Source of the DNA: Escherichia phage HP3
Reading direction: 5' to 3' (one strand)
Length of the DNA: 64,000 bases
Sequence record: NC_041919.1
Position numbers and translations under genes: made by a program. Below, in pieces: positions 1 through 64,000 of the stretch (positions are counted from its first letter, which is position 1; each line of letters begins with the position of its first letter). The notes under the pieces were generated by a model that saw only the letters and a list, made by a program, of their open reading frames with translations, was not told the DNA's origin and searched no databases.

Positions 1-473
1 CCGCCGCCGCCGCCACCGCCGCCTGCAATAGCTCCGCCATTATTAATTCTTAGTCTCCCACCAATATCGTTTTGAATACAATGACCTCCAGCTGAACCAG
101 GACTATTGCTACCGCCATTACCGCCACGTCCATACATCGTTACGCCGTGTATATTCAACTGAACATATTCATTCGGTGTATCTCCGTACATGAAGAATAA
201 AGGAACATCTTTAGAATATGATACTAAATCACCTGTAATATTAAACACTATAGGTGCACTACCTGCCTCAAAACATCTATCTCGGAACCATTGACCATTG
301 AAGTTATGGTCTGCTCCAAGCGTGTGAATAATTTCTCGTGAGCGACCTGCAAATTGACTCATCCAGCAAGGAACACCCAATCTTAATTGACCAGCCGCTT
401 GACTCATCCAGCGCTGTCCTGTTTCATTTGCGGCTGAACTTCCAATCCAACCAGGAACACCAACTACTGCCAT
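1..473 (-). CDS. 38: gp38 receptor-recognising adhesin, T2/T6 type (N-terminal ~157 codons; gene runs off the left edge)
   Basis: Minus-strand ATG at 471-473 with GGAG upstream; translation [28 protein letters not shown]... ending in a poly-Gly run encoded by the GGC/GGT repeats at 1-30, as in glycine-rich motifs of T2-type gp38; lies directly after gene 37. Not in the ORF track because it is truncated. Confidence 0.8.
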
Positions 474-488
474 AATTTATACTCCAAA

Positions 489-503
489 GGGGGCATTTCC
501 CCC
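489..503 (-). other. stem-loop between gene 37 stop and gene 38 start
   Basis: GGGGG-aaatg-CCCCC on the minus strand followed by TTTGGAG (gene 38 Shine-Dalgarno). Confidence 0.4.
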
Positions 504-509
504 TTGTTG

Positions 510-3497
510 TTAGAATTTAAAATATTTACTAATTTTGCGAGCAATTTTAGTAAAGAAAGGAGTTTTCAATTCTTTAATTTCTTCACTCATTTCCTGAATA
601 GCCTTAATTAAAAGAGCATTCACAGCAGAGTTAGAAATTGTCAGAACATCAGATCCATCAACTTCAACTTTAGATACAGCTTCCGGTAATTCCTTTTCAA
701 GGTCCTGAGCAATAATACCAACTTCACGTTTAATAACACTACGGTCTTTAATAGACTTAACTTTATCGTAAATATAAACTTTCAGTCGACATACTTTTTC
801 AAGTGCTCCGTTTTCTAGCTCTTTTTTATTAATCTTAAGACGACCATCGGAACGAATATACACATCGTTAAAGTTACCATTACCAGGAGAATAGAAAGTA
901 CCGTCGTAATGAAATTCAAATACCGCGTTAGGGTGTCCAGCCGCTGGCGATGCCTCCGCAGATCCAACACGAATAATTGCTTGCCCCCAATTGTTAGGGA
1001 CACGACGAATACCAAGATCGACGGCAGTTACAAACCCTTGATTGGTGATTACACTTCTTCCTTTGAGAATCGGATAATAACAATCCTGTGAAACATAACC
1101 ATGATCGACGAATATTGGTGCTTCTACTCGCCATTGGTTGCCCCAATCACCCGGTTGTCTAGCAATCCATCCAGAACCGTTAATGTGTACACGATCGCGG
1201 TTAACGTTAACCATTGCGATATTTTGTGGATTTAGCGAAATCTCACCATTGTTTGTGATATGTACTGCCGCCTGAGTAGCATAGCTATAAAATGCTAGCG
1301 AATTATCAGCACCACCCTTACCAATATACCAGTTACCACTCCCGTCTACGTCACCACGAATATGCAAAGCATTACCAGCAGTTGTTGATAATACAATAGA
1401 ATCACCCGGACGTTTAATAATCAATCTACCTTCGGATTCAATTTCACCAAAAAATTTAGTCTTAATTGCACCAGTCGCTAAAGTACGTTCAGTGGAAAAA
1501 TGAACGCCTTTGCTGTCTTCTAACTGAATAATGTTATCGCGCGCATTATTACTATCACCCCAATGATTAAACCGGAAATAATCACGTGATTGCTTACCAC
1601 CCGCTTCAAACGTCAGCGTACCTTTACTTAAATTAACATCACCGCTAAAGGTAGCAGCAAGAGAATCACGTTCTAATTTTAAAACGTTAGCACCACTAGT
1701 ACCACCTAAAGTAACATCACCAGTTCTCAATTCATAACGGAAAGGTCTATTTGTATTATAGTTTCCATTTTGATCATCTTCGTTGGTGGAAAGAATATAA
1801 AGATTCTCTCCATAAGTACGGAAAATTGTACCAAAATTTCCGGCATACATACGGAATGCATTAGATGAGCGAAATTTAACTTCTGTTTTAAAAGTGGTAG
1901 TGTTATTAAGGTTAACAGTAGAGTTAAAATTGGTAGGAGCACCGAAGTTAACTGCGCCATTAAAATCTTGTTGAGCTGTCCATGTGTGGCGACCATCTTC
2001 AAGAACAACACGGCGGACTGTGCAAGTTCTATTTCCAGAATTACCGAACACACGAACGACAAAATAACGGTAGTTTGTCTGGGATACAGTACCGCGCCAA
2101 ACCTGAACAGTACGCCCTGTGCTAGTGTGTTCGCTAGGACCAACGGAAAACATAACCAGGTTTCCGTCAATCGTCCCCCAATCCATATTTGCTGGCATAT
2201 TCTTTATTTTGTTCAAAGGAACACTAAACATACTACCAGGGACAAAATCAAAGGTTTGCCAATCTAGCTCCGCTAATTGAGTTTTAATACCACCCATACC
2301 CAAAGTAATTGGCAAAGAGTAAGATGTATATACTTCGTTCCATGTACCCCACGCGCCACCGGTATATGCACGCTCAAAAATACGATCGCGAGTAGTTGCA
2401 CCCGTTCCGGCAGTAGTAAATTTTTGGAAAATAGCACCACCAGAAGCACGCTGTTTAACTTCCAGCAAACCAACAATAACGGCTGGTAAACCTTCACCAG
2501 TAGGACAGTTAATAACGGCATCAGTGCCTAAAATGTTATATAACCCAGGAGTTTTAAAATCATTCAGATCTCCATCATAGAAAGTCGCTGGTGTGCCATG
2601 ACCAACCTGCTTCCATTCCTCCCACTTAGGTGCACTAGCATCCCATGCAGCAGCGAGACAACGAGTATAAACCATACCCATGCGGGTAGTATAACGCTGA
2701 GTTCTCGTGTATAAACCACCTTCAAATATTTCTAAAAATCCTTGTGCGGCTGATCCTTCTTCTGGATAATGGCGATCAAATGATGCGATTGCGCTTGAAC
2801 TGTTTCGCCATAAGCCACAATGTTCTAATTCTCCCAAGCTATCAAGGTCAATCGTTTGTGAAAGTGGACGAGTTGACGCTTGAACATTACGCCACACACC
2901 CCATGGACCATTGACGCCATTCCATTTAGCAGATAAGGAACGAATATAGACGTTACCAGATCTTACAGTATAACGCTGAGTGCCAGCAAATTGGCCGGCC
3001 ACAAACACTTCTAGTACACCTACGGCATTTTCTTCTGGGAATTTATTTGCTGGTTGCGCATTTGTTGAAGTAGATTTCGACCAAACACCAAGATATTCTT
3101 CAATGGGCCCATACGTATCTAAATTAGCATCAGTAGGTAATTCGCCATTATTTTTTATAAATGTTGTGCTATTGACATTTATGTCAGATGGAGTTAAGGT
3201 AATGTCCTTTGACCCATCAAAAGATATACCATTAATTTTCCTAGGTGTTTGCAATTTAGTAGCTGTGCTAGAATTTCCAATTAAAGTTCCAGTTATATTT
3301 TCTGTAACCTCTAAAGACCCATTTATAGTTCCTCCATATTTTAAACCTAATTCTATAACACTACCTGAGTCATCTTTTGTGAAAATTGTTTTATCTTTTA
3401 AGTTTATAGCCAATTCACCTTCGGCTAATACTGAAGCAGCAGGACGTTGACCTGCAGTTTTGCTTCTTTTAAATTGTATTTGTTTTAAAGTAGCCAT
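510..3497 (-). CDS. 37: gp37 long tail fibre distal subunit, with C-terminal intramolecular-chaperone (self-cleaving) domain
   Basis: 995 aa; N-terminus [13 protein letters not shown]...[15 protein letters not shown] matches T4 gp37; C-terminal ~112 aa carry an S-D-x-R-L-K motif ([22 protein letters not shown]) typical of peptidase S74 type chaperone domains; follows gene 36. Confidence 0.9.
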
Positions 3498-3505
3498 AAG
3501 TCCTC

Positions 3506-4156
3506 TTAATAATAGCCGAAATCTTGAACAGAATCCTTAATTACGATTTGGTCAAATCGTGGAACGTGTGAAGGTTGAGATGCAGGATTCTGTGAAAAAA
3601 GGTTTGGCGCAGTTAAATTTCCTGTCATAGTGTCTCCAGAGCGTAATACCCTAGAGTTTGCATTTGCTGTAACAGTATTTATTGCTCCATCAACATAATC
3701 TTTGCGAGTAACATCAGATGCTGCGGAAGGAGTAGATGTAACAGTTACCGATGGAGCCGTTACAGCCCTGGTAAATGTTGTCAAACCTTCTGGCGTAATA
3801 GTAATTTGTCCAGTAGTGATTTCACTACCTGCTGGTCTAAAACTAATACCGCCAGAAGAGCCACCAACTACAAGAGTATTACCAGTGCCGCCACCAGAAC
3901 GAATTCGGATGGGGGTTTCATTATTACTTAATTGAAGATAACTATTTACCCCGTAATTAATAGTAATTGGACCGGTGTAAGTACCACCATTAGCTTTAGA
4001 AACGAAATCGTTATCAGCTGCCTGCGGTTTATTATATTCTGAATATATTTTAAATGATTTGTAGAGTACATCGTCACCGGCTGAATTCAATGGAAAATTT
4101 CCTTGATGCCAAATGACAGATCCACCTACAGTTGAACCTACTTTTAAATCAGCCAT
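3506..4156 (-). CDS. 36: gp36 long tail fibre distal connector
   Basis: 216 aa; [24 protein letters not shown]... and C-terminus ...[18 protein letters not shown] match T4 gp36; synteny 35-36-37. Confidence 0.9.
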
Positions 4157-4179
4157 TATATGCCCCTTTATTTTAATAT

Positions 4180-4187
4180 TATTTATA
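4180..4187 (-). promoter_or_regulatory. late promoter for gene 36
   Basis: TATAAATA on the minus strand 24 nt upstream of the gene 36 ATG, right after the gene 35 terminator. Confidence 0.6.
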
Positions 4188-4190
4188 AAG

Positions 4191-4213
4191 AAAAAGGGAA
4201 CCCGAAGGCTCCC
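4191..4213 (-). terminator. rho-independent terminator after gene 35
   Basis: Minus strand GGGAGCC-ttcg-GGTTCCC followed by TTTTTCTTT. Confidence 0.7.
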
Positions 4214-4218
4214 TCAGT

Positions 4219-5334
4219 TTAAACTTCTCTAAATTCTTGCCCAAACACTTTGCCAGTTTTAGAAGAGGCTTGTGTAGGAAGTACCATTATATCTGGAGGT
4301 GAAGCCGATTCGCAGACATAATTAACGCGAATACCGTTGACGCCAAATTCGGCAGGTTTTGAAATGCCGCCATTTCTTGATACTTCAGAAAAGCTTAAAT
4401 TTCTCATGCCGCCTTGACCTGCTTGGGCAGTTCTTTGTGCATATATCGTAAATCCTACTGCATTTTCAGGAACAACTACATAATCTTCTTTTAATTCCCA
4501 AGACCCAGCTTGCCCAGTAAACTCAGCTTGGGTCGAGGAAATATATCCATTTGATGCATCATAAAAACGAATAGATATATTTGTAGTTCCAAGATCAAGT
4601 AAATCAGCATCAGCATATAGTTGTGCTTTAAGATAAAGAACATCACCAGGAATTAAATTGTAGTCAGAAAGTTTACTTATAGCAGCTGAAGTTGGCAATC
4701 GCGCAATTTCATTATTAGTTCCTCCAACCGCAGACATAAATTGCTCAACGCTTTCGTATGTTCTTTTAGGAAATCCTGTAGCTCCGACGTCTTCTAAACT
4801 ATCAAATACAACATCTAAAATAGTTTGATAATCATCTGTGCTTTTTCTATTACTTAGTTTAACATGCTCTAATGCAATAGCTCTTTTAGAAGAAGTATAA
4901 AAAGCAGCATATGATACGTCAAATCTTGACAATACTGAATCTGATGGAAAAACTGAAGTTCCTGCTCCCCTTAACCAAGATACCACTTCAGGAGGAAAAT
5001 TAACCTTTCCGCTAGTTAATATAGCAGCAAGTCTATTGTTTGACAAAGAATTCATGAAACTGACAAAAGCAGCTGATGTAGTATTATTTGAAGCAGAAAA
5101 AGCATATGACTTGCTATCAACTAATGCTCCCGTAGAAGGGTCAAAAACTCTTAAATGAAGACCTGCACTAAATGTTTGATTTCCAACGGGATTATCCTGA
5201 AATTTAACATATGGCCCCGCAGTAGAAAGCGGGCAAGAACCCGCTATGCTTATTTTATATCTTACTGAATTGCTTTCCGATAAAAATGGCGTTTGGACAT
5301 ATCCTTGTCCAAACTCTGCCATAAATTTTTCCAT
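4219..5334 (-). CDS. 35: gp35 long tail fibre hinge (knee) protein
   Basis: 371 aa; MEKFMAEFGQGYVQTPFLSESNSVRYKISIAGSCPL... matches T4 gp35 (372 aa). Confidence 0.9.
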   Translation of the reverse strand: MEKFMAEFGQGYVQTPFLSESNSVRYKISIAGSCPLSTAGPYVKFQDNPVGNQTFSAGLHLRVFDPSTGALVDSKSYAFSASNNTTSAAFVSFMNSLSNNRLAAILTSGKVNFPPEVVSWLRGAGTSVFPSDSVLSRFDVSYAAFYTSSKRAIALEHVKLSNRKSTDDYQTILDVVFDSLEDVGATGFPKRTYESVEQFMSAVGGTNNEIARLPTSAAISKLSDYNLIPGDVLYLKAQLYADADLLDLGTTNISIRFYDASNGYISSTQAEFTGQAGSWELKEDYVVVPENAVGFTIYAQRTAQAGQGGMRNLSFSEVSRNGGISKPAEFGVNGIRVNYVCESASPPDIMVLPTQASSKTGKVFGQEFREV

Positions 5335-5342
5335 AATACCTC

Positions 5343-8300
5343 TTATTCAACCCATTCAAATTTAACAGTTTTATTCACTGGGTCAGGAATAATGCGAACA
5401 TTACCAATTCGTAAGAAATCACGAATAGTAAGATTACCTATTATTCCATTATCAGATGGGATCGCTCCTATATCTGAAGGTTGAGGAGGGTTACCTCCGT
5501 CAAATACCTGAACAAAACTTGACCAAGAGTTTTTGGTTTTCTGCCATGTACGTGTCCAGCGAGTGGTACGTGCTTCTGGGGTCGTTGGATAAGTAATCCA
5601 ATCTTGGTAAAGCGAATCAAGTGTGTTACCAAACTGAGTCAATGTACCAGGAGATTTAACTTCTTCGCCACGTTCTAAGTATGGAAGCCCAGTCACTTCA
5701 TTAGTTTTTTCAACCATTTTAAAATAACCCGGGAACTGGTTATAAGTGGCTGAATCATTAATATCGATTGACCAGAATCCTACAGTATCAGATGTCGGCG
5801 CGCGGGTATATAAATCAGAGGTTTTAGTACCCTGAGAACGAATTCTCGAGTTAACAGTCAAACCACCCGAACTTATAGTAGCACCTTTTGCAATGATTAA
5901 GCTTTCACCAATCGTTACTTGGCCAGATGCATTATTAATAGCTAAAGGACGCAATCCATTAAATACGCCAGTTTGATCACCCGATGCAGTAAGCATAAAA
6001 TTCGTTACTGATCCATCATTGCGAACAATGAAACCATAATTTCCGTTAATAGCACGGAAAGCATTTGCGCTTCGAGAAATAATTTCACCAGTTGCAGTGA
6101 CTGAATTACCAAATGTTGCTACACCATTTGCATTCAATGTTCCTGAAGCATTAACATTTATCGGTGTTACTGTACCGTTGATATTAAATGTTATATTTCC
6201 AGCTTTATTACGCTGAGAATAAAAATGACTAGACGTTTCATCACTAACTTCAAATACGGTAGAACGTGTTGTGTCTGATTCCCCACTAAATTGATTTCCC
6301 CACACTCTGACTGTCATCGTTTGAGCCGGGTTTGTTCCAGTTTGAGGTCCTTTCTCAAAAATCAGACGAGTTGCCGTTCCAGTATTAGAAATAGTTAATG
6401 TACTATTTGCTGAAACTGATCCACCGAATGTAGCAGTACTAGATGATACAAGAGGGGCACTCAGATTCGTTTGTTGGGTTAAGGTTAGTGAACCATTAAC
6501 TGTTTGTGCAATGTCCCTACGAATGAACTGGAGCGAATCTAGACCATCTAATAAATTACTATCTACGGCTTTTGCTTTTAATGGCAAATAATTTGCTAAT
6601 ACGCGATTTAATTCATATGGTGATACTGCATAACCATTTTTCTCATATGATTCTAATGGCTGTGTTGAACCAGCTGTATCATTACCAACGAATGTAATTG
6701 AACCAGACGAAGTTTTAACAAAACCTCTTATCGCAGTAGTCGCTGCCCAAGTAGGTTCACTCTGCACAATCCATTTTAAATTTTTTGGAGATACAGCAGT
6801 ATTTGCTGACGTTCCAGCTACAGTTTCAGACCGAGTTGCAACTTTAATAACGCCTTCCTGTGCTTCAGTAGATTTAGTACCTAAAAGCTTTTTAGGAGTT
6901 ATTAAAACATTATCTAATGTTCCTGCAGCAGCTTCAACTTGTGTAGCTACACGAAGTGTACCACGCTGTGTCTCATTTGCTTCAAGAATATTAAGGGTAT
7001 AATGGTCCCAGAGAGTTCCTGATTCAACTAATCCAGATAGAGCAACAACAGAAGTACGATCAGTACTATTAAATCTGGTTTTAATTTTTAATGGTGTAGA
7101 GATACGAGTATCGTCGACGCCTGCGTCGAATTCAACCTGTGTAGCAATTTCAGCTATACCACTTAAACTTTCAGTTGCTCTACGGTCATTTAAAGTTTTA
7201 GGAGTGACTGCACGAGTATAATCAGTTCCTGTATTAACTTCACTTTGCGTAGCAATTTCAATTAAACCAATTCTTCCATCAGTTGATGTCTTTTTATGTA
7301 ACGTTTCTGGTGTTACAACCGCATTTGCCCATCCTTCTTGGCTTTGTCCAGCAATTACTTCACTTTCAACTGCTAAAATTACTGCGCCTTGTTGCGTTGG
7401 AGTAGCTTTATACTGATCCAAAGCTTTAGGTGAAACAACTAAATTATTAGTGTTTTTATTATAAACATTCGTACCATTTAATTCACGACTAGAAGCTGGA
7501 GTAGCTCCTGCAGTAGATACAAAAGTTACAATACCCGATAATGTTTCAGAACCTTGACGAGCTTGAAGCTTTTTAGGAGTGATGATTGTAGTATCATCGA
7601 TACCTGTATTAGTTTCCTGCTGCGTAGCAATTTCAGCAACACCTCTGCGAGTTTCTGTAGCAGTTCTTTCATTCAGCTTTTTAGGAGTGATGATAAGGTC
7701 ATCTGCAAAAGAGAATGTAGTGTTCTGATTTACTTGAGCAGTAGTTGCTATTCTTGCAATACCTCTGCGAGTTTCAGTAGCAGTACGATTAGCTAACGTT
7801 TCTGGAGTAATTGCTAATTCTTTTTGTGGAGAATTTTCTAAATCAGCATTTGCTTGAGCTTGCGTAGCTAAAGCAATTACGCCTAATCTTGCTCTAGTAG
7901 AAGCATTTAAAGAGTCTACTCTTTCTACAGTTGGAACGTTTTGCTGTACAACCCAGTATTTTCCATCAGAATCTTCTATATAAGCAAGTTGCAAAACTGG
8001 TACATAATTAGTTTCACCATTAAAAACTAATTCTTGAACTGTTACCCATTCAGCTTCAGGCGGATATTCTGAACGTTTTGGGAATTGCAGCAATTGAACT
8101 GAAGAAGCAATTTTATCTTCACCAGCAGCTTTGATTTTAACTGTTTGTCCTTTTCTCATGTAATTCATGGAAATTTTAACAGTATCACCAACAGAAATAT
8201 CAGTCGGAAGCTGAAGTTCAATTGTTTGGGTTGTTCCATTATTCGCGCCAAATACCATGACTTCTTCATTTGGACGAATATTTGAATTAGTTGTTATAAT

Positions 8301-9212
8301 GCGTAAACGTGCTTTACTATCCCCGTCAAACAATCTCCACAATTTCTCATTATCGTCAAACATCAAGAAACCGTCAATCGATGTACGGCCTTCAATGGAA
8401 TGAGTTCCAACTTCTTGTACTGAAGTCGTTTCATCGTATGTAGTAACAATTGTATGATAAAGTGGATTCAGTTTATCTAAATCAACGAAATTAATAATAT
8501 CGCCATGATTAGCAAATCTCGGAAGTTTAACATTAATTGGTGCAGCAGAAGTAAATCTACGTACGATAAAATCATTAGATTGTGCTTGATACGCAGTCGA
8601 TGGAGTAACAATCGCAGCTTCTCTGCTATAATCAGCAACATACATTTGCCACAAACGATTATTAAAAATGAATATCATCTGTGACTTTGGATGAGTCATT
8701 AAAACTGAACGTACCTGTTCACCTCTAAAATTGACAATACTCTGATTTGAAGAATTTATTTTAACCTGATTTATGCCAGGTTTTCCACCGATATCTTGAA
8801 TTATTACGGTTTCTCCATCAAGCGGAGAAGGTGGTAAAGTAAACTCAATGTCATTGCCAACTGATGTATCTACTGAAATTGCTTCTCCGGATTTTAATTG
8901 ATATGGTCCAGATGATACGGTTGTATATACGGCATCAGTACGTAATGCTTTCCAACGAATTCTATTAAAATTTCCAGCAGGTTTTGGAATATTATCCGTT
9001 GCTGCCCAAAAACGATTATTATAAATGATTACAAAATCTTTTAAATATCCACGAGTTGGGTCATATTGCTGAACTGTGTTTTCTTGAATTAAGTAATCAA
9101 CGTTAACACCGTCAGTTCCTACGGTACGATCAGCTAAAGCTACGTTGATTATTTTATCGCCACCTGCGTCCAGACCATCTTCTGCTCTGAACTTTCTTTT
9201 AATCTCGGCCAT
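5343..9212 (-). CDS. 34: gp34 long tail fibre proximal subunit
   Basis: 1289 aa, same length as T4 gp34; MAEIKRKFRAEDGLDAGGDKIINVALADRT...; repeated ...TPKKL...TETRRG... segments; divergent from rnh as in T4. Confidence 0.95.
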   Translation of the reverse strand: MAEIKRKFRAEDGLDAGGDKIINVALADRTVGTDGVNVDYLIQENTVQQYDPTRGYLKDFVIIYNNRFWAATDNIPKPAGNFNRIRWKALRTDAVYTTVSSGPYQLKSGEAISVDTSVGNDIEFTLPPSPLDGETVIIQDIGGKPGINQVKINSSNQSIVNFRGEQVRSVLMTHPKSQMIFIFNNRLWQMYVADYSREAAIVTPSTAYQAQSNDFIVRRFTSAAPINVKLPRFANHGDIINFVDLDKLNPLYHTIVTTYDETTSVQEVGTHSIEGRTSIDGFLMFDDNEKLWRLFDGDSKARLRIITTNSNIRPNEEVMVFGANNGTTQTIELQLPTDISVGDTVKISMNYMRKGQTVKIKAAGEDKIASSVQLLQFPKRSEYPPEAEWVTVQELVFNGETNYVPVLQLAYIEDSDGKYWVVQQNVPTVERVDSLNASTRARLGVIALATQAQANADLENSPQKELAITPETLANRTATETRRGIARIATTAQVNQNTTFSFADDLIITPKKLNERTATETRRGVAEIATQQETNTGIDDTTIITPKKLQARQGSETLSGIVTFVSTAGATPASSRELNGTNVYNKNTNNLVVSPKALDQYKATPTQQGAVILAVESEVIAGQSQEGWANAVVTPETLHKKTSTDGRIGLIEIATQSEVNTGTDYTRAVTPKTLNDRRATESLSGIAEIATQVEFDAGVDDTRISTPLKIKTRFNSTDRTSVVALSGLVESGTLWDHYTLNILEANETQRGTLRVATQVEAAAGTLDNVLITPKKLLGTKSTEAQEGVIKVATRSETVAGTSANTAVSPKNLKWIVQSEPTWAATTAIRGFVKTSSGSITFVGNDTAGSTQPLESYEKNGYAVSPYELNRVLANYLPLKAKAVDSNLLDGLDSLQFIRRDIAQTVNGSLTLTQQTNLSAPLVSSSTATFGGSVSANSTLTISNTGTATRLIFEKGPQTGTNPAQTMTVRVWGNQFSGESDTTRSTVFEVSDETSSHFYSQRNKAGNITFNINGTVTPINVNASGTLNANGVATFGNSVTATGEIISRSANAFRAINGNYGFIVRNDGSVTNFMLTASGDQTGVFNGLRPLAINNASGQVTIGESLIIAKGATISSGGLTVNSRIRSQGTKTSDLYTRAPTSDTVGFWSIDINDSATYNQFPGYFKMVEKTNEVTGLPYLERGEEVKSPGTLTQFGNTLDSLYQDWITYPTTPEARTTRWTRTWQKTKNSWSSFVQVFDGGNPPQPSDIGAIPSDNGIIGNLTIRDFLRIGNVRIIPDPVNKTVKFEWVE

Positions 9213-9246
9213 TCTCCCGGGCTCCTATTGTGTTTTCAATAATAAG

Positions 9247-9254
9247 TATTTATA
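9247..9254 (-). promoter_or_regulatory. late promoter for gene 34
   Basis: TATAAATA on the minus strand 35 nt upstream of the gene 34 ATG. Confidence 0.6.
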
Positions 9255-9257
9255 CCT

Positions 9258-9287
9258 GTTTACTTTAAGATTTAGATAGTATATAAT
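9258..9287 (+). promoter_or_regulatory. T4-type early promoter for rnh, back-to-back with the gene 34 late promoter
   Basis: GTTTAC 9258-9263, 18 nt spacer, TATAAT 9282-9287. Confidence 0.45.
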
Positions 9288-9316
9288 AGAAATCTCACTA
9301 ATTGAACGAGGTTCAT

Positions 9317-10234
9317 ATGGATTTAGAAATGATGCTGGATGAAGATTACAAAGAAGGAATTTGCTTTATTGACTTTAGTCAAATTGCTCTTTCAACTGCT
9401 CTGGTAAACTTCCCAGATAAAGAAAAAATTAATTTATCAATGGTTCGTCATTTGATATTGAACTCAATTAAGTTTAATGTCAAAAAAGCAAAAACGCTTG
9501 GATACACTAAAATTGTACTGTGTATTGATAACGCGAAATCTGGATACTGGCGTCGTGATTTCGCTTATTATTATAAGAAAAACCGTGGAAAAGCACGAGA
9601 AGAATCTACTTGGGACTGGGAAGGTTATTTTGAATCCAGTCATAAAGTTATAGATGAATTGAAAGCTTATATGCCATACATTGTTATGGATATTGATAAG
9701 TATGAAGCAGATGACCACATTGCTGTTCTTGTTAAAAAGTTCTCTTTAGAAGGACATAAGATTTTAATCATTTCATCGGACGGTGACTTTACTCAACTTC
9801 ACAAATATCCAAATGTTAAGCAATGGTCACCGATGCACAAGAAATGGGTTAAAATTAAAAGCGGTTCTGCTGAAATTGATTGTATGACTAAAATTCTTAA
9901 GGGTGACAAAAAGGATAACGTTGCTTCAGTTAAAGTACGATCTGACTTTTGGTTTACCAGAGTTGAAGGTGAACGAACTCCTTCAATGAAAACTTCAATC
10001 GTTGAAGCTATTGCTAATGACCGTGAGCAAGCTAAGGTGCTTCTCACAGAATCTGAATATAATCGTTATAAAGAAAATTTAGTTCTAATTGATTTTGATT
10101 ATATTCCTGATAATATTGCTTCAAACATTGTGAATTACTATAATTCATATAAATTACCACCGCGTGGCAAAATTTATTCATATTTTGTAAAAGCGGGTCT
10201 TTCTAAATTAACTAATAGCATTAATGAATTTTGA
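9317..10234 (+). CDS. rnh: RNase H (5'-3' exonuclease, flap endonuclease)
   Basis: 305 aa from ATG 9317 (GAGG 9308-9311 upstream; ORF track begins at TTG 9302); MDLEMMLDEDYKEGIC...SINEF matches T4 RNase H. Confidence 0.95.
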   Translation: MDLEMMLDEDYKEGICFIDFSQIALSTALVNFPDKEKINLSMVRHLILNSIKFNVKKAKTLGYTKIVLCIDNAKSGYWRRDFAYYYKKNRGKAREESTWDWEGYFESSHKVIDELKAYMPYIVMDIDKYEADDHIAVLVKKFSLEGHKILIISSDGDFTQLHKYPNVKQWSPMHKKWVKIKSGSAEIDCMTKILKGDKKDNVASVKVRSDFWFTRVEGERTPSMKTSIVEAIANDREQAKVLLTESEYNRYKENLVLIDFDYIPDNIASNIVNYYNSYKLPPRGKIYSYFVKAGLSKLTNSINEF

Positions 10235-10242
10235 GGTGAATA

Positions 10243-10512
10243 ATGGCTAAAAAAGAAATGGTTGAATTTGATGAAGCTATCCATGGCGAAGACTTGGCTA
10301 AATTTATTAAAGAAGCATCTGATCATAAACTGAAAATTTCCGGTTATAATGAACTGATTAAAGATATTCGAATTCGTGCCAAAGATGAACTTGGCGTTGA
10401 TGGTAAGATGTTTAATCGTCTATTAGCTTTGTATCATAAAGATAACCGTGATGTGTTTGAAGCTGAAACTGAAGAGGTAGTTGAACTTTATGACACAGTT
10501 TTCTCTAAATGA
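10243..10512 (+). CDS. dsbA: DsbA double-stranded DNA binding protein
   Basis: 89 aa, same length and position (between rnh and 33) as T4 dsbA; GAGGTG Shine-Dalgarno. Confidence 0.8.
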   Translation: MAKKEMVEFDEAIHGEDLAKFIKEASDHKLKISGYNELIKDIRIRAKDELGVDGKMFNRLLALYHKDNRDVFEAETEEVVELYDTVFSK

Positions 10513-10828
10513 TATTCGTCCGGTCGATGAGACCGGGCTTTCAGAAAAAGAACTTTCAATTAAGAAAGAAAAGGATGAAATTGCAAAGCTTCTTGACCGC
10601 CAAGAAAATGGATTTATTATTGAAAAAATGGTAGAAGAGTTTGGAATGAGTTATCTTGAAGCTACAACAGCATTCTTAGAAGAAAATTCTATTCCTGAAA
10701 CTCAATTTGCTAAATTTATTCCTTCGGGTATAATTGAAAAAATTCAGTCAGAAGCCATTGACGAAAATCTTTTACGTCCTTCTGTTGTTCGTTGTGAAAA
10801 AACTAATACATTAGATTTTCTACTATGA
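10490..10828 (+). CDS. 33: gp33 late-transcription co-activator
   Basis: 112 aa from ATG 10490 (ORF track starts at TTG 10481); MTQFSLNDIRPVDETGLSEKEL...; between dsbA and 59 as in T4. Confidence 0.85.
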   Translation: MTQFSLNDIRPVDETGLSEKELSIKKEKDEIAKLLDRQENGFIIEKMVEEFGMSYLEATTAFLEENSIPETQFAKFIPSGIIEKIQSEAIDENLLRPSVVRCEKTNTLDFLL

Positions 10829-11478
10829 TTAAACTCCGCATGCCTGCTGGTGGTGAAAGATACATTGATGGTAAATCAGTTTATAAATTATACTTAATGA
10901 TAAAACAACATATGAATGGAAAGTATGATGTTATTAAGTATAATTGGTGCATGCGGGTGTCTGATGCCGCTTATCAAAAGCGAAGGGATAAGTATTTTTT
11001 CCAGAAGTTATCAGAAAAATATAAATTAAAGGAACTTGCTTTAATCTTTATAAGCAATCTTGTTGCTAACCAGGATGCTTGGATTGGCGACATCTCTGAC
11101 GCTGATGCACTTGTGTTTTATCGTGAATATATCGGACGCTTAAAGCAAATTAAATTTAAGTTTGAAGAAGATATTCGCAACATTTATTATTTTAGTAAAA
11201 AAGTTGAAGTTTCTGCTTTTAAAGAAATCTTTGAGTATAATCCAAAAGTTCAATCAAGTTATATTTTTAAACTACTTCAATCGAATATAATTTCGTTTGA
11301 AACGTTTATCTTGCTTGATTCGTTTTTAAATATAATTGATAAACATGATGAACAGACTGATAATTTAGTCTGGAATAATTATTCTATAAAGTTAAAGGCT
11401 TATAGAAAAATTTTAAATATTGATTCACAGAAAGCTAAAAGTGTTTTTATTGAAACTGTGAAATCTTGCAAGTATTGA
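10825..11478 (+). CDS. 59: gp59 helicase (gp41) loader
   Basis: 217 aa; MIKLRMPAGGERYIDGKSVYKLYLMIKQHMNGKYD... matches T4 gp59; start overlaps 33 stop (ATGA). Confidence 0.9.
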   Translation: MIKLRMPAGGERYIDGKSVYKLYLMIKQHMNGKYDVIKYNWCMRVSDAAYQKRRDKYFFQKLSEKYKLKELALIFISNLVANQDAWIGDISDADALVFYREYIGRLKQIKFKFEEDIRNIYYFSKKVEVSAFKEIFEYNPKVQSSYIFKLLQSNIISFETFILLDSFLNIIDKHDEQTDNLVWNNYSIKLKAYRKILNIDSQKAKSVFIETVKSCKY

Positions 11479-11479
11479 T

Positions 11480-12112
11480 ATGAATATAGTATATTGGTTT
11501 ACATTTGAAGACCGTGTCAAAAATAAGACTCCACCGTACTACTATATCGGTAGTAAATTAAATTGCTCATTTGAGAACGGAATAATATATGACTCTTCCG
11601 GAAAGGAATACTGGAGCTCATGTAAACAAAAAAGATTTTTGAATGCGCTAATGCTTCAAAAACCGAGCGTTAAAATAATTCAAATTGATGATGACTTGGA
11701 TGTTATTGAAGCAGAACGAAAATACCAACTTGAAGTAAATGCAAGAGATAATCCAGACTATTTTAATCTGGTATATGCTGGTGGTGGATTTGGTGTGAGT
11801 GGTGAAACTCATCCAGCCAAAGACCCGGAAGTTAGAGAGCATATGAGATTGGCTAATTATATGAACCGTGACGATTTTAGACCTTGGAAAACATCACGAG
11901 CTAATATAGAGTCTTGGAAATTATCTCATATTGCTTACGAGAATTATGTGTTATTATTATCCTCTAATCTGTACGGTAAAACTCCTGGATGGCGAAGAGT
12001 TAAAGGTAATATAAATATAACTGATACAACTGCTAAATCGATGGTAAAGTATTTCAACTTAGGTTGGATACCTCTCGAAGACCCAGAGTATTGCGAATTA
12101 TGCCAGCTATGA
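11480..12112 (+). CDS. GIY-YIG family endonuclease, free-standing homing-endonuclease-like (T4 segG position between 59 and 32)
   Basis: 210 aa; N-terminal IVYWFTF...PPYYYIGSK resembles the GIY...YIG module; occupies the 59/32 junction where T4 carries segG. Confidence 0.6.
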   Translation: MNIVYWFTFEDRVKNKTPPYYYIGSKLNCSFENGIIYDSSGKEYWSSCKQKRFLNALMLQKPSVKIIQIDDDLDVIEAERKYQLEVNARDNPDYFNLVYAGGGFGVSGETHPAKDPEVREHMRLANYMNRDDFRPWKTSRANIESWKLSHIAYENYVLLLSSNLYGKTPGWRRVKGNINITDTTAKSMVKYFNLGWIPLEDPEYCELCQL

Positions 12113-12166
12113 GGTAAAGTGTCATAGCACCAACTGTTAATTAAATTAAATTAAAAAGGAAATAAA
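12108..12166 (+). promoter_or_regulatory. gene 32 translational operator (pseudoknot plus unstructured UUAAA-repeat leader) for gp32 autoregulation
   Basis: TGAGGTAAAGTGTCATAGCACCAACTGTTAATTAAATTAAATTAAAAAGGAAATAAA immediately 5' of the gene 32 ATG; matches the T4 gene 32 leader as remembered. Confidence 0.7.
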
Positions 12167-13072
12167 ATGTTTAAACGTAAATCTACTGCTGAACTTGCTG
12201 CACAAATGGCTAAACTGAATGGCAATAAAGGTTTTTCTTCTGAAGATAAAGGCGAGTGGAAACTGAAACTCGATAATGCGGGTAACGGTCAAGCAGTAAT
12301 TCGTTTTCTTCCGTCTAAAAATGATGAACAAGCACCATTCGCAATTCTTGTAAATCACGGTTTCAAGAAAAATGGTAAATGGTATATTGAAACATGTTCA
12401 TCTACCCATGGTGATTACGATTCTTGCCCAGTATGTCAATACATCAGTAAAAATGATCTGTACAACACTGACAATAAAGAGTACAGTCTTGTTAAACGTA
12501 AAACTTCTTACTGGGCTAATATTCTTGTTGTAAAAGACCCAGCTGCTCCAGAAAATGAAGGTAAAGTATTTAAATATCGTTTCGGTAAGAAAATCTGGGA
12601 TAAAATCAATGCAATGATTGCGGTTGATGTTGAAATGGGTGAAACTCCGGTTGATGTAACTTGTCCGTGGGAAGGTGCTAACTTTGTACTGAAAGTTAAA
12701 CAAGTTTCCGGATTTAGTAACTACGATGAATCTAAATTCCTGAATCAATCTGCGATTCCAAACATTGATGATGAATCTTTCCAGAAAGAACTGTTCGAAC
12801 AAATGGTTGACCTTTCTGAAATGACTTCTAAAGATAAATTCAAATCGTTTGAAGAACTGAGCACTAAGTTCAGTCAAGTTATGGGAACTGCTGCTATGGG
12901 TGGTGCCGCTGCAACTGCTGCTAAGAAAGCTGATAAAGTTGCTGATGATTTGGATGCATTCAATGTTGATGACTTCAATACAAAAACTGAAGATGATTTT
13001 ATGAGCTCAAGCTCTGGCAGTTCATCTAGTGCTGATGACACAGACCTGGATGACCTTTTGAATGACCTTTAA
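12167..13072 (+). CDS. 32: gp32 single-stranded DNA binding protein
   Basis: 301 aa; [49 protein letters not shown]... and acidic C-terminus match T4 gp32. Confidence 0.97.
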
Positions 13073-13094
13073 TAGATTATATTACTAATTAATT

Positions 13095-13120
13095 GGGGAC
13101 CCTAGAGGTCCCCTTTTTTA
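13095..13120 (+). terminator. rho-independent terminator after gene 32
   Basis: GGGGACC-ctaga-GGTCCCC hairpin followed by TTTTTT. Confidence 0.8.
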
Positions 13121-13143
13121 TTTCAAAAATTTTTCATAAAACG

Positions 13144-13173
13144 GTTTACATCCTTGTCCTTCCATGGTACTAT
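13144..13173 (+). promoter_or_regulatory. T4-type early promoter
   Basis: GTTTAC at 13144-13149, 18 nt spacer, TG-n-TACTAT -10 region; precedes the ORF at 13217. Confidence 0.5.
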
Positions 13174-13216
13174 ACAACTATCGGCAATACTGCTGATAAT
13201 TAAAGAGGAAAATAAT

Positions 13217-13444
13217 ATGGCTAAAGTTGATATTGACATCGTTGATTTTGAATATATTGAAGAAATTATTCGTAATCGTTATCCTGAACTTAGTATCACA
13301 AGTGTACAAGATTCTAAGTTTTGGAGTATTCAAATCGTTATTGAAGGTCCTTTAGAAGTTCTTGAGCGGTTTATGGCTAATGAATACTGCGATGGTATGG
13401 ATGCTGAAGACGTAGAATTTTACATGGGACTGATTGAACAATAA
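13217..13444 (+). CDS. hypothetical early protein (frd.3 position)
   Basis: 75 aa from ATG 13217 with AAGAGGAA Shine-Dalgarno; ORF-track start 13154 lies inside the promoter. Confidence 0.5.
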
Positions 13445-13489
13445 TTATCAAGGGGCTATTAAGCCCCTATTAAAATGAGGAAAATCAAA

Positions 13490-13876
13490 ATGGAAATCGG
13501 CAAAAAATACGAGTTAAATCCACATCGTATTAAATCTTTCATTGATATTAGTTCATCAAATGCTAGTATGGTCGGCATCATTCAAGAAAATGGCGGTTGG
13601 TTTGAAGTTAAATCAATATCAAGTTTAGATGGCTTTGATTATGTAACCGAAATCATTTGTGCTAATGGTGAAATCTATAATGATGATGGTATGGGTGATG
13701 ATTATTTTGAACTTAGTGAAGAAGAGTTTTATTGTTTCCGCGAATATAAAGAACCGACTTCTGAAGAGGATGAAGTCAAAGACAAGGTTTCTGGCGTAAC
13801 AAAAATTCACTGCATTGTTGACGAAAACAATGCAGATGAAATCATTGAACTTTTGCGAAAAACTTTCAAAAAGTAG
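13490..13876 (+). CDS. hypothetical early protein (frd.2 position)
   Basis: 128 aa from ATG 13490 preceded by GAGGA; acidic C-terminal part. Confidence 0.5.
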   Translation: MEIGKKYELNPHRIKSFIDISSSNASMVGIIQENGGWFEVKSISSLDGFDYVTEIICANGEIYNDDGMGDDYFELSEEEFYCFREYKEPTSEEDEVKDKVSGVTKIHCIVDENNADEIIELLRKTFKK

Positions 13877-13905
13877 TTTACATCAGGGTAGTAGTGTGAT
13901 ACTAT
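13876..13905 (+). promoter_or_regulatory. T4-type early promoter with flanking imperfect inverted repeat
   Basis: GTTTAC 13876-13881, 17-18 nt spacer, TGATACTAT -10; GGGTAGTAG...CTATTACCC inverted repeat brackets the -10. Confidence 0.45.
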
Positions 13906-13935
13906 TACCCTATCAAAACTAATGGAGAAAAGAAA

Positions 13936-14004
13936 ATGTTCGCACCTTATATTATGGCAGCAGTTATGTTGGTCTGTTTATATCTTTTGATTAAAGCTTG
14001 CTAA
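13936..14004 (+). CDS. very small hydrophobic peptide (22 aa)
   Basis: ATG 13936 preceded by GGAGAAAAG; translation MFAPYIMAAVMLVCLYLLIKAC, a single predicted membrane helix; downstream of an early promoter; below ORF-track size cut-off. Confidence 0.35.
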   Translation: MFAPYIMAAVMLVCLYLLIKAC

Positions 14005-14014
14005 GGAGAATAAA

Positions 14015-14257
14015 ATGAGATTACAACGTCAGAGTATCAAAGATTCAGAAGTTAGAGGTAAATGGTATTTTAATATCATCGGTAAAGATTCTGAACTTGT
14101 TGAAAAAGCTGAACATCTTTTACGTGATATGGGATGGGAAGATGAATGCGATGGATGTCCTCTTTATGAAGATGGAGAAAGCGCGGGATTTTGGATTTAC
14201 TATTCTGACGTTGAACAGTTTAAAGCTGATTGGAAAATTGTGAAAAAGTCTGTTTAA
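14015..14257 (+). CDS. hypothetical early protein (frd.1 position)
   Basis: 80 aa; AAGGAG Shine-Dalgarno; tight packing. Confidence 0.5.
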   Translation: MRLQRQSIKDSEVRGKWYFNIIGKDSELVEKAEHLLRDMGWEDECDGCPLYEDGESAGFWIYYSDVEQFKADWKIVKKSV

Positions 14258-14267
14258 GGAAAATAAT

Positions 14268-15094
<827 letters not shown>

Positions 15095-15114
15095 AATAAC
15101 ACGTGGCGGAAAAT

Positions 15115-15462
15115 ATGAATTTTAATTATTACCCTATTCTATTAGAAGAAGACGCGAAACAGCCAAAGTGGCAGGGTCCTCAGTTTATTAAAGGTGTCTA
15201 TCAATTAGTAGTTCCTAAAGACAAGATTTATAGCAGTTGTTTCACTGAATCCGCTTGCAGTATTTTCGGTAATAGTTCTCCGTATTGGAATTTTGACATA
15301 AAGCTGGATAGAAATATCGATATTTGGTTGAAAGCTATGGATATTGGTAATATCACGTTTGATGAGAATAATTATCATATTATTGGTCGCTTTTCCAAAC
15401 GCGGTAAAGAATTATATTTCACGCCTGAAATTGAGAGAAAATTTGATGCTAAACCGTATTGA
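15115..15462 (+). CDS. hypothetical protein inserted between frd and td
   Basis: 115 aa from ATG 15115 (ORF track starts at GTG 15103); no motif recognised; sits where T4 frd and td abut. Confidence 0.5.
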   Translation: MNFNYYPILLEEDAKQPKWQGPQFIKGVYQLVVPKDKIYSSCFTESACSIFGNSSPYWNFDIKLDRNIDIWLKAMDIGNITFDENNYHIIGRFSKRGKELYFTPEIERKFDAKPY

Positions 15463-15507
15463 TTATTTAGCTTCATAAAATGTATTATAATTTATATAAG
15501 GTACTAA

Positions 15508-16056
15508 ATGAAACAATACCAAGATTTAATTAAAGACATTTTTGAAAATGGCTATGAAACTGATGACCGAACGGGCACAGGAACAATTGCTTTGTTCGGT
15601 ACTAAATTACGCTGGGATTTAACTAAAGGTTTTCCTGCAGTAACAACTAAGAAGCTCGCCTGGAAAGCTTGCATTGCTGAGCTACTTTGGTTTTTATCAG
15701 GAAGCACAAATGTCAATGATTTACGATTAATTCAGCATGATTCGTTAATCCAAGGCAAAACAGTTTGGGATGAAAATTACGAAAATCAGGCAAAAGATTT
15801 AGGATACCATAGTGGTGAACTTGGCCCAATTTATGGAAAACAGTGGCGCGATTTTGGCGGTGTAGACCAAATTATAGAAGTTATTGATCGTATTAAAAAA
15901 CTACCAAGTGATAGGCGTCAAATTGTTTCTGCGTGGAATCCAGCTGAACTTAAATATATGGCATTACCACCTTGTCATATGTTCTATCAGTTTAATGTGC
16001 GTAATGGTTATCTTGATTTACAATGGTATCAACGCAGTGTAGATGTTTTCTTGGGT
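15508..16056 (+). CDS. td: thymidylate synthase, exon 1
   Basis: 183 codons MKQYQDLIKDIFENGYETDDRTGTGT...QRSVDVFLG; reading frame broken by an in-frame TAA at the 5' splice site after ...TTGGGT. Confidence 0.9.
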
Positions 16057-16376
16057 TAATTGAGGCCTAGGTATAAGGTGACTTATACTTGTAATCTATC
16101 TAAACGGGGGACCTCTCTAGTAGACAATCCCGTGCTAAATTGTAGGACTACCCTTTAATAATTTCATCAGGATTAGTTACTTACCGTGTAAAATCTGATA
16201 AATGGAATTGGTTCTACATAAATGCCTAACGACTATCCCTTTGGGGAGTAGGGTCAAGTGACTCGAAACGATAGACAACTTGCTTTAACAAGTTGAAGAT
16301 ATAGTCTGATCTGCATGGTGACATGCAGCTGGATATAATTCCGGGGTAAGATTAACGACCTTATCTGAACATAATG
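16057..16376 (+). ncRNA. group I self-splicing intron in td, lacking a homing endonuclease ORF
   Basis: Starts TAATTGAGGCC..., ends ...CTGAACATAATG with terminal G; conserved td-intron core segments (GGTGACTTATACTTGTAATCTATCTAAACGGGG, CCCTTTGGGGAGTAGGGTCAAGTGACTCGAAACGATAGACAACTTGC, CATGGTGACATGCAGCTGGATATAATTCCGGGGTAAGATTAACGACC); 320 nt, no ORF >= 60 aa in any frame. Confidence 0.85.
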
Positions 16377-16688
16377 CTTCCATTTAATATTGCATCATAT
16401 GCTACGTTAGTTCATATTGTAGCTAAGATGTGTAATCTTATTCCGGGAGATTTGATATTTTCCGGTGGTAATACTCATATCTATATGAATCACGTAGAAC
16501 AATGTAAAGAAATTTTGCGTCGTGAACCTAAAGAGCTTTGTGAACTGGTAATAGGCGGATTGCCTTATAAATTCCGCTATCTTTCTACTAAAGAACAATT
16601 GGAATACATTCTTAAACTCAGGCCTAAAGATTTCGTTCTCAAAGATTATCAGTCCCACGGCGTCTTGAAAGGAAAAATGGCGGTGTAA
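16377..16688 (+). CDS. td: thymidylate synthase, exon 2
   Basis: LPFNIASYATLVHIVAKMCNLIPGDLIFSGGNTHIYMNHVEQ... continues the TS fold; exons 1+2 give 286 aa, as in T4 TS. Confidence 0.9.
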   Translation, partial: LPFNIASYATLVHIVAKMCNLIPGDLIFSGGNTHIYMNHVEQCKEILRREPKELCELVIGGLPYKFRYLSTKEQLEYILKLRPKDFVLKDYQSHGVLKGKMAV

Positions 16689-16711
16689 TTTCAATTTAAT
16701 TGCGAGGATAT

Positions 16712-16975
16712 ATGATTTTACGATTTAAAGATACTTCTGGTGCAGTTCTTTTTACACTTCCTAATCCAAGTGAGCTAGAAGTTCCAGGACCAAATCAGCC
16801 TATTATCATTTATGGCAAAAAATATTATACTCATAAAATGACTCGTGAGTATTTTGATAATAAAATTTCTACAGTTAAAACTTCTTCTGATTGTTACTAT
16901 GATATTACTGTTTTAACGGAAAAACAATATGACGAATTATCACCGCGCGGGCCGTCTATGTCGGGTAGTGAATAA
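16712..16975 (+). CDS. hypothetical protein
   Basis: 87 aa from ATG 16712 with GAGGA Shine-Dalgarno (ORF track starts at TTG 16700). Confidence 0.5.
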
Positions 16976-17255
16976 ATATAAATCCGACTTTGATGTCAAT
17001 ATTCACCGCGGTACATTTTGGGGAAATTACGTCGGTAAAGATGCTGGCAGCCGGGAGGCTGCCATTGAATTATTCAAAAAAGATTTTATACGTCGAATTA
17101 AATCCGGAGAAATAACTAAAGCACATTTAGAGCCTTTACGTGGAATGAGGCTAGGATGCACATGTAAACCAAAGCCGTGTCATGGTGATATAATAGCTCA
17201 TATAGTTAACCGATTGTTTAAAGACGATTTTCAAGTTGAGGACTTATGCAATTAA
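16929..17255 (+). CDS. hypothetical protein with Cys/His cluster (nrdA.1 position)
   Basis: 108 aa; ...[12 protein letters not shown]...; start uncertain because it overlaps the preceding ORF by 47 nt; stop overlaps nrdA start. Confidence 0.45.
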
Positions 17256-19510
17256 TTAATGTTATCAAAAGTAGTGGTGTTTCTCAGAGCTTTGACCCGC
17301 AAAAAATTATTAAAGTTTTATCTTGGGCAGCTGAGGGAACATCAGTAGATCCTTATGAATTATATGAAAATATTAAATCATATCTCCGTGATGGAATGAC
17401 AACTGATGACATTCAGACTATTGTCATTAAGGCTGCTGCGAATTCTATTTCGGTTGAAGAACCTGATTATCAATATGTAGCTGCACGTTGTTTAATGTTT
17501 GCTCTTCGTAAGCATGTTTATGGGCAGTATGAACCACGTTCATTTATTGACCATATTTCTTACTGTGTAAATGAAGGTAAATATGACCCCGAATTATTGT
17601 CAAAATATTCAGCAGAAGAAATTACATTTTTAGAATCAAAAATTAAGCACGAACGGGATATGGAATTTACTTATTCCGGGGCGATGCAATTAAAAGAAAA
17701 ATATCTAGTTAAAGATAAAACCACTGGTCAAATTTATGAAACTCCACAGTTTGCATTTATGACTATTGGAATGGCATTGCATCAAGATGAACCTGTTGAT
17801 AGATTAAAACATGTTATTCGTTTTTATGAAGCAGTATCTACTCGACAGATTTCATTACCAACTCCTATTATGGCTGGTTGCCGTACTCCGACTCGACAGT
17901 TCAGTTCATGCGTTGTTATTGAGGCAGGAGATTCATTGAAGTCTATCAATAAGGCTTCCGCTTCGATTGTTGAATATATCTCTAAACGCGCTGGAATTGG
18001 TATTAACGTTGGTATGATTCGTGCTGAAGGTTCTAAGATTGGCATGGGTGAAGTACGCCATACTGGTGTTATTCCTTTTTGGAAACATTTTCAGACTGCT
18101 GTTAAATCATGTTCACAGGGTGGAATTCGTGGCGGCGCTGCTACTGCTTATTATCCTATTTGGCATTTGGAAGTTGAAAATCTTCTCGTTTTGAAAAATA
18201 ACAAAGGCGTAGAAGAAAACCGCATTCGTCATATGGATTATGGTGTTCAACTGAATGATTTGATGATGGAACGATTCGGAAAGAACGATTACATTACTTT
18301 GTTCAGTCCGCATGAAATGGGTGGAGAGCTTTATTATTCTTATTTTAAAGACAAAGACCGTTTCCGTGAATTATACGAAGCAGCAGAAAAAGACCCTAAT
18401 ATTCGTAAAAAGCGTATTAAAGCCCGTGAACTATTTGAATTGCTCATGACTGAACGTTCAGGAACAGCAAGGATTTATGTACAGTTCATTGATAATACGA
18501 ATAACTATACTCCGTTTATTCGTGAAAAGGCACCTATTCGTCAGAGTAACTTGTGCTGTGAAATTGCTATTCCAACAAATGATGTGAATAGTCCTGATGC
18601 TGAAATTGGATTGTGTACTCTCTCTGCATTCGTACTAGATAATTTTGACTGGCAAGACCAAGATAAAATTAATGAATTGGCAGAAGTTCAAGTTCGTGCT
18701 CTTGATAATCTGTTGGATTACCAAGGATATCCAGTTCCTGAAGCAGAAAAAGCTAAAAAGCGTCGAAATCTTGGCGTAGGTGTTACCAACTATGCAGCTT
18801 GGCTGGCAAGTAACTTTGCTTCTTATGAAGATGCTAACGATTTAACGCATGAACTATTTGAGAGATTACAGTATGGACTCATTAAAGCATCCATTAAGCT
18901 CGCCAAAGAAAAAGGACCTTGCGAATATTATTCAGACACTCGTTGGTCTCGAGGCGAATTACCTATCGACTGGTACAATAAAAAGATTGACCAAATCGCA
19001 GCTCCAAAATACGTTTGTGACTGGTCGTCGCTGCGGGAAGACCTTAAGCTCTTTGGCATCCGTAATAGCACATTATCAGCACTTATGCCATGTGAGTCAT
19101 CTTCCCAAGTTTCTAACAGTACAAACGGTATCGAGCCTCCACGTGGACCAGTCTCTGTTAAAGAATCAAAAGAGGGCTCCTTTAATCAAGTCGTGCCCAA
19201 TATTGAGCATAACATAGACCTTTACGACTATACATGGAAATTAGCTAAGAAAGGTAATAAACCTTATCTTACGCAGGTAGCTATTATGCTGAAATGGGTA
19301 TGTCAATCAGCTTCAGCGAATACATATTATGACCCGCAGATTTTTCCAAAAGGAAAGGTTCCAATGTCAATAATGATTGATGACATGCTATACGGGTGGT
19401 ATTATGGCATTAAAAATTTCTATTATCATAATACCCGTGATGGTTCTGGTACTGATGATTATGAAATAGAAACTCCAAAAGCTGAAGATTGTTCATCCTG
19501 TAAATTATGA
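17246..19510 (+). CDS. nrdA: aerobic ribonucleotide reductase large subunit
   Basis: 754 aa, same length as T4 NrdA; recognisable class I RNR alpha sequence. Confidence 0.95.
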   Translation: MQLINVIKSSGVSQSFDPQKIIKVLSWAAEGTSVDPYELYENIKSYLRDGMTTDDIQTIVIKAAANSISVEEPDYQYVAARCLMFALRKHVYGQYEPRSFIDHISYCVNEGKYDPELLSKYSAEEITFLESKIKHERDMEFTYSGAMQLKEKYLVKDKTTGQIYETPQFAFMTIGMALHQDEPVDRLKHVIRFYEAVSTRQISLPTPIMAGCRTPTRQFSSCVVIEAGDSLKSINKASASIVEYISKRAGIGINVGMIRAEGSKIGMGEVRHTGVIPFWKHFQTAVKSCSQGGIRGGAATAYYPIWHLEVENLLVLKNNKGVEENRIRHMDYGVQLNDLMMERFGKNDYITLFSPHEMGGELYYSYFKDKDRFRELYEAAEKDPNIRKKRIKARELFELLMTERSGTARIYVQFIDNTNNYTPFIREKAPIRQSNLCCEIAIPTNDVNSPDAEIGLCTLSAFVLDNFDWQDQDKINELAEVQVRALDNLLDYQGYPVPEAEKAKKRRNLGVGVTNYAAWLASNFASYEDANDLTHELFERLQYGLIKASIKLAKEKGPCEYYSDTRWSRGELPIDWYNKKIDQIAAPKYVCDWSSLREDLKLFGIRNSTLSALMPCESSSQVSNSTNGIEPPRGPVSVKESKEGSFNQVVPNIEHNIDLYDYTWKLAKKGNKPYLTQVAIMLKWVCQSASANTYYDPQIFPKGKVPMSIMIDDMLYGWYYGIKNFYYHNTRDGSGTDDYEIETPKAEDCSSCKL

Positions 19511-19561
19511 TATAATTTGACTCACGGACGAGTCACCAACTATTAACTAAGTGGAAAATTT

Positions 19562-20740
19562 ATGAGCACAGTTTTTAATACAAACCCAGTTGATGTTTTA
19601 AAAGAACCTATGTTTTTTGGTTCAGGTCTTGGTATTGCGCGTTATGATATTCAACGGCATCGAGTATTTGAAGAACTTACAGAGAAGTCCTTATCATTTT
19701 TCTGGCGCCCGGAAGAAGTAAACTTAATGATGGATGCTGCACAGTTTAATAAGCTTCCTCAGTATCAGCAAAATATTTTTACTAACAACTTGAAGTATCA
19801 ATCACTTTTGGATAGCATTCAGGGTCGTGCGCCGTCTGCTGTACTTATGTCATTAATTTCAGACCCAAGCCTTGATACGTGGATTGCTACATGGACTTTT
19901 AGTGAAACTATTCACAGTCGTTCATATACACATATCATGCGAAATCTTTATACTGATCCATCGAAGGTATTTGATGAGATTGTATTAGATGAAGCTATTA
20001 TGAAACGTGCTGAATCCATTGGACGTTATTATGATGATGTTCTGATTAAAACTCGTGAATGGGAAAATGCTAAAGAATTTGTAGAACTATCTAAAGAATC
20101 TCCTGATGCCGACTTTCGTTTAAACCGAGCTATTAAACAAGAAGCCGAAGCTAAACGTGCTTTAATGAAATCTCTTTACCTCTGTTTGCACGTTATTAAT
20201 GCATTAGAAGCTATTCGTTTTTATGTATCCTTTGCGTGTACCTTTAACTTCCATAAGAACATGGAAATCATGGAAGGTAATGCCAAGATTATGAAGTTCA
20301 TTGCGCGTGATGAGCAGCTTCATCTTAAAGGCACCCAATATATTATTCGTCAACTTCAACTTGGCACTGATGGCGATGAATGGGTTAAAATTGCTCAAGA
20401 GTGTGAACAAGAAGCAGTTGATATTTTCATGGAAGTTAACCGCCAAGAAAAAGATTGGGCAGTTCATTTATTTAAAGATGGAGATGTTCCTGGATTAAAT
20501 ACAAATAGCATGTGGAGCTTTATTGATTACTTAACTGTATCTCGTATGAAGCAGTGTGGTCTTCCATGCCCAATTACCGATGCTCCGGTTAAACATCCAT
20601 ATCCTTGGATTCGTGAATATCTTAATTCTGATAATGTTCAATCTGCACCACAAGAAGTAGAATTGTCATCTTACCTTGTTGCACAGATTGATAATGATGT
20701 TGATGATAAAGTTATGATGAGTTTTAAAAAATACTTTTAA
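19562..20740 (+). CDS. nrdB: aerobic ribonucleotide reductase small subunit (uninterrupted)
   Basis: 392 aa continuous ORF with recognisable R2 sequence; no intron. Confidence 0.95.
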   Translation: MSTVFNTNPVDVLKEPMFFGSGLGIARYDIQRHRVFEELTEKSLSFFWRPEEVNLMMDAAQFNKLPQYQQNIFTNNLKYQSLLDSIQGRAPSAVLMSLISDPSLDTWIATWTFSETIHSRSYTHIMRNLYTDPSKVFDEIVLDEAIMKRAESIGRYYDDVLIKTREWENAKEFVELSKESPDADFRLNRAIKQEAEAKRALMKSLYLCLHVINALEAIRFYVSFACTFNFHKNMEIMEGNAKIMKFIARDEQLHLKGTQYIIRQLQLGTDGDEWVKIAQECEQEAVDIFMEVNRQEKDWAVHLFKDGDVPGLNTNSMWSFIDYLTVSRMKQCGLPCPITDAPVKHPYPWIREYLNSDNVQSAPQEVELSSYLVAQIDNDVDDKVMMSFKKYF

Positions 20741-20745
20741 GGAGT

Positions 20746-20764
20746 GGGCCGCAAGGCCCATTTT
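20746..20764 (+). terminator. rho-independent terminator after nrdB
   Basis: GGGCC-gcaa-GGCCC hairpin then ATTTT. Confidence 0.6.
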
Positions 20765-20767
20765 ATT

Positions 20768-22355
<1,588 letters not shown>

Positions 22356-22358
22356 GCT

Positions 22359-22388
22359 GTTTACAAGTCCCTCGTGTTGTGTTATAGT
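22359..22388 (+). promoter_or_regulatory. T4-type early promoter (copy A of a repeated promoter/leader cassette)
   Basis: GTTTAC 22359-22364, 18 nt spacer, TGTTATAGT -10; leader continues to GAGGA and ATG. Confidence 0.55.
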
Positions 22389-22416
22389 AGTCTTACTGAC
22401 ATAACATGAGGACTTT

Positions 22417-22923
22417 ATGATGGATTTGCAGCTTATTACTACTGAAATGGTCGTTAAAGCATACGGTGATACTACAGATGGGATTTCTGTATTTAAAGGA
22501 AATCGTCGAGTTGGATATATCACCGATCTTAAGAAAGATTTAGCTAAGCAAGTCAAGCGGAAAACGACCATTAAAGAATATCGAAATCGTCGTCTTGAGC
22601 AAGCCCGTGATATGCTTCCTGATGCGGTTGAGGAGATGAAAGTCTTTTTAGAAAATCAGCTTGCGAAATATGATTGCGATGTGTTCATTAATCAGACTCA
22701 ACCTAATGTTCATATTAACAACTGTAAATGCTATATCATCGTTAATCCTTTAACGGGAAAACATCGTCTTGGAATTAGTAATCCAAATCGTAGCGCATCG
22801 GATATGGCAGAAGATGTTGAGGCATGCTTTAAAATTTCTAAATCTCCGGCTGAACATCATATTTTAATTAACGGTCTTTCTCAAGACGATATTATAGAGG
22901 TTATTAAAACTTTATGCAATTAA
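22417..22923 (+). CDS. alc: probable Alc (host transcription shut-off on cytosine DNA)
   Basis: 167-168 aa, matching the length of T4 Alc, at the expected place between 63 and the pseT region; sequence not independently recalled. Confidence 0.5.
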   Translation: MMDLQLITTEMVVKAYGDTTDGISVFKGNRRVGYITDLKKDLAKQVKRKTTIKEYRNRRLEQARDMLPDAVEEMKVFLENQLAKYDCDVFINQTQPNVHINNCKCYIIVNPLTGKHRLGISNPNRSASDMAEDVEACFKISKSPAEHHILINGLSQDDIIEVIKTLCN

Positions 22924-23267
22924 GTAATACGACAGCAGGTTTGCTATTAATTGTAATTGCATTAGGCGGAACTTCTTTAATTTTAAAAAATAAAATTGAA
23001 AGATTAGAAACGTCTGTTGTAGAAATTACAAAAACGGCCAATGAAAACGCCTTAGCATTAAATAATTTGCGAATTCAGTATAATTATATTGATGCGATGA
23101 ATAATAAAAATCGTGAGGCGATTGCTGCTATTGAGCGTGAAAATGAAAAACTGCGCAAAGATGCAAAGAAGGCGGATGTGGTGGCTCGTAAGCCAGGATT
23201 GGTTGAAAAACAAATCAACAACTCCTTCAACAAGTTCGCAGAAGACATCCAGGACCTTTCTAAATGA
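22914..23267 (+). CDS. i-spanin-like inner membrane protein (pseT.3 position)
   Basis: 117 aa; N-terminal hydrophobic helix GLLLIVIALGGTSLIL followed by a charged, coiled-coil-like segment; overlaps next ORF by ATGA. Confidence 0.6.
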   Translation: MQLSNTTAGLLLIVIALGGTSLILKNKIERLETSVVEITKTANENALALNNLRIQYNYIDAMNNKNREAIAAIERENEKLRKDAKKADVVARKPGLVEKQINNSFNKFAEDIQDLSK

Positions 23268-23563
23268 TTAGACTATCAGCAGTAATATTATCTATCGGTC
23301 TTCTAGCTGGTTGTTCGACAAAGCCTCTAGAAGTAAAGAAAGAAACAGTTCATCCTAATTGGCCTGTACAAATAAAGTCATATGACGAAGCTAAATTATC
23401 TTGGCAAGTTAAAGTTATTGATGGCAAAGCTTGGGTCGGTATGCCATTTGAAGATTCTCAGGAATTTCGTATTTGGCTTAATGATGTAAAACGATATGTA
23501 CATGACCAGAAAACTATGATATGTTATTATCGTCAAGAGTTAAAAGAGGATAAATGTAAATGA
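23264..23563 (+). CDS. o-spanin-like outer membrane lipoprotein (pseT.2 position)
   Basis: 99 aa; signal with lipobox LLAGC (Cys17); immediately after the i-spanin-like gene. Confidence 0.6.
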   Translation: MIRLSAVILSIGLLAGCSTKPLEVKKETVHPNWPVQIKSYDEAKLSWQVKVIDGKAWVGMPFEDSQEFRIWLNDVKRYVHDQKTMICYYRQELKEDKCK

Positions 23564-23786
23564 TTTCATGGCATCAATTTGAACATCTCAAAGGATTGAT
23601 TTATGAATCCGAGATGGCTGCAATGATTTATGGACGCCAGATTCAGCGATTAGAATCTTTACCTCCAACTAATGATGTTTTATTAGCTCAATCACGTGCT
23701 AATCTTAAAAATGAATACCAAAATAAGTGGGGCAAAGCATCTAAAGACCTGCATGATTATATTCAATCATTAGTTGAGAAAAATAA

Positions 23787-23790
<4 letters not shown>
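23560..23790 (+). CDS. hypothetical protein
   Basis: 76 aa, translationally coupled to neighbours. Confidence 0.5.
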
Positions 23791-25008
<1,218 letters not shown>

Positions 25009-25009
<1 letters not shown>

Positions 25010-25206
25010 TGGCTTGGCACCATGAAACTTGGGCTATTGTTATTGTAAATAGCGGTTTAGTTGGTACTAGTAATGGGCAATTTTGTGTATTTACTAGTGA
25101 AAATAGAGCATGGGAGGAATGCCTTAAATTAAGAGAAAAGAATCCTGATGTTGAACTAGTAGTAAAGAAAACTAAACTGCCTTTACCATGGAAAACGTAT
25201 GAATAA
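25009..25206 (+). CDS. hypothetical protein
   Basis: 65 aa from ATG 25009 overlapping pseT stop (TAATG); ORF track starts upstream at 24979. Confidence 0.45.
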
Positions 25207-25399
25207 CCTAGAAAAGATTTATCGTCTTTGTGATAAAATTGAAAAAGAAAAGAAATATCTATTTTGTCTATGGCCTATTGTTGACGGAAGAGTAGGCCTA
25301 GATGTTCTTGATTATGAAACAGAAGACAAAGTAGATGGCGCAACTTTTGATAACGCTTTGGATGTTATTGATTGGCTCGAAGAAAATTATGTGAGGTAA
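25199..25399 (+). CDS. hypothetical protein
   Basis: 66 aa, coupled start. Confidence 0.45.
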   Translation: MNNLEKIYRLCDKIEKEKKYLFCLWPIVDGRVGLDVLDYETEDKVDGATFDNALDVIDWLEENYVR

Positions 25400-25401
25400 A
25401 T

Positions 25402-25677
25402 ATGTTTCCGACTTACTCTAAAATCGTAGAAGTAGTGTTTAGCCAAATTATCGCTAATAATATGTTTGAAAAACTTGATAACGCAGCTGAGCTTCGAATC
25501 CACGCTCAAGTGACTCATGTATTGAACACTTTGCTTCCAGACCAGGTGGATTCTATTGCCATTACGTTGTATCCAGGTTCCGCGCATATCATTGTTGTAT
25601 TCGGTCTTGATGCTGAGCTAGTTATCAAAGGCGACATTCGCTTTGAATCTCAAACTGCGGAATTCAAAGCGATTTAA
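25402..25677 (+). CDS. hypothetical protein
   Basis: 91 aa from ATG 25402 with GAGG upstream (ORF track starts at 25372). Confidence 0.45.
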   Translation: MFPTYSKIVEVVFSQIIANNMFEKLDNAAELRIHAQVTHVLNTLLPDQVDSIAITLYPGSAHIIVVFGLDAELVIKGDIRFESQTAEFKAI

Positions 25678-25679
25678 TG

Positions 25680-25718
25680 GTTTACTTTACGGTAGAGTTG
25701 TGATATTATAGCTCTACC
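25680..25718 (+). promoter_or_regulatory. T4-type early promoter embedded in a perfect inverted repeat
   Basis: GTTTAC 25680-25685, 17 nt spacer, TGATATTAT -10; GGTAGAG (25691-25697) and CTCTACC (25712-25718) bracket the -10. Confidence 0.5.
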
Positions 25719-25739
25719 AAAACAAATGAGGAAATTGAA

Positions 25740-26267
25740 ATGAGCGAATGGTTTGAAGAAGATAAGGTTTATCGCTTTAAAACTGGGTATAAAGATATTT
25801 TTAATGAAACTTGCGGGGCTAATAAACGAATCGCCCAGTTTATTGGGGAAAATTCATTTAAAGTAAAAATTGACCCTGCAAAGAATGTTATTAGCATTAA
25901 ACGCGAAATTGATGATTGTTGGTATAAAGCTGTTGATGTAATGGGTGAATCCTATAAAGTTAGCCCGTTATTTTCAATTGCTTATATGTTAGAATATTCT
26001 TTTTTCGAAGAAGTTCAAAAAGATGATTCTGTCAGTAAATTTGAAATTAAAACTGATAAAGAAATTAAGTGGAAAGTAGTAGGTATTACTGGTTGCATGT
26101 TTTATATCTATGCTCAAACTGATACAAAGGAAGAAGCTAAAAAGAAAGCTCTAGAATATCTTGAAGAGTATGAAGAAGGCCCGGTAATGATTACCCAAGA
26201 TGCTGAATTAGTTTCTGTCAAATTAGTTAAAAACGTTGAAAGTAAGGAGCTGGGATCAACATGCTAA
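25740..26267 (+). CDS. hypothetical protein
   Basis: 175 aa; first gene after an early promoter; no motif recognised. Confidence 0.55.
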   Translation: MSEWFEEDKVYRFKTGYKDIFNETCGANKRIAQFIGENSFKVKIDPAKNVISIKREIDDCWYKAVDVMGESYKVSPLFSIAYMLEYSFFEEVQKDDSVSKFEIKTDKEIKWKVVGITGCMFYIYAQTDTKEEAKKKALEYLEEYEEGPVMITQDAELVSVKLVKNVESKELGSTC

Positions 26268-26497
26268 GCGAAAAACCAATTACTGTTAAAGAATTCCAAG
26301 AAAAAGTTAAACTATTTGCTCAAGAATTGGTAAATAAGGTTTCTGAACGATTTCCTGAAACGTCGGTTCGTGTTATTACCGAAACTCCTCGTTCGGTATT
26401 AGTAATTGTGAATCCAGGTGATGGTGACCAAATAACACATCTCAAATTGGATTTTGATGGATTAGTTGAAGCACAAAGGGTGTATGGCGTACTATGA
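26261..26497 (+). CDS. hypothetical protein
   Basis: 78 aa. Confidence 0.5.
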   Translation: MLSEKPITVKEFQEKVKLFAQELVNKVSERFPETSVRVITETPRSVLVIVNPGDGDQITHLKLDFDGLVEAQRVYGVL

Positions 26498-26832
26498 TGA
26501 ATTTAACTGATATAATTGATAATTGTCTTGAAAATGATACTGGCGATCATAGAGCGCTTGACTCTGAAACAGCAAAGTTCATTAGAATAACTTTAATGAA
26601 TGATACTCTGGTGAATAGTATTCATCCTTCTGTGTATGATGCTATTATTGTGACGAAGTATCCAGTTGAGCTTCACAAAAAGATGGTTGGCGCAATTTTT
26701 ATTGATAAGAAAAACCGCTTTAAAGATGGGCAGAATATAATTAGTTCTGTTATTAAAAGTATAACTAAACTTCGTCACGAAATTTATCGTGTTGAAACTG
26801 CTAAATCTGCTTATCTGGTGATTATGAAATGA
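26494..26832 (+). CDS. hypothetical protein
   Basis: 112 aa. Confidence 0.5.
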   Translation: MMNLTDIIDNCLENDTGDHRALDSETAKFIRITLMNDTLVNSIHPSVYDAIIVTKYPVELHKKMVGAIFIDKKNRFKDGQNIISSVIKSITKLRHEIYRVETAKSAYLVIMK

Positions 26833-27410
26833 AAGCGAGTACAGTACTTCAAATTGCATATTTAGTATCACAAGAATCAAAATGTTGCTCCTGGAAAGTA
26901 GGAGCAGTAATTGAAAAGAATGGACGTATTATTTCTACTGGATATAATGGTTCACCTGCAGGTGGTGTGAACTGCTGTGATTATGCTGCTGAGCAAGGTT
27001 GGTTGCTGAATAAGCCTAAACATACTATCATTCAAGGTCATAAGCCTGAATGTGTATCGTTTGGTTCAACTGATCGTTTTGTATTGGCGAAAGAACATCG
27101 TAGCGCGCACTCTGAATGGTCGTCTAAAAATGAAATTCATGCTGAACTAAATGCGATTTTGTTTGCTGCACGAAACGGTTCTTCAATTGAAGGTGCTACT
27201 ATGTATGTAACACTTTCTCCTTGCCCAGATTGTGCAAAAGCAATAGCTCAATCTGGAATTAAAAAGCTGGTTTATTGTGAAACATACGATAAAAATAAAC
27301 CTGGCTGGGATGATATTCTGCGAAATGCAGGTATTGAAGTGTTTAATGTTCCTAAGAAAAACTTAAATAAGTTAAACTGGGAAAATATCAACGAATTCTG
27401 TGGTGAATAA
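26829..27410 (+). CDS. cd: dCMP deaminase
   Basis: 193 aa; cytidine/dCMP deaminase zinc motifs HAE and PCxxC; matches T4 Cd. Confidence 0.9.
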   Translation: MKASTVLQIAYLVSQESKCCSWKVGAVIEKNGRIISTGYNGSPAGGVNCCDYAAEQGWLLNKPKHTIIQGHKPECVSFGSTDRFVLAKEHRSAHSEWSSKNEIHAELNAILFAARNGSSIEGATMYVTLSPCPDCAKAIAQSGIKKLVYCETYDKNKPGWDDILRNAGIEVFNVPKKNLNKLNWENINEFCGE

Positions 27411-27646
27411 TGAAATTTCGTTTGGTACAGCTCACAGCAATTAGTTCTTATTCCAACGAGAACATTTCATTTGCTGTAGAGTATAAGAAGTATTTTTTCT
27501 CTAAATGGAAGCAGTATTATAAGTCAAACTGGGTTTGTATTGATAGACCACATAGTTGGAAATCTGATTTAGAAAAATGCCAAAAATTACTTTCCACTCT
27601 TAAAGAACGTGGAACAACTCATATTAAAACTGTAATAGGTAAATAA
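27410..27646 (+). CDS. hypothetical protein
   Basis: 78 aa. Confidence 0.5.
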   Translation: MKFRLVQLTAISSYSNENISFAVEYKKYFFSKWKQYYKSNWVCIDRPHSWKSDLEKCQKLLSTLKERGTTHIKTVIGK

Positions 27647-27955
27647 ATGAAACTGACGACTGAACAAAAAGTAGCAATTCGTGAAATTTTGAAAACTAAA
27701 TTGTCCATGGGTGTTTCAAACGTAGTTTTTGAAAAGTCTGATGGTACTATTCGTGTTATGAAAGGTACTCGCGATGCTGACTTTATGCCAACCATGCAAA
27801 CTGGTAAATTGACTGAATCTACCCGGAAAGAATCTACTGATATGATTCCAGTATTTGATGTTGAACTTGGTGCATGGCGAGGTTTTTCTATTGACAAATT
27901 GATTTCCGTTAATGGTATGAAAGTTGAGCATTTGCTCCAATTTATTGGTAAATAA
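27647..27955 (+). CDS. hypothetical protein
   Basis: 102 aa. Confidence 0.5.
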   Translation: MKLTTEQKVAIREILKTKLSMGVSNVVFEKSDGTIRVMKGTRDADFMPTMQTGKLTESTRKESTDMIPVFDVELGAWRGFSIDKLISVNGMKVEHLLQFIGK

Positions 27956-27956
27956 A

Positions 27957-27981
27957 TGCTTTAAGAATTATTTGTTATTAT
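27957..27981 (+). promoter_or_regulatory. MotA-dependent middle promoter for gene 31
   Basis: AAATGCTTTA MotA box (27957-27963), 12 nt spacer, TATTAT -10 (27976-27981). Confidence 0.55.
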
Positions 27982-28011
27982 TAATTCATCTGTTAACAAA
28001 AAGGAAAAACG

Positions 28012-28347
28012 ATGTCTGAAGTACAACAGCTACCAATTCGTGCTGTCGGTGAATATGTTATTTTAGTTTCTGAACCTGCACAAGCCGGTGATGAAGAAGT
28101 TACAGAATCAGGACTTATTATCGGTAAACGTGTTCAAGGTGAAGTTCCTGAACTGTGTGTAGTTCACTCTGTCGGTCCTGATGTTCCTGAAGGTTTCTGT
28201 GAAGTTGGTGATTTGACTTCTCTTCCAGTTGGTCAAATTCGAAACGTTCCACACCCTTTTGTAGCTCTGGGTCTTAAGCAGCCAAAAGAAATTAAACAAA
28301 AATTCGTTACCTGTCACTATAAAGCTATTCCGTGTCTTTATAAGTGA
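28012..28347 (+). CDS. 31: gp31 co-chaperonin (GroES analogue for capsid folding)
   Basis: 111 aa; [40 protein letters not shown]... matches T4 gp31. Confidence 0.9.
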
Positions 28348-28494
28348 TATAAATAATAATATGAATTGGGTGTCGGAATAATAAGTTAACCGAACAATTC
28401 TATGTGGTAGTCTACAACTGAGAGATCTGTCGAAAGAAGATGAAATTCAGAAGAACGTGACTACCGAGTTTTAATCTCTAACGAGAATTTTTAA

Positions 28495-28743
28495 ATGATT
28501 AAACAATTACAACACGCTCTTGAACTGCAACGAAACGCATGGAATAATGGTCACGAAAACTATGGCGCATCTATTGATGTTGAAGCCGAAGCTCTTGAAA
28601 TCCTGCGTTATTTCAAACATCTGAATCCTGCTCAAACTGCATTAGCTGCTGAGCTTCAGGAAAAAGATGAACTTAAATATGCTAAGCCTCTGGCTTCTGC
28701 TGCACGAAAAGCAGTTCGTCACTTTGTGGTAACATTGAAGTAA
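28495..28743 (+). CDS. rIII: rIII lysis inhibition accessory protein
   Basis: 82 aa; MIKQLQHALELQRNAWNNGHENYGASIDVEAEALEILRYF... matches T4 RIII. Confidence 0.85.
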   Translation: MIKQLQHALELQRNAWNNGHENYGASIDVEAEALEILRYFKHLNPAQTALAAELQEKDELKYAKPLASAARKAVRHFVVTLK

Positions 28744-28987
28744 TTTATTGGAGATTCACTGCCTTAGTGTGAGCTAAATCGAGGAGCCGTCGAACTGTCT
28801 GATTAATGATTTGCGAATCATTATAGTTTTAAGACCCCGGCAGTTTTACGGTGTACCTCTTGAATGTGAATGATGACGGGTTTATGGTTATCCTGGTCGT
28901 TAAATATCCAAAAACCTATGTTCCCCTTGAGGGCTTGCGCAGGCAATGCCAATAAGTCCTGCATTTTCATTTAAAAGAGAATTTATA

Positions 28988-29164
28988 ATGGCAAAACAAG
29001 CTAAAGCAAAGAAAGCAGTTGAAAAGAAAGTTGGTGATTCTAAACGCGCTGGCTACAAGCGTGGGTCGAACTCTCGTATCAATCAAACTGTTGAGAAGAT
29101 CATGCGCCGAGCACGTGCGGTTCTTCGAGATGATGCTTCTCGTTTTGGTAAGCAGAAAGCATAA
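28988..29164 (+). CDS. hypothetical small basic protein
   Basis: 58 aa from ATG 28988 (ORF track starts at 28946); Lys/Arg-rich; followed by a strong terminator. Confidence 0.45.
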   Translation: MAKQAKAKKAVEKKVGDSKRAGYKRGSNSRINQTVEKIMRRARAVLRDDASRFGKQKA

Positions 29165-29169
29165 GTTGA

Positions 29170-29194
29170 GGACTCCTTCGGGAGTCCTTTTTTA
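29170..29194 (+). terminator. rho-independent terminator
   Basis: GGACTCC-ttcg-GGAGTCC hairpin followed by TTTTTTATTTT. Confidence 0.8.
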
Positions 29195-29207
29195 TTTTCC
29201 AAAGATT

Positions 29208-29240
29208 GCATAAAGTTGTTTACAGTATGGTTCCTTTGTG
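29208..29240 (+). promoter_or_regulatory. T4-type early promoter
   Basis: GTTTAC 29208-29213, 17 nt spacer, TGATAGTATTAT -10; imperfect inverted repeat CCTTTGTG...CACAAACAAAGG around it. Confidence 0.5.
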
Positions 29241-29274
29241 ATAGTATTATCTTACACAAACAAAGGAGAATAAA

Positions 29275-29607
29275 ATGAAAACGATTAATCTGAACGCTGC
29301 AGTTAAAACTAAATGCTTCAATGGTAAATATGATGAAACTATGTGGTTCTTAATGGCAGTTGAAGGTGATATTATTGAAGTAGAAACAACAGAAGGTATG
29401 GGAACAGATTTCACCTTTACAATTCAAGTTCATAATTTCTTTACTGGTTGGATTTATGAATTGAATACAGTAATCGTTGGAAAAATTGAACAAAATGAAT
29501 TAGGTGAATGGTATTATGTTACAGCTCGCCAACGTGCCGAACGCTTAATTGAGAAGATGAAAAAAGTTGGTAAACTTGATATGCAGCATTGGAAAGTAGT
29601 AAAATAA
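29275..29607 (+). CDS. hypothetical protein
   Basis: 110 aa; AAGGAG Shine-Dalgarno. Confidence 0.55.
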   Translation: MKTINLNAAVKTKCFNGKYDETMWFLMAVEGDIIEVETTEGMGTDFTFTIQVHNFFTGWIYELNTVIVGKIEQNELGEWYYVTARQRAERLIEKMKKVGKLDMQHWKVVK

Positions 29608-29609
29608 TT

Positions 29610-29648
29610 GTTTACTTTGGTACAGGATATGATATTATATACCTGTAC
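29610..29648 (+). promoter_or_regulatory. T4-type early promoter embedded in a perfect inverted repeat
   Basis: GTTTAC 29610-29615, 17 nt spacer, TGATATTAT -10; GGTACAGG and CCTGTACC bracket the -10. Confidence 0.5.
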
Positions 29649-29674
29649 CGCAATTAAACATCTTGGAGAATAAA

Positions 29675-30040
29675 ATGAACTACATCAACTTTGAACGTAA
29701 ATATGTTTCTAATGGTATTACAGGTTCTATTGATACCATCTGCCTTTGGAAACATCAAAATGGATCAGTATGCGAAATTGAACAGTACATGACTCCTAAT
29801 TACGTTTATATGCGATTTGAAAACGGTATCACGGTTTCAATCACGATGGAAGGTTCCAACTTTAAAATCGCTCTGGATGATGATTTCCGTGAACGCGATT
29901 TAGGGACTCATCCTTGCTGGAATGGCGTTAATCGCAAGCTTTTGGTTAAAACTTGGATTCGTCATATTCTGAGTAACAGAGCTAAACCTGAGCATCTTGA
30001 AGCAATCTTTGATGTAGTTCTTAACGAATTTGATATTTAA
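29675..30040 (+). CDS. hypothetical protein
   Basis: 121 aa from ATG 29675 with GGAG upstream (ORF track starts at TTG 29663). Confidence 0.5.
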   Translation: MNYINFERKYVSNGITGSIDTICLWKHQNGSVCEIEQYMTPNYVYMRFENGITVSITMEGSNFKIALDDDFRERDLGTHPCWNGVNRKLLVKTWIRHILSNRAKPEHLEAIFDVVLNEFDI

Positions 30041-30080
30041 AATAAATGAGGGGCTTTGGCCCCTTACTGAGGAAAATGTT

Positions 30081-30368
30081 ATGTTTATGACCACTTATTT
30101 TGATACTCGTAAAAACTTCTGCGAAGTAGTTTTCTCAAAGGCGCCTAAAGACCTTCCTGCACATTTGCAGCCTACTAGCGAATCGATTAAAAACTACGTT
30201 GATGTGGTTTGTCCTTTAGAGTTTCGTACTGTAAATGGGCGCGATACTTTAGCTATCACTAAACTCAATCGTGAAATTGACATTGACCCCTCAATTGCAC
30301 GTGAAATTAATAGTTCTGATATTAATGGCGGTAATGTTAAATCGCACGGTTTTCAGATGAGGTTTTAA
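30081..30368 (+). CDS. hypothetical protein
   Basis: 95 aa from ATG 30081 with GAGG upstream; ORF-track start 30030 lies before a GGGGC-tttg-GCCCC hairpin. Confidence 0.45.
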   Translation: MFMTTYFDTRKNFCEVVFSKAPKDLPAHLQPTSESIKNYVDVVCPLEFRTVNGRDTLAITKLNREIDIDPSIAREINSSDINGGNVKSHGFQMRF

Positions 30369-30565
30369 TGAAATTCTTTTTAGGTCAAACTGTTGAATTA
30401 AAGGGAGTTGGTATACCTGGATTAATTTCTAAGGTTCTACCTCCGTTTAAATGGAGTGGTATTCAAATAAAAGAGGCTTATATTGTTTTCTGGGTAGATG
30501 GAAATGAAGACCTTCGTATGGGTGATGAATTATCTCCTATCTACGGATTAAAGGAAATAGTATGA
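30368..30565 (+). CDS. hypothetical protein
   Basis: 65 aa, start overlaps previous stop. Confidence 0.45.
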   Translation: MKFFLGQTVELKGVGIPGLISKVLPPFKWSGIQIKEAYIVFWVDGNEDLRMGDELSPIYGLKEIV

Positions 30566-30768
30566 ATATAATTAATAAGATTTTTGGAATTCAGTACATT
30601 AAGGTCACATATAAAGTAACAGATAAAAATCCGTATACTGATGAACATGAAGAACCGCAAGTTGAGTCTATTATATTAGAAAAGGACCCTAACTGGCCAG
30701 TTGAATTTCGTCTTCCTTGCTATGGTCATTGGGCTGATGTTGAAATTATAAGCATTGAAAATGTCTGA
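30562..30768 (+). CDS. hypothetical protein
   Basis: 68 aa. Confidence 0.45.
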   Translation: MNIINKIFGIQYIKVTYKVTDKNPYTDEHEEPQVESIILEKDPNWPVEFRLPCYGHWADVEIISIENV

Positions 30769-31219
30769 GTTAGAGATTAGAAGCAATTTTAGGTGGCCAT
30801 CATGTGCATTAAGTAATTTCGCCCATTGGCCTTTCGTTATGGATGGCATTCAATTTGGAGGTCTTGAAGGATTCCTCCAAGGATGCAAGGTGAAAAACGT
30901 TGAACAACAACGTCGTATATTTGGGTTATCCGGGCTTGCCGCTCAACAAGCTGGAAGGTCTTATGCAAGAGCTCAGGACCGTGGGACCCTCTTCTGGCTT
31001 GGAGTTCCATTTTCAAGATACTCCCCGGCGTGGAAAGAATTATACACAAATGCATATTTTGAAGCAGCGATCCAAAACAAGGGCTTCCGTGATGCATTAC
31101 AAGCCTCGAAAGGAAAAGTTTTGAAGCACAGCATGGCTAGTGGTCTAACAAAAGATGATACAATACTAACCGAAGCTGAATTTATTGATGTGTTAAACCT
31201 ATTAAGAGACTCTCTATGA
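30761..31219 (+). CDS. NADAR / YbiA-like (DUF1768) domain protein, candidate ADP-ribose N-glycosidase
   Basis: 152 aa from ATG 30761; LSNFAHWPFVMDGIQFGGLEGFLQGCKV aligns by eye with E. coli YbiA FSNFAAWPIKVDGKTWPTSEHYFQAQKF, including the Glu position. Confidence 0.5.
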   Translation: MSELEIRSNFRWPSCALSNFAHWPFVMDGIQFGGLEGFLQGCKVKNVEQQRRIFGLSGLAAQQAGRSYARAQDRGTLFWLGVPFSRYSPAWKELYTNAYFEAAIQNKGFRDALQASKGKVLKHSMASGLTKDDTILTEAEFIDVLNLLRDSL

Positions 31220-32055
31220 AGCCTACTATTTTAACTGATATTGATGGAGTATGTTTAAGCTGGCAATCAGGCCTTCCTTATTTTGCTCAGAAATATAATC
31301 TTCCGTTAGAACATATTTTAAAAATGATCCAGGATGAGAAATTTATTTCTCCTGGTAAACTCTTTAATTGTGACGAAGAACTTGGCGTTAAGCTAATTGA
31401 AAAATACAATCGTTCAGATTTTATTCGTTACTTGTCTCCATATAAAGATGCTCTGTGTGTAATTAACAAATTAAAAGAAGATTATAATTTTGTAGCTGTT
31501 ACAGCATTGGGTGATTCTATTGACGCTCTGCTGAATCGTCAATTTAATTTGAACGCTCTTTTTCCTGGTGCCTTCTCAGAAGTACTGATGTGTGGTCATG
31601 ATTCTTCAAAAGAAGAGTTGTTCAAAAAGGCAAAAGAGAAATATAACGTAATTTGTTATATTGACGATCTCGCTCACCATTGCGATCATGCGAGTGAAAT
31701 ATTAAATGTTCCTGTTTATTGGATGGCTCGAGGGGAGCGTGACAATATTCCAAAAACTGCTCAGCGAGTTTATACATGGAATGATGTAGAGAATAAGATT
31801 TTTTCGCCGAAGGAAAATAAAGAAAGTTTTGATCGTGAAAAAGCTATAAAAGATGCAATCGAGAAGATGATTAAAAACGATTCTTTTCCTTGGAACACTA
31901 CCTGGAGAACGCCTGGATTTAATCCTTATAATCATCTATATCATCCATATCAGACACATCCGTTTCAGACATGGAACTATATTAAACCTGGTGGCATAGA
32001 GTATTTGTATAATAGACCTACTAGTGGTGATAATATTTTCCAAGGAGCATTCTAA
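31216..32055 (+). CDS. HAD-like hydrolase / nucleotidase candidate
   Basis: 279 aa; N-terminal LTDIDGV resembles HAD motif I (DxDG); a later ICYIDD could be motif IV. Confidence 0.4.
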   Translation: MKPTILTDIDGVCLSWQSGLPYFAQKYNLPLEHILKMIQDEKFISPGKLFNCDEELGVKLIEKYNRSDFIRYLSPYKDALCVINKLKEDYNFVAVTALGDSIDALLNRQFNLNALFPGAFSEVLMCGHDSSKEELFKKAKEKYNVICYIDDLAHHCDHASEILNVPVYWMARGERDNIPKTAQRVYTWNDVENKIFSPKENKESFDREKAIKDAIEKMIKNDSFPWNTTWRTPGFNPYNHLYHPYQTHPFQTWNYIKPGGIEYLYNRPTSGDNIFQGAF

Positions 32056-32321
32056 TGTTTGTTGTTCACACTATTTATGAAAATGAAGGTAATACTACAC
32101 GTGATTACGGTCACGTAAATCAATTTTTTAGATGCAATCCAGAATTCCGAGCTCAAAAAGACGAACGAATTTTTAAAAAATGTGTAGAGCAAGGTTTCAT
32201 TTACGTCAAGCACTGGATGCAAGGAAATAAAGTTAGAACCACATATCATAAGTCTTTGACTGAGCTTAATGATGAATTGATTTATAATAGAGCTGTAAAC
32301 CAAACTCTGAAGGATGAATAA
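32055..32321 (+). CDS. hypothetical protein
   Basis: 88 aa, coupled between neighbours. Confidence 0.5.
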   Translation: MFVVHTIYENEGNTTRDYGHVNQFFRCNPEFRAQKDERIFKKCVEQGFIYVKHWMQGNKVRTTYHKSLTELNDELIYNRAVNQTLKDE

Positions 32322-33784
32322 TGATTCTTAAAATTCTGAACGAAATAGCATCTATTGGTTCAACTAAGCAGAAGCAAGCAATTCTTGAAAAGAATAAAGA
32401 TAATGAATTGCTTAAACGAGTATATCGTCTGACTTATTCTCGTGGGTTACAGTATTATATCAAGAAATGGCCTAAACCGGGTATTGCTACCCAGAGTTTT
32501 GGAATGTTGACTCTTACCGATATGCTTGACTTCATTGAATTCACGTTAGCTACTCGGAAATTGACTGGAAATGCTGCAATTGAGGAATTAACTGGATATA
32601 TTACTGACGGTAAAAAAGATGATGTTGAAGTTTTGCGTCGGGTGATGATGCGAGACCTTGAATGCGGTGCTTCAGTATCTATTGCAAACAAAGTTTGGCC
32701 AGGTTTAATTCCTGAACAACCTCAAATGCTTGCAAGTTCTTATGATGAAAAAGGCATTAATAAGAATATCAAATTTCCAGCCTTTGCCCAGTTAAAAGCT
32801 GATGGAGCTCGGTGTTTTGCTGAAGTTAGAGGTGATGAATTAGATGATGTTCGTCTTTTATCACGAGCTGGTAATGAATATCTAGGATTAGATCTTCTTA
32901 AGGAAGAGTTAATCAAAATGACTGCAGAAGCTCGCCAGATTCATCCAGAAGGTGTGTTAATTGATGGCGAATTGGTATACCATGAGCAAGTTGAAAAGGA
33001 GCCAGAAGGCCTAGATTTTCTTTTTGATGCTTATCCTGAAATTAGTAAAGCTAAAGAATTCGCCGAAGTAGCTGAATCACGTACTGCATCTAATGGCATC
33101 GCCAATAAATCTTTAAAGGGAACCATTTCTGAAAAAGAAGCACAATGCATGAAGTTTCAGGTCTGGGATTATGTCCCGTTGGTAGAAATATACGGTCTTC
33201 CTGCATTTCGTTTGAAATATGATGTACGTTTTTCTAAACTAGAACAAATGACATCAGGCTATGATAAAGTAATTTTAATTGAAAACCAGGTAGTAAATAA
33301 CCTAGATGAAGCTAAGGTAATTTATAAAAAGTATATTGACCAAGGTCTTGAAGGTATTATTCTCAAAAATATCGATGGATTATGGGAAAATGCTCGTTCA
33401 AAAAATCTTTATAAATTTAAAGAAGTAATTGATGTTGATTTAAAAATTGTAGGAATTTATCCTCACCGTAAAGACCCTACTAAAGCGGGTGGATTTATTC
33501 TTGAATCAGAGTGTGGAAAAATTAAGGTAAATGCTGGTTCAGGCTTAAAAGACAAAGCCGGCGTAAAATCGCATGAACTTGACCGTACTCGCATTATGGA
33601 AAACCAAAATTATTATATTGGAAAAATTCTAGAGTGCGAATGCAACGGTTGGTTAAAATCTGATGGCCGCACTGATTACGTTAAATTATTTCTTCCGATT
33701 GCGATTCGTTTACGTGAAGATAAAACTAAAGCTAATACATTCGAGGATGTATTTGGTGATTTTCATGAGGTAACTGGTTTATGA
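32321..33784 (+). CDS. 30: ATP-dependent DNA ligase
   Basis: 487 aa, same length as T4 DNA ligase; MILKILNEIASIGSTKQKQAILEKNKDNELLKRVYRLTYSRGLQYYIKKW...; KADGAR adenylation motif. Confidence 0.95.
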   Translation: MILKILNEIASIGSTKQKQAILEKNKDNELLKRVYRLTYSRGLQYYIKKWPKPGIATQSFGMLTLTDMLDFIEFTLATRKLTGNAAIEELTGYITDGKKDDVEVLRRVMMRDLECGASVSIANKVWPGLIPEQPQMLASSYDEKGINKNIKFPAFAQLKADGARCFAEVRGDELDDVRLLSRAGNEYLGLDLLKEELIKMTAEARQIHPEGVLIDGELVYHEQVEKEPEGLDFLFDAYPEISKAKEFAEVAESRTASNGIANKSLKGTISEKEAQCMKFQVWDYVPLVEIYGLPAFRLKYDVRFSKLEQMTSGYDKVILIENQVVNNLDEAKVIYKKYIDQGLEGIILKNIDGLWENARSKNLYKFKEVIDVDLKIVGIYPHRKDPTKAGGFILESECGKIKVNAGSGLKDKAGVKSHELDRTRIMENQNYYIGKILECECNGWLKSDGRTDYVKLFLPIAIRLREDKTKANTFEDVFGDFHEVTGL

Positions 33785-33969
33785 AAGCTTACTTAGAAAC
33801 AATTGTCATTGCTCAAAAAGAAGGTGGAGATGTTTCTACTTCTGTATCACAAGTCATTCTCGAATTTGTAGATGCATACGCTTATAATAAATTTACAGAA
33901 ACATTTGATGCCTATGAAAAAGGACCAAAGTTTGAAATATATCGTACTCTCTTACCACTAGATTACTAA
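33781..33969 (+). CDS. hypothetical protein
   Basis: 62 aa, overlaps ligase stop. Confidence 0.45.
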   Translation: MKAYLETIVIAQKEGGDVSTSVSQVILEFVDAYAYNKFTETFDAYEKGPKFEIYRTLLPLDY

Positions 33970-33985
33970 AGGCCTTCGGGCCTTT
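33968..33985 (+). terminator. rho-independent terminator
   Basis: AAAGGCC-ttcg-GGCCTTT hairpin with T-rich tail. Confidence 0.55.
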
Positions 33986-33990
33986 AATTT

Positions 33991-33998
33991 TATAAATA
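33991..33998 (+). promoter_or_regulatory. late promoter for alt
   Basis: Exact TATAAATA, 24 nt upstream of the alt ATG, with GAGAGG Shine-Dalgarno between. Confidence 0.65.
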
Positions 33999-34021
33999 GA
34001 ATAAACACTAGAGAGGCTATG

Positions 34022-36076
34022 ATGGAACTTATTACAGAATTATTTGACGAAGATACTACTCTTCCGATTACAAACTTAAATCCAAAGAAGAAAATACCGC
34101 AAATTTTTTCAGTTCATGTTGATGATGCAATTGAACAACCAGGCTTTCGTTTATGTACCTATACATCTGGAGGTGATACTAATCGCGATTTAAAAATGGG
34201 CGATAAAATGATGCATATTGTTCCTTTTACATTAACTGCTAAAGGTTCAATTGCTAAATTAAAAGGTCTTGGTCCAAGCCCAATTAATTATATCAATTCA
34301 GTTTTTACTGTTGCAATGCAAACAATGCGTCAGTATAAAATTGATGCTTGTATGCTTCGTATTCTTAAGTCTAAAACCGCTGGTCAAGCTCGACAAATTC
34401 AAGTTATTGCTGATAGACTTATCCGTAGTCGTTCAGGTGGCAGATACGTCCTTCTTAAGGAACTCTGGGATTATGATAAAAAGTATGCATATATTCTTAT
34501 ACATCGCAAAAATGTATCACTAGAAGACATTCCAGGAGTTCCGGAAATTAGTACCGAGCTCTTTACTAAAGTTGAATCGAAGGTCGGTGATGTTTATATC
34601 AATAAAGATACCGGAGCTCAAGTAACCAAAAATGAGGCAATTGCAGCATCTATTGCACAAGAAAATGATAAACGTTCTGACCAAGCTGTAATCGTTAAAG
34701 TTAAAATTTCCCGTAGAGCAATTGCACAAAGTCAGTCATTGGAATCTTCTAGATTTGAAACACCGATGTTTCAAAAATTTGAGGCTTCAGCGGCAGAATT
34801 AAATAAACCAGCGGACGCGCCTTTAATTTCTGATTCTAATGAATTAACGGTAATTTCTACTTCAGGATTTGCACTAGAGAATGCTCTTAGCAGTGTTACA
34901 GCTGGGATGGCATTCAGAGAAGCTTCTATAATTCCTGAAGATAAAGAATCCATTATTAATGCAGAAATAAAAAATAAAGCTTTAGAAAAATTACGAAAAG
35001 AATCTATTACTTCAATAAAAACTTTAGAAACTATTGCTTCTATCGTCGATGATACTTTAGAAAAATATAAAGGTGCTTGGTTTGAAAGAAATATTAACAA
35101 ACATTCGCATTTAAATCAAGATGCTGCGAATGAGTTAGTACAAAATTCTTGGAATGCAATAAAAACAAAGATTATTCGAAGAGAATTGCGTGGATATGCT
35201 CTTACCGCTGGATGGTCACTACATCCTATAGTCGAAAATAAAGATTCATCTAAATACACACCAGCACAAAAACGCGGAATTCGTGAATACGTAGGTTCAG
35301 GATATGTAGACATAAATAATGCTCTTTTGGGATTATATAATCCAGATGAGCGTACAAGTATTTTGACAGCATCTGACATAGAAAAAGCTATTGATAATTT
35401 AGATTCAGCCTTTAAAAATGGTGATCGATTGCCAAAAGGTATTACTTTATATCGTTCACAGCGAATGTTACCTTCAATATATGAAGCATTGGTAAAAAAT
35501 CGAGTTTTTTATTTTAGAAATTTTGTATCAACATCATTATATCCAAACATTTTTGGTACTTGGATGACTGATTCAGCTGTTGGTGTTTTACCAGATGAAA
35601 AGCGTCTAAACATTTCTATCGATAAAAATGATGAAGGGCTTGTTAATTCTAGCGATAATTTAGTCGGAATTGGATGGGTTATTACTGGGGCTGATAAAGT
35701 CAATGTTGTTTTACCCGGTGGAAGTTTAGCGCCTTCAAATGAAATGGAAGTTATTTTGCCACGTGGATTAATGGTCAAAGTTAATAAAATAACTGATGCA
35801 TCTTACAATGATGGAACAGTTAAAACTAACAACAAGCTTATTCAAGCTGAAGTTATGACCACGGAAGAGCTCACCGAATCGGTAATCTATGACGGAGACC
35901 ATTTAATGGAAACTGGTGAATTGGTTGCAATGACAGGTGATATTGAAGTAGAAGACAGAGTTGACTTTGCATCATTTGTTTCATCAAATGTTAAACAGAA
36001 AGTAGAATCATCTCTTGGAATTATTGCGTCTTGTATAGATATTGCAAACATGCCTTACAAGTTCGTTCAAGGATAA
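34022..36076 (+). CDS. alt: Alt ADP-ribosyltransferase (capsid-packaged, injected)
   Basis: 684 aa from second ATG; MELITELFDEDTTLPITNL...; C-terminal motifs LYRSQR, FVSTSLYP, EVILPRG consistent with an R-S-E catalytic triad. Confidence 0.9.
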   Translation: MELITELFDEDTTLPITNLNPKKKIPQIFSVHVDDAIEQPGFRLCTYTSGGDTNRDLKMGDKMMHIVPFTLTAKGSIAKLKGLGPSPINYINSVFTVAMQTMRQYKIDACMLRILKSKTAGQARQIQVIADRLIRSRSGGRYVLLKELWDYDKKYAYILIHRKNVSLEDIPGVPEISTELFTKVESKVGDVYINKDTGAQVTKNEAIAASIAQENDKRSDQAVIVKVKISRRAIAQSQSLESSRFETPMFQKFEASAAELNKPADAPLISDSNELTVISTSGFALENALSSVTAGMAFREASIIPEDKESIINAEIKNKALEKLRKESITSIKTLETIASIVDDTLEKYKGAWFERNINKHSHLNQDAANELVQNSWNAIKTKIIRRELRGYALTAGWSLHPIVENKDSSKYTPAQKRGIREYVGSGYVDINNALLGLYNPDERTSILTASDIEKAIDNLDSAFKNGDRLPKGITLYRSQRMLPSIYEALVKNRVFYFRNFVSTSLYPNIFGTWMTDSAVGVLPDEKRLNISIDKNDEGLVNSSDNLVGIGWVITGADKVNVVLPGGSLAPSNEMEVILPRGLMVKVNKITDASYNDGTVKTNNKLIQAEVMTTEELTESVIYDGDHLMETGELVAMTGDIEVEDRVDFASFVSSNVKQKVESSLGIIASCIDIANMPYKFVQG

Positions 36077-36079
36077 ATC

Positions 36080-38137
36080 ATGGAACTTATTACAGAATTA
36101 TTTGACGGCGCTTCGGCGCCGGTTGTTAACTTAAATCCTAAGCATAAAATACCACAAATTTTTGCTATTCAAGCCGGCGAAGAAAGCGTGCTTCCTGGAT
36201 TTAGATTTTGTACATACACCTCTGGTGGTGATACGAATAAAAACGTTAAGCCAGGCGATAAAATGATGCATATCGTAATGATAGGTGTTAATGAGAAACT
36301 ATCATTAGTTAAGCTTAAAAACTTGGGTGGAAATCCAATTGGTGTCATTAATGCCGTTTTTGATACTGCTCTTCAAACAATGAAACAGTATAAAATCGAC
36401 GCATGCCTATTCCGCGTACTAAAAAGTAAAACAAATGGCGCAGCTCGTCAAATGCAAGTTATTGCTGACCGTTTAGTACGTACTAAAGGAGCAGGTCGAT
36501 ATGTTCTTTTAAAGGAAATCTGGGACTATGATAAGAAATATGCATATATTATGGTTTACCGTAAAAATGCCAATTTAGAAGACATTCCAGGTGTACCTCC
36601 TATTTCAACTGAGTTATTCACAAAAGTTGAATCAAAGGTCGGTGATGTTTATGTAGACGTTAAAACAGGAAATGCTGTTCCTAAAGCTGTTGCTGTTGCT
36701 GCTTCTATTGCTTTAGAAAATGATAAGCGCACGGACCAAGCTGTTATTCAGAAAACTAAAATTAGTCGTCGATTAGCAGCACAAGCTCAATATTCTACTG
36801 TTGATGCTTCACTTCAGGGTGATAGCTTCGCTGCTAAGAAATATCAAGAGTTTGAATCTAAAGTTCCGGTATATAAAGCAGAAGGACCAATGAACTCTGG
36901 CGTTATTCAGATTGGTTCAAACTTCAGCAAAGGAGCTATCGGTGGTATGAGAAGTGCTTCTCGTTTTAAATCTAACGATTATGAACTAGAAAGCTTCCGA
37001 AATCATATTGCATTAGCCCATGCACGTTTACGTGATCCATCTATCAAGTTGCAGAGCGATATAACATATCAAGGTTCTCAAGAATATTTAAAGAATAAAG
37101 AATTCTTTGATTATAAAACTGATAAAATTTTAAGCGATCTTGCTGATATTAATATTTCTAATAGCTTTGATGTTATTAAGAAAATTATTAATGATTTAGT
37201 TAAAGGTTCTAAAACCACACCAGATGAAAAGACAGCTATTATTCAATTTGTAATGAATGGCATTTATAAATTGATTAATGAATCTGCTGCCCAGGCATAT
37301 GAATACGCAAGCACCGAAGTAGCTCCAAAAGGACTGACTCAGGCTGAATCTGATGTAATTGAAGATTATTGTGCAGATTCATATGTTGAAATGAACTCGT
37401 TCCTTTTGGGTAAACCAGATTCTACCCGTGAAGAATACATGGAACGAGCTATTAAGCACATCGAGACGTTAGATTCTGCCTTTGCCAAAGGATCAGTTCT
37501 TCCTCCAGGAACTACACTTTACCGTGGGCAAGAAGTTACCTTTAAAACTTTGCGTCATAACATTGAAAATAAAATGTTCTATTTCAAGAACTTCGTATCC
37601 ACATCGCTTAAACCAAATATCTTCGGTGAGCATGGTAAAAACTATATGGCTCTAGATGATTCCGGCGCAGTATTTTCTGGTGAAGGAGAAGGTTCCGTTG
37701 ATGCAGAAGATTTGATGCATATGGGTAGTCATTCTACATATGCTAATGAAGATGCAGAAACTAGCGTGGGTATGGTAATTAAAGGAGCTGAGCGAATCAA
37801 AGTTATCGTTCCAGGTCATTTATCAGGATTTCCATCAGAAGCTGAAGTTATTCTACCACGTGGAATTTTACTGAAGATTAATAAAGTAAGTACGTACTTT
37901 ATGAAAGAAACTGCTTATAACAAGTATCTAATCGAAGGTACAATCGTTCCTCCTTCTGAACAATTAGAAGAATCAGTATATGATGGAGACCATCTAATGG
38001 AAACTGGTGAAGTTCGTCCAATGGCTGGATTTAATCAATTCCTTGTAGAAGAATCAAAAGAAGAGGAAAATGAAGTTTCTCAAATCTTGACTTCTTTGGT
38101 TAACATCAACGGAATGTCTAAAAAGTTCAAAATGTAG
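36080..38137 (+). CDS. second Alt-like ADP-ribosyltransferase paralog
   Basis: 685 aa; N-terminal ~220 aa closely similar to Alt (MELITELFDGASAPVVNL...), divergent middle, conserved C-terminal motifs LYRGQE, FVSTSLKP, EVILPRG; starts 4 nt after alt stop. Confidence 0.8.
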   Translation: MELITELFDGASAPVVNLNPKHKIPQIFAIQAGEESVLPGFRFCTYTSGGDTNKNVKPGDKMMHIVMIGVNEKLSLVKLKNLGGNPIGVINAVFDTALQTMKQYKIDACLFRVLKSKTNGAARQMQVIADRLVRTKGAGRYVLLKEIWDYDKKYAYIMVYRKNANLEDIPGVPPISTELFTKVESKVGDVYVDVKTGNAVPKAVAVAASIALENDKRTDQAVIQKTKISRRLAAQAQYSTVDASLQGDSFAAKKYQEFESKVPVYKAEGPMNSGVIQIGSNFSKGAIGGMRSASRFKSNDYELESFRNHIALAHARLRDPSIKLQSDITYQGSQEYLKNKEFFDYKTDKILSDLADINISNSFDVIKKIINDLVKGSKTTPDEKTAIIQFVMNGIYKLINESAAQAYEYASTEVAPKGLTQAESDVIEDYCADSYVEMNSFLLGKPDSTREEYMERAIKHIETLDSAFAKGSVLPPGTTLYRGQEVTFKTLRHNIENKMFYFKNFVSTSLKPNIFGEHGKNYMALDDSGAVFSGEGEGSVDAEDLMHMGSHSTYANEDAETSVGMVIKGAERIKVIVPGHLSGFPSEAEVILPRGILLKINKVSTYFMKETAYNKYLIEGTIVPPSEQLEESVYDGDHLMETGEVRPMAGFNQFLVEESKEEENEVSQILTSLVNINGMSKKFKM

Positions 38138-38166
38138 TTTACAAGTTCCTTATGTTGTGTTATAGT
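38137..38166 (+). promoter_or_regulatory. T4-type early promoter (copy B of repeated promoter/leader cassette)
   Basis: GTTTAC 38137-38142, 18 nt spacer, TGTTATAGT -10; near-identical to 22359-22412. Confidence 0.55.
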
Positions 38167-38197
38167 AGTCTTACTGACATAACATGAGGAACACAAA

Positions 38198-38488
38198 ATG
38201 AAATCTTCTTTGCGCTTTTTAGGTCAAGAACTTGTAGTTGAAGGCGTTATTCCTGCTGATAATGCTTTTAATGAAGCAGTTTACGATGAATTTATTAAAA
38301 TTTTTGGAACAGATAAAAAGTTCGGAATTTTTCCTTCTGAAAATTTTTCAAAGCCAGAACAGACTGAAAGCATTTTCCAAGGTGTAGTAACAGGTAAATT
38401 TGAGTCAGAAGCTCCGGTAAAAATTGAAGTTTATATTGAAGACAGTTTAGTTGCTTCAGTTGCTGCTTTTATTTCATTCCGTAAATAA
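38198..38488 (+). CDS. hypothetical protein
   Basis: 96 aa; first ORF after the early promoter cassette. Confidence 0.5.
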   Translation: MKSSLRFLGQELVVEGVIPADNAFNEAVYDEFIKIFGTDKKFGIFPSENFSKPEQTESIFQGVVTGKFESEAPVKIEVYIEDSLVASVAAFISFRK

Positions 38489-38493
38489 AAATA

Positions 38494-38511
38494 TGGGGAC
38501 CGAAAGGTCCC
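38494..38511. terminator. bidirectional rho-independent terminator between convergent ORF 38198 and gene 54
   Basis: GGGGACC-gaaa-GGTCCCC hairpin; T-rich on the minus-strand side, moderately T-rich on the plus side. Confidence 0.7.
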
Positions 38512-38516
38512 CATTG

Positions 38517-39482
38517 TTATATTGCTCCTAATATTTTACTTTGCGAATTGACAATTCCTGTCATAGTATTAATGTTTGAAATGCTTCCTGCAGTTCCACC
38601 TAATCTACTGAGTCGTGAAAGCGAATTAGATAGTCCAGTAACACCTCCACTATTTCCGAGAACGCTTTGAATACCATTTATAGCAGCAGATTCAAGCCAT
38701 TCAAGCGCAGCTTGCCTATCAACTGCTCCAGCCTGCATGACTCTATATGCAAAAGTAACATCAAATGTAGTTATTTGGTTATCTCCATCATATGATAACT
38801 CAGGAGCGCTCACTGACACTGGAATGCATCCGGTGAACATTACCGCAGTATGAGGTAATCCATTGCGAGAATGAAGATTAACCTGAATATCTGCCTCGAC
38901 ATCTTGTGGCAAAGCACGCAGTCCAGTTACTGGGTCTTGAACAGCGTTAACCCAGTCTTGCATTGCACGATAGTTACAAGCTTCTGAATCCATTCTAAAT
39001 GAAATAACCAAAGGGTCTAATTCTCTCCCAGTTATACGAATATTAGGAGAGTTGTAGTTCCAGTCAGTTTCATAGGATAATCTATTCTCTGGCATTTTTA
39101 CAGAGTATATCATCAATCCAGATGAGTTATATGCCATGTTAAAGAAGTCAATTAAATATGTACCAACTGTAAATGAGCCTAATAAACTTTGAACTGTACG
39201 TTGACTCATGGCACCAATAAGATATTTACTAACCCCTGATTTTCTTATCAGTTTTTGTGTGCCAGCAGTAATTAGCGTGGTAATTCCCTGATTAATATCG
39301 CCTTGAGACAATCCTAACCAGTCTGAATTTAGACCCAAGTTATTATAAGAAAAGTTGCTAATTGAACTTATCAACGAAGAGCTTTTAGTTGATGGAGTTG
39401 TTGCAAAAACGCAGCTAAACATATTATTACGTTGGAAATCTGCGTTTATTGCTTGATTATTAAATTCCTCTAAAGAATACAT
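38517..39482 (-). CDS. 54: gp54 baseplate tail-tube initiator
   Basis: 321 aa; synteny 29-48-54; recognisable T4 gp54 sequence. Confidence 0.9.
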   Translation of the reverse strand: MYSLEEFNNQAINADFQRNNMFSCVFATTPSTKSSSLISSISNFSYNNLGLNSDWLGLSQGDINQGITTLITAGTQKLIRKSGVSKYLIGAMSQRTVQSLLGSFTVGTYLIDFFNMAYNSSGLMIYSVKMPENRLSYETDWNYNSPNIRITGRELDPLVISFRMDSEACNYRAMQDWVNAVQDPVTGLRALPQDVEADIQVNLHSRNGLPHTAVMFTGCIPVSVSAPELSYDGDNQITTFDVTFAYRVMQAGAVDRQAALEWLESAAINGIQSVLGNSGGVTGLSNSLSRLSRLGGTAGSISNINTMTGIVNSQSKILGAI

Positions 39483-40576
39483 TAAAAAGTCCCCGCATAT
39501 AAAGAAGCACGATTTAACGTGATAATTTCTCTCATAGTAATCTCAAGAGTAAATGTACTAGGGAGGTTTGGAGCAATAGCTAATCCGTTAAAATTACCAT
39601 TCGGAGTTTTATCAAATCTAATACTTTGAATTTGACACGGTCCAAACACTTCTGTTTTTCCGTCAAATTTAGAAGTTGCGCCAAAGTTTTTAACCATCCA
39701 AATTGTCGGGTTTGAAACTACAAGAACGTTAGTTAAACTCGATGTCATTTTCTCAAATAACGTCTTATTTTTAACTGCATCTTCTGGAGTTAATGGCTCA
39801 ATAAAAGTAGAACGGTACCACTCATCTAAATATCCTTTTATTTCAGCAGCATATTGAGATTTACCAGTTTCACCGTAAGAAAAATAGTTAAAATACTGAT
39901 AGATATTAATAATAGCCATTAAATCTTCTGTTGAGCGCGGAGTCAAATCCCAAGTGAACACTTTAGTTCTATTTTCAGCACCGCCGTACATGCTTCTGGC
40001 TGTCGTATAAATCTGTTCATTATTATCAGCCATTATACCTTGTGTTATACTTTCCAGCGCTCCAAATACTGCGGTTGAAGCCATATTGCTTAGCACACCA
40101 GTAGCAGTACCTCCACCTTTTGTAATAAGACTATCTTGAACATCATTAAATCTATGTGATGACGTATCGACGTCAGATTTAGATCTAGGTAAAAGAATAT
40201 TTGCAACAGGAACTTTACTTATTGTTCTTGAATTATTATCTGATATTAGTCCATTTGATAGTTTTGATACTGTATTACTGATAGTGTTTCTGGCTGTACG
40301 TAAAATACTCGAAGATGAAGAAGAGTAGTTAGATCTCATCGTTCTAAGACTTCCAGAATCCCTAGATGACATATTGTATGCAGTAAATAATAATCCATTC
40401 TTATATAGATCTGTTACCTGGAAGTCCCCTGTAGTGTCATTACCACTAGCACGCCCAGTTGGAAACTGGGCTGTGTATGTTTTAGTTCCTACTTCTGATT
40501 TAGTACTCTGTCCGGCTGAAATTGTTTCACCGGACTTTTTAATTAAATCAGCAGTTATTTCTTTAACAATTGCCAT
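39482..40576 (-). CDS. 48: gp48 baseplate tail-tube cap
   Basis: 364 aa, same length as T4 gp48; MAIVKEITADLIKKSGETISAGQSTKSEVGTKTY... Confidence 0.9.
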   Translation of the reverse strand: MAIVKEITADLIKKSGETISAGQSTKSEVGTKTYTAQFPTGRASGNDTTGDFQVTDLYKNGLLFTAYNMSSRDSGSLRTMRSNYSSSSSSILRTARNTISNTVSKLSNGLISDNNSRTISKVPVANILLPRSKSDVDTSSHRFNDVQDSLITKGGGTATGVLSNMASTAVFGALESITQGIMADNNEQIYTTARSMYGGAENRTKVFTWDLTPRSTEDLMAIINIYQYFNYFSYGETGKSQYAAEIKGYLDEWYRSTFIEPLTPEDAVKNKTLFEKMTSSLTNVLVVSNPTIWMVKNFGATSKFDGKTEVFGPCQIQSIRFDKTPNGNFNGLAIAPNLPSTFTLEITMREIITLNRASLYAGTF

Positions 40577-40584
40577 ATTATTCC

Positions 40585-42357
40585 TTAATTAACTCCCGTC
40601 GCACCAAATACACCAGGAGCAGTTGTGCTTGTGACAGGTGTCATATTATGAACGACAGTATTTTTCTTAATAACATTATTAGTATTATTGATTGAAGGAG
40701 ATGCTTGTTGAACAGGAGCTTGTTGTGCTTTGTTCTTTTCAATCACCTGGACCTGTTTTGCTTCTGGTGATTTAGCAGAAGTTTCAGGTTTTGCTTCAGG
40801 TTGATTTTTCTTGAGCTCTTGATAAGTGGCATCAATTTTAGCAAATCTAGAAGCAAGTTCTTTTTTAACTGCTGGTGAATTATTTAAATCCGGATCATTC
40901 ATTCGTTTTTTAAGGTCTTCATGAGCAGCTTCAATTGATTTAACTGTCGAGTCTTTGCTCATATCAGCTGAATCAGCATATTTTTCAAAACGAATCATCG
41001 CAGCACGAGCTTCATTAGCTTTCATTAAAGCATTTTTTCTTTCTTCCGGTGAAAGTTGTTTTAATTTTTCTTCTTCTGCTGCACGTTCTTCGTCAGTAGT
41101 CAATGCTTCTTTATTATCTACACCACGAATCCAGTTAGATGCACGAGTTTTCCAGTTCGCAATTTTGTCTAATCCTTCTGCTATTGGGCCAAGATCATCA
41201 TTCATTCGTTTATCTTGATAATTTGCTACTTTTTCTTGGTCTTCTTTATTAAGAGATGCTCCAGTAGAATTTTGGAAATTTTCTAATGCTCTTCCTTCTA
41301 CTTCATCAGCAGTATCCTTCATGCCAGGAATGACTCGAAGAATTGCTGCAGATAATTTAGCCATACCTAATTGAATAAGCTCTCCTAAATTATAAAGAAC
41401 ACTTCCAAGCCCTTCAACAATAGCTACTGTTAATCCGCCCCAATCTCCAGCTTCCCAGAACTTTTTAATTTCATCAATAGATTCAAAGATGCTTTGTAAT
41501 AAAGGGCCCCAAGTTCCTGTTTCGCTTGAGAAAGTTTTAAAATCAGTGCTAAATAAATCCCAGGCTTTTGAAAATTTATCTGACCAGTATTTAAAATGAA
41601 CCATCAGCAGGTCTATTCCAATAACAACAGCCATTATCAATGCAACCATTTTAGCAGCTTCAATAGCAGCACTGACGGTATACTTAAATAGCATGCTAGA
41701 TATTTTATCAGTAATTGAAATAGATTTCTTAAATCCGAAATCAACTGTCTTTGTTAATTTATCTAAAGCTTGAGATAATTTTAAGTTAAATGCGTCTCTT
41801 TTTTGCTTCTCTTCTGGAGACTCTTGTTTTGGTTCAATTGGCTGAGGAGTAGGGAAAAAATCAGCATCAGGATCATTATTAACTGCTTCAGGAGCCGGTA
41901 ATAAAGGACCCACAGATTCAGCTGTATCATCCTCGACGACTTTAACAGGAATAGCATTTTCTACTACTGCTAAACTCGTTCCAGTCTGTTGAATTCCAGC
42001 TGTTTGAATTTTTTGTTCTAATAAACTCGTTAATTTATCTAATTTGCTTCCGAGTGATTCGCCTATTTCTTTATTGATATTATTGCCAATTTCAACAGTC
42101 TCGGCAATTAACTCAGAACCAGCAGTAGTATCACTCACTGCGCTTTCTACATTGTCAATTGCTCCAATTATTTCATTCGATTTTTCTTCGACAGTTTGAG
42201 CAATTAATTCAGAAGCAGCTTGAGCATCATCCAATTTCGTAGATATATCGTTAAGCCCAGATAAAGTGTTGGAAGCGGATTTAGCCGCTTCCTGTGTTGG
42301 TTTATTATCTGAAATAACTTTTCTACGCATCGTTTGCATTTCTTGTGGCTTTTTCAT
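40585..42357 (-). CDS. 29: gp29 tail length tape-measure / baseplate hub protein
   Basis: 590 aa, same length as T4 gp29; internal hydrophobic segment and Ala/Glu-rich coiled regions. Confidence 0.9.
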   Translation of the reverse strand: MKKPQEMQTMRRKVISDNKPTQEAAKSASNTLSGLNDISTKLDDAQAASELIAQTVEEKSNEIIGAIDNVESAVSDTTAGSELIAETVEIGNNINKEIGESLGSKLDKLTSLLEQKIQTAGIQQTGTSLAVVENAIPVKVVEDDTAESVGPLLPAPEAVNNDPDADFFPTPQPIEPKQESPEEKQKRDAFNLKLSQALDKLTKTVDFGFKKSISITDKISSMLFKYTVSAAIEAAKMVALIMAVVIGIDLLMVHFKYWSDKFSKAWDLFSTDFKTFSSETGTWGPLLQSIFESIDEIKKFWEAGDWGGLTVAIVEGLGSVLYNLGELIQLGMAKLSAAILRVIPGMKDTADEVEGRALENFQNSTGASLNKEDQEKVANYQDKRMNDDLGPIAEGLDKIANWKTRASNWIRGVDNKEALTTDEERAAEEEKLKQLSPEERKNALMKANEARAAMIRFEKYADSADMSKDSTVKSIEAAHEDLKKRMNDPDLNNSPAVKKELASRFAKIDATYQELKKNQPEAKPETSAKSPEAKQVQVIEKNKAQQAPVQQASPSINNTNNVIKKNTVVHNMTPVTSTTAPGVFGATGVN

Positions 42358-42887
42358 TCAAATAATCCAATAATATTACCAATTCCAGTTATTGGACCAT
42401 TAGGGCCAGGAATTGCTAAAGTTGTAAAAATATCATTTGCCCATTTTAAAACGAATGCTGGCATCTCAAGAAAATTAATTTCTTTAACTTCATCATTGAC
42501 CTTAAGCAAGCATTTGGATAACATATCGCTCACAGTTAAAAATTGTTCAAATTTTCCAGGCGGTCTAAAATAAAATGTATTTCCTTGGTATTGAAATTCT
42601 AATCTTTGGCATACATAAACATCATTAATGTCATAAGTATAGCCATCTATTTCTTTACGAGATTTAATCTTTCCATTAAATTCCAATAAATGAATAGAAA
42701 CGAAATCAACTTCTGCCGGTGACAAATTCGGACAAATAGAATCAATAAGAAGTTTTAAATTTTCATCAGGGCCTTTAACATCTTTTAAAATGTTATAATG
42801 TTTAAGACCCATTTTAGGAATAGAAACTTCTTTATTGCTTATTGGAAGAACTACTTTCTTCAGTGGTAGTATCAGATTTAAATTCAT
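42354..42887 (-). CDS. 28: gp28 baseplate hub distal subunit
   Basis: 177 aa, same length as T4 gp28; overlaps 3' end of gene 27 by 56 nt if the first ATG is used. Confidence 0.8.
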
Positions 42888-44007
42888 TTTTAACCTTAAC
42901 TGGGTCTATTGTTTCCAGTTTCGTTGCATTAGTGAACATATATAGATGAGTTACTGAATTATTATTTGATAATTCATGGATAACTTCATCAACGTAAAAT
43001 TCTGTTTTAAATTGGTTTTTACTATCATTAAAAATAATTTTAACACCAGGAGTCAAGTTAAAATTACCGACAGTAGAACATTTAGCATAGCCATCATATT
43101 GCGCCATAGTTTGAAGACGAATAGCTTCTTCATAGCCATTCCTATAAGTCATTTCAGAATAAGCACCTGACCTTGACACTACAATAGAGTTTTCACCCTT
43201 TCCTGTAGTAATCATTGGTAGTGAAGAATCTAAAAACGAATGAGCATAGATAGTAGCATTTTTCATTGGATCACGTTTATGCGGGTTTGATTTAGTCAAC
43301 CAAACAAAATCATATGCCAATGGATATTTTAATTCTTGGATGAATTGACCTATTAAAGATGGCTCACCTACAATCATTGGATATGGTTCTTGATTTATCA
43401 TCATATCATAGTCCATCATGTTAACTCCCATGATGTCTTGCCACACAAATACAAATTTGTCACTTCCTACAGCTAGAGCAACTTCTCTTACATAGGACAA
43501 ATAATTTTCAAATGTACTAGTCCATGGAATATCAGGAACATAAGCATTTATAGCATTTATTGCTGGAGTTAATAATGTGCGGTCTTGATAAATGACACCA
43601 AGCATTTCTTTTATAGATTCACCTGCATCAGGGAAAAATGGTCTACCAAATTTAAGATTTTCTATAGAATGAATAGTTCCCAATTCAATAGCAATGATGT
43701 TATCGCCTTTTGAATCTACTGACACGGAAAAATGCTTGCATCCATAAATTCGTGTTTTAACATTATTAATATCGTTTGCATTAGCTACAGAAATTTGAAT
43801 TATTTCATTTCCATCCATTTTTGTGTGGATATTTTTAGAATCATAAAACTGCAGCATTCCTTCATTTCGACCATAAAGAGAGTCACGCATAGTTAATGTG
43901 GTAATAGTAGCAGCTAATTCAACAAATCTATTATTACTCCAAGCGTCATAACTCTCAAATAATTTAACGCTGAGATTTGGATATCCAGGACGTTGTAACA
44001 TACTCAT
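42832..44007 (-). CDS. 27: gp27 baseplate hub subunit
   Basis: 391 aa, same length as T4 gp27; [35 protein letters not shown]... Confidence 0.9.
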
Positions 44008-44756
44008 TGATGTTTATCCTTCTCAATCAGTTTTAATACGAATCCGCGCTCGGCAGGAATCATTTTCATTATTGAATTTAAGCTATAATTACTTTTTACA
44101 AGCGTGTGATTAATTTGATAAAAAGTAAATATCTCATCTGGATTAACTAATAGCTTAAACACATCTACTATATCAGTGTATTTTTTAATGTACTTATCAC
44201 AACACGACATGTGCAATGTTAAATTAATAGGATTCATTGCATCGAGAATTTTTTCTAATGTTTCTATCTCGATGGCGTCAACAAGTTCTATTTGACTCGA
44301 TTCACTAATTTCCTTCCAATCATACCACATTTCATCTACTTGAACAGAATGAATATTTTCAGTAATCATCTTTGCTTTATTTTCATAAAACTCAGAAGGA
44401 AAATTTAATTTAATTTTAACATTAGCTACATCAAAAATAGGTTCCTTTAATTCTTTTTGATATATTTCAAATGGAACTGTCTTTTCTTTTTTACATTTTG
44501 GACATACAAATGTGACTGGTACTTTAGTTTTACCTATTGAACCTACAAATACCTGCAAAAATATAAATGGTTGCCAAGTCTTCGGATAGTCTCCAAAATA
44601 ATCATCAATTAAATCAGTAATTATTTCTTTTTGTTCTTGTGGTGACCGATGTTCTATATCGTTTCGAACTAACAAAAAATCTCGATAATCTTCTACCGTA
44701 AATGGTTTAAAACGATGAACACCATCTGGTAATTTACAACGAATAATGTTTGCCAT
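44004..44756 (-). CDS. 51: gp51 baseplate hub assembly catalyst
   Basis: 250 aa; [35 protein letters not shown]...; CPKC Cys pair; synteny 51-27. Confidence 0.85.
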
Positions 44757-44773
44757 AGATGCTCCTTTTATTC

Positions 44774-44781
44774 TATTTATA
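44774..44781 (-). promoter_or_regulatory. late promoter for gene 51
   Basis: TATAAATA on the minus strand just upstream of the gene 51 start; overlaps the plus-strand motif for gene 26. Confidence 0.5.
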
Positions 44782-44785
44782 AATA
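44778..44785 (+). promoter_or_regulatory. late promoter for gene 26
   Basis: TATAAATA 22 nt upstream of the gene 26 ATG with AAGGAG between. Confidence 0.55.
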
Positions 44786-44806
44786 TGATAAATAAAGGAG
44801 CTAAAT

Positions 44807-45433
44807 ATGTATGAATACAAATTTGATGTGAGAGTTGGTTCTAAAATAATCAACTGTCGCGCATTTACTCTTAAAGAATATCTAGAACTTATTACTGCCA
44901 AAAATAATGGTTCTGTAGAAGTAATTGTTAAAAAGCTAATCAAAGACTGCACAAATGCAAAAGATTTAAATCGCCAAGAATCAGAACTATTGTTGATTCA
45001 TTTATGGGCGCATTCTCTTGGAGAAGTTAATCACGAAAACTCCTGGAAGTGCACCTGCGGAACTGAAATACCAACCCATATAAATCTATTACATACACAA
45101 ATAGATGCACCAGAAGACCTTTGGTATACACTTGGTGACATTAAAATTAAATTCCATTACCCTAAAATTTTTGATGATAAAAATATAGCCCACATGATAG
45201 TATCATGTATAGAAACGATTCATGCTAACGGTGAAAGCATTCCAGTTGAAGACTTAAATGAAAAAGAACTGGAAGATTTATATTCTATCATCACAGAGTC
45301 AGATATTGTAGCTATAAAAGATATGCTTTTAAAGCCTACTGTTTATTTGGCTGTTCCAATTAAATGTCCAGAGTGTGGAAAAACTCACGCTCATGTAATA
45401 AGAGGACTCAAAGAGTTCTTTGAGTTACTATAA
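44807..45433 (+). CDS. 26: gp26 baseplate hub subunit
   Basis: 208 aa, same length as T4 gp26; synteny 26-25. Confidence 0.85.
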
Positions 45434-45831
45434 TGGCAAATATTAATAAGCTTTATTCTGACATTGACCCAGAAATGAAAATGGATTGGAACAAAGATGT
45501 TTCCAGATCGCTTGGATTAAGGTCAATTAAAAACAGTCTTTTGGGAATTATTACAACAAGAAAAGGTTCAAGACCGTTTGACCCTGAATTTGGATGTGAT
45601 TTATCAGACCAGCTTTTTGAAAATATGACTCCTCTTACTGCTGACACAGTTGAGCGCAATATCGAAAGCGCAGTAAGAAACTATGAGCCACGTATTGATA
45701 AATTAGCAGTTAATGTAATACCGGTTTATGATGATTATACTTTGATAGTAGAAATACGCTTTTCAGTCATCGATAACCCTGATGATATTGAGCAGATAAA
45801 ACTACAACTGGCTTCCAGTAATAGAGTATAA
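45433..45831 (+). CDS. 25: gp25 baseplate wedge subunit (sheath initiator)
   Basis: 132 aa; [54 protein letters not shown]... matches T4 gp25. Confidence 0.9.
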   Translation: MANINKLYSDIDPEMKMDWNKDVSRSLGLRSIKNSLLGIITTRKGSRPFDPEFGCDLSDQLFENMTPLTADTVERNIESAVRNYEPRIDKLAVNVIPVYDDYTLIVEIRFSVIDNPDDIEQIKLQLASSNRV

Positions 45832-45857
45832 TGCTTCACGTATAAACGTGGTATAAT
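45832..45857 (+). promoter_or_regulatory. MotA-dependent middle promoter for uvsY
   Basis: ATAATGCTTCA MotA box (TGCTTCA 45832-45838), 13 nt spacer, TATAAT (45852-45857). Confidence 0.6.
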
Positions 45858-45897
45858 GAATCTAAGTCCATCCAATAACAATTGAATAGAGAACAAT

Positions 45898-46311
45898 ATG
45901 AGATTAGAAGATCTTCAAGAAGAATTGAAGAAAGATGTATTTATAGATTCGACTAAATTACAGTATGAAGCAGCTAATAATGTGATGTTATATAGTAAAT
46001 GGCTTAATAAGCATTCAAGTATTAAAAAGGAAATGCTTAGAATTGATGCACAGAAAAAAGTTGCTCTTAAAGCTAAATTAGACTACTACTCGGGACGAGG
46101 AGATGGTGATGAATTTAGTATGGATCGTTACGAGAAATCAGAAATGAAGACAGTTCTATCAGCTGATAAGGATGTTTTAAAGGTTGATACCTCGTTACAG
46201 TATTGGGGGATTTTATTAGATTTCTGTAGCGGAGCTCTTGATGCTATTAAATCACGTGGATTTGCTATTAAGCATATTCAAGACATGCGAGCATTTGAGG
46301 CTGGAAAATAA
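45898..46311 (+). CDS. uvsY: UvsY recombination mediator
   Basis: 137 aa; MRLEDLQEELKKDVFIDSTKLQYEAANNVMLYSKWLNKHSSIKKEMLR... matches T4 UvsY. Confidence 0.9.
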   Translation: MRLEDLQEELKKDVFIDSTKLQYEAANNVMLYSKWLNKHSSIKKEMLRIDAQKKVALKAKLDYYSGRGDGDEFSMDRYEKSEMKTVLSADKDVLKVDTSLQYWGILLDFCSGALDAIKSRGFAIKHIQDMRAFEAGK

Positions 46312-46535
46312 TGAGATATAGCATTGATGATGCTTTTAATTATGAAGAAGAATTTGAAACGGAAATTCAATTCTTAATGAAAAAGCATAATCTTAAGCGT
46401 CAGGATATTCGTATCTTGGCCGACCACCCGTGCGGTGAAGATGTTCTTTATATTAAAGGAAAATTTGCCGGATATCTTGATGAATATTTTTATTCTAAAG
46501 ATATGGGCATTGATATGCATATGAGAGTTGTATAA
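46311..46535 (+). CDS. hypothetical protein (uvsY.-1 position)
   Basis: 74 aa, coupled to uvsY stop. Confidence 0.6.
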   Translation: MRYSIDDAFNYEEEFETEIQFLMKKHNLKRQDIRILADHPCGEDVLYIKGKFAGYLDEYFYSKDMGIDMHMRVV

Positions 46536-46563
46536 ATAGATATATAATTCAGAGGAGACAATC

Positions 46564-46731
46564 ATGTCAGATAAGATTTGTGTTGTCTGTAAAACTCCAA
46601 TCGATTCTGCATTGGTTGTTGAAACAGACAAAGGTCCTGTACATCCTGGGCCTTGCTATAATTACATTAAAGAACTACCAGTTTCAGAAAGTTCGGAAGA
46701 ACAATTAAATGAAACGCAACTTTTGCTATAG
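46564..46731 (+). CDS. hypothetical small Cys-containing protein (uvsY.-2 position)
   Basis: 55 aa from ATG 46564 with GGAGA upstream; MSDKICVVCKTPIDS...HPGPCYNY; below ORF-track cut-off. Confidence 0.45.
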   Translation: MSDKICVVCKTPIDSALVVETDKGPVHPGPCYNYIKELPVSESSEEQLNETQLLL

Positions 46732-46754
46732 TGTGACCTTTAGTCTATAGTTTT

Positions 46755-46783
46755 GGCCCTTCCTTTTTGGTTGGGCCTTTTTT
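46755..46783 (+). terminator. rho-independent terminator of the uvsY operon
   Basis: GGCCC-13 nt loop-GGGCC followed by TTTTTTAATTT. Confidence 0.6.
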
Positions 46784-46786
46784 AAT

Positions 46787-47017
46787 TTAAAAGCTTTCTT
46801 CTACTTCATCGTCTGAATCTTCTAATTCAGCTCTTTTTCCTGCCAAAGCATCTCTGACTGAGATGTCATCAGTATCTTTTAATTCAGTTTCTTTAACTCT
46901 TTTCTTATAATAAGCTTCAAGTTCTTCTAAACCTTCTAATGTTTGACAAGAGGCAATTTTACCCATAAATTCATCAATAGAAGCTTCATAAAGAAATTGT
47001 TTAAATTCTAGTAACAT
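46787..47017 (-). CDS. UvsW.1-like small acidic protein
   Basis: 76 aa from ATG 47017 with GGAG upstream (ORF track starts at TTG 47029); directly downstream of uvsW. Confidence 0.6.
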   Translation of the reverse strand: MLLEFKQFLYEASIDEFMGKIASCQTLEGLEELEAYYKKRVKETELKDTDDISVRDALAGKRAELEDSDDEVEESF

Positions 47018-47042
47018 CTTTTTCTCCAAAGGGCCGAAGCCC

Positions 47043-48554
47043 TTATAAATTAACTGTTTTCATTACGTAATTAAATTTTTCATCTGCGTAGCGCTGAATA
47101 CGATCAATGCCGTGTTTTAAAAGATAGTTCAAGTGAACATATTTCTTTTTAGTATTAGCAGATTTTGGCTTGACACCACAGTCATCTATGAGGTCCCAGA
47201 CTGTTGCGATTGTTTTAGAACCATGTTTACGTAATACGCGACCTATTGTTTGCAATACAATAATTTTAGATTTAACACCGTGTGCTAAAACAACGTGATG
47301 CAGATTTTTAACTGAAATACCAGTAGAAAATACACCATAACTAGCTACTATAATTATTCCTTTACCGTTTTCAGCTAAGGTTTTCATTATATTGCGGGTT
47401 TCGGTATCAACTTCCCCTGATACGTAATAAACTTTATCGTATTCATTTTTAATTAAATCGAAAATAGCTTTACCGTGCGATACGTGTTTAAACATGACAA
47501 AAGCGTTTTCATCTTTTTGTGCAAGCTTAATAGCTAATTTAGCGATCCATTTATTTCTTTTACTAAGCCCAGTAATAATTTTTATTTCTTCTTGGTAAGT
47601 TTTTCCCTTTAATTTAGTAGTGAACTCATCGGGATAGCGAAGAAAAATACTATTAATTTTTAACTCAGTTACTTGTCCATCTTCCATTAATTTAGAGGTC
47701 GTTACTGGCTTAAATATTTCACCGAACATTCCAACATACTGCATGATATTGGCTTTGCCATCACGTAATGAACCAGACAAACCGAATTTGAACATGCAGT
47801 TATTTAAACCTGATATGATAGATGAAATACTTTTTCCTGTAGCAAGATGACATTCATCATTCATCATCATTCCAAACTGTGAGAACCATTCTTTCGGTTG
47901 TTTTACTACAGTTTGCCATGTACCAACAACGACCGGTGCATCATTTTTATATTTATCATCTTTTGATGCTCCACCACCGATTTTCTTTATCATTGCATGA
48001 CTGAATAAACGATAGTCAACAAAGTCATCAGCCATCTGAGTTGTCAGAGCAGTTGTTGGAACAATAATAAGAATTTTGCCTTCATAATTTTCCAAATAAT
48101 ACCGAGCAAGCAAAGCTTGAATTAAAGATTTACCTGCGGATGTTGGAAGATTAAGAATTCTACGACGATTAACTAATCCTTCGAACACTGCATCTTTTTG
48201 ATACCAATGCGGTTCAATTCTTTTATTTCCTGAATAGATTTCTAATTTAGAAAGCCATTCATCAAAATCTTTTCTTGATAATTCTTCTTTTTCGTTAATC
48301 TGTGGGTCAATCCAGGCTTTATAGCCAAAGTTATCGCAGAACTTTTTAATTTGCCCGACTAAACCGAATGGAAGAAGGCGATTATAATCTAAAAGACGAA
48401 TTCGTCCATCCCAGTGGCCATATTTGTACTTCGGATTAAAACGATACCCATCAGCTTCAAAGCTAAAGAAATCACGGAGTTCATGAAATGTACTTTCTTC
48501 GCAATCAATTCTCACGTGACTAAAATCATAAAAATGTACTTTAATGTCAGTCAT
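47043..48554 (-). CDS. uvsW: UvsW DNA/RNA helicase
   Basis: 503 aa; Walker A PTSAGKS, DEAH-like NDECH; MTDIKVHFYDFSHVRIDCEESTFHELRDFF... matches T4 UvsW. Confidence 0.9.
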   Translation of the reverse strand: MTDIKVHFYDFSHVRIDCEESTFHELRDFFSFEADGYRFNPKYKYGHWDGRIRLLDYNRLLPFGLVGQIKKFCDNFGYKAWIDPQINEKEELSRKDFDEWLSKLEIYSGNKRIEPHWYQKDAVFEGLVNRRRILNLPTSAGKSLIQALLARYYLENYEGKILIIVPTTALTTQMADDFVDYRLFSHAMIKKIGGGASKDDKYKNDAPVVVGTWQTVVKQPKEWFSQFGMMMNDECHLATGKSISSIISGLNNCMFKFGLSGSLRDGKANIMQYVGMFGEIFKPVTTSKLMEDGQVTELKINSIFLRYPDEFTTKLKGKTYQEEIKIITGLSKRNKWIAKLAIKLAQKDENAFVMFKHVSHGKAIFDLIKNEYDKVYYVSGEVDTETRNIMKTLAENGKGIIIVASYGVFSTGISVKNLHHVVLAHGVKSKIIVLQTIGRVLRKHGSKTIATVWDLIDDCGVKPKSANTKKKYVHLNYLLKHGIDRIQRYADEKFNYVMKTVNL

Positions 48555-48583
48555 GTCTAAATACCATGTAATAAATATATCTA

Positions 48584-48591
48584 TATTTATA
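48584..48591 (-). promoter_or_regulatory. late promoter for uvsW
   Basis: TATAAATA on the minus strand 30 nt upstream of the uvsW ATG. Confidence 0.5.
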
Positions 48592-48604
48592 CTGAGGAAA
48601 TATT

Positions 48605-49285
48605 ATGATAGATAAAGATTATATTGCAGAGCTGAAGGCTCTTGATGATAATAAAGAAGCTAAAGCTAAATTAGCTGAATATGCTGAACAGTTTGGTATA
48701 AAGGTCAAAAAGAATAAATCTTTTGATAATATCGTTAATGATATTGAAGAAGCTCTCCAGAAGCTCGCTAGTGAACCTATGCCAGAGACTGATGGGTTAT
48801 CTATTAAAGACTTAATTGATGCTGCTGATGCCGCAGACGGATTAAAATATGACGATGAAGAAGTCAATCCAGAGGCAGCACTTCTGATTGATTCTCCGGT
48901 TAAATCTGACATTAAAATTGAAGTAGTAGAAACGGATAAAATTCCTGAAAATACCACTGTTTTAATTGAAGATAATCCTTTTGTTGAAGAAAAATTCGAA
49001 CAGGCTGTAGCTGAGATTATTGAATCTGAAAAGCCGTCTGTATTTACTCTTCCGGAAAACTTTAGTCCGAATCTTCAGCTGATTGGAAAAAATCCAGGAT
49101 TCTGCACTGTTCCTTGGTGGATTTATCAATGGATTGCTGAAACCCCAGATTGGAAATCTCACCCAACTAGTTTTGAACATGCGTCGGCACACCAAACTTT
49201 ATTTAGCTTAATTTACTACATTAATCGTGACGGATCAGTTCTAATTCGTGAAACACGTAATTCTTCTTTCGTAACATTAAAATAA
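48605..49285 (+). CDS. inh: Inh, inhibitor of prohead protease gp21
   Basis: 226 aa, length and position (upstream of hoc) as T4 inh. Confidence 0.7.
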   Translation: MIDKDYIAELKALDDNKEAKAKLAEYAEQFGIKVKKNKSFDNIVNDIEEALQKLASEPMPETDGLSIKDLIDAADAADGLKYDDEEVNPEAALLIDSPVKSDIKIEVVETDKIPENTTVLIEDNPFVEEKFEQAVAEIIESEKPSVFTLPENFSPNLQLIGKNPGFCTVPWWIYQWIAETPDWKSHPTSFEHASAHQTLFSLIYYINRDGSVLIRETRNSSFVTLK

Positions 49286-49294
49286 GGATAACTT

Positions 49295-50713
49295 ATGGCT
49301 TTTACAGTTGATATAACTCCTAAAACACCTACTGGAGTTATAGATCAGACTCAGCAGTTTACTGCTACACCCAGTGGTCAAACTGGAGATGGACCTATTA
49401 CATATGCTTGGACTGTAGACGACGCTCCACAGGAAGAAACGTCAGCAACTTTTAGTTATGTACTAAAAGGACCTGCCGGTCAAAAGACTATTAAAGTAGT
49501 TGCAACCAATCAAGTTGCAGAATCTGAACCTGAAACAGCAGAAATTAGTACAACTATCACAGTTCAAAATAAGACACAAACAACTACTTTAGCTGTAACT
49601 CCTGGTAGCCCTGATGCTGGAGTGATTGGAACTCCAATTGAATTTACCGCTGCCTTAGCTTCACAGCCATCAGGTGCAAACGCTACGTATCAATGGCACG
49701 TTGACGGTTCTCCTGTAGACGAAGCAACTGACGCTACATTCAATTACACTCCTGACACAAGCGGAGTTAAAAAAATCAAGTGTGTAGCTCAAGTAACTGC
49801 GGCAGATTATGACGCAAAAACAGTTACTTCTAATGAAGTATCATTGACTGTTAATAAGAAGACACAGACAACTACGTTAGCCGTAACTCCTGCTAATCCT
49901 GCTGCCGGAGTAATTGGAACAGCCGTTGAATTTACTGCTGCCTTAGCTTCTCAACCTGATGGGGCATCTGCTACGTATCAGTGGTATGTTGACGGTTCTC
50001 TGGTCGATGGAGAAACTACTACTACATTTAACTATACTCCTACCACAGTTGGAGCTAAAACAGTTAAGTGTGTAGCGCAAGTAACTGCAGAAAATTACAA
50101 TGAAAAGGAAGTTACTTCTAATGAAGTATCATTAACAGTTAATAAGAAAACAATGAATCCACAGGTTACATTGACTCCTCCTTCTATTAACGTTCAGCAA
50201 GATGCTTCGGCTACATTTACGGCTAATGTTACGGGTGCTCCAGAAGAAGCACAAATTACTTACTCATGGAAGAAAGATTCTTCTCCTGTAGAAGGGTCAA
50301 CTAACGTATATACTGTCGATACCTCATCTGTTGGAAGTCAAACTATTGAAGTTACTGCTGTCGTTACTGCAACTGATTACGATAGCAAAACTATTACAGC
50401 AGAAGGTCAAGTTCAGGTAACTGATAAAGTTGCTCCAGAACCAGAAGGTGAATTGCCTTATGTTCATCCTCTTCCACATCGTACTTCAGCTTATATCTGG
50501 TGCGGTTGGTGGGTTATGGATGAAATCCAAAAAATGACCGAAGAAGGTAAAGATTGGAAAACTGAAGATCCAGACAGTAAATACTACCTGCATCGTTACA
50601 CTCTTCAGAAGATGATGAAAGACTATCCAGAAGTTGATGTTCAAGAATCACGCAATGGATACATCATTCATAAAACTGCTTTAGAAACTGGTATCATCTA
50701 TACCTATCCATAA
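49295..50713 (+). CDS. hoc: Hoc outer capsid decoration protein with an extra Ig-like domain
   Basis: 472 aa; N-terminus MAFTVDITPKTPTGVIDQTQQFTATPSGQTG and C-terminus ...GYIIHKTALETGIIYTYP match T4 Hoc (376 aa); contains two tandem 96-aa KTQTTTLAVTP...SLTVNK units. Confidence 0.9.
   Translation: MAFTVDITPKTPTGVIDQTQQFTATPSGQTGDGPITYAWTVDDAPQEETSATFSYVLKGPAGQKTIKVVATNQVAESEPETAEISTTITVQNKTQTTTLAVTPGSPDAGVIGTPIEFTAALASQPSGANATYQWHVDGSPVDEATDATFNYTPDTSGVKKIKCVAQVTAADYDAKTVTSNEVSLTVNKKTQTTTLAVTPANPAAGVIGTAVEFTAALASQPDGASATYQWYVDGSLVDGETTTTFNYTPTTVGAKTVKCVAQVTAENYNEKEVTSNEVSLTVNKKTMNPQVTLTPPSINVQQDASATFTANVTGAPEEAQITYSWKKDSSPVEGSTNVYTVDTSSVGSQTIEVTAVVTATDYDSKTITAEGQVQVTDKVAPEPEGELPYVHPLPHRTSAYIWCGWWVMDEIQKMTEEGKDWKTEDPDSKYYLHRYTLQKMMKDYPEVDVQESRNGYIIHKTALETGIIYTYP
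49571..50146 (+). repeat. tandem in-frame duplication of a 288 bp Ig-like-domain coding unit within hoc
   Basis: Unit 1 49571-49858 and unit 2 49859-50146, both beginning AAGACACA(A/G)ACAACTAC and ending GTATCATT(G/A)AC(T/A)GTTAATAAG; about three quarters of residues identical by eye. Confidence 0.85.
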
Positions 50714-50725
50714 TCATAATCATAA

Positions 50726-50745
50726 GGGGCTTCGGCCCCTTTCTT
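50726..50745 (+). terminator. rho-independent terminator after hoc
   Basis: GGGGC-ttcg-GCCCC then TTTCTTCATTTT. Confidence 0.7.
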
Positions 50746-50808
50746 CATTTTGAAAGCACACAAAACATACTCAGAAAATGATGTATATAATGGCATCAAC
50801 TCGATAAC

Positions 50809-51006
50809 ATGAGATTGATTATGAGAACTGAGGTTGTGGTGTTTACTCTTCATGAGTCTGGAAAGTCATTCATTGAAATTGCTCGTGAATTAAACTTACA
50901 GGCGAAAGAAGTGGCTGTATTATGGGCTCGAGCTATGACTGCTAAGAATAAATTTGAAACTCGAGAAAAAGTTGTCTATAGAAAAAGACATATTAATAAA
51001 AGGTGA
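50809..51006 (+). CDS. hypothetical protein
   Basis: 65 aa; start could also be ATG 50821. Confidence 0.45.
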   Translation: MRLIMRTEVVVFTLHESGKSFIEIARELNLQAKEVAVLWARAMTAKNKFETREKVVYRKRHINKR

Positions 51007-51009
51007 AAA

Positions 51010-51288
51010 ATGGAACAGTATGATCTTTATGAAAATGAATCTTTTGCTAATCGATTACGCGAAAAAGCACTTAAAAGTAAACAGTTTAAGCTAGAGTGTT
51101 TTATTAAAGATTTTTCGGAACTTGCTAATAAAGCAGCTGAACAAGGTAAAACATATTTTAGTTATTATTGTACTGCTCGCGATAAATTGATTACTGAAGA
51201 AATTGGTGATTGGCTGAGAAAAGAAGGATTTAGCTTTAAAGTCAATAGTGATCAGCGTGATGGTGATTGGTTAGAAATTACATTTTGA
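51010..51288 (+). CDS. hypothetical protein
   Basis: 92 aa. Confidence 0.5.
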   Translation: MEQYDLYENESFANRLREKALKSKQFKLECFIKDFSELANKAAEQGKTYFSYYCTARDKLITEEIGDWLRKEGFSFKVNSDQRDGDWLEITF

Positions 51289-51297
51289 GGATTAATT

Positions 51298-52302
51298 ATG
51301 TTTAAAAAGTATAGCAGTCTTGAAAATCATTACAACTCTAAATTTATTGAAAAACTTTATAGCTTGGGATTGACTGGTGGGGAGTGGGTAGCTCGTGAAA
51401 AGATTCACGGCACAAATTTCTCATTGATTATTGAGCGTGATAAAGTAACTTGCGCTAAACGCACTGGTCCTATTCTTCCTGCTGAAGATTTCTTTGGGTA
51501 TGAAATTATTTTGAAGAATTACTCTGATTCCATTAAAGCAGTACAAGATATTATGGAAACTTCAGCGGTTGTATCTTATCAAGTTTTTGGCGAATTCGCT
51601 GGACCTGGCATTCAGAAGAATGTCGATTATGGCGATAAAGATTTTTATGTATTTGACATTATTGTTACTACAGAAAGTGGTGATGTGACTTATGTCGATG
51701 ATTATATGATGGAATCATTCTGCAATACATTTAAATTTAAAATGGCTCCACTTTTAGGTCGCGGTAAATTTGAAGAACTTATTAAATTGCCAAATGATTT
51801 AGATTCTGTCGTCCAGGATTATAATTTTACGGTAGACCATGCTGGATTAGTTGATGCAAATAAATGCGTTTGGAATGCTGAAGTAAAAGGCGAAGTATTT
51901 ACCGCTGAAGGATATGTATTGAAACCTTGTTATCCTTCTTGGATGCCTAATGGCAATCGCGTAGCTATCAAATGCAAGAACTCTAAATTTAGTGAAAAGA
52001 AAAAGTCTGATAAGCCTATTAAAGCTAAAGTTGAACTGTCAGAAGCTGATAACAAATTGGTTGGAATTTTAGCTTGTTACGTTACACTGAACCGAGTAAA
52101 TAACGTTATTTCTAAAATTGGTGAAATTGGTCCAAAAGATTTTGGAAAGGTGATGGGGCTAACTGTTCAAGATATTTTGGAAGAAACTTCTCGTGAAGGT
52201 ATTACTCTAACTCAAGCGGATAATCCTTCTTTGATTAAGAAGGAATTAGTTAAAATGGTACAAGATGTACTTCGTCCGGCTTGGATTGAATTGGTAAGTT
52301 AA
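51298..52302 (+). CDS. rnlB: RNA ligase 2
   Basis: 334 aa; [44 protein letters not shown]... with ligase motif I KIHGTN; matches T4 Rnl2. Confidence 0.9.
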
Positions 52303-52309
52303 ATAAAAA

Positions 52310-52325
52310 GGGACCTTTCGGTCCC
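52310..52325. terminator. bidirectional terminator between convergent rnlB and gene 24
   Basis: GGGACC-tttc-GGTCCC with AAAAA upstream and TTTGTTTTATT downstream. Confidence 0.75.
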
Positions 52326-52331
52326 TTTGTT

Positions 52332-53615
52332 TTATTCATCAATGATAATTTTTGGTAGCTTAACACCTAATAAAACAGACAAATCTGAACGACCCGCCAT
52401 TTTATCCATATCTCCACCATCAATTACTCTTGCTTCTTTTTCATCTTTTGCTACAGTGTAAGGATTTGCAGATAAAGCATATCTAACTAATAAACCGATA
52501 GATGGCTGCAAACTTTCTGGATCAACTACAACTTTAAATGCACCTACATGTTCAGGGTCATCTAAGTCAAGACCTTCTGTATACGGAGCATAGAAAATTG
52601 ATCCAACAATTTCTTTTTCACCAATATTTTCTACTACGCCAACGATTACATAATCTAATGGACTGTTGGTATCGCAATAAAGCGGTAAACCATTAGCTAA
52701 GAACCCGTAGGCATTTTGTGAAAGATATTTGTCATCTTCTGGTTTATGTTTTAACCAACCTGATGCAGCAAGAATCGCAGCGGCACGAGCTGAAGCAACA
52801 CAGAACGTTGCTGTATAAGTTGATTCTTTCTGGATATGTGAAACCATTTCACACACCATTCGGTATAATGAACGACCAGCTTCAGGTGCAGATGCATAAC
52901 TCAAATCAATGAATCCAGTATCAGTAATTCCTGTAACTTTATAGCGTTTTGATACTGTAATCAAAGACTGCAGAATATCTTTATTGATTTCATCCGCCAT
53001 TTCAGTTGCAAGCAAATCTTCCAAGAAATTAGGAGCATCGAATCCGTTTGCTTCTAAATCTTGTGCTAATTCAACTGTGATGCCAGTTTTAAGTTTACGA
53101 GATTTAACTGCGGTTTGCCATTTATTAATCTGGAATCTAGCATCCGCAATTTCGCTATCAGAGTTTTCAAATTTGCTTGTTACTGCAGCATCAGAAAATA
53201 GACGAACCTTTAAAAGAACGATTGCAATCTGAAGAGCTAATTCTAAATCGCTTTCTTCAATATCAGCAAATGGTGTATCTTCTAATACTTTATAAACGAT
53301 ATTATTATATTTGAATAAATCGCCTTTATTGAGAGTTAATTTAGACTCTTCTGTTAATTCTGTGATTTGTTCTCGGTCTACATACCCAGCTTCGCCAGCG
53401 TAAGTAGCACCAGTTTTAAATGTAAATTCGTTATCCGGGTTAAGGTATTTGATACCATAAAAAGCAGCAACAGGTTGATTAGTTCTTTGCGTTGCTACAA
53501 TGTCAGAATATATTAATTTAGTGGTAGCGCGAGTCAAAGCAACGAGATTTGGGCGACCGATTGAGTTGCTATTCGTTGTGGTTGATTCGCGCAGAAGTTC
53601 GTTGATTTTAGCCAT
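52332..53615 (-). CDS. 24: gp24 capsid vertex protein
   Basis: 427 aa, same length as T4 gp24; paralogous to gp23. Confidence 0.9.
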   Translation of the reverse strand: MAKINELLRESTTTNSNSIGRPNLVALTRATTKLIYSDIVATQRTNQPVAAFYGIKYLNPDNEFTFKTGATYAGEAGYVDREQITELTEESKLTLNKGDLFKYNNIVYKVLEDTPFADIEESDLELALQIAIVLLKVRLFSDAAVTSKFENSDSEIADARFQINKWQTAVKSRKLKTGITVELAQDLEANGFDAPNFLEDLLATEMADEINKDILQSLITVSKRYKVTGITDTGFIDLSYASAPEAGRSLYRMVCEMVSHIQKESTYTATFCVASARAAAILAASGWLKHKPEDDKYLSQNAYGFLANGLPLYCDTNSPLDYVIVGVVENIGEKEIVGSIFYAPYTEGLDLDDPEHVGAFKVVVDPESLQPSIGLLVRYALSANPYTVAKDEKEARVIDGGDMDKMAGRSDLSVLLGVKLPKIIIDE

Positions 53616-53642
53616 TGCGCTTTCCTTTCAGTTTATATGATT

Positions 53643-53650
53643 TATTTATA
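53643..53650 (-). promoter_or_regulatory. late promoter for gene 24
   Basis: TATAAATA on the minus strand about 30 nt upstream of the gene 24 ATG. Confidence 0.55.
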
Positions 53651-53654
53651 CCAT

Positions 53655-53683
53655 AAAAACAACTAAAGGGACCCGAAGGTCCC
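53655..53683 (-). terminator. rho-independent terminator after gene 23
   Basis: Minus strand GGGACC-ttcg-GGTCCC followed by TTTAGTTGTTTTTATGG. Confidence 0.7.
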
Positions 53684-53698
53684 TTAAATCGTCAAAGA

Positions 53699-55264
53699 TT
53701 AGATACCTTTAACATATACACGGCGGAAGTAAGCGTTTTTACCAAGGCTATTCAGAATAGAAGGCATACCGCTCTGGATGCGAGAAGCCGGAGCCTGAGC
53801 AGCGGATTCTGCAAATGGGTTGATACCGATACCGTAACGAGTTTTGAATCCCATTACCGGTTGGAAGTTCTTCGGATCAGAACCACGCAGCGGAGTCAGA
53901 GCTACATATGGAGCATAGTAAATACCAGCATCCATTTCGTTCGGACCTTTATAACCTACGGTGAAATAATCCTGTTTAGCATACTGGTCGATATATACAC
54001 GGTATTTACCACCCAGAACACCAGCAAATACTGACTTGGTAGTATCAGTGTTAAAGCCAGTAGCCAGACCTTGTGCAGCATAAGAAATGCCGGTATCAAC
54101 TGAAGCCAGAACGTTAACTACGTTACGGGAAGCGATAATGAAGTTACCTTCGCCGCGACCAGTCTGACGAGCAATTTCAACTGCTTCTTTGTCAATCTGG
54201 AACAACAGAGCTTTAAAGGATTCACCTGCCCAGCGAGCACCACGAATATCGATTGGGTCCTGGAAGTCAAATACACCAGCTTTAGAACCCGGAGTCAGGG
54301 TCATACCAGATTTACCAACCTGAGCGGAGTAGTTAATCCAATCAACAACTTCGCGGTTGATTTCCAGCATAATTTCGGTAGCCAGAATACCAGACAGTTC
54401 AGCATCAGCATCCATACCGTGAACAGCGCGAAGGTCTTGTGCTAATTCAATAGAGTAAGCAGCTTTCAGCTGACGAGATTTAGCTTCGATAACTTGCTTA
54501 TCGATACGGAAGCCCATTTCATTCCATGGGTTATCGGTAGAACCGTTAAAACCTTCCTGAAGTTCAGCGATAGAAGTAGCCATACCTTCAGCGATTTCTA
54601 CCAGTACACCAGCTTCCATTTGTTTCTTAATTTCAGCATCTAATTTGTCTGCGTCAGATGCGCCTGAATCAATTTGTTTAACTTCTGTAGCTTGCAGATA
54701 TACTGTACCAGTTTCCTGGAAGAAGTGAGTGTAAATAGTTCCGACTTCAAGAGTATCACTTGCTTTCAAAGCAGCGAATTTCTTAGCAGCACCCTGACCA
54801 GAGAACATTGCATCTGGACCATACATTGGGTGGAATGCTTCTTTAGCACCGGAAGCGATTGGGTCTTTACCATATACTGCGCGCAGTGCGAATACCTGGC
54901 CAGTCGGGCTGTTCATTGGCTGAACACCACAAATATCGAAAGCAATCAGGTTAGGAATAGCACGACGTACCATACCCATAACAGCTGGGCCAATCTGAGT
55001 TACTGCTCCAGAAGTCTGACCTGCAGCGATGTTGGTAGCATTGTAACCGTGGTCACCACCGATTTCAGCTTCTGTTAAGAAAGAACCGAATGCCTGAGCA
55101 ATTTTTTCGTCTTTATATTCCGGAGCTGTCTGGAAATCTTTTTCCTGGTTTTCAAAGATTTTAGCGATAATCGCTTGTTTGCTATTAGCAATTTCCGGTA
55201 AACCTTCACCTTCCAGTAATGGCTTCCATTTGTTCAAAAGTTCAGCTTTAGTTTTGATAGTCAT
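53699..55264 (-). CDS. 23: gp23 major capsid protein
   Basis: 521 aa; MTIKTKAELLNKWKPLLEGEGLPEIANSKQAIIAKIFENQEKDFQTAPEYKDEKIAQAFGSFLTEAEIGGDHGYNATNIAAGQTSGAVTQIGPAVMGMVRR... matches T4 gp23. Confidence 0.97.
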   Translation of the reverse strand: MTIKTKAELLNKWKPLLEGEGLPEIANSKQAIIAKIFENQEKDFQTAPEYKDEKIAQAFGSFLTEAEIGGDHGYNATNIAAGQTSGAVTQIGPAVMGMVRRAIPNLIAFDICGVQPMNSPTGQVFALRAVYGKDPIASGAKEAFHPMYGPDAMFSGQGAAKKFAALKASDTLEVGTIYTHFFQETGTVYLQATEVKQIDSGASDADKLDAEIKKQMEAGVLVEIAEGMATSIAELQEGFNGSTDNPWNEMGFRIDKQVIEAKSRQLKAAYSIELAQDLRAVHGMDADAELSGILATEIMLEINREVVDWINYSAQVGKSGMTLTPGSKAGVFDFQDPIDIRGARWAGESFKALLFQIDKEAVEIARQTGRGEGNFIIASRNVVNVLASVDTGISYAAQGLATGFNTDTTKSVFAGVLGGKYRVYIDQYAKQDYFTVGYKGPNEMDAGIYYAPYVALTPLRGSDPKNFQPVMGFKTRYGIGINPFAESAAQAPASRIQSGMPSILNSLGKNAYFRRVYVKGI

Positions 55265-55282
55265 TTGTGTTAACCTTTAAAA

Positions 55283-56092
55283 TTAGAAACGAGATGCGAC
55301 TTTCGCATATACACTTACAATATCTTCTGCACCTTGTGCAGATTTATCTTCTACAGCTTCAGTGACGAAATTCAGTCCGGCTGCTTCAGTATCAGGAGTA
55401 TTTATACTCTCAGTAATAGTGCTTTCATCTTTATTAGATTTCTTCACCATTTCTACGATTGCACTCAATTTACTTGAGAATGCATCTGAATAATCCATAC
55501 CTTCGACCAGAGCAGAGACTTTTTCTTTTTGAGACTCAGTCAGATCTTTAGTACTTTCGCTCAATGCCACTTCACGCTGCACATAATTGATATATGCGTC
55601 ACGCTTATTGAGTTCTTCGAACAGACGAGCTGATTCTTCTTTATGTTCTTGCAGTTCTTCTTCCATTTCAGCTACAACATCAACTGATTCTTCTGGAACA
55701 ACAACGTTGTGTTCAACGAAGAGCTCTTTCAATCCACCAAGCATGGATTCAAACAGTTCGGCTTTGATACCTTTATCTACTGCTAATTTATTTTCAGTGA
55801 GCCATTCTTTTGCAAGATGGTCAAGGAATTTAGAAGCTTGCTCAGCGATTTTCTTCTCAGCTTTTTCTTCTGCTTCTTCTTTATTTTTTTCTACTTCTTC
55901 TTCTGCTTTTTCAGCAATTTTAGCGATATGAGATTCAGCTAATTTAACGGCGTGCTGCTTGACGGTAGCTTCGAATACAGTGCCGAAAGTTTCTTTTGCT
56001 TCCGGAGAAATATTAACTGATTCGAAAATACTATCAAGAGCAACGGAAGCATCAATTTTTTGCGCTTCAGCAATCAGTTGTTCTTTAAGCAT
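55283..56092 (-). CDS. 22: gp22 prohead core scaffold protein
   Basis: 269 aa, same length as T4 gp22; Glu/Lys-rich coiled-coil sequence. Confidence 0.9.
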   Translation of the reverse strand: MLKEQLIAEAQKIDASVALDSIFESVNISPEAKETFGTVFEATVKQHAVKLAESHIAKIAEKAEEEVEKNKEEAEEKAEKKIAEQASKFLDHLAKEWLTENKLAVDKGIKAELFESMLGGLKELFVEHNVVVPEESVDVVAEMEEELQEHKEESARLFEELNKRDAYINYVQREVALSESTKDLTESQKEKVSALVEGMDYSDAFSSKLSAIVEMVKKSNKDESTITESINTPDTEAAGLNFVTEAVEDKSAQGAEDIVSVYAKVASRF

Positions 56093-56112
56093 TTTGTAGT
56101 CCTGTTGTTTAG

Positions 56113-56120
56113 ATAATAAT
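56113..56120 (-). promoter_or_regulatory. late promoter for gene 22
   Basis: TATAAATA on the minus strand about 20 nt upstream of the gene 22 ATG. Confidence 0.55.
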
Positions 56121-56122
56121 AT

Positions 56123-56761
56123 TTATAACGCTTTTTTCATGGCCTCTGCGAGAGCCATATAGGCGTCATCGGCACTTGTATCGGCTTCCGCCGTCTGTGA
56201 TTCGGTAATTTCCTTAGGAGTTACCCATGCATCTGGAGCACTTGGACCCCATACTGCATCAACACCTACAGTTAATTTGAATCCTTCGTTTACGATACGA
56301 TAACCTTTATTTGTGTCAGTCAATGAACCTAATCCACGAGAAGAAACTCCTGGAATCCATCCGGCACGAATATTAGCTGCTAATTTATCTCCAGGACCGT
56401 GGTCACCTTCAATAACACGAGCTCGTCCGTATACGTCATTTCCTTTCCACCACATATCTTCTATAATGATAGCGGCTTGCATCGGGTCAACATTAGCGCG
56501 TGGAGGATGATTTAATTCTCCGAGAGCTTGTTTAGTTAAAACTTGCTCATTAATATAGTCTTTTACCGCTTTTTCTAATATACGTTTTGGATAAAGACGT
56601 TTATTTCTATTGACGACTTCCGCTTGCATGAATATTCCTTCGATGTATAAACCCGGTTTTAAACCTAAGTCTTTTCCATCATGAGATTCAAGCATTGGTA
56701 CGCCATCAATAATTTCGCCAGGTTGACCCCAAGTTTCAATTAGTAATTGGGGTTCATTCAT
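56123..56761 (-). CDS. 21: gp21 prohead core protease
   Basis: 212 aa, same length as T4 gp21; [34 protein letters not shown]... Confidence 0.9.
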   Translation of the reverse strand: MNEPQLLIETWGQPGEIIDGVPMLESHDGKDLGLKPGLYIEGIFMQAEVVNRNKRLYPKRILEKAVKDYINEQVLTKQALGELNHPPRANVDPMQAAIIIEDMWWKGNDVYGRARVIEGDHGPGDKLAANIRAGWIPGVSSRGLGSLTDTNKGYRIVNEGFKLTVGVDAVWGPSAPDAWVTPKEITESQTAEADTSADDAYMALAEAMKKAL

Positions 56762-57186
56762 TAGCTTAATCCTAATGCTTTACGGCGTTTAAGAGCTTTT
56801 TTACGCTTACGCTGAGCACGAGATTGACCTGCTGGATTGGCAATCTTCGTTTTGGTAGCTTTACGAGCAATTTGTCTACGTTTTGCTTTAGACAACCCGG
56901 TAGTTTGAAATGCATTACGTTCGCGGGTTTTGCGATCTTTAGTGCGAGTAATTTCACCACGGGCAGAAACATGTTTAACGATAAATTCATTTAACGGCAT
57001 ATTTTCATTAATAGAAGCTAATGCAACCGCTAAATCAGTTTCATCATCAAGCATATTCTCGACAATTGTATTTATATCGTCTTTATTTAAAGCAGAAGAC
57101 AATTCGTCAAAGCGACCCTGTGCTTCAGGAATAAGTGCTTCGACATTCTCGAGAACTAATTCATGAGTTTCAGGGATCAGAAGCAT
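56761..57186 (-). CDS. 68: gp68 prohead core protein
   Basis: 141 aa; position between 67 and 21 as in T4; basic C-terminal tail. Confidence 0.8.
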
Positions 57187-57424
57187 TATTCATCATCCTC
57201 GTCTTCGTCAGAGTCTTTGTCTTTTTTGTCGTCTTTATCATCACTATCTTCGTCTTCGTCATCATCCTCGTCATCAGGTTCTTCACCTTCGATTAAGAAA
57301 TTACGAGCGATAGCGATTTTTTCTTCTTTAATTAAATCAGTCGTTCTTGCAGCCATGGCTTCAGCAAATAATTTACGAGCGGCTACGAGGTCGTTTGATT
57401 TAATAGCTTCAATTAAACCTTCCA

Positions 57425-57425
<1 letters not shown>
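57186..57425 (-). CDS. 67: gp67 prohead core protein
   Basis: 79 aa; [31 protein letters not shown]... with poly-Asp/Glu tail; position after gene 20. Confidence 0.8.
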
Positions 57426-59050
<1,625 letters not shown>

Positions 59051-59082
59051 TTAAGCAGGATGGGGATTTCTCCCCATTCATT

Positions 59083-59574
59083 TTATTCCCAATAATCGAG
59101 AGCAAGAGTTACTTCAAAGGTTTGGATTTCATTGTTTGAATCCCAATCTAATTGAAGTTCACCCACGTTAGTAGGCCACAGACCTTTAATTTCAATTTCT
59201 TTTGTTACTGTTTTAGCATCACGAGCATATTGACGAACAATAGCGCTCTTTTTATACTCTGCAGGTTTTCCACCAGTAATTTCGTTTCCTTGACCAGCAG
59301 CAATGCTTTGCCAATCAACAAACTTCTGGCGAGCATCATGAGCTTCATCGTTCATTACTGTAACAGTCCAGTCATCGAATGTACGATCGCCTGCTACGTT
59401 AATTTTACGGTTCATAAATCCGACTGGAATTTTTTCTACAATACCAGCTGGTAAAGCAGTGGCTTTACATTGGAATGTAAAATTTTGTCCAAGATAAGAA
59501 ATTTCTACTTGGAATAAGTTAGGTCGAGCAAAATCACCAGATTCAAACGCTCGTGTTACATCATCTACAAACAT
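59083..59574 (-). CDS. 19: gp19 tail tube protein
   Basis: 163 aa; MFVDDVTRAFESGDFARPNLFQVEISYLGQNFTFQCKATALPAGIVEKIPVGFMNRKINVAGDRTFDDW... matches T4 gp19. Confidence 0.95.
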   Translation of the reverse strand: MFVDDVTRAFESGDFARPNLFQVEISYLGQNFTFQCKATALPAGIVEKIPVGFMNRKINVAGDRTFDDWTVTVMNDEAHDARQKFVDWQSIAAGQGNEITGGKPAEYKKSAIVRQYARDAKTVTKEIEIKGLWPTNVGELQLDWDSNNEIQTFEVTLALDYWE

Positions 59575-59588
59575 ATTAGCCTCTGTAG

Positions 59589-59596
59589 TATTTATA
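59589..59596 (-). promoter_or_regulatory. late promoter for gene 19 (proximal copy)
   Basis: ATATAAATAC on the minus strand, 15-22 nt upstream of the gene 19 ATG. Confidence 0.55.
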
Positions 59597-59647
59597 TCCC
59601 TATGTTTAACCTAGGGCATATAGAATTAAAGAATTAAGGATATAGTG

Positions 59648-59655
59648 TATTTATA
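59648..59655 (-). promoter_or_regulatory. second late-promoter motif downstream of the HNH ORF
   Basis: ATATAAATAC on the minus strand immediately after hairpin GGCCTG-tttcgg-CAGGCC (59657-59674); shares a 10-mer with the proximal copy. Confidence 0.4.
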
Positions 59656-59681
59656 TGGCCTGCCGAAACAGGCCTTTAGAA

Positions 59682-60332
59682 TCATTCTAGTAAATCCCAA
59701 AGATCTACACTATTTCTTTTTGATTTTTCTCGGTTAGATTCCCAAGTGATTATTTCTAAATTATTAATACCGCCAATTATTTTAGCAGGAATTAAATTAT
59801 CAAAACCGTATTTGATAGATACCTTATGATCAAGTTGGTAAGCGCCTTTTGTACCACACACTCCTATTTTATCAGCATTTGGCCATTTTGACCAAATTTT
59901 CTTATGCTTACGAGTTTCTTTATATACCGATGAAATATATTCACGCATTTCAGATTTATTTGGGTTCCATCTTGGATGATTTACGCCATGCATACATTCT
60001 ACTGTTTTTCCTTTATTCGCGGAACCATATGAATTATTGCGCATTTTATCTTTATGACGGCAATCACGACAAATATCAGTGTTTCTTCCAATGCGTTGGT
60101 TATATTCAATTCCACATTTATCGCAACGGCATTTTACATACGCGGTACTACCTTTAATGTCTTCAACTTTAACATCAATTTCATAATACCTAAATCCATG
60201 TTTAACCGCTCCAAGAGGTGTTAATTTATAACCCTTTGATTGATAATGTTTAAAATTTGATGGTACAATTTTCACTTTAATAAATTTAGAAATAATCACT
60301 TGATTCCTCGAGAATAGGGGCCGAAGCCCCAT
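59682..60332 (-). CDS. HNH family endonuclease, free-standing homing-endonuclease-like, inserted between genes 18 and 19
   Basis: 216 aa; C-terminal YQLDHKVSIKYGFDN...GGINNLEIITWESNREKSKRN fits the HNH motif; N-terminal Cys cluster CRCDKC...CRDC; annotated ATG lies inside the gene 18 terminator hairpin so the true start is uncertain. Confidence 0.7.
   Translation of the reverse strand: MGLRPLFSRNQVIISKFIKVKIVPSNFKHYQSKGYKLTPLGAVKHGFRYYEIDVKVEDIKGSTAYVKCRCDKCGIEYNQRIGRNTDICRDCRHKDKMRNNSYGSANKGKTVECMHGVNHPRWNPNKSEMREYISSVYKETRKHKKIWSKWPNADKIGVCGTKGAYQLDHKVSIKYGFDNLIPAKIIGGINNLEIITWESNREKSKRNSVDLWDLLE
60317..60330 (-). terminator. hairpin after gene 18 (weak terminator or RNA stability element)
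   Basis: GGGGC-cgaa-GCCCC directly after the gene 18 stop; no strong T-run. Confidence 0.35.
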
Positions 60333-60337
60333 ATCAA

Positions 60338-62317
60338 TTAACCTGCAAGACCAGTTAACTCATCGAAATCTGCACCAGTAGCAGTTGCGACGAAATTCAA
60401 AGTAATATAATTTATACTGCGCGCCGGTTGAATGTAGAATGTTGCAACAAACTCATTTCTATCAATTACTGACGGAGTGTTATTTGTTGTATCGCAAACT
60501 ACACGATATTCATAAATTCCACCGAGAGCTTTAATTCCCTGTAAGTACTGGGCAGTTTCTGTGCGGAATGATGAACGAGTAAACGCGTTGTTTAATTCGA
60601 ACAAACGATATTTTGAACTACGTCCGATATTCGTTTTCAACATATTAAACAGACGACGAACGTTAATACGATCAAATGGAGAAGGAACAGAAGTAGCTGT
60701 TTTATCACCATACAATACGTAACCATCACCACCTGTACCAGTTACTGGGTTGATAGCTTCTTGATATAAACGGTCGCGCTGAGCTTGGCGAGTTTCAATA
60801 GCAAGTTTAATAACGTTAAGAATCTGACCACGATTATAACCAGCTGGAGACATCCAAGTCTGAGAAACGTTATCAGTTCTCGCGCATAAACCAGCAATGT
60901 CAGCTGCTAATGGAACCCAACGATTTACATCATTATATTTGTCATACTGATATTTGTAGTTACCATCAATTGCTGCGTAGGTTGAACTAATATTAAAGTT
61001 ATTATCAGTATATGAACCTGCCGCAGTTCTCCAGTTAACTAAATTATCTACTGCACGAGTTACAGGAATTCCAACAACAGTTTCACGCGGTGGTGAGCAC
61101 AATACTAAGCAATCTTGGCGAGCATCTCCAATTGAAACGACGTGTTTTTGGACAGTAGATGCTGTTTCTAAAGATTCACCGGCACAAGAACCCGCAATAA
61201 ACAGTTGAACGTCAACAGATTCACGGTCAGCAAAGAAGTCCCAAGCTTCCATCAAATCTCCTGCTGTAACTTCAGCATTTGATGATAATCCACCAGAAAG
61301 AGTTAAAATTCCAGAGAATCCTTCTGGCCAGTTTTGTGCAGTTGCAAAAATATATTCTGAACCACCTTTTGCGAAAAAGTCATCGATATAGATGTTACTA
61401 TCGTAAATATCTTTTTCACCACGCTTAGTTGAAAGAACAACGCTTTGAACAATAGCATCATTTCGACGAACTATAATAGCGTACTGTGAGTCAGTCTGCG
61501 GCCCATATCCAAATACTGCCTTGGCAGTAGATGCACGAGTACCACCACCTGGATAAATTGGCAGTAATGCAGAAGCGCCTTTCGCATAGTCAGCTTTAGA
61601 TACGATTTCAATTTCAATTTTATCGCCTAATTCGCCTGGATAGAGAGCTACTACTCCTGGAATTCCATATTTTTCAAGATTTGCCTGAAAATCAACTGCT
61701 GTCATAGCAGTTTCAGCGCTCTCGATTTCAGCTAATAAAATACCGGAATCAGTAATAATTTTTCCAAGAGTTATTACTGCAGCTAAACCGGAAGAAGATG
61801 AAGAAATTTCTGCAGTCCAGTTAGAACCTAATGTTGGGTATTCGCCAACTTCTTTAGCTTTAGCAATAATTTTTGCAGTAGGAATATTAATTTTCTTAAT
61901 TTTTCCATCAGCATCTACTTCGGTAATTTTACCTTCTGTTTCAACATCTTCTGAAACATATTTGACCGTGATTTTATCTCCAACCGCGTAGTTACTACCT
62001 GGGGTAGAAATTGTGTATTCAATATTACCAGCAATCGGAGATGAGTTTTTAGCGGTATCTCTATCGACAGCGCGCACAACTCGCAAATCATTTCCATATT
62101 GTAAGAAATTCATTGCAGACATAAAATAGTCAGCAGTTTCAGCTGTAGGTTGACCAAAAGTATTAACTAAATCTACTTCGTTTGTAACCTGTTTAATCTG
62201 AAAAGCAGGACCCCACTGGAATTTACCGGCCAAAGCTGCTGTACCAGTAGAGTTATTAACCACGGTGCTTTGAACCGTAGTTTCTTTGAGCTCAATGCCC
62301 GGAGATAATAAAGTCAT
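60338..62317 (-). CDS. 18: gp18 tail sheath protein
   Basis: 659 aa, same length as T4 gp18; MTLLSPGIELKETTVQSTVVNNSTGTAALAGKFQWGPAFQIKQVTNEVDLVNTFGQP... Confidence 0.95.
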   Translation of the reverse strand: MTLLSPGIELKETTVQSTVVNNSTGTAALAGKFQWGPAFQIKQVTNEVDLVNTFGQPTAETADYFMSAMNFLQYGNDLRVVRAVDRDTAKNSSPIAGNIEYTISTPGSNYAVGDKITVKYVSEDVETEGKITEVDADGKIKKINIPTAKIIAKAKEVGEYPTLGSNWTAEISSSSSGLAAVITLGKIITDSGILLAEIESAETAMTAVDFQANLEKYGIPGVVALYPGELGDKIEIEIVSKADYAKGASALLPIYPGGGTRASTAKAVFGYGPQTDSQYAIIVRRNDAIVQSVVLSTKRGEKDIYDSNIYIDDFFAKGGSEYIFATAQNWPEGFSGILTLSGGLSSNAEVTAGDLMEAWDFFADRESVDVQLFIAGSCAGESLETASTVQKHVVSIGDARQDCLVLCSPPRETVVGIPVTRAVDNLVNWRTAAGSYTDNNFNISSTYAAIDGNYKYQYDKYNDVNRWVPLAADIAGLCARTDNVSQTWMSPAGYNRGQILNVIKLAIETRQAQRDRLYQEAINPVTGTGGDGYVLYGDKTATSVPSPFDRINVRRLFNMLKTNIGRSSKYRLFELNNAFTRSSFRTETAQYLQGIKALGGIYEYRVVCDTTNNTPSVIDRNEFVATFYIQPARSINYITLNFVATATGADFDELTGLAG

Positions 62318-62345
62318 TTTTAATCCTCTTTAATATGCTTTAATA

Positions 62346-64000
<1,655 letters not shown>

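What the first reader, a model, noticed from the sequence alone, without database searches (positions are those of the whole stretch)
59575..60337. HNH endonuclease gene inserted between tail sheath gene 18 and tail tube gene 19, with a duplicated late-promoter motif
Genes 18 and 19 are adjacent in T4; here a 216-aa ORF with an HNH motif (LDHKVSIKYGFDN...NNLEIITWESNREKSKRN) and an N-terminal Cys cluster lies between them. Its annotated ATG sits inside the gene 18 terminator hairpin. Two ATATAAATAC motifs occur downstream of it (59648-59655 and 59589-59596), consistent with the insertion having landed next to the gene 19 promoter and duplicated or preserved promoter sequence. This is the signature of a free-standing homing endonuclease acquired in a structural operon.
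Basis: partly seen in the sequence, partly recalled or inferred. Interest (0 to 1): 0.6.

Follow-up and report, generated by a model that had tools for sequence, protein, structure and literature searches.

The report
Optional HNH nuclease gene between sheath and tube
The gene between the tail sheath and tail tube genes is real and probably encodes a zinc-finger HNH nuclease of the selfish homing-endonuclease kind. It belongs to an old, uncharacterised family (phage T6 ORF19.1) that sits at this junction in many T4-like phages, and the two promoter motifs next to it were not made by its insertion.

Summary
The sequence facts hold. A conserved ORF lies between gene 18 (sheath) and gene 19 (tube) of an RB3/HP3-like Tequatrovirus. 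It has a CxxC...CxxC zinc ribbon and a C-terminal D-H...N...N motif.

Four corrections apply:
- **Start codon.** The real start is the GTG at 60299 (205 aa, N-terminus MIISK, GAGGAA ribosome-binding site), not the ATG at 60332.
- **Hairpin.** The hairpin touching that ATG (GGGGCTTCGGCCCC) belongs to the inserted segment. T4's own post-gene-18 hairpin now lies downstream of the ORF.
- **Promoter motifs.** Both ATATAAATAC motifs, each after a hairpin, are identical in insert-free T4 and T2. The insertion duplicated nothing.
- **Mob family and age.** The ORF is not Mob-type and not a recent one-off acquisition. It is a homologue of T6 ORF19.1 (GenBank 1994; phrog_5104, unknown function).

About 23% of roughly 500 Tequatrovirus records carry it, as two alleles (46 RB3-type, 70 T6-type). 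One empty-site phage has almost identical flanks. Homologues sit after the sheath gene in many T4-like genera and metagenomic contigs, once inverted. Longer relatives split rnlA and nrdA.

Best reading: a free-standing HNH homing-endonuclease-like gene tied to this junction. Cleavage and homing are untested. Interest is modest.

The parts
60338..62317 (-). Gene 18 (tail sheath, 659 aa). Its stop codon TAA is at 60340-60338, and the extra segment starts at the next base.
   Evidence: ORF list; annotated as tail sheath in RB3 and other phages.
59683..60337 (-). The 655-bp segment that is present here but absent from T4, T2 and 232Ecol030PP, where 8 bp (TACGGTGC) stand in its place. There is no target-site duplication.
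   Evidence: Alignment A1; 1201 versus 554 bp spans; flank comparison.
60317..60330 (-). Hairpin GGGGC-UUCG-GCCCC, carried by the insert just after the gene 18 stop. The non-conserved upstream ATG (60332-60330) overlaps its first base.
   Evidence: Sequence; RNA fold. Present in RB3-type and T6-type inserts and absent from empty sites.
60304..60309 (-). Shine-Dalgarno-like GAGGAA. The GAGG lies six bases before the GTG start.
   Evidence: Sequence; conserved in both alleles.
59682..60299 (-). The ORF read from its conserved GTG start: 205 aa (MIISKF...), stop TGA at 59684-59682. It is a homologue of T6 ORF19.1 and RB3_165.
   Evidence: phrog_5104 match starts at residue 12 of the 216-aa reading; homologues start at MIISK; RB3 and T6 annotations.
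60060..60125 (-). Cys4 zinc ribbon or treble-clef finger (C59, C62, C77, C80 in 205-aa numbering). It is the inferred DNA-binding or positioning module.
   Evidence: The four Cys are invariant or nearly so in 24 and in 76 homologues. 27 of 76 relatives hit Pfam DUF4379, best E 9.7e-6.
59724..59831 (-). Predicted beta-beta-alpha-metal (HNH, H-N-N variant) core: D157-H158 at the end of beta1, N180-L181 before beta2, N189 and K192 in the helix.
59657..59674 (-). Native hairpin GGCCUGU-UUCG-GCAGGCC, the structure that follows gene 18 directly in T4 and T2. Here it lies just after the ORF stop.
   Evidence: Identical in T4, T2 and all insert-bearing phages aligned; -12.8 kcal/mol, z -4.2.
59648..59655 (-). 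First late-promoter-type motif TATAAATA (inside ATATAAATAC). It pre-exists in insert-free phages.
59598..59616 (-). Second small hairpin CCCUA-GGUUAAACA-UAGGG, immediately before the second promoter motif.
   Evidence: Sequence; identical in T4 and T2.
59589..59596 (-). Second late-promoter-type motif TATAAATA (inside ATATAAATAC), 14 nt upstream of the gene 19 ATG. It pre-exists in insert-free phages.
59083..59574 (-). Gene 19 (tail tube, 163 aa).
   Evidence: ORF list; annotations.

Best explanation
The ORF (205 aa from the GTG at 60299) encodes a two-module nuclease. The N-terminal part contains a Cys4 treble-clef or zinc-ribbon finger, and the C-terminal part is an HNH (H-N-N) beta-beta-alpha-metal domain. 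It is a free-standing homing-endonuclease-type gene of the T6 ORF19.1 family, whose home site is the junction between the tail sheath and tail tube genes of T4-like phages.

The 655-bp cassette sits exactly between the gene 18 stop codon and gene 18's native hairpin. It supplies its own CUUCGG hairpin behind gene 18 and leaves the two gene 19 late promoters untouched, so it should disturb the structural operon little. No exact TATAAATA motif lies between 62346 and the GTG at 60299. The ORF is therefore probably transcribed late, by read-through from gene 18 transcripts, and translated from its own GAGGAA/GTG signal.

Inferred mechanism: in mixed infections the protein cuts the insert-free junction of a related phage, and repair from the insert-bearing genome copies the cassette in. 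An empty-site phage has flanks almost identical to this phage. The recognition site should therefore span the insertion point, which the cassette itself disrupts.

Shown: the anatomy, the conservation, the distribution and the clean presence/absence polymorphism. Inferred: nuclease activity, the target site, homing, and the transcription mode.
For: HNH assignment:
- D157, H158, N180 and N189 are invariant in 76 diverse homologues. The N-to-N spacing of 9 matches the canonical NL..L....H/N pattern.
- The AF2 model (pLDDT 84) places DH at the end of a strand, N180 before the second strand and N189 in the following helix. This is the layout described for His-Me fingers in PMC5714182.
- BFVD Foldseek hits include proteins named HNH endonuclease (2.4e-6) and homing endonuclease (2e-4).
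- 4 of 76 relatives hit Pfam HNH_4 (best E 9.5e-4) and 27 of 76 hit DUF4379. JGI labels some relatives McrA.

Optional cassette:
- 46 records carry the RB3-type allele and 70 the T6-type, out of about 500 Tequatrovirus junctions.
- The exchange is clean, 8 bp against 655 bp.
- Empty-site phage 232Ecol030PP shows 0 differences in 683 nt downstream and 1 in the last 210 nt upstream.

Mobility-type behaviour:
- Two alleles share only 37% N-terminal identity while gp19 is 98% identical, and their leader and 3' third are near-identical.
- A full-length copy lies inverted at the same junction (L027).
- Relatives split rnlA in Acinetobacter phage 133 and sit inside a fragmented nrdA next to a GIY-YIG gene and an intein.
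- One copy is frameshifted and carries a nonsense codon.
- The family is essentially confined to phages: 3 hits, all on MAG contigs, in 185,579 genomes.
Against: - No curated HNH model reaches threshold on this protein.
- No cleavage or homing data exist in the library searched.
- Across genera the ORF's divergence tracks that of gp18 and gp19. About 52 of 80 IMG/VR relatives, and 3 of 3 metagenomic contigs examined, sit at the same junction. This also fits an anciently resident, vertically inherited gene with repeated loss.
- The T6-type flank variant in gene 18 is also found in at least one empty-site phage, so no clean co-conversion signal was seen.
Confidence: 0.6

Rival explanations
1. 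Ancient resident accessory gene. The ORF has belonged to the sheath-tube module since early in T4-like phage evolution and is inherited vertically. It has been lost many times, T4 and T2 being loss lineages. Its patchiness among T-even phages comes only from ordinary homologous recombination between co-infecting phages, not from self-promoted homing.
For: - Same position in Tequatrovirus, Klebsiella, Acinetobacter, Serratia, Pectobacterium, Aeromonas, Shewanella and Sinorhizobium phages and in environmental contigs.
- Identity to the window ORF falls in step with gp19 and gp18 identity: Roth17 64/67/72, Thanatos-2 62/71/65, POP12 53/61/61, Melin 49/63/70, AS-zj 38/51/55.
Against: - A dispensable gene with no drive or benefit should decay. 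Instead the catalytic and zinc residues are invariant over 76 lineages.
- Two alleles with 37% N-terminal identity lie in 98%-identical flanks.
- One copy is inverted at the same site.
- Relatives split rnlA and nrdA.
- The 8 bp versus 655 bp exchange sits on a near-isogenic background.
Confidence: 0.25
2. A nuclease that serves the phage rather than itself. It might be an accessory to DNA packaging or processing, like the HNH partners of terminases in cos phages, or a late-expressed weapon against competitor or host DNA. On this view it is placed in the terminase-sheath-tube-portal module for co-expression.
For: - The gene lies one gene away from terminase gene 17 and one from portal gene 20, and has late-gene context.
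- Synteny is conserved.
Against: - It is absent from about 77% of close relatives, including T4 and T2, which package DNA normally.
- From general knowledge, T4-type terminase has its own nuclease domain.
- Relatives occur in typical homing-endonuclease sites.
Confidence: 0.08
3. A catalytically dead or domesticated zinc-finger DNA- or RNA-binding protein, or a decaying remnant, that merely keeps an HNH-like fold.
For: - No curated HNH model matches.
- The third motif position is N rather than H.
- One natural copy is frameshifted.
- C-terminal-only versions of about 100 aa exist.
Against: - H-N-N is a common active variant of the motif (PMC5714182).
- The D-H, N and N residues are invariant in 76 lineages, which is not expected of a dead enzyme.
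- The window copy is intact and 97-100% identical to 45 others.
Confidence: 0.07

Closest known systems
[not shown]
   Same: Same family, same position between genes 18 and 19, same GTG start and leader hairpin. The 3' third of the gene is near-identical at DNA level.
   Different: The window carries the RB3-type allele. Its N-terminal two thirds share only 37% amino-acid identity with T6 ORF19.1. None of these has a described function: they are annotated 'hypothetical protein' or 'unknown function'.
T4 MobE and the Mob family of free-standing HNH homing endonucleases
   Same: A free-standing HNH-type gene lodged between conserved phage genes, optional among relatives. The nuclease falls in the same broad His-Me 'group 1' as 4h9d, 5h0o, HNH_4 and MobA-E.
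   Different: No detectable sequence relationship (hhalign probability 0.07%). MobE has its HNH motif at the N-terminus (residues 21-44), whereas here the HNH domain is C-terminal behind a zinc ribbon. MobE's cleavage and homing have been shown experimentally (PMC2790892 abstract), while this protein is untested.
I-TevIII of phage RB3 (HNH homing endonuclease)
   Same: An HNH homing nuclease in the same group of phages. From my own recall it also combines the HNH domain with zinc-finger elements; this was not tested here.
   Different: I-TevIII is intron-encoded in nrdB and acts as a dimer (PMC1865063 abstract). The ORF here is free-standing, and no similarity to I-TevIII was tested.
Gene-splitting homing endonuclease insertions (for example mobE splitting nrdA in Aeromonas phage Aeh1, from my own knowledge)
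   Same: Relatives of this ORF split rnlA in Acinetobacter phage 133 and lie inside a fragmented nrdA beside a GIY-YIG gene and an intein.
   Different: The window copy is intergenic and splits no gene.
Small phage HNH nucleases Gme HNH (4h9d) and GVE2 HNH (5h0o)
   Same: Best structural matches of the predicted C-terminal domain.

Membership tests
HNH / His-Me finger nucleases (group 1 of PMC5714182) | Catalytic His at the C-terminal end of beta-strand 1, usually preceded by D/E/H | tested here: met
   D157-H158 are invariant in 24, 17 and 76-sequence alignments. The AF2 model has a strand at 154-158.
HNH / His-Me finger nucleases (group 1 of PMC5714182) | Asn in the loop before beta-strand 2, and a metal-binding His/Asn in the first turn of the following helix | tested here: met
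   N180 and N189 are invariant with a spacing of 9. The model has a strand at 181-185 and a helix at 186-192.
HNH / His-Me finger nucleases (group 1 of PMC5714182) | Significant match to a curated HNH sequence model | tested here: not met
   No Pfam or NCBIfam HNH hit for the window protein up to E = 1. Only 4 of 76 relatives hit HNH_4, best E 9.5e-4.
HNH / His-Me finger nucleases (group 1 of PMC5714182) | Structural similarity to solved HNH nucleases | tested here: inconclusive
   [not shown]
HNH / His-Me finger nucleases (group 1 of PMC5714182) | Metal-dependent nuclease activity | not testable with these tools
   Needs purified protein.
Free-standing homing endonuclease genes of T4-like phages | A nuclease ORF outside introns and inteins, between conserved genes, absent from close relatives with precise boundaries | tested here: met
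   8 bp versus 655 bp exchange. 46 plus 70 carriers among about 500 junctions. Near-isogenic empty site.
Free-standing homing endonuclease genes of T4-like phages | Evidence of horizontal movement: incongruent phylogeny, other sites or orientations | tested here: inconclusive
   For: two alleles in identical flanks, an inverted copy, and relatives in rnlA and nrdA. Against: divergence between genera tracks the flanking genes, and the site is conserved.
Free-standing homing endonuclease genes of T4-like phages | Site-specific cleavage of the gene-less allele and biased inheritance in mixed infection | not testable with these tools
   No experimental report was found in the library.
T4 Mob (MobA-E) family | Sequence similarity to Mob proteins, with an N-terminal HNH motif | tested here: not met
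   hhalign of the family profile A5 against T4 MobE gives probability 0.07%. The MobE HNH motif is at residues 21-44, against residues 157-192 here. Only MobE was tested.
T6 ORF19.1 family (phrog_5104) | Full-length sequence similarity and position between genes 18 and 19 | tested here: met
   phrog_5104 at E 9.8e-91 over residues 12-215. tblastn to T6 ORF19.1 covers 100% at 49% identity. Same junction.
Terminase-associated HNH proteins of cos phages | Adjacent to terminase genes and required for packaging | tested here: not met
   The ORF is separated from gene 17 by gene 18 and is absent from most close relatives, including T4 and T2. The packaging requirement itself cannot be tested here.

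The most novel reading that the evidence does not exclude
The ORF19.1 family may be a nuclease lineage that has stayed locked to the sheath-tube junction through most of the history of T4-like phages. Either a homing endonuclease has co-diverged with its target module, or the nuclease is kept for inter-phage competition. Its N-terminal recognition module would be swapped between alleles: the RB3-type and T6-type share a near-identical leader and catalytic third but have unrelated N-terminal two thirds. Co-circulating phages would then carry rival alleles with different specificities at one locus.
Probability: 0.2. Interest if true: 0.6.

Novelty: new member of a known kind. Interest (0 to 1): 0.35.

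Why it matters
T4-like phages are the model system for free-standing homing endonucleases, yet this family is annotated almost everywhere as 'hypothetical protein'. I found it neither in the review of T4 mobile elements I checked nor in my library searches. It has hundreds of sequence clusters, and most members examined sit at one junction inside the core structural module.

If it is active, it would mark the sheath-tube boundary as a recombination and marker-exclusion hot spot in T-even crosses. It would also offer a natural pair of alleles for studying how the specificity of a zinc-finger plus HNH enzyme evolves.

For annotation the practical gains are a corrected start codon, a functional label, and the knowledge that the tandem gene 19 late promoters are ancestral.

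Tried and rejected
- **Curated models on the window protein.** Pfam and NCBIfam gave no HNH hit, only weak zinc-ribbon noise.
- **PDB sequence searches.** The single protein, the full profile and the C-terminal profile returned only zinc fingers, LRR false positives and a Cas8-HNH fusion at E 0.68.
- **Foldseek against the PDB.** Nothing significant. The afdb50 library was not available.
- **'Mob-type' hypothesis.** hhalign against T4 MobE was negative. Rejected.
- **'Promoter duplicated by the insertion'.** Rejected: both motifs are identical in insert-free T4 and T2.
- **'The leader hairpin hides the ribosome-binding site'.** The extended fold partly pairs GAGG, but its z-score is only -1.28. 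Not claimed.
- **Co-conversion or linkage of a gene 18 flank variant with the T6-type allele.** 88 records have the variant against 70 carriers, and at least one empty-site phage (vB_EcoM_112) has it. Not decisive.
- **Literature.** 'ORF19.1' returned only Candida papers. The 1994 paper I took to be the source of the T6 record (PubMed 8076614; citation from my own recall, unchecked) is not held. In term searches of the two 2010 T4 reviews, '19.1' did not occur and no passage shown mentioned this gene.
- **WL-3 copy.** I suspected a degenerate copy in phage WL-3. Its ORF is intact and merely mis-annotated, whereas the SRR19906131 contig is truly frameshifted.

Full report
**What is there.** The window is a T4-like (Tequatrovirus) genome segment with its late genes on the minus strand: gene 17 (62349-63920), gene 18 sheath (60338-62317), an ORF (59682-60332), gene 19 tube (59083-59574) and gene 20 portal. 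A 1.2-kb stretch across the junction is 100% identical to Escherichia phages HP3.1 and HP3.2 and 99.5% identical to RB3. The 10-mer occurs 3 times in the window against 0.46 expected.

**Start codon and hairpins.**
- The ATG at 60332-60330 is not the conserved start. The PHROG profile and all homologues begin at residue 12 (MIISK...), which is the GTG at 60299, six bases after the GAGG of GAGGAA.
- In phage vB_SsoM_113 the ATG is a GTG, and an extra C in the hairpin puts it out of frame.
- RB3 and T6 are annotated from the GTG, and the T6 record notes 'likely begin by GTG codon'.
- The hairpin touching the ATG, GGGGC-UUCG-GCCCC (60330-60317), is absent from insert-free phages and belongs to the insert.
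- The hairpin that follows gene 18 in T4 and T2, GGCCUGU-UUCG-GCAGGCC, lies here at 59674-59657, just after the ORF stop.

**The junction in relatives.** About 500 Tequatrovirus-type records match the flanks at 90% identity or more.
- 46 carry this (RB3-type) insert.
- 70 carry a second, T6-type allele.
- The rest, including T4, T2 and RB32, are empty.

Aligning both states shows a clean exchange. The 8 bp TACGGTGC of T4 and T2 are replaced by 655 bp (60337-59683), starting at the base after the gene 18 TAA and ending one base into the ORF's TGA stop. There is no target-site duplication.

Downstream of that point T4, T2 and the insert-bearing phages are identical: native hairpin, ATATAAATAC, a second small hairpin, ATATAAATAC, then the gene 19 ribosome-binding site. 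The tandem promoter motifs are therefore ancestral to the junction and were not produced by the insertion.

The empty-site phage 232Ecol030PP differs from the window at 0 of 683 positions downstream and at 1 of the last 210 positions upstream. The polymorphism is thus a pure presence/absence on a near-isogenic background.

**What the protein is.** Curated libraries do not recognise it. Pfam and NCBIfam give only weak zinc-ribbon noise, and PHROGs places it in phrog_5104, 'unknown function'. The evidence for an HNH nuclease is indirect but points one way.
- *Invariant residues.* In alignments of 24 and then 76 diverse homologues the invariant residues are G149, Q155, D157, H158, N180, W186 and N189. 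The four cysteines (C59, C62, C77, C80), L181 and K192 are nearly invariant.
- *Motif spacing.* D-H, then N-L about 22 residues later, then N nine residues after that. This is the H-N-N form of the HNH motif.
- *Predicted fold.* An AlphaFold2 model (pLDDT 84) puts DH at the end of strand 154-158, N180 before strand 181-185 and N189 in helix 186-192. This is the beta-beta-alpha-metal layout described in PMC5714182.
- *Predicted viral structures.* Foldseek against BFVD finds family members plus proteins named HNH endonuclease (2.4e-6) and homing endonuclease (2e-4).
- *Relatives.* Among 76 relatives, 27 hit Pfam DUF4379 (treble-clef zinc finger, best 9.7e-6) and 4 hit HNH_4 (best 9.5e-4). JGI labels a few as McrA.
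- *Mob family.* hhalign against T4 MobE gives probability 0.07%. MobE has its HNH motif at the N-terminus, whereas here it is C-terminal.

**Distribution beyond the T-even phages.** The full-length family has 37 clusters at 90% identity. A profile of the C-terminal domain finds at least 438 clusters, mostly proteins of about 190 aa from metagenomes. The position is very constant.
- The homologue lies immediately after the sheath gene in Shewanella phage Thanatos-2, Pectobacterium POP12, Aeromonas AS-zj, Klebsiella Roth17, Acinetobacter Melin, Serratia WSPA and Sinorhizobium phiM12 (where the next gene is not gp19). The same holds in 3 of 3 metagenomic contigs examined.
- In an HMM scan of 80 IMG/VR loci, about 52 have sheath, ORF and tube in that order on one strand.
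- Identity to the window ORF falls roughly in step with gp19 and gp18 identity (for example Roth17 64/67/72, AS-zj 38/51/55). That is what long residence at the locus would give.

Four observations point to movement instead.
- T6 ORF19.1 shares 98% gp19 identity with the window but only 37% identity in the ORF's N-terminal part and 74% in the C-terminal part. At DNA level the leader plus first 12 codons and the last 240 nt are 91-97% identical, while the middle 390 nt are about 48% identical. This is a module swap.
- Contig L027 carries a full-length copy in inverted orientation between genes 18 and 19, with its own ribosome-binding site and a shared terminator.
- About 28 of the 80 IMG/VR relatives are longer proteins located elsewhere.
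  - One lies inside a fragmented nrdA: RNR piece, GIY-YIG gene, intein plus RNR piece, this HNH relative, then another RNR piece.
  - Another follows a DnaB-like helicase gene.
  - In Acinetobacter phage 133 a relative splits rnlA, and the annotators themselves noted 'some similarity to ORF19.1 of T6'.
- Decayed or truncated forms exist. One copy has a frameshift plus a nonsense codon (SRR19906131), and some versions of about 100 aa are C-terminal only, such as the one in Salmonella phage S16.

The family is practically confined to phages: a scan of one genome from each of 185,579 bacterial and archaeal species gave 3 hits, all on large MAG contigs.

**Most likely mechanism.** I read the ORF as a free-standing homing-endonuclease-type gene whose home is the sheath-tube junction.
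- The cassette looks built to be harmless. It starts right after the gene 18 stop, brings a CUUCGG hairpin to replace the displaced native one, and leaves both gene 19 promoters intact.
- No exact TATAAATA motif occurs between 62346 and the GTG at 60299. Late read-through from gene 18 is therefore the simplest route to expression. A TATAAATT inside gene 18 (60409-60416) is a possible extra promoter. This part is inferred.
- An empty-site phage has almost the same flanks as this phage. A nuclease that spares its own genome should then recognise a site spanning the insertion point, which the cassette disrupts. This is also inferred.
- Cleavage, homing and the role of the zinc ribbon as the DNA-recognition module are all untested.

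**Rivals.**
- *Ancient resident gene.* An accessory gene inherited vertically and lost repeatedly, with patchiness from ordinary recombination. The conserved synteny and the tracking divergence support this. The invariant catalytic residues, the two alleles in identical flanks, the inverted copy and the gene-splitting relatives weaken it.
- *A nuclease useful to the phage.* It could act in packaging or competition. Position and late context fit, but its absence from about 77% of close relatives, including T4, argues against an important role.
- *An inactive fold.* This is unlikely given the conservation of the catalytic residues.

**Novelty and verdict.**
- *Novelty.* The sequence has been in GenBank since 1994 (T6 ORF19.1) and occurs in RB3 and many other deposited genomes. 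The kind of element, a free-standing HNH gene in T-even phages, is well known. I found no functional description of this family in the library.
- *New here.* The HNH plus treble-clef assignment, the corrected anatomy, the two-allele mosaic, and the strong association of a large family with one junction.
- *Interest.* Modest.

Noticed in passing
window 60409-60416 (- strand), inside the 3' end of gene 18: TATAAATT, one base off the late-promoter motif, lies about 110 nt upstream of the ORF's GTG. Codon choices that are synonymous relative to T4 create it (T4 has GCATTAACTACAT here). It is also present in insert-free T2 and in T6-type phages, so it is not tied to the insert, but it could drive the ORF.
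   Followed up: partly
window 59589-59674 (- strand): The region upstream of gene 19 is a tandem of two [hairpin + ATATAAATAC] modules. The arrangement is identical in T4 and T2, so it is an ancestral feature of the 18-19 junction.
   Followed up: yes
L027 3117-3704 (IMG/VR UViG_3300009563_000455): A full-length family member lies between the sheath and tube genes but on the opposite strand. It has its own AGGAG/GTG start and an AT-rich promoter-like region, and a hairpin shared with the end of the sheath gene.
   Followed up: partly
L089 and L090, 2679-3794: A 372-aa relative (C-terminal domain match) sits inside a ribonucleotide reductase large-subunit gene that is broken into three pieces. 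A GIY-YIG endonuclease gene and an intein fragment lie alongside it.
   Followed up: partly
L012 2374-3195 (Acinetobacter phage 133, Acj133p227): A 273-aa relative with the same overall architecture splits the rnlA gene into rnlA-A and rnlA-B. The depositors noted its similarity to T6 ORF19.1.
   Followed up: partly
L023 2124-2680 (SRR19906131 contig); L022 (phage vB_EcoM_WL-3): The SRR19906131 copy of the T6-type allele has a 1-base deletion in an A-run plus a TGG-to-TAG change, so it is a pseudogene. The WL-3 copy is intact, but only its last 59 codons are annotated, as 'putative head morphogenesis protein'.
   Followed up: yes
Phage records listed: Annotation of this ORF and its neighbours is erratic. 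The ORF appears as 'hypothetical protein', 'homing endonuclease', 'HNH endonuclease', 'type II restriction endonuclease', 'gp67' and 'holin'. The tube gene is often labelled 'tail fibers protein'. Some records do not annotate the ORF at all (RB5, RB6, RB7, RB9, RB10).
   Followed up: no
MG010123.1 'Staphylococcus phage SAJK-IND' (32 kb) and PV654520.1 'Pseudomonas phage vB_PSGBLB0006': Both records carry the T-even 18-19 region. SAJK-IND matches at about 98% DNA identity. The Pseudomonas record carries the T6-type ORF (48.8% protein identity to the window ORF, like other T6-type copies). They are probably mislabelled or contaminated.
   Followed up: no
Salmonella phage S16 protein M1HDJ8 (106 aa); P0040, P0060, P0072, P0111, P0112 and others: Versions of about 95-110 aa consist of the C-terminal HNH-like domain only. 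They may be truncated remnants or stand-alone nuclease modules.
   Followed up: no
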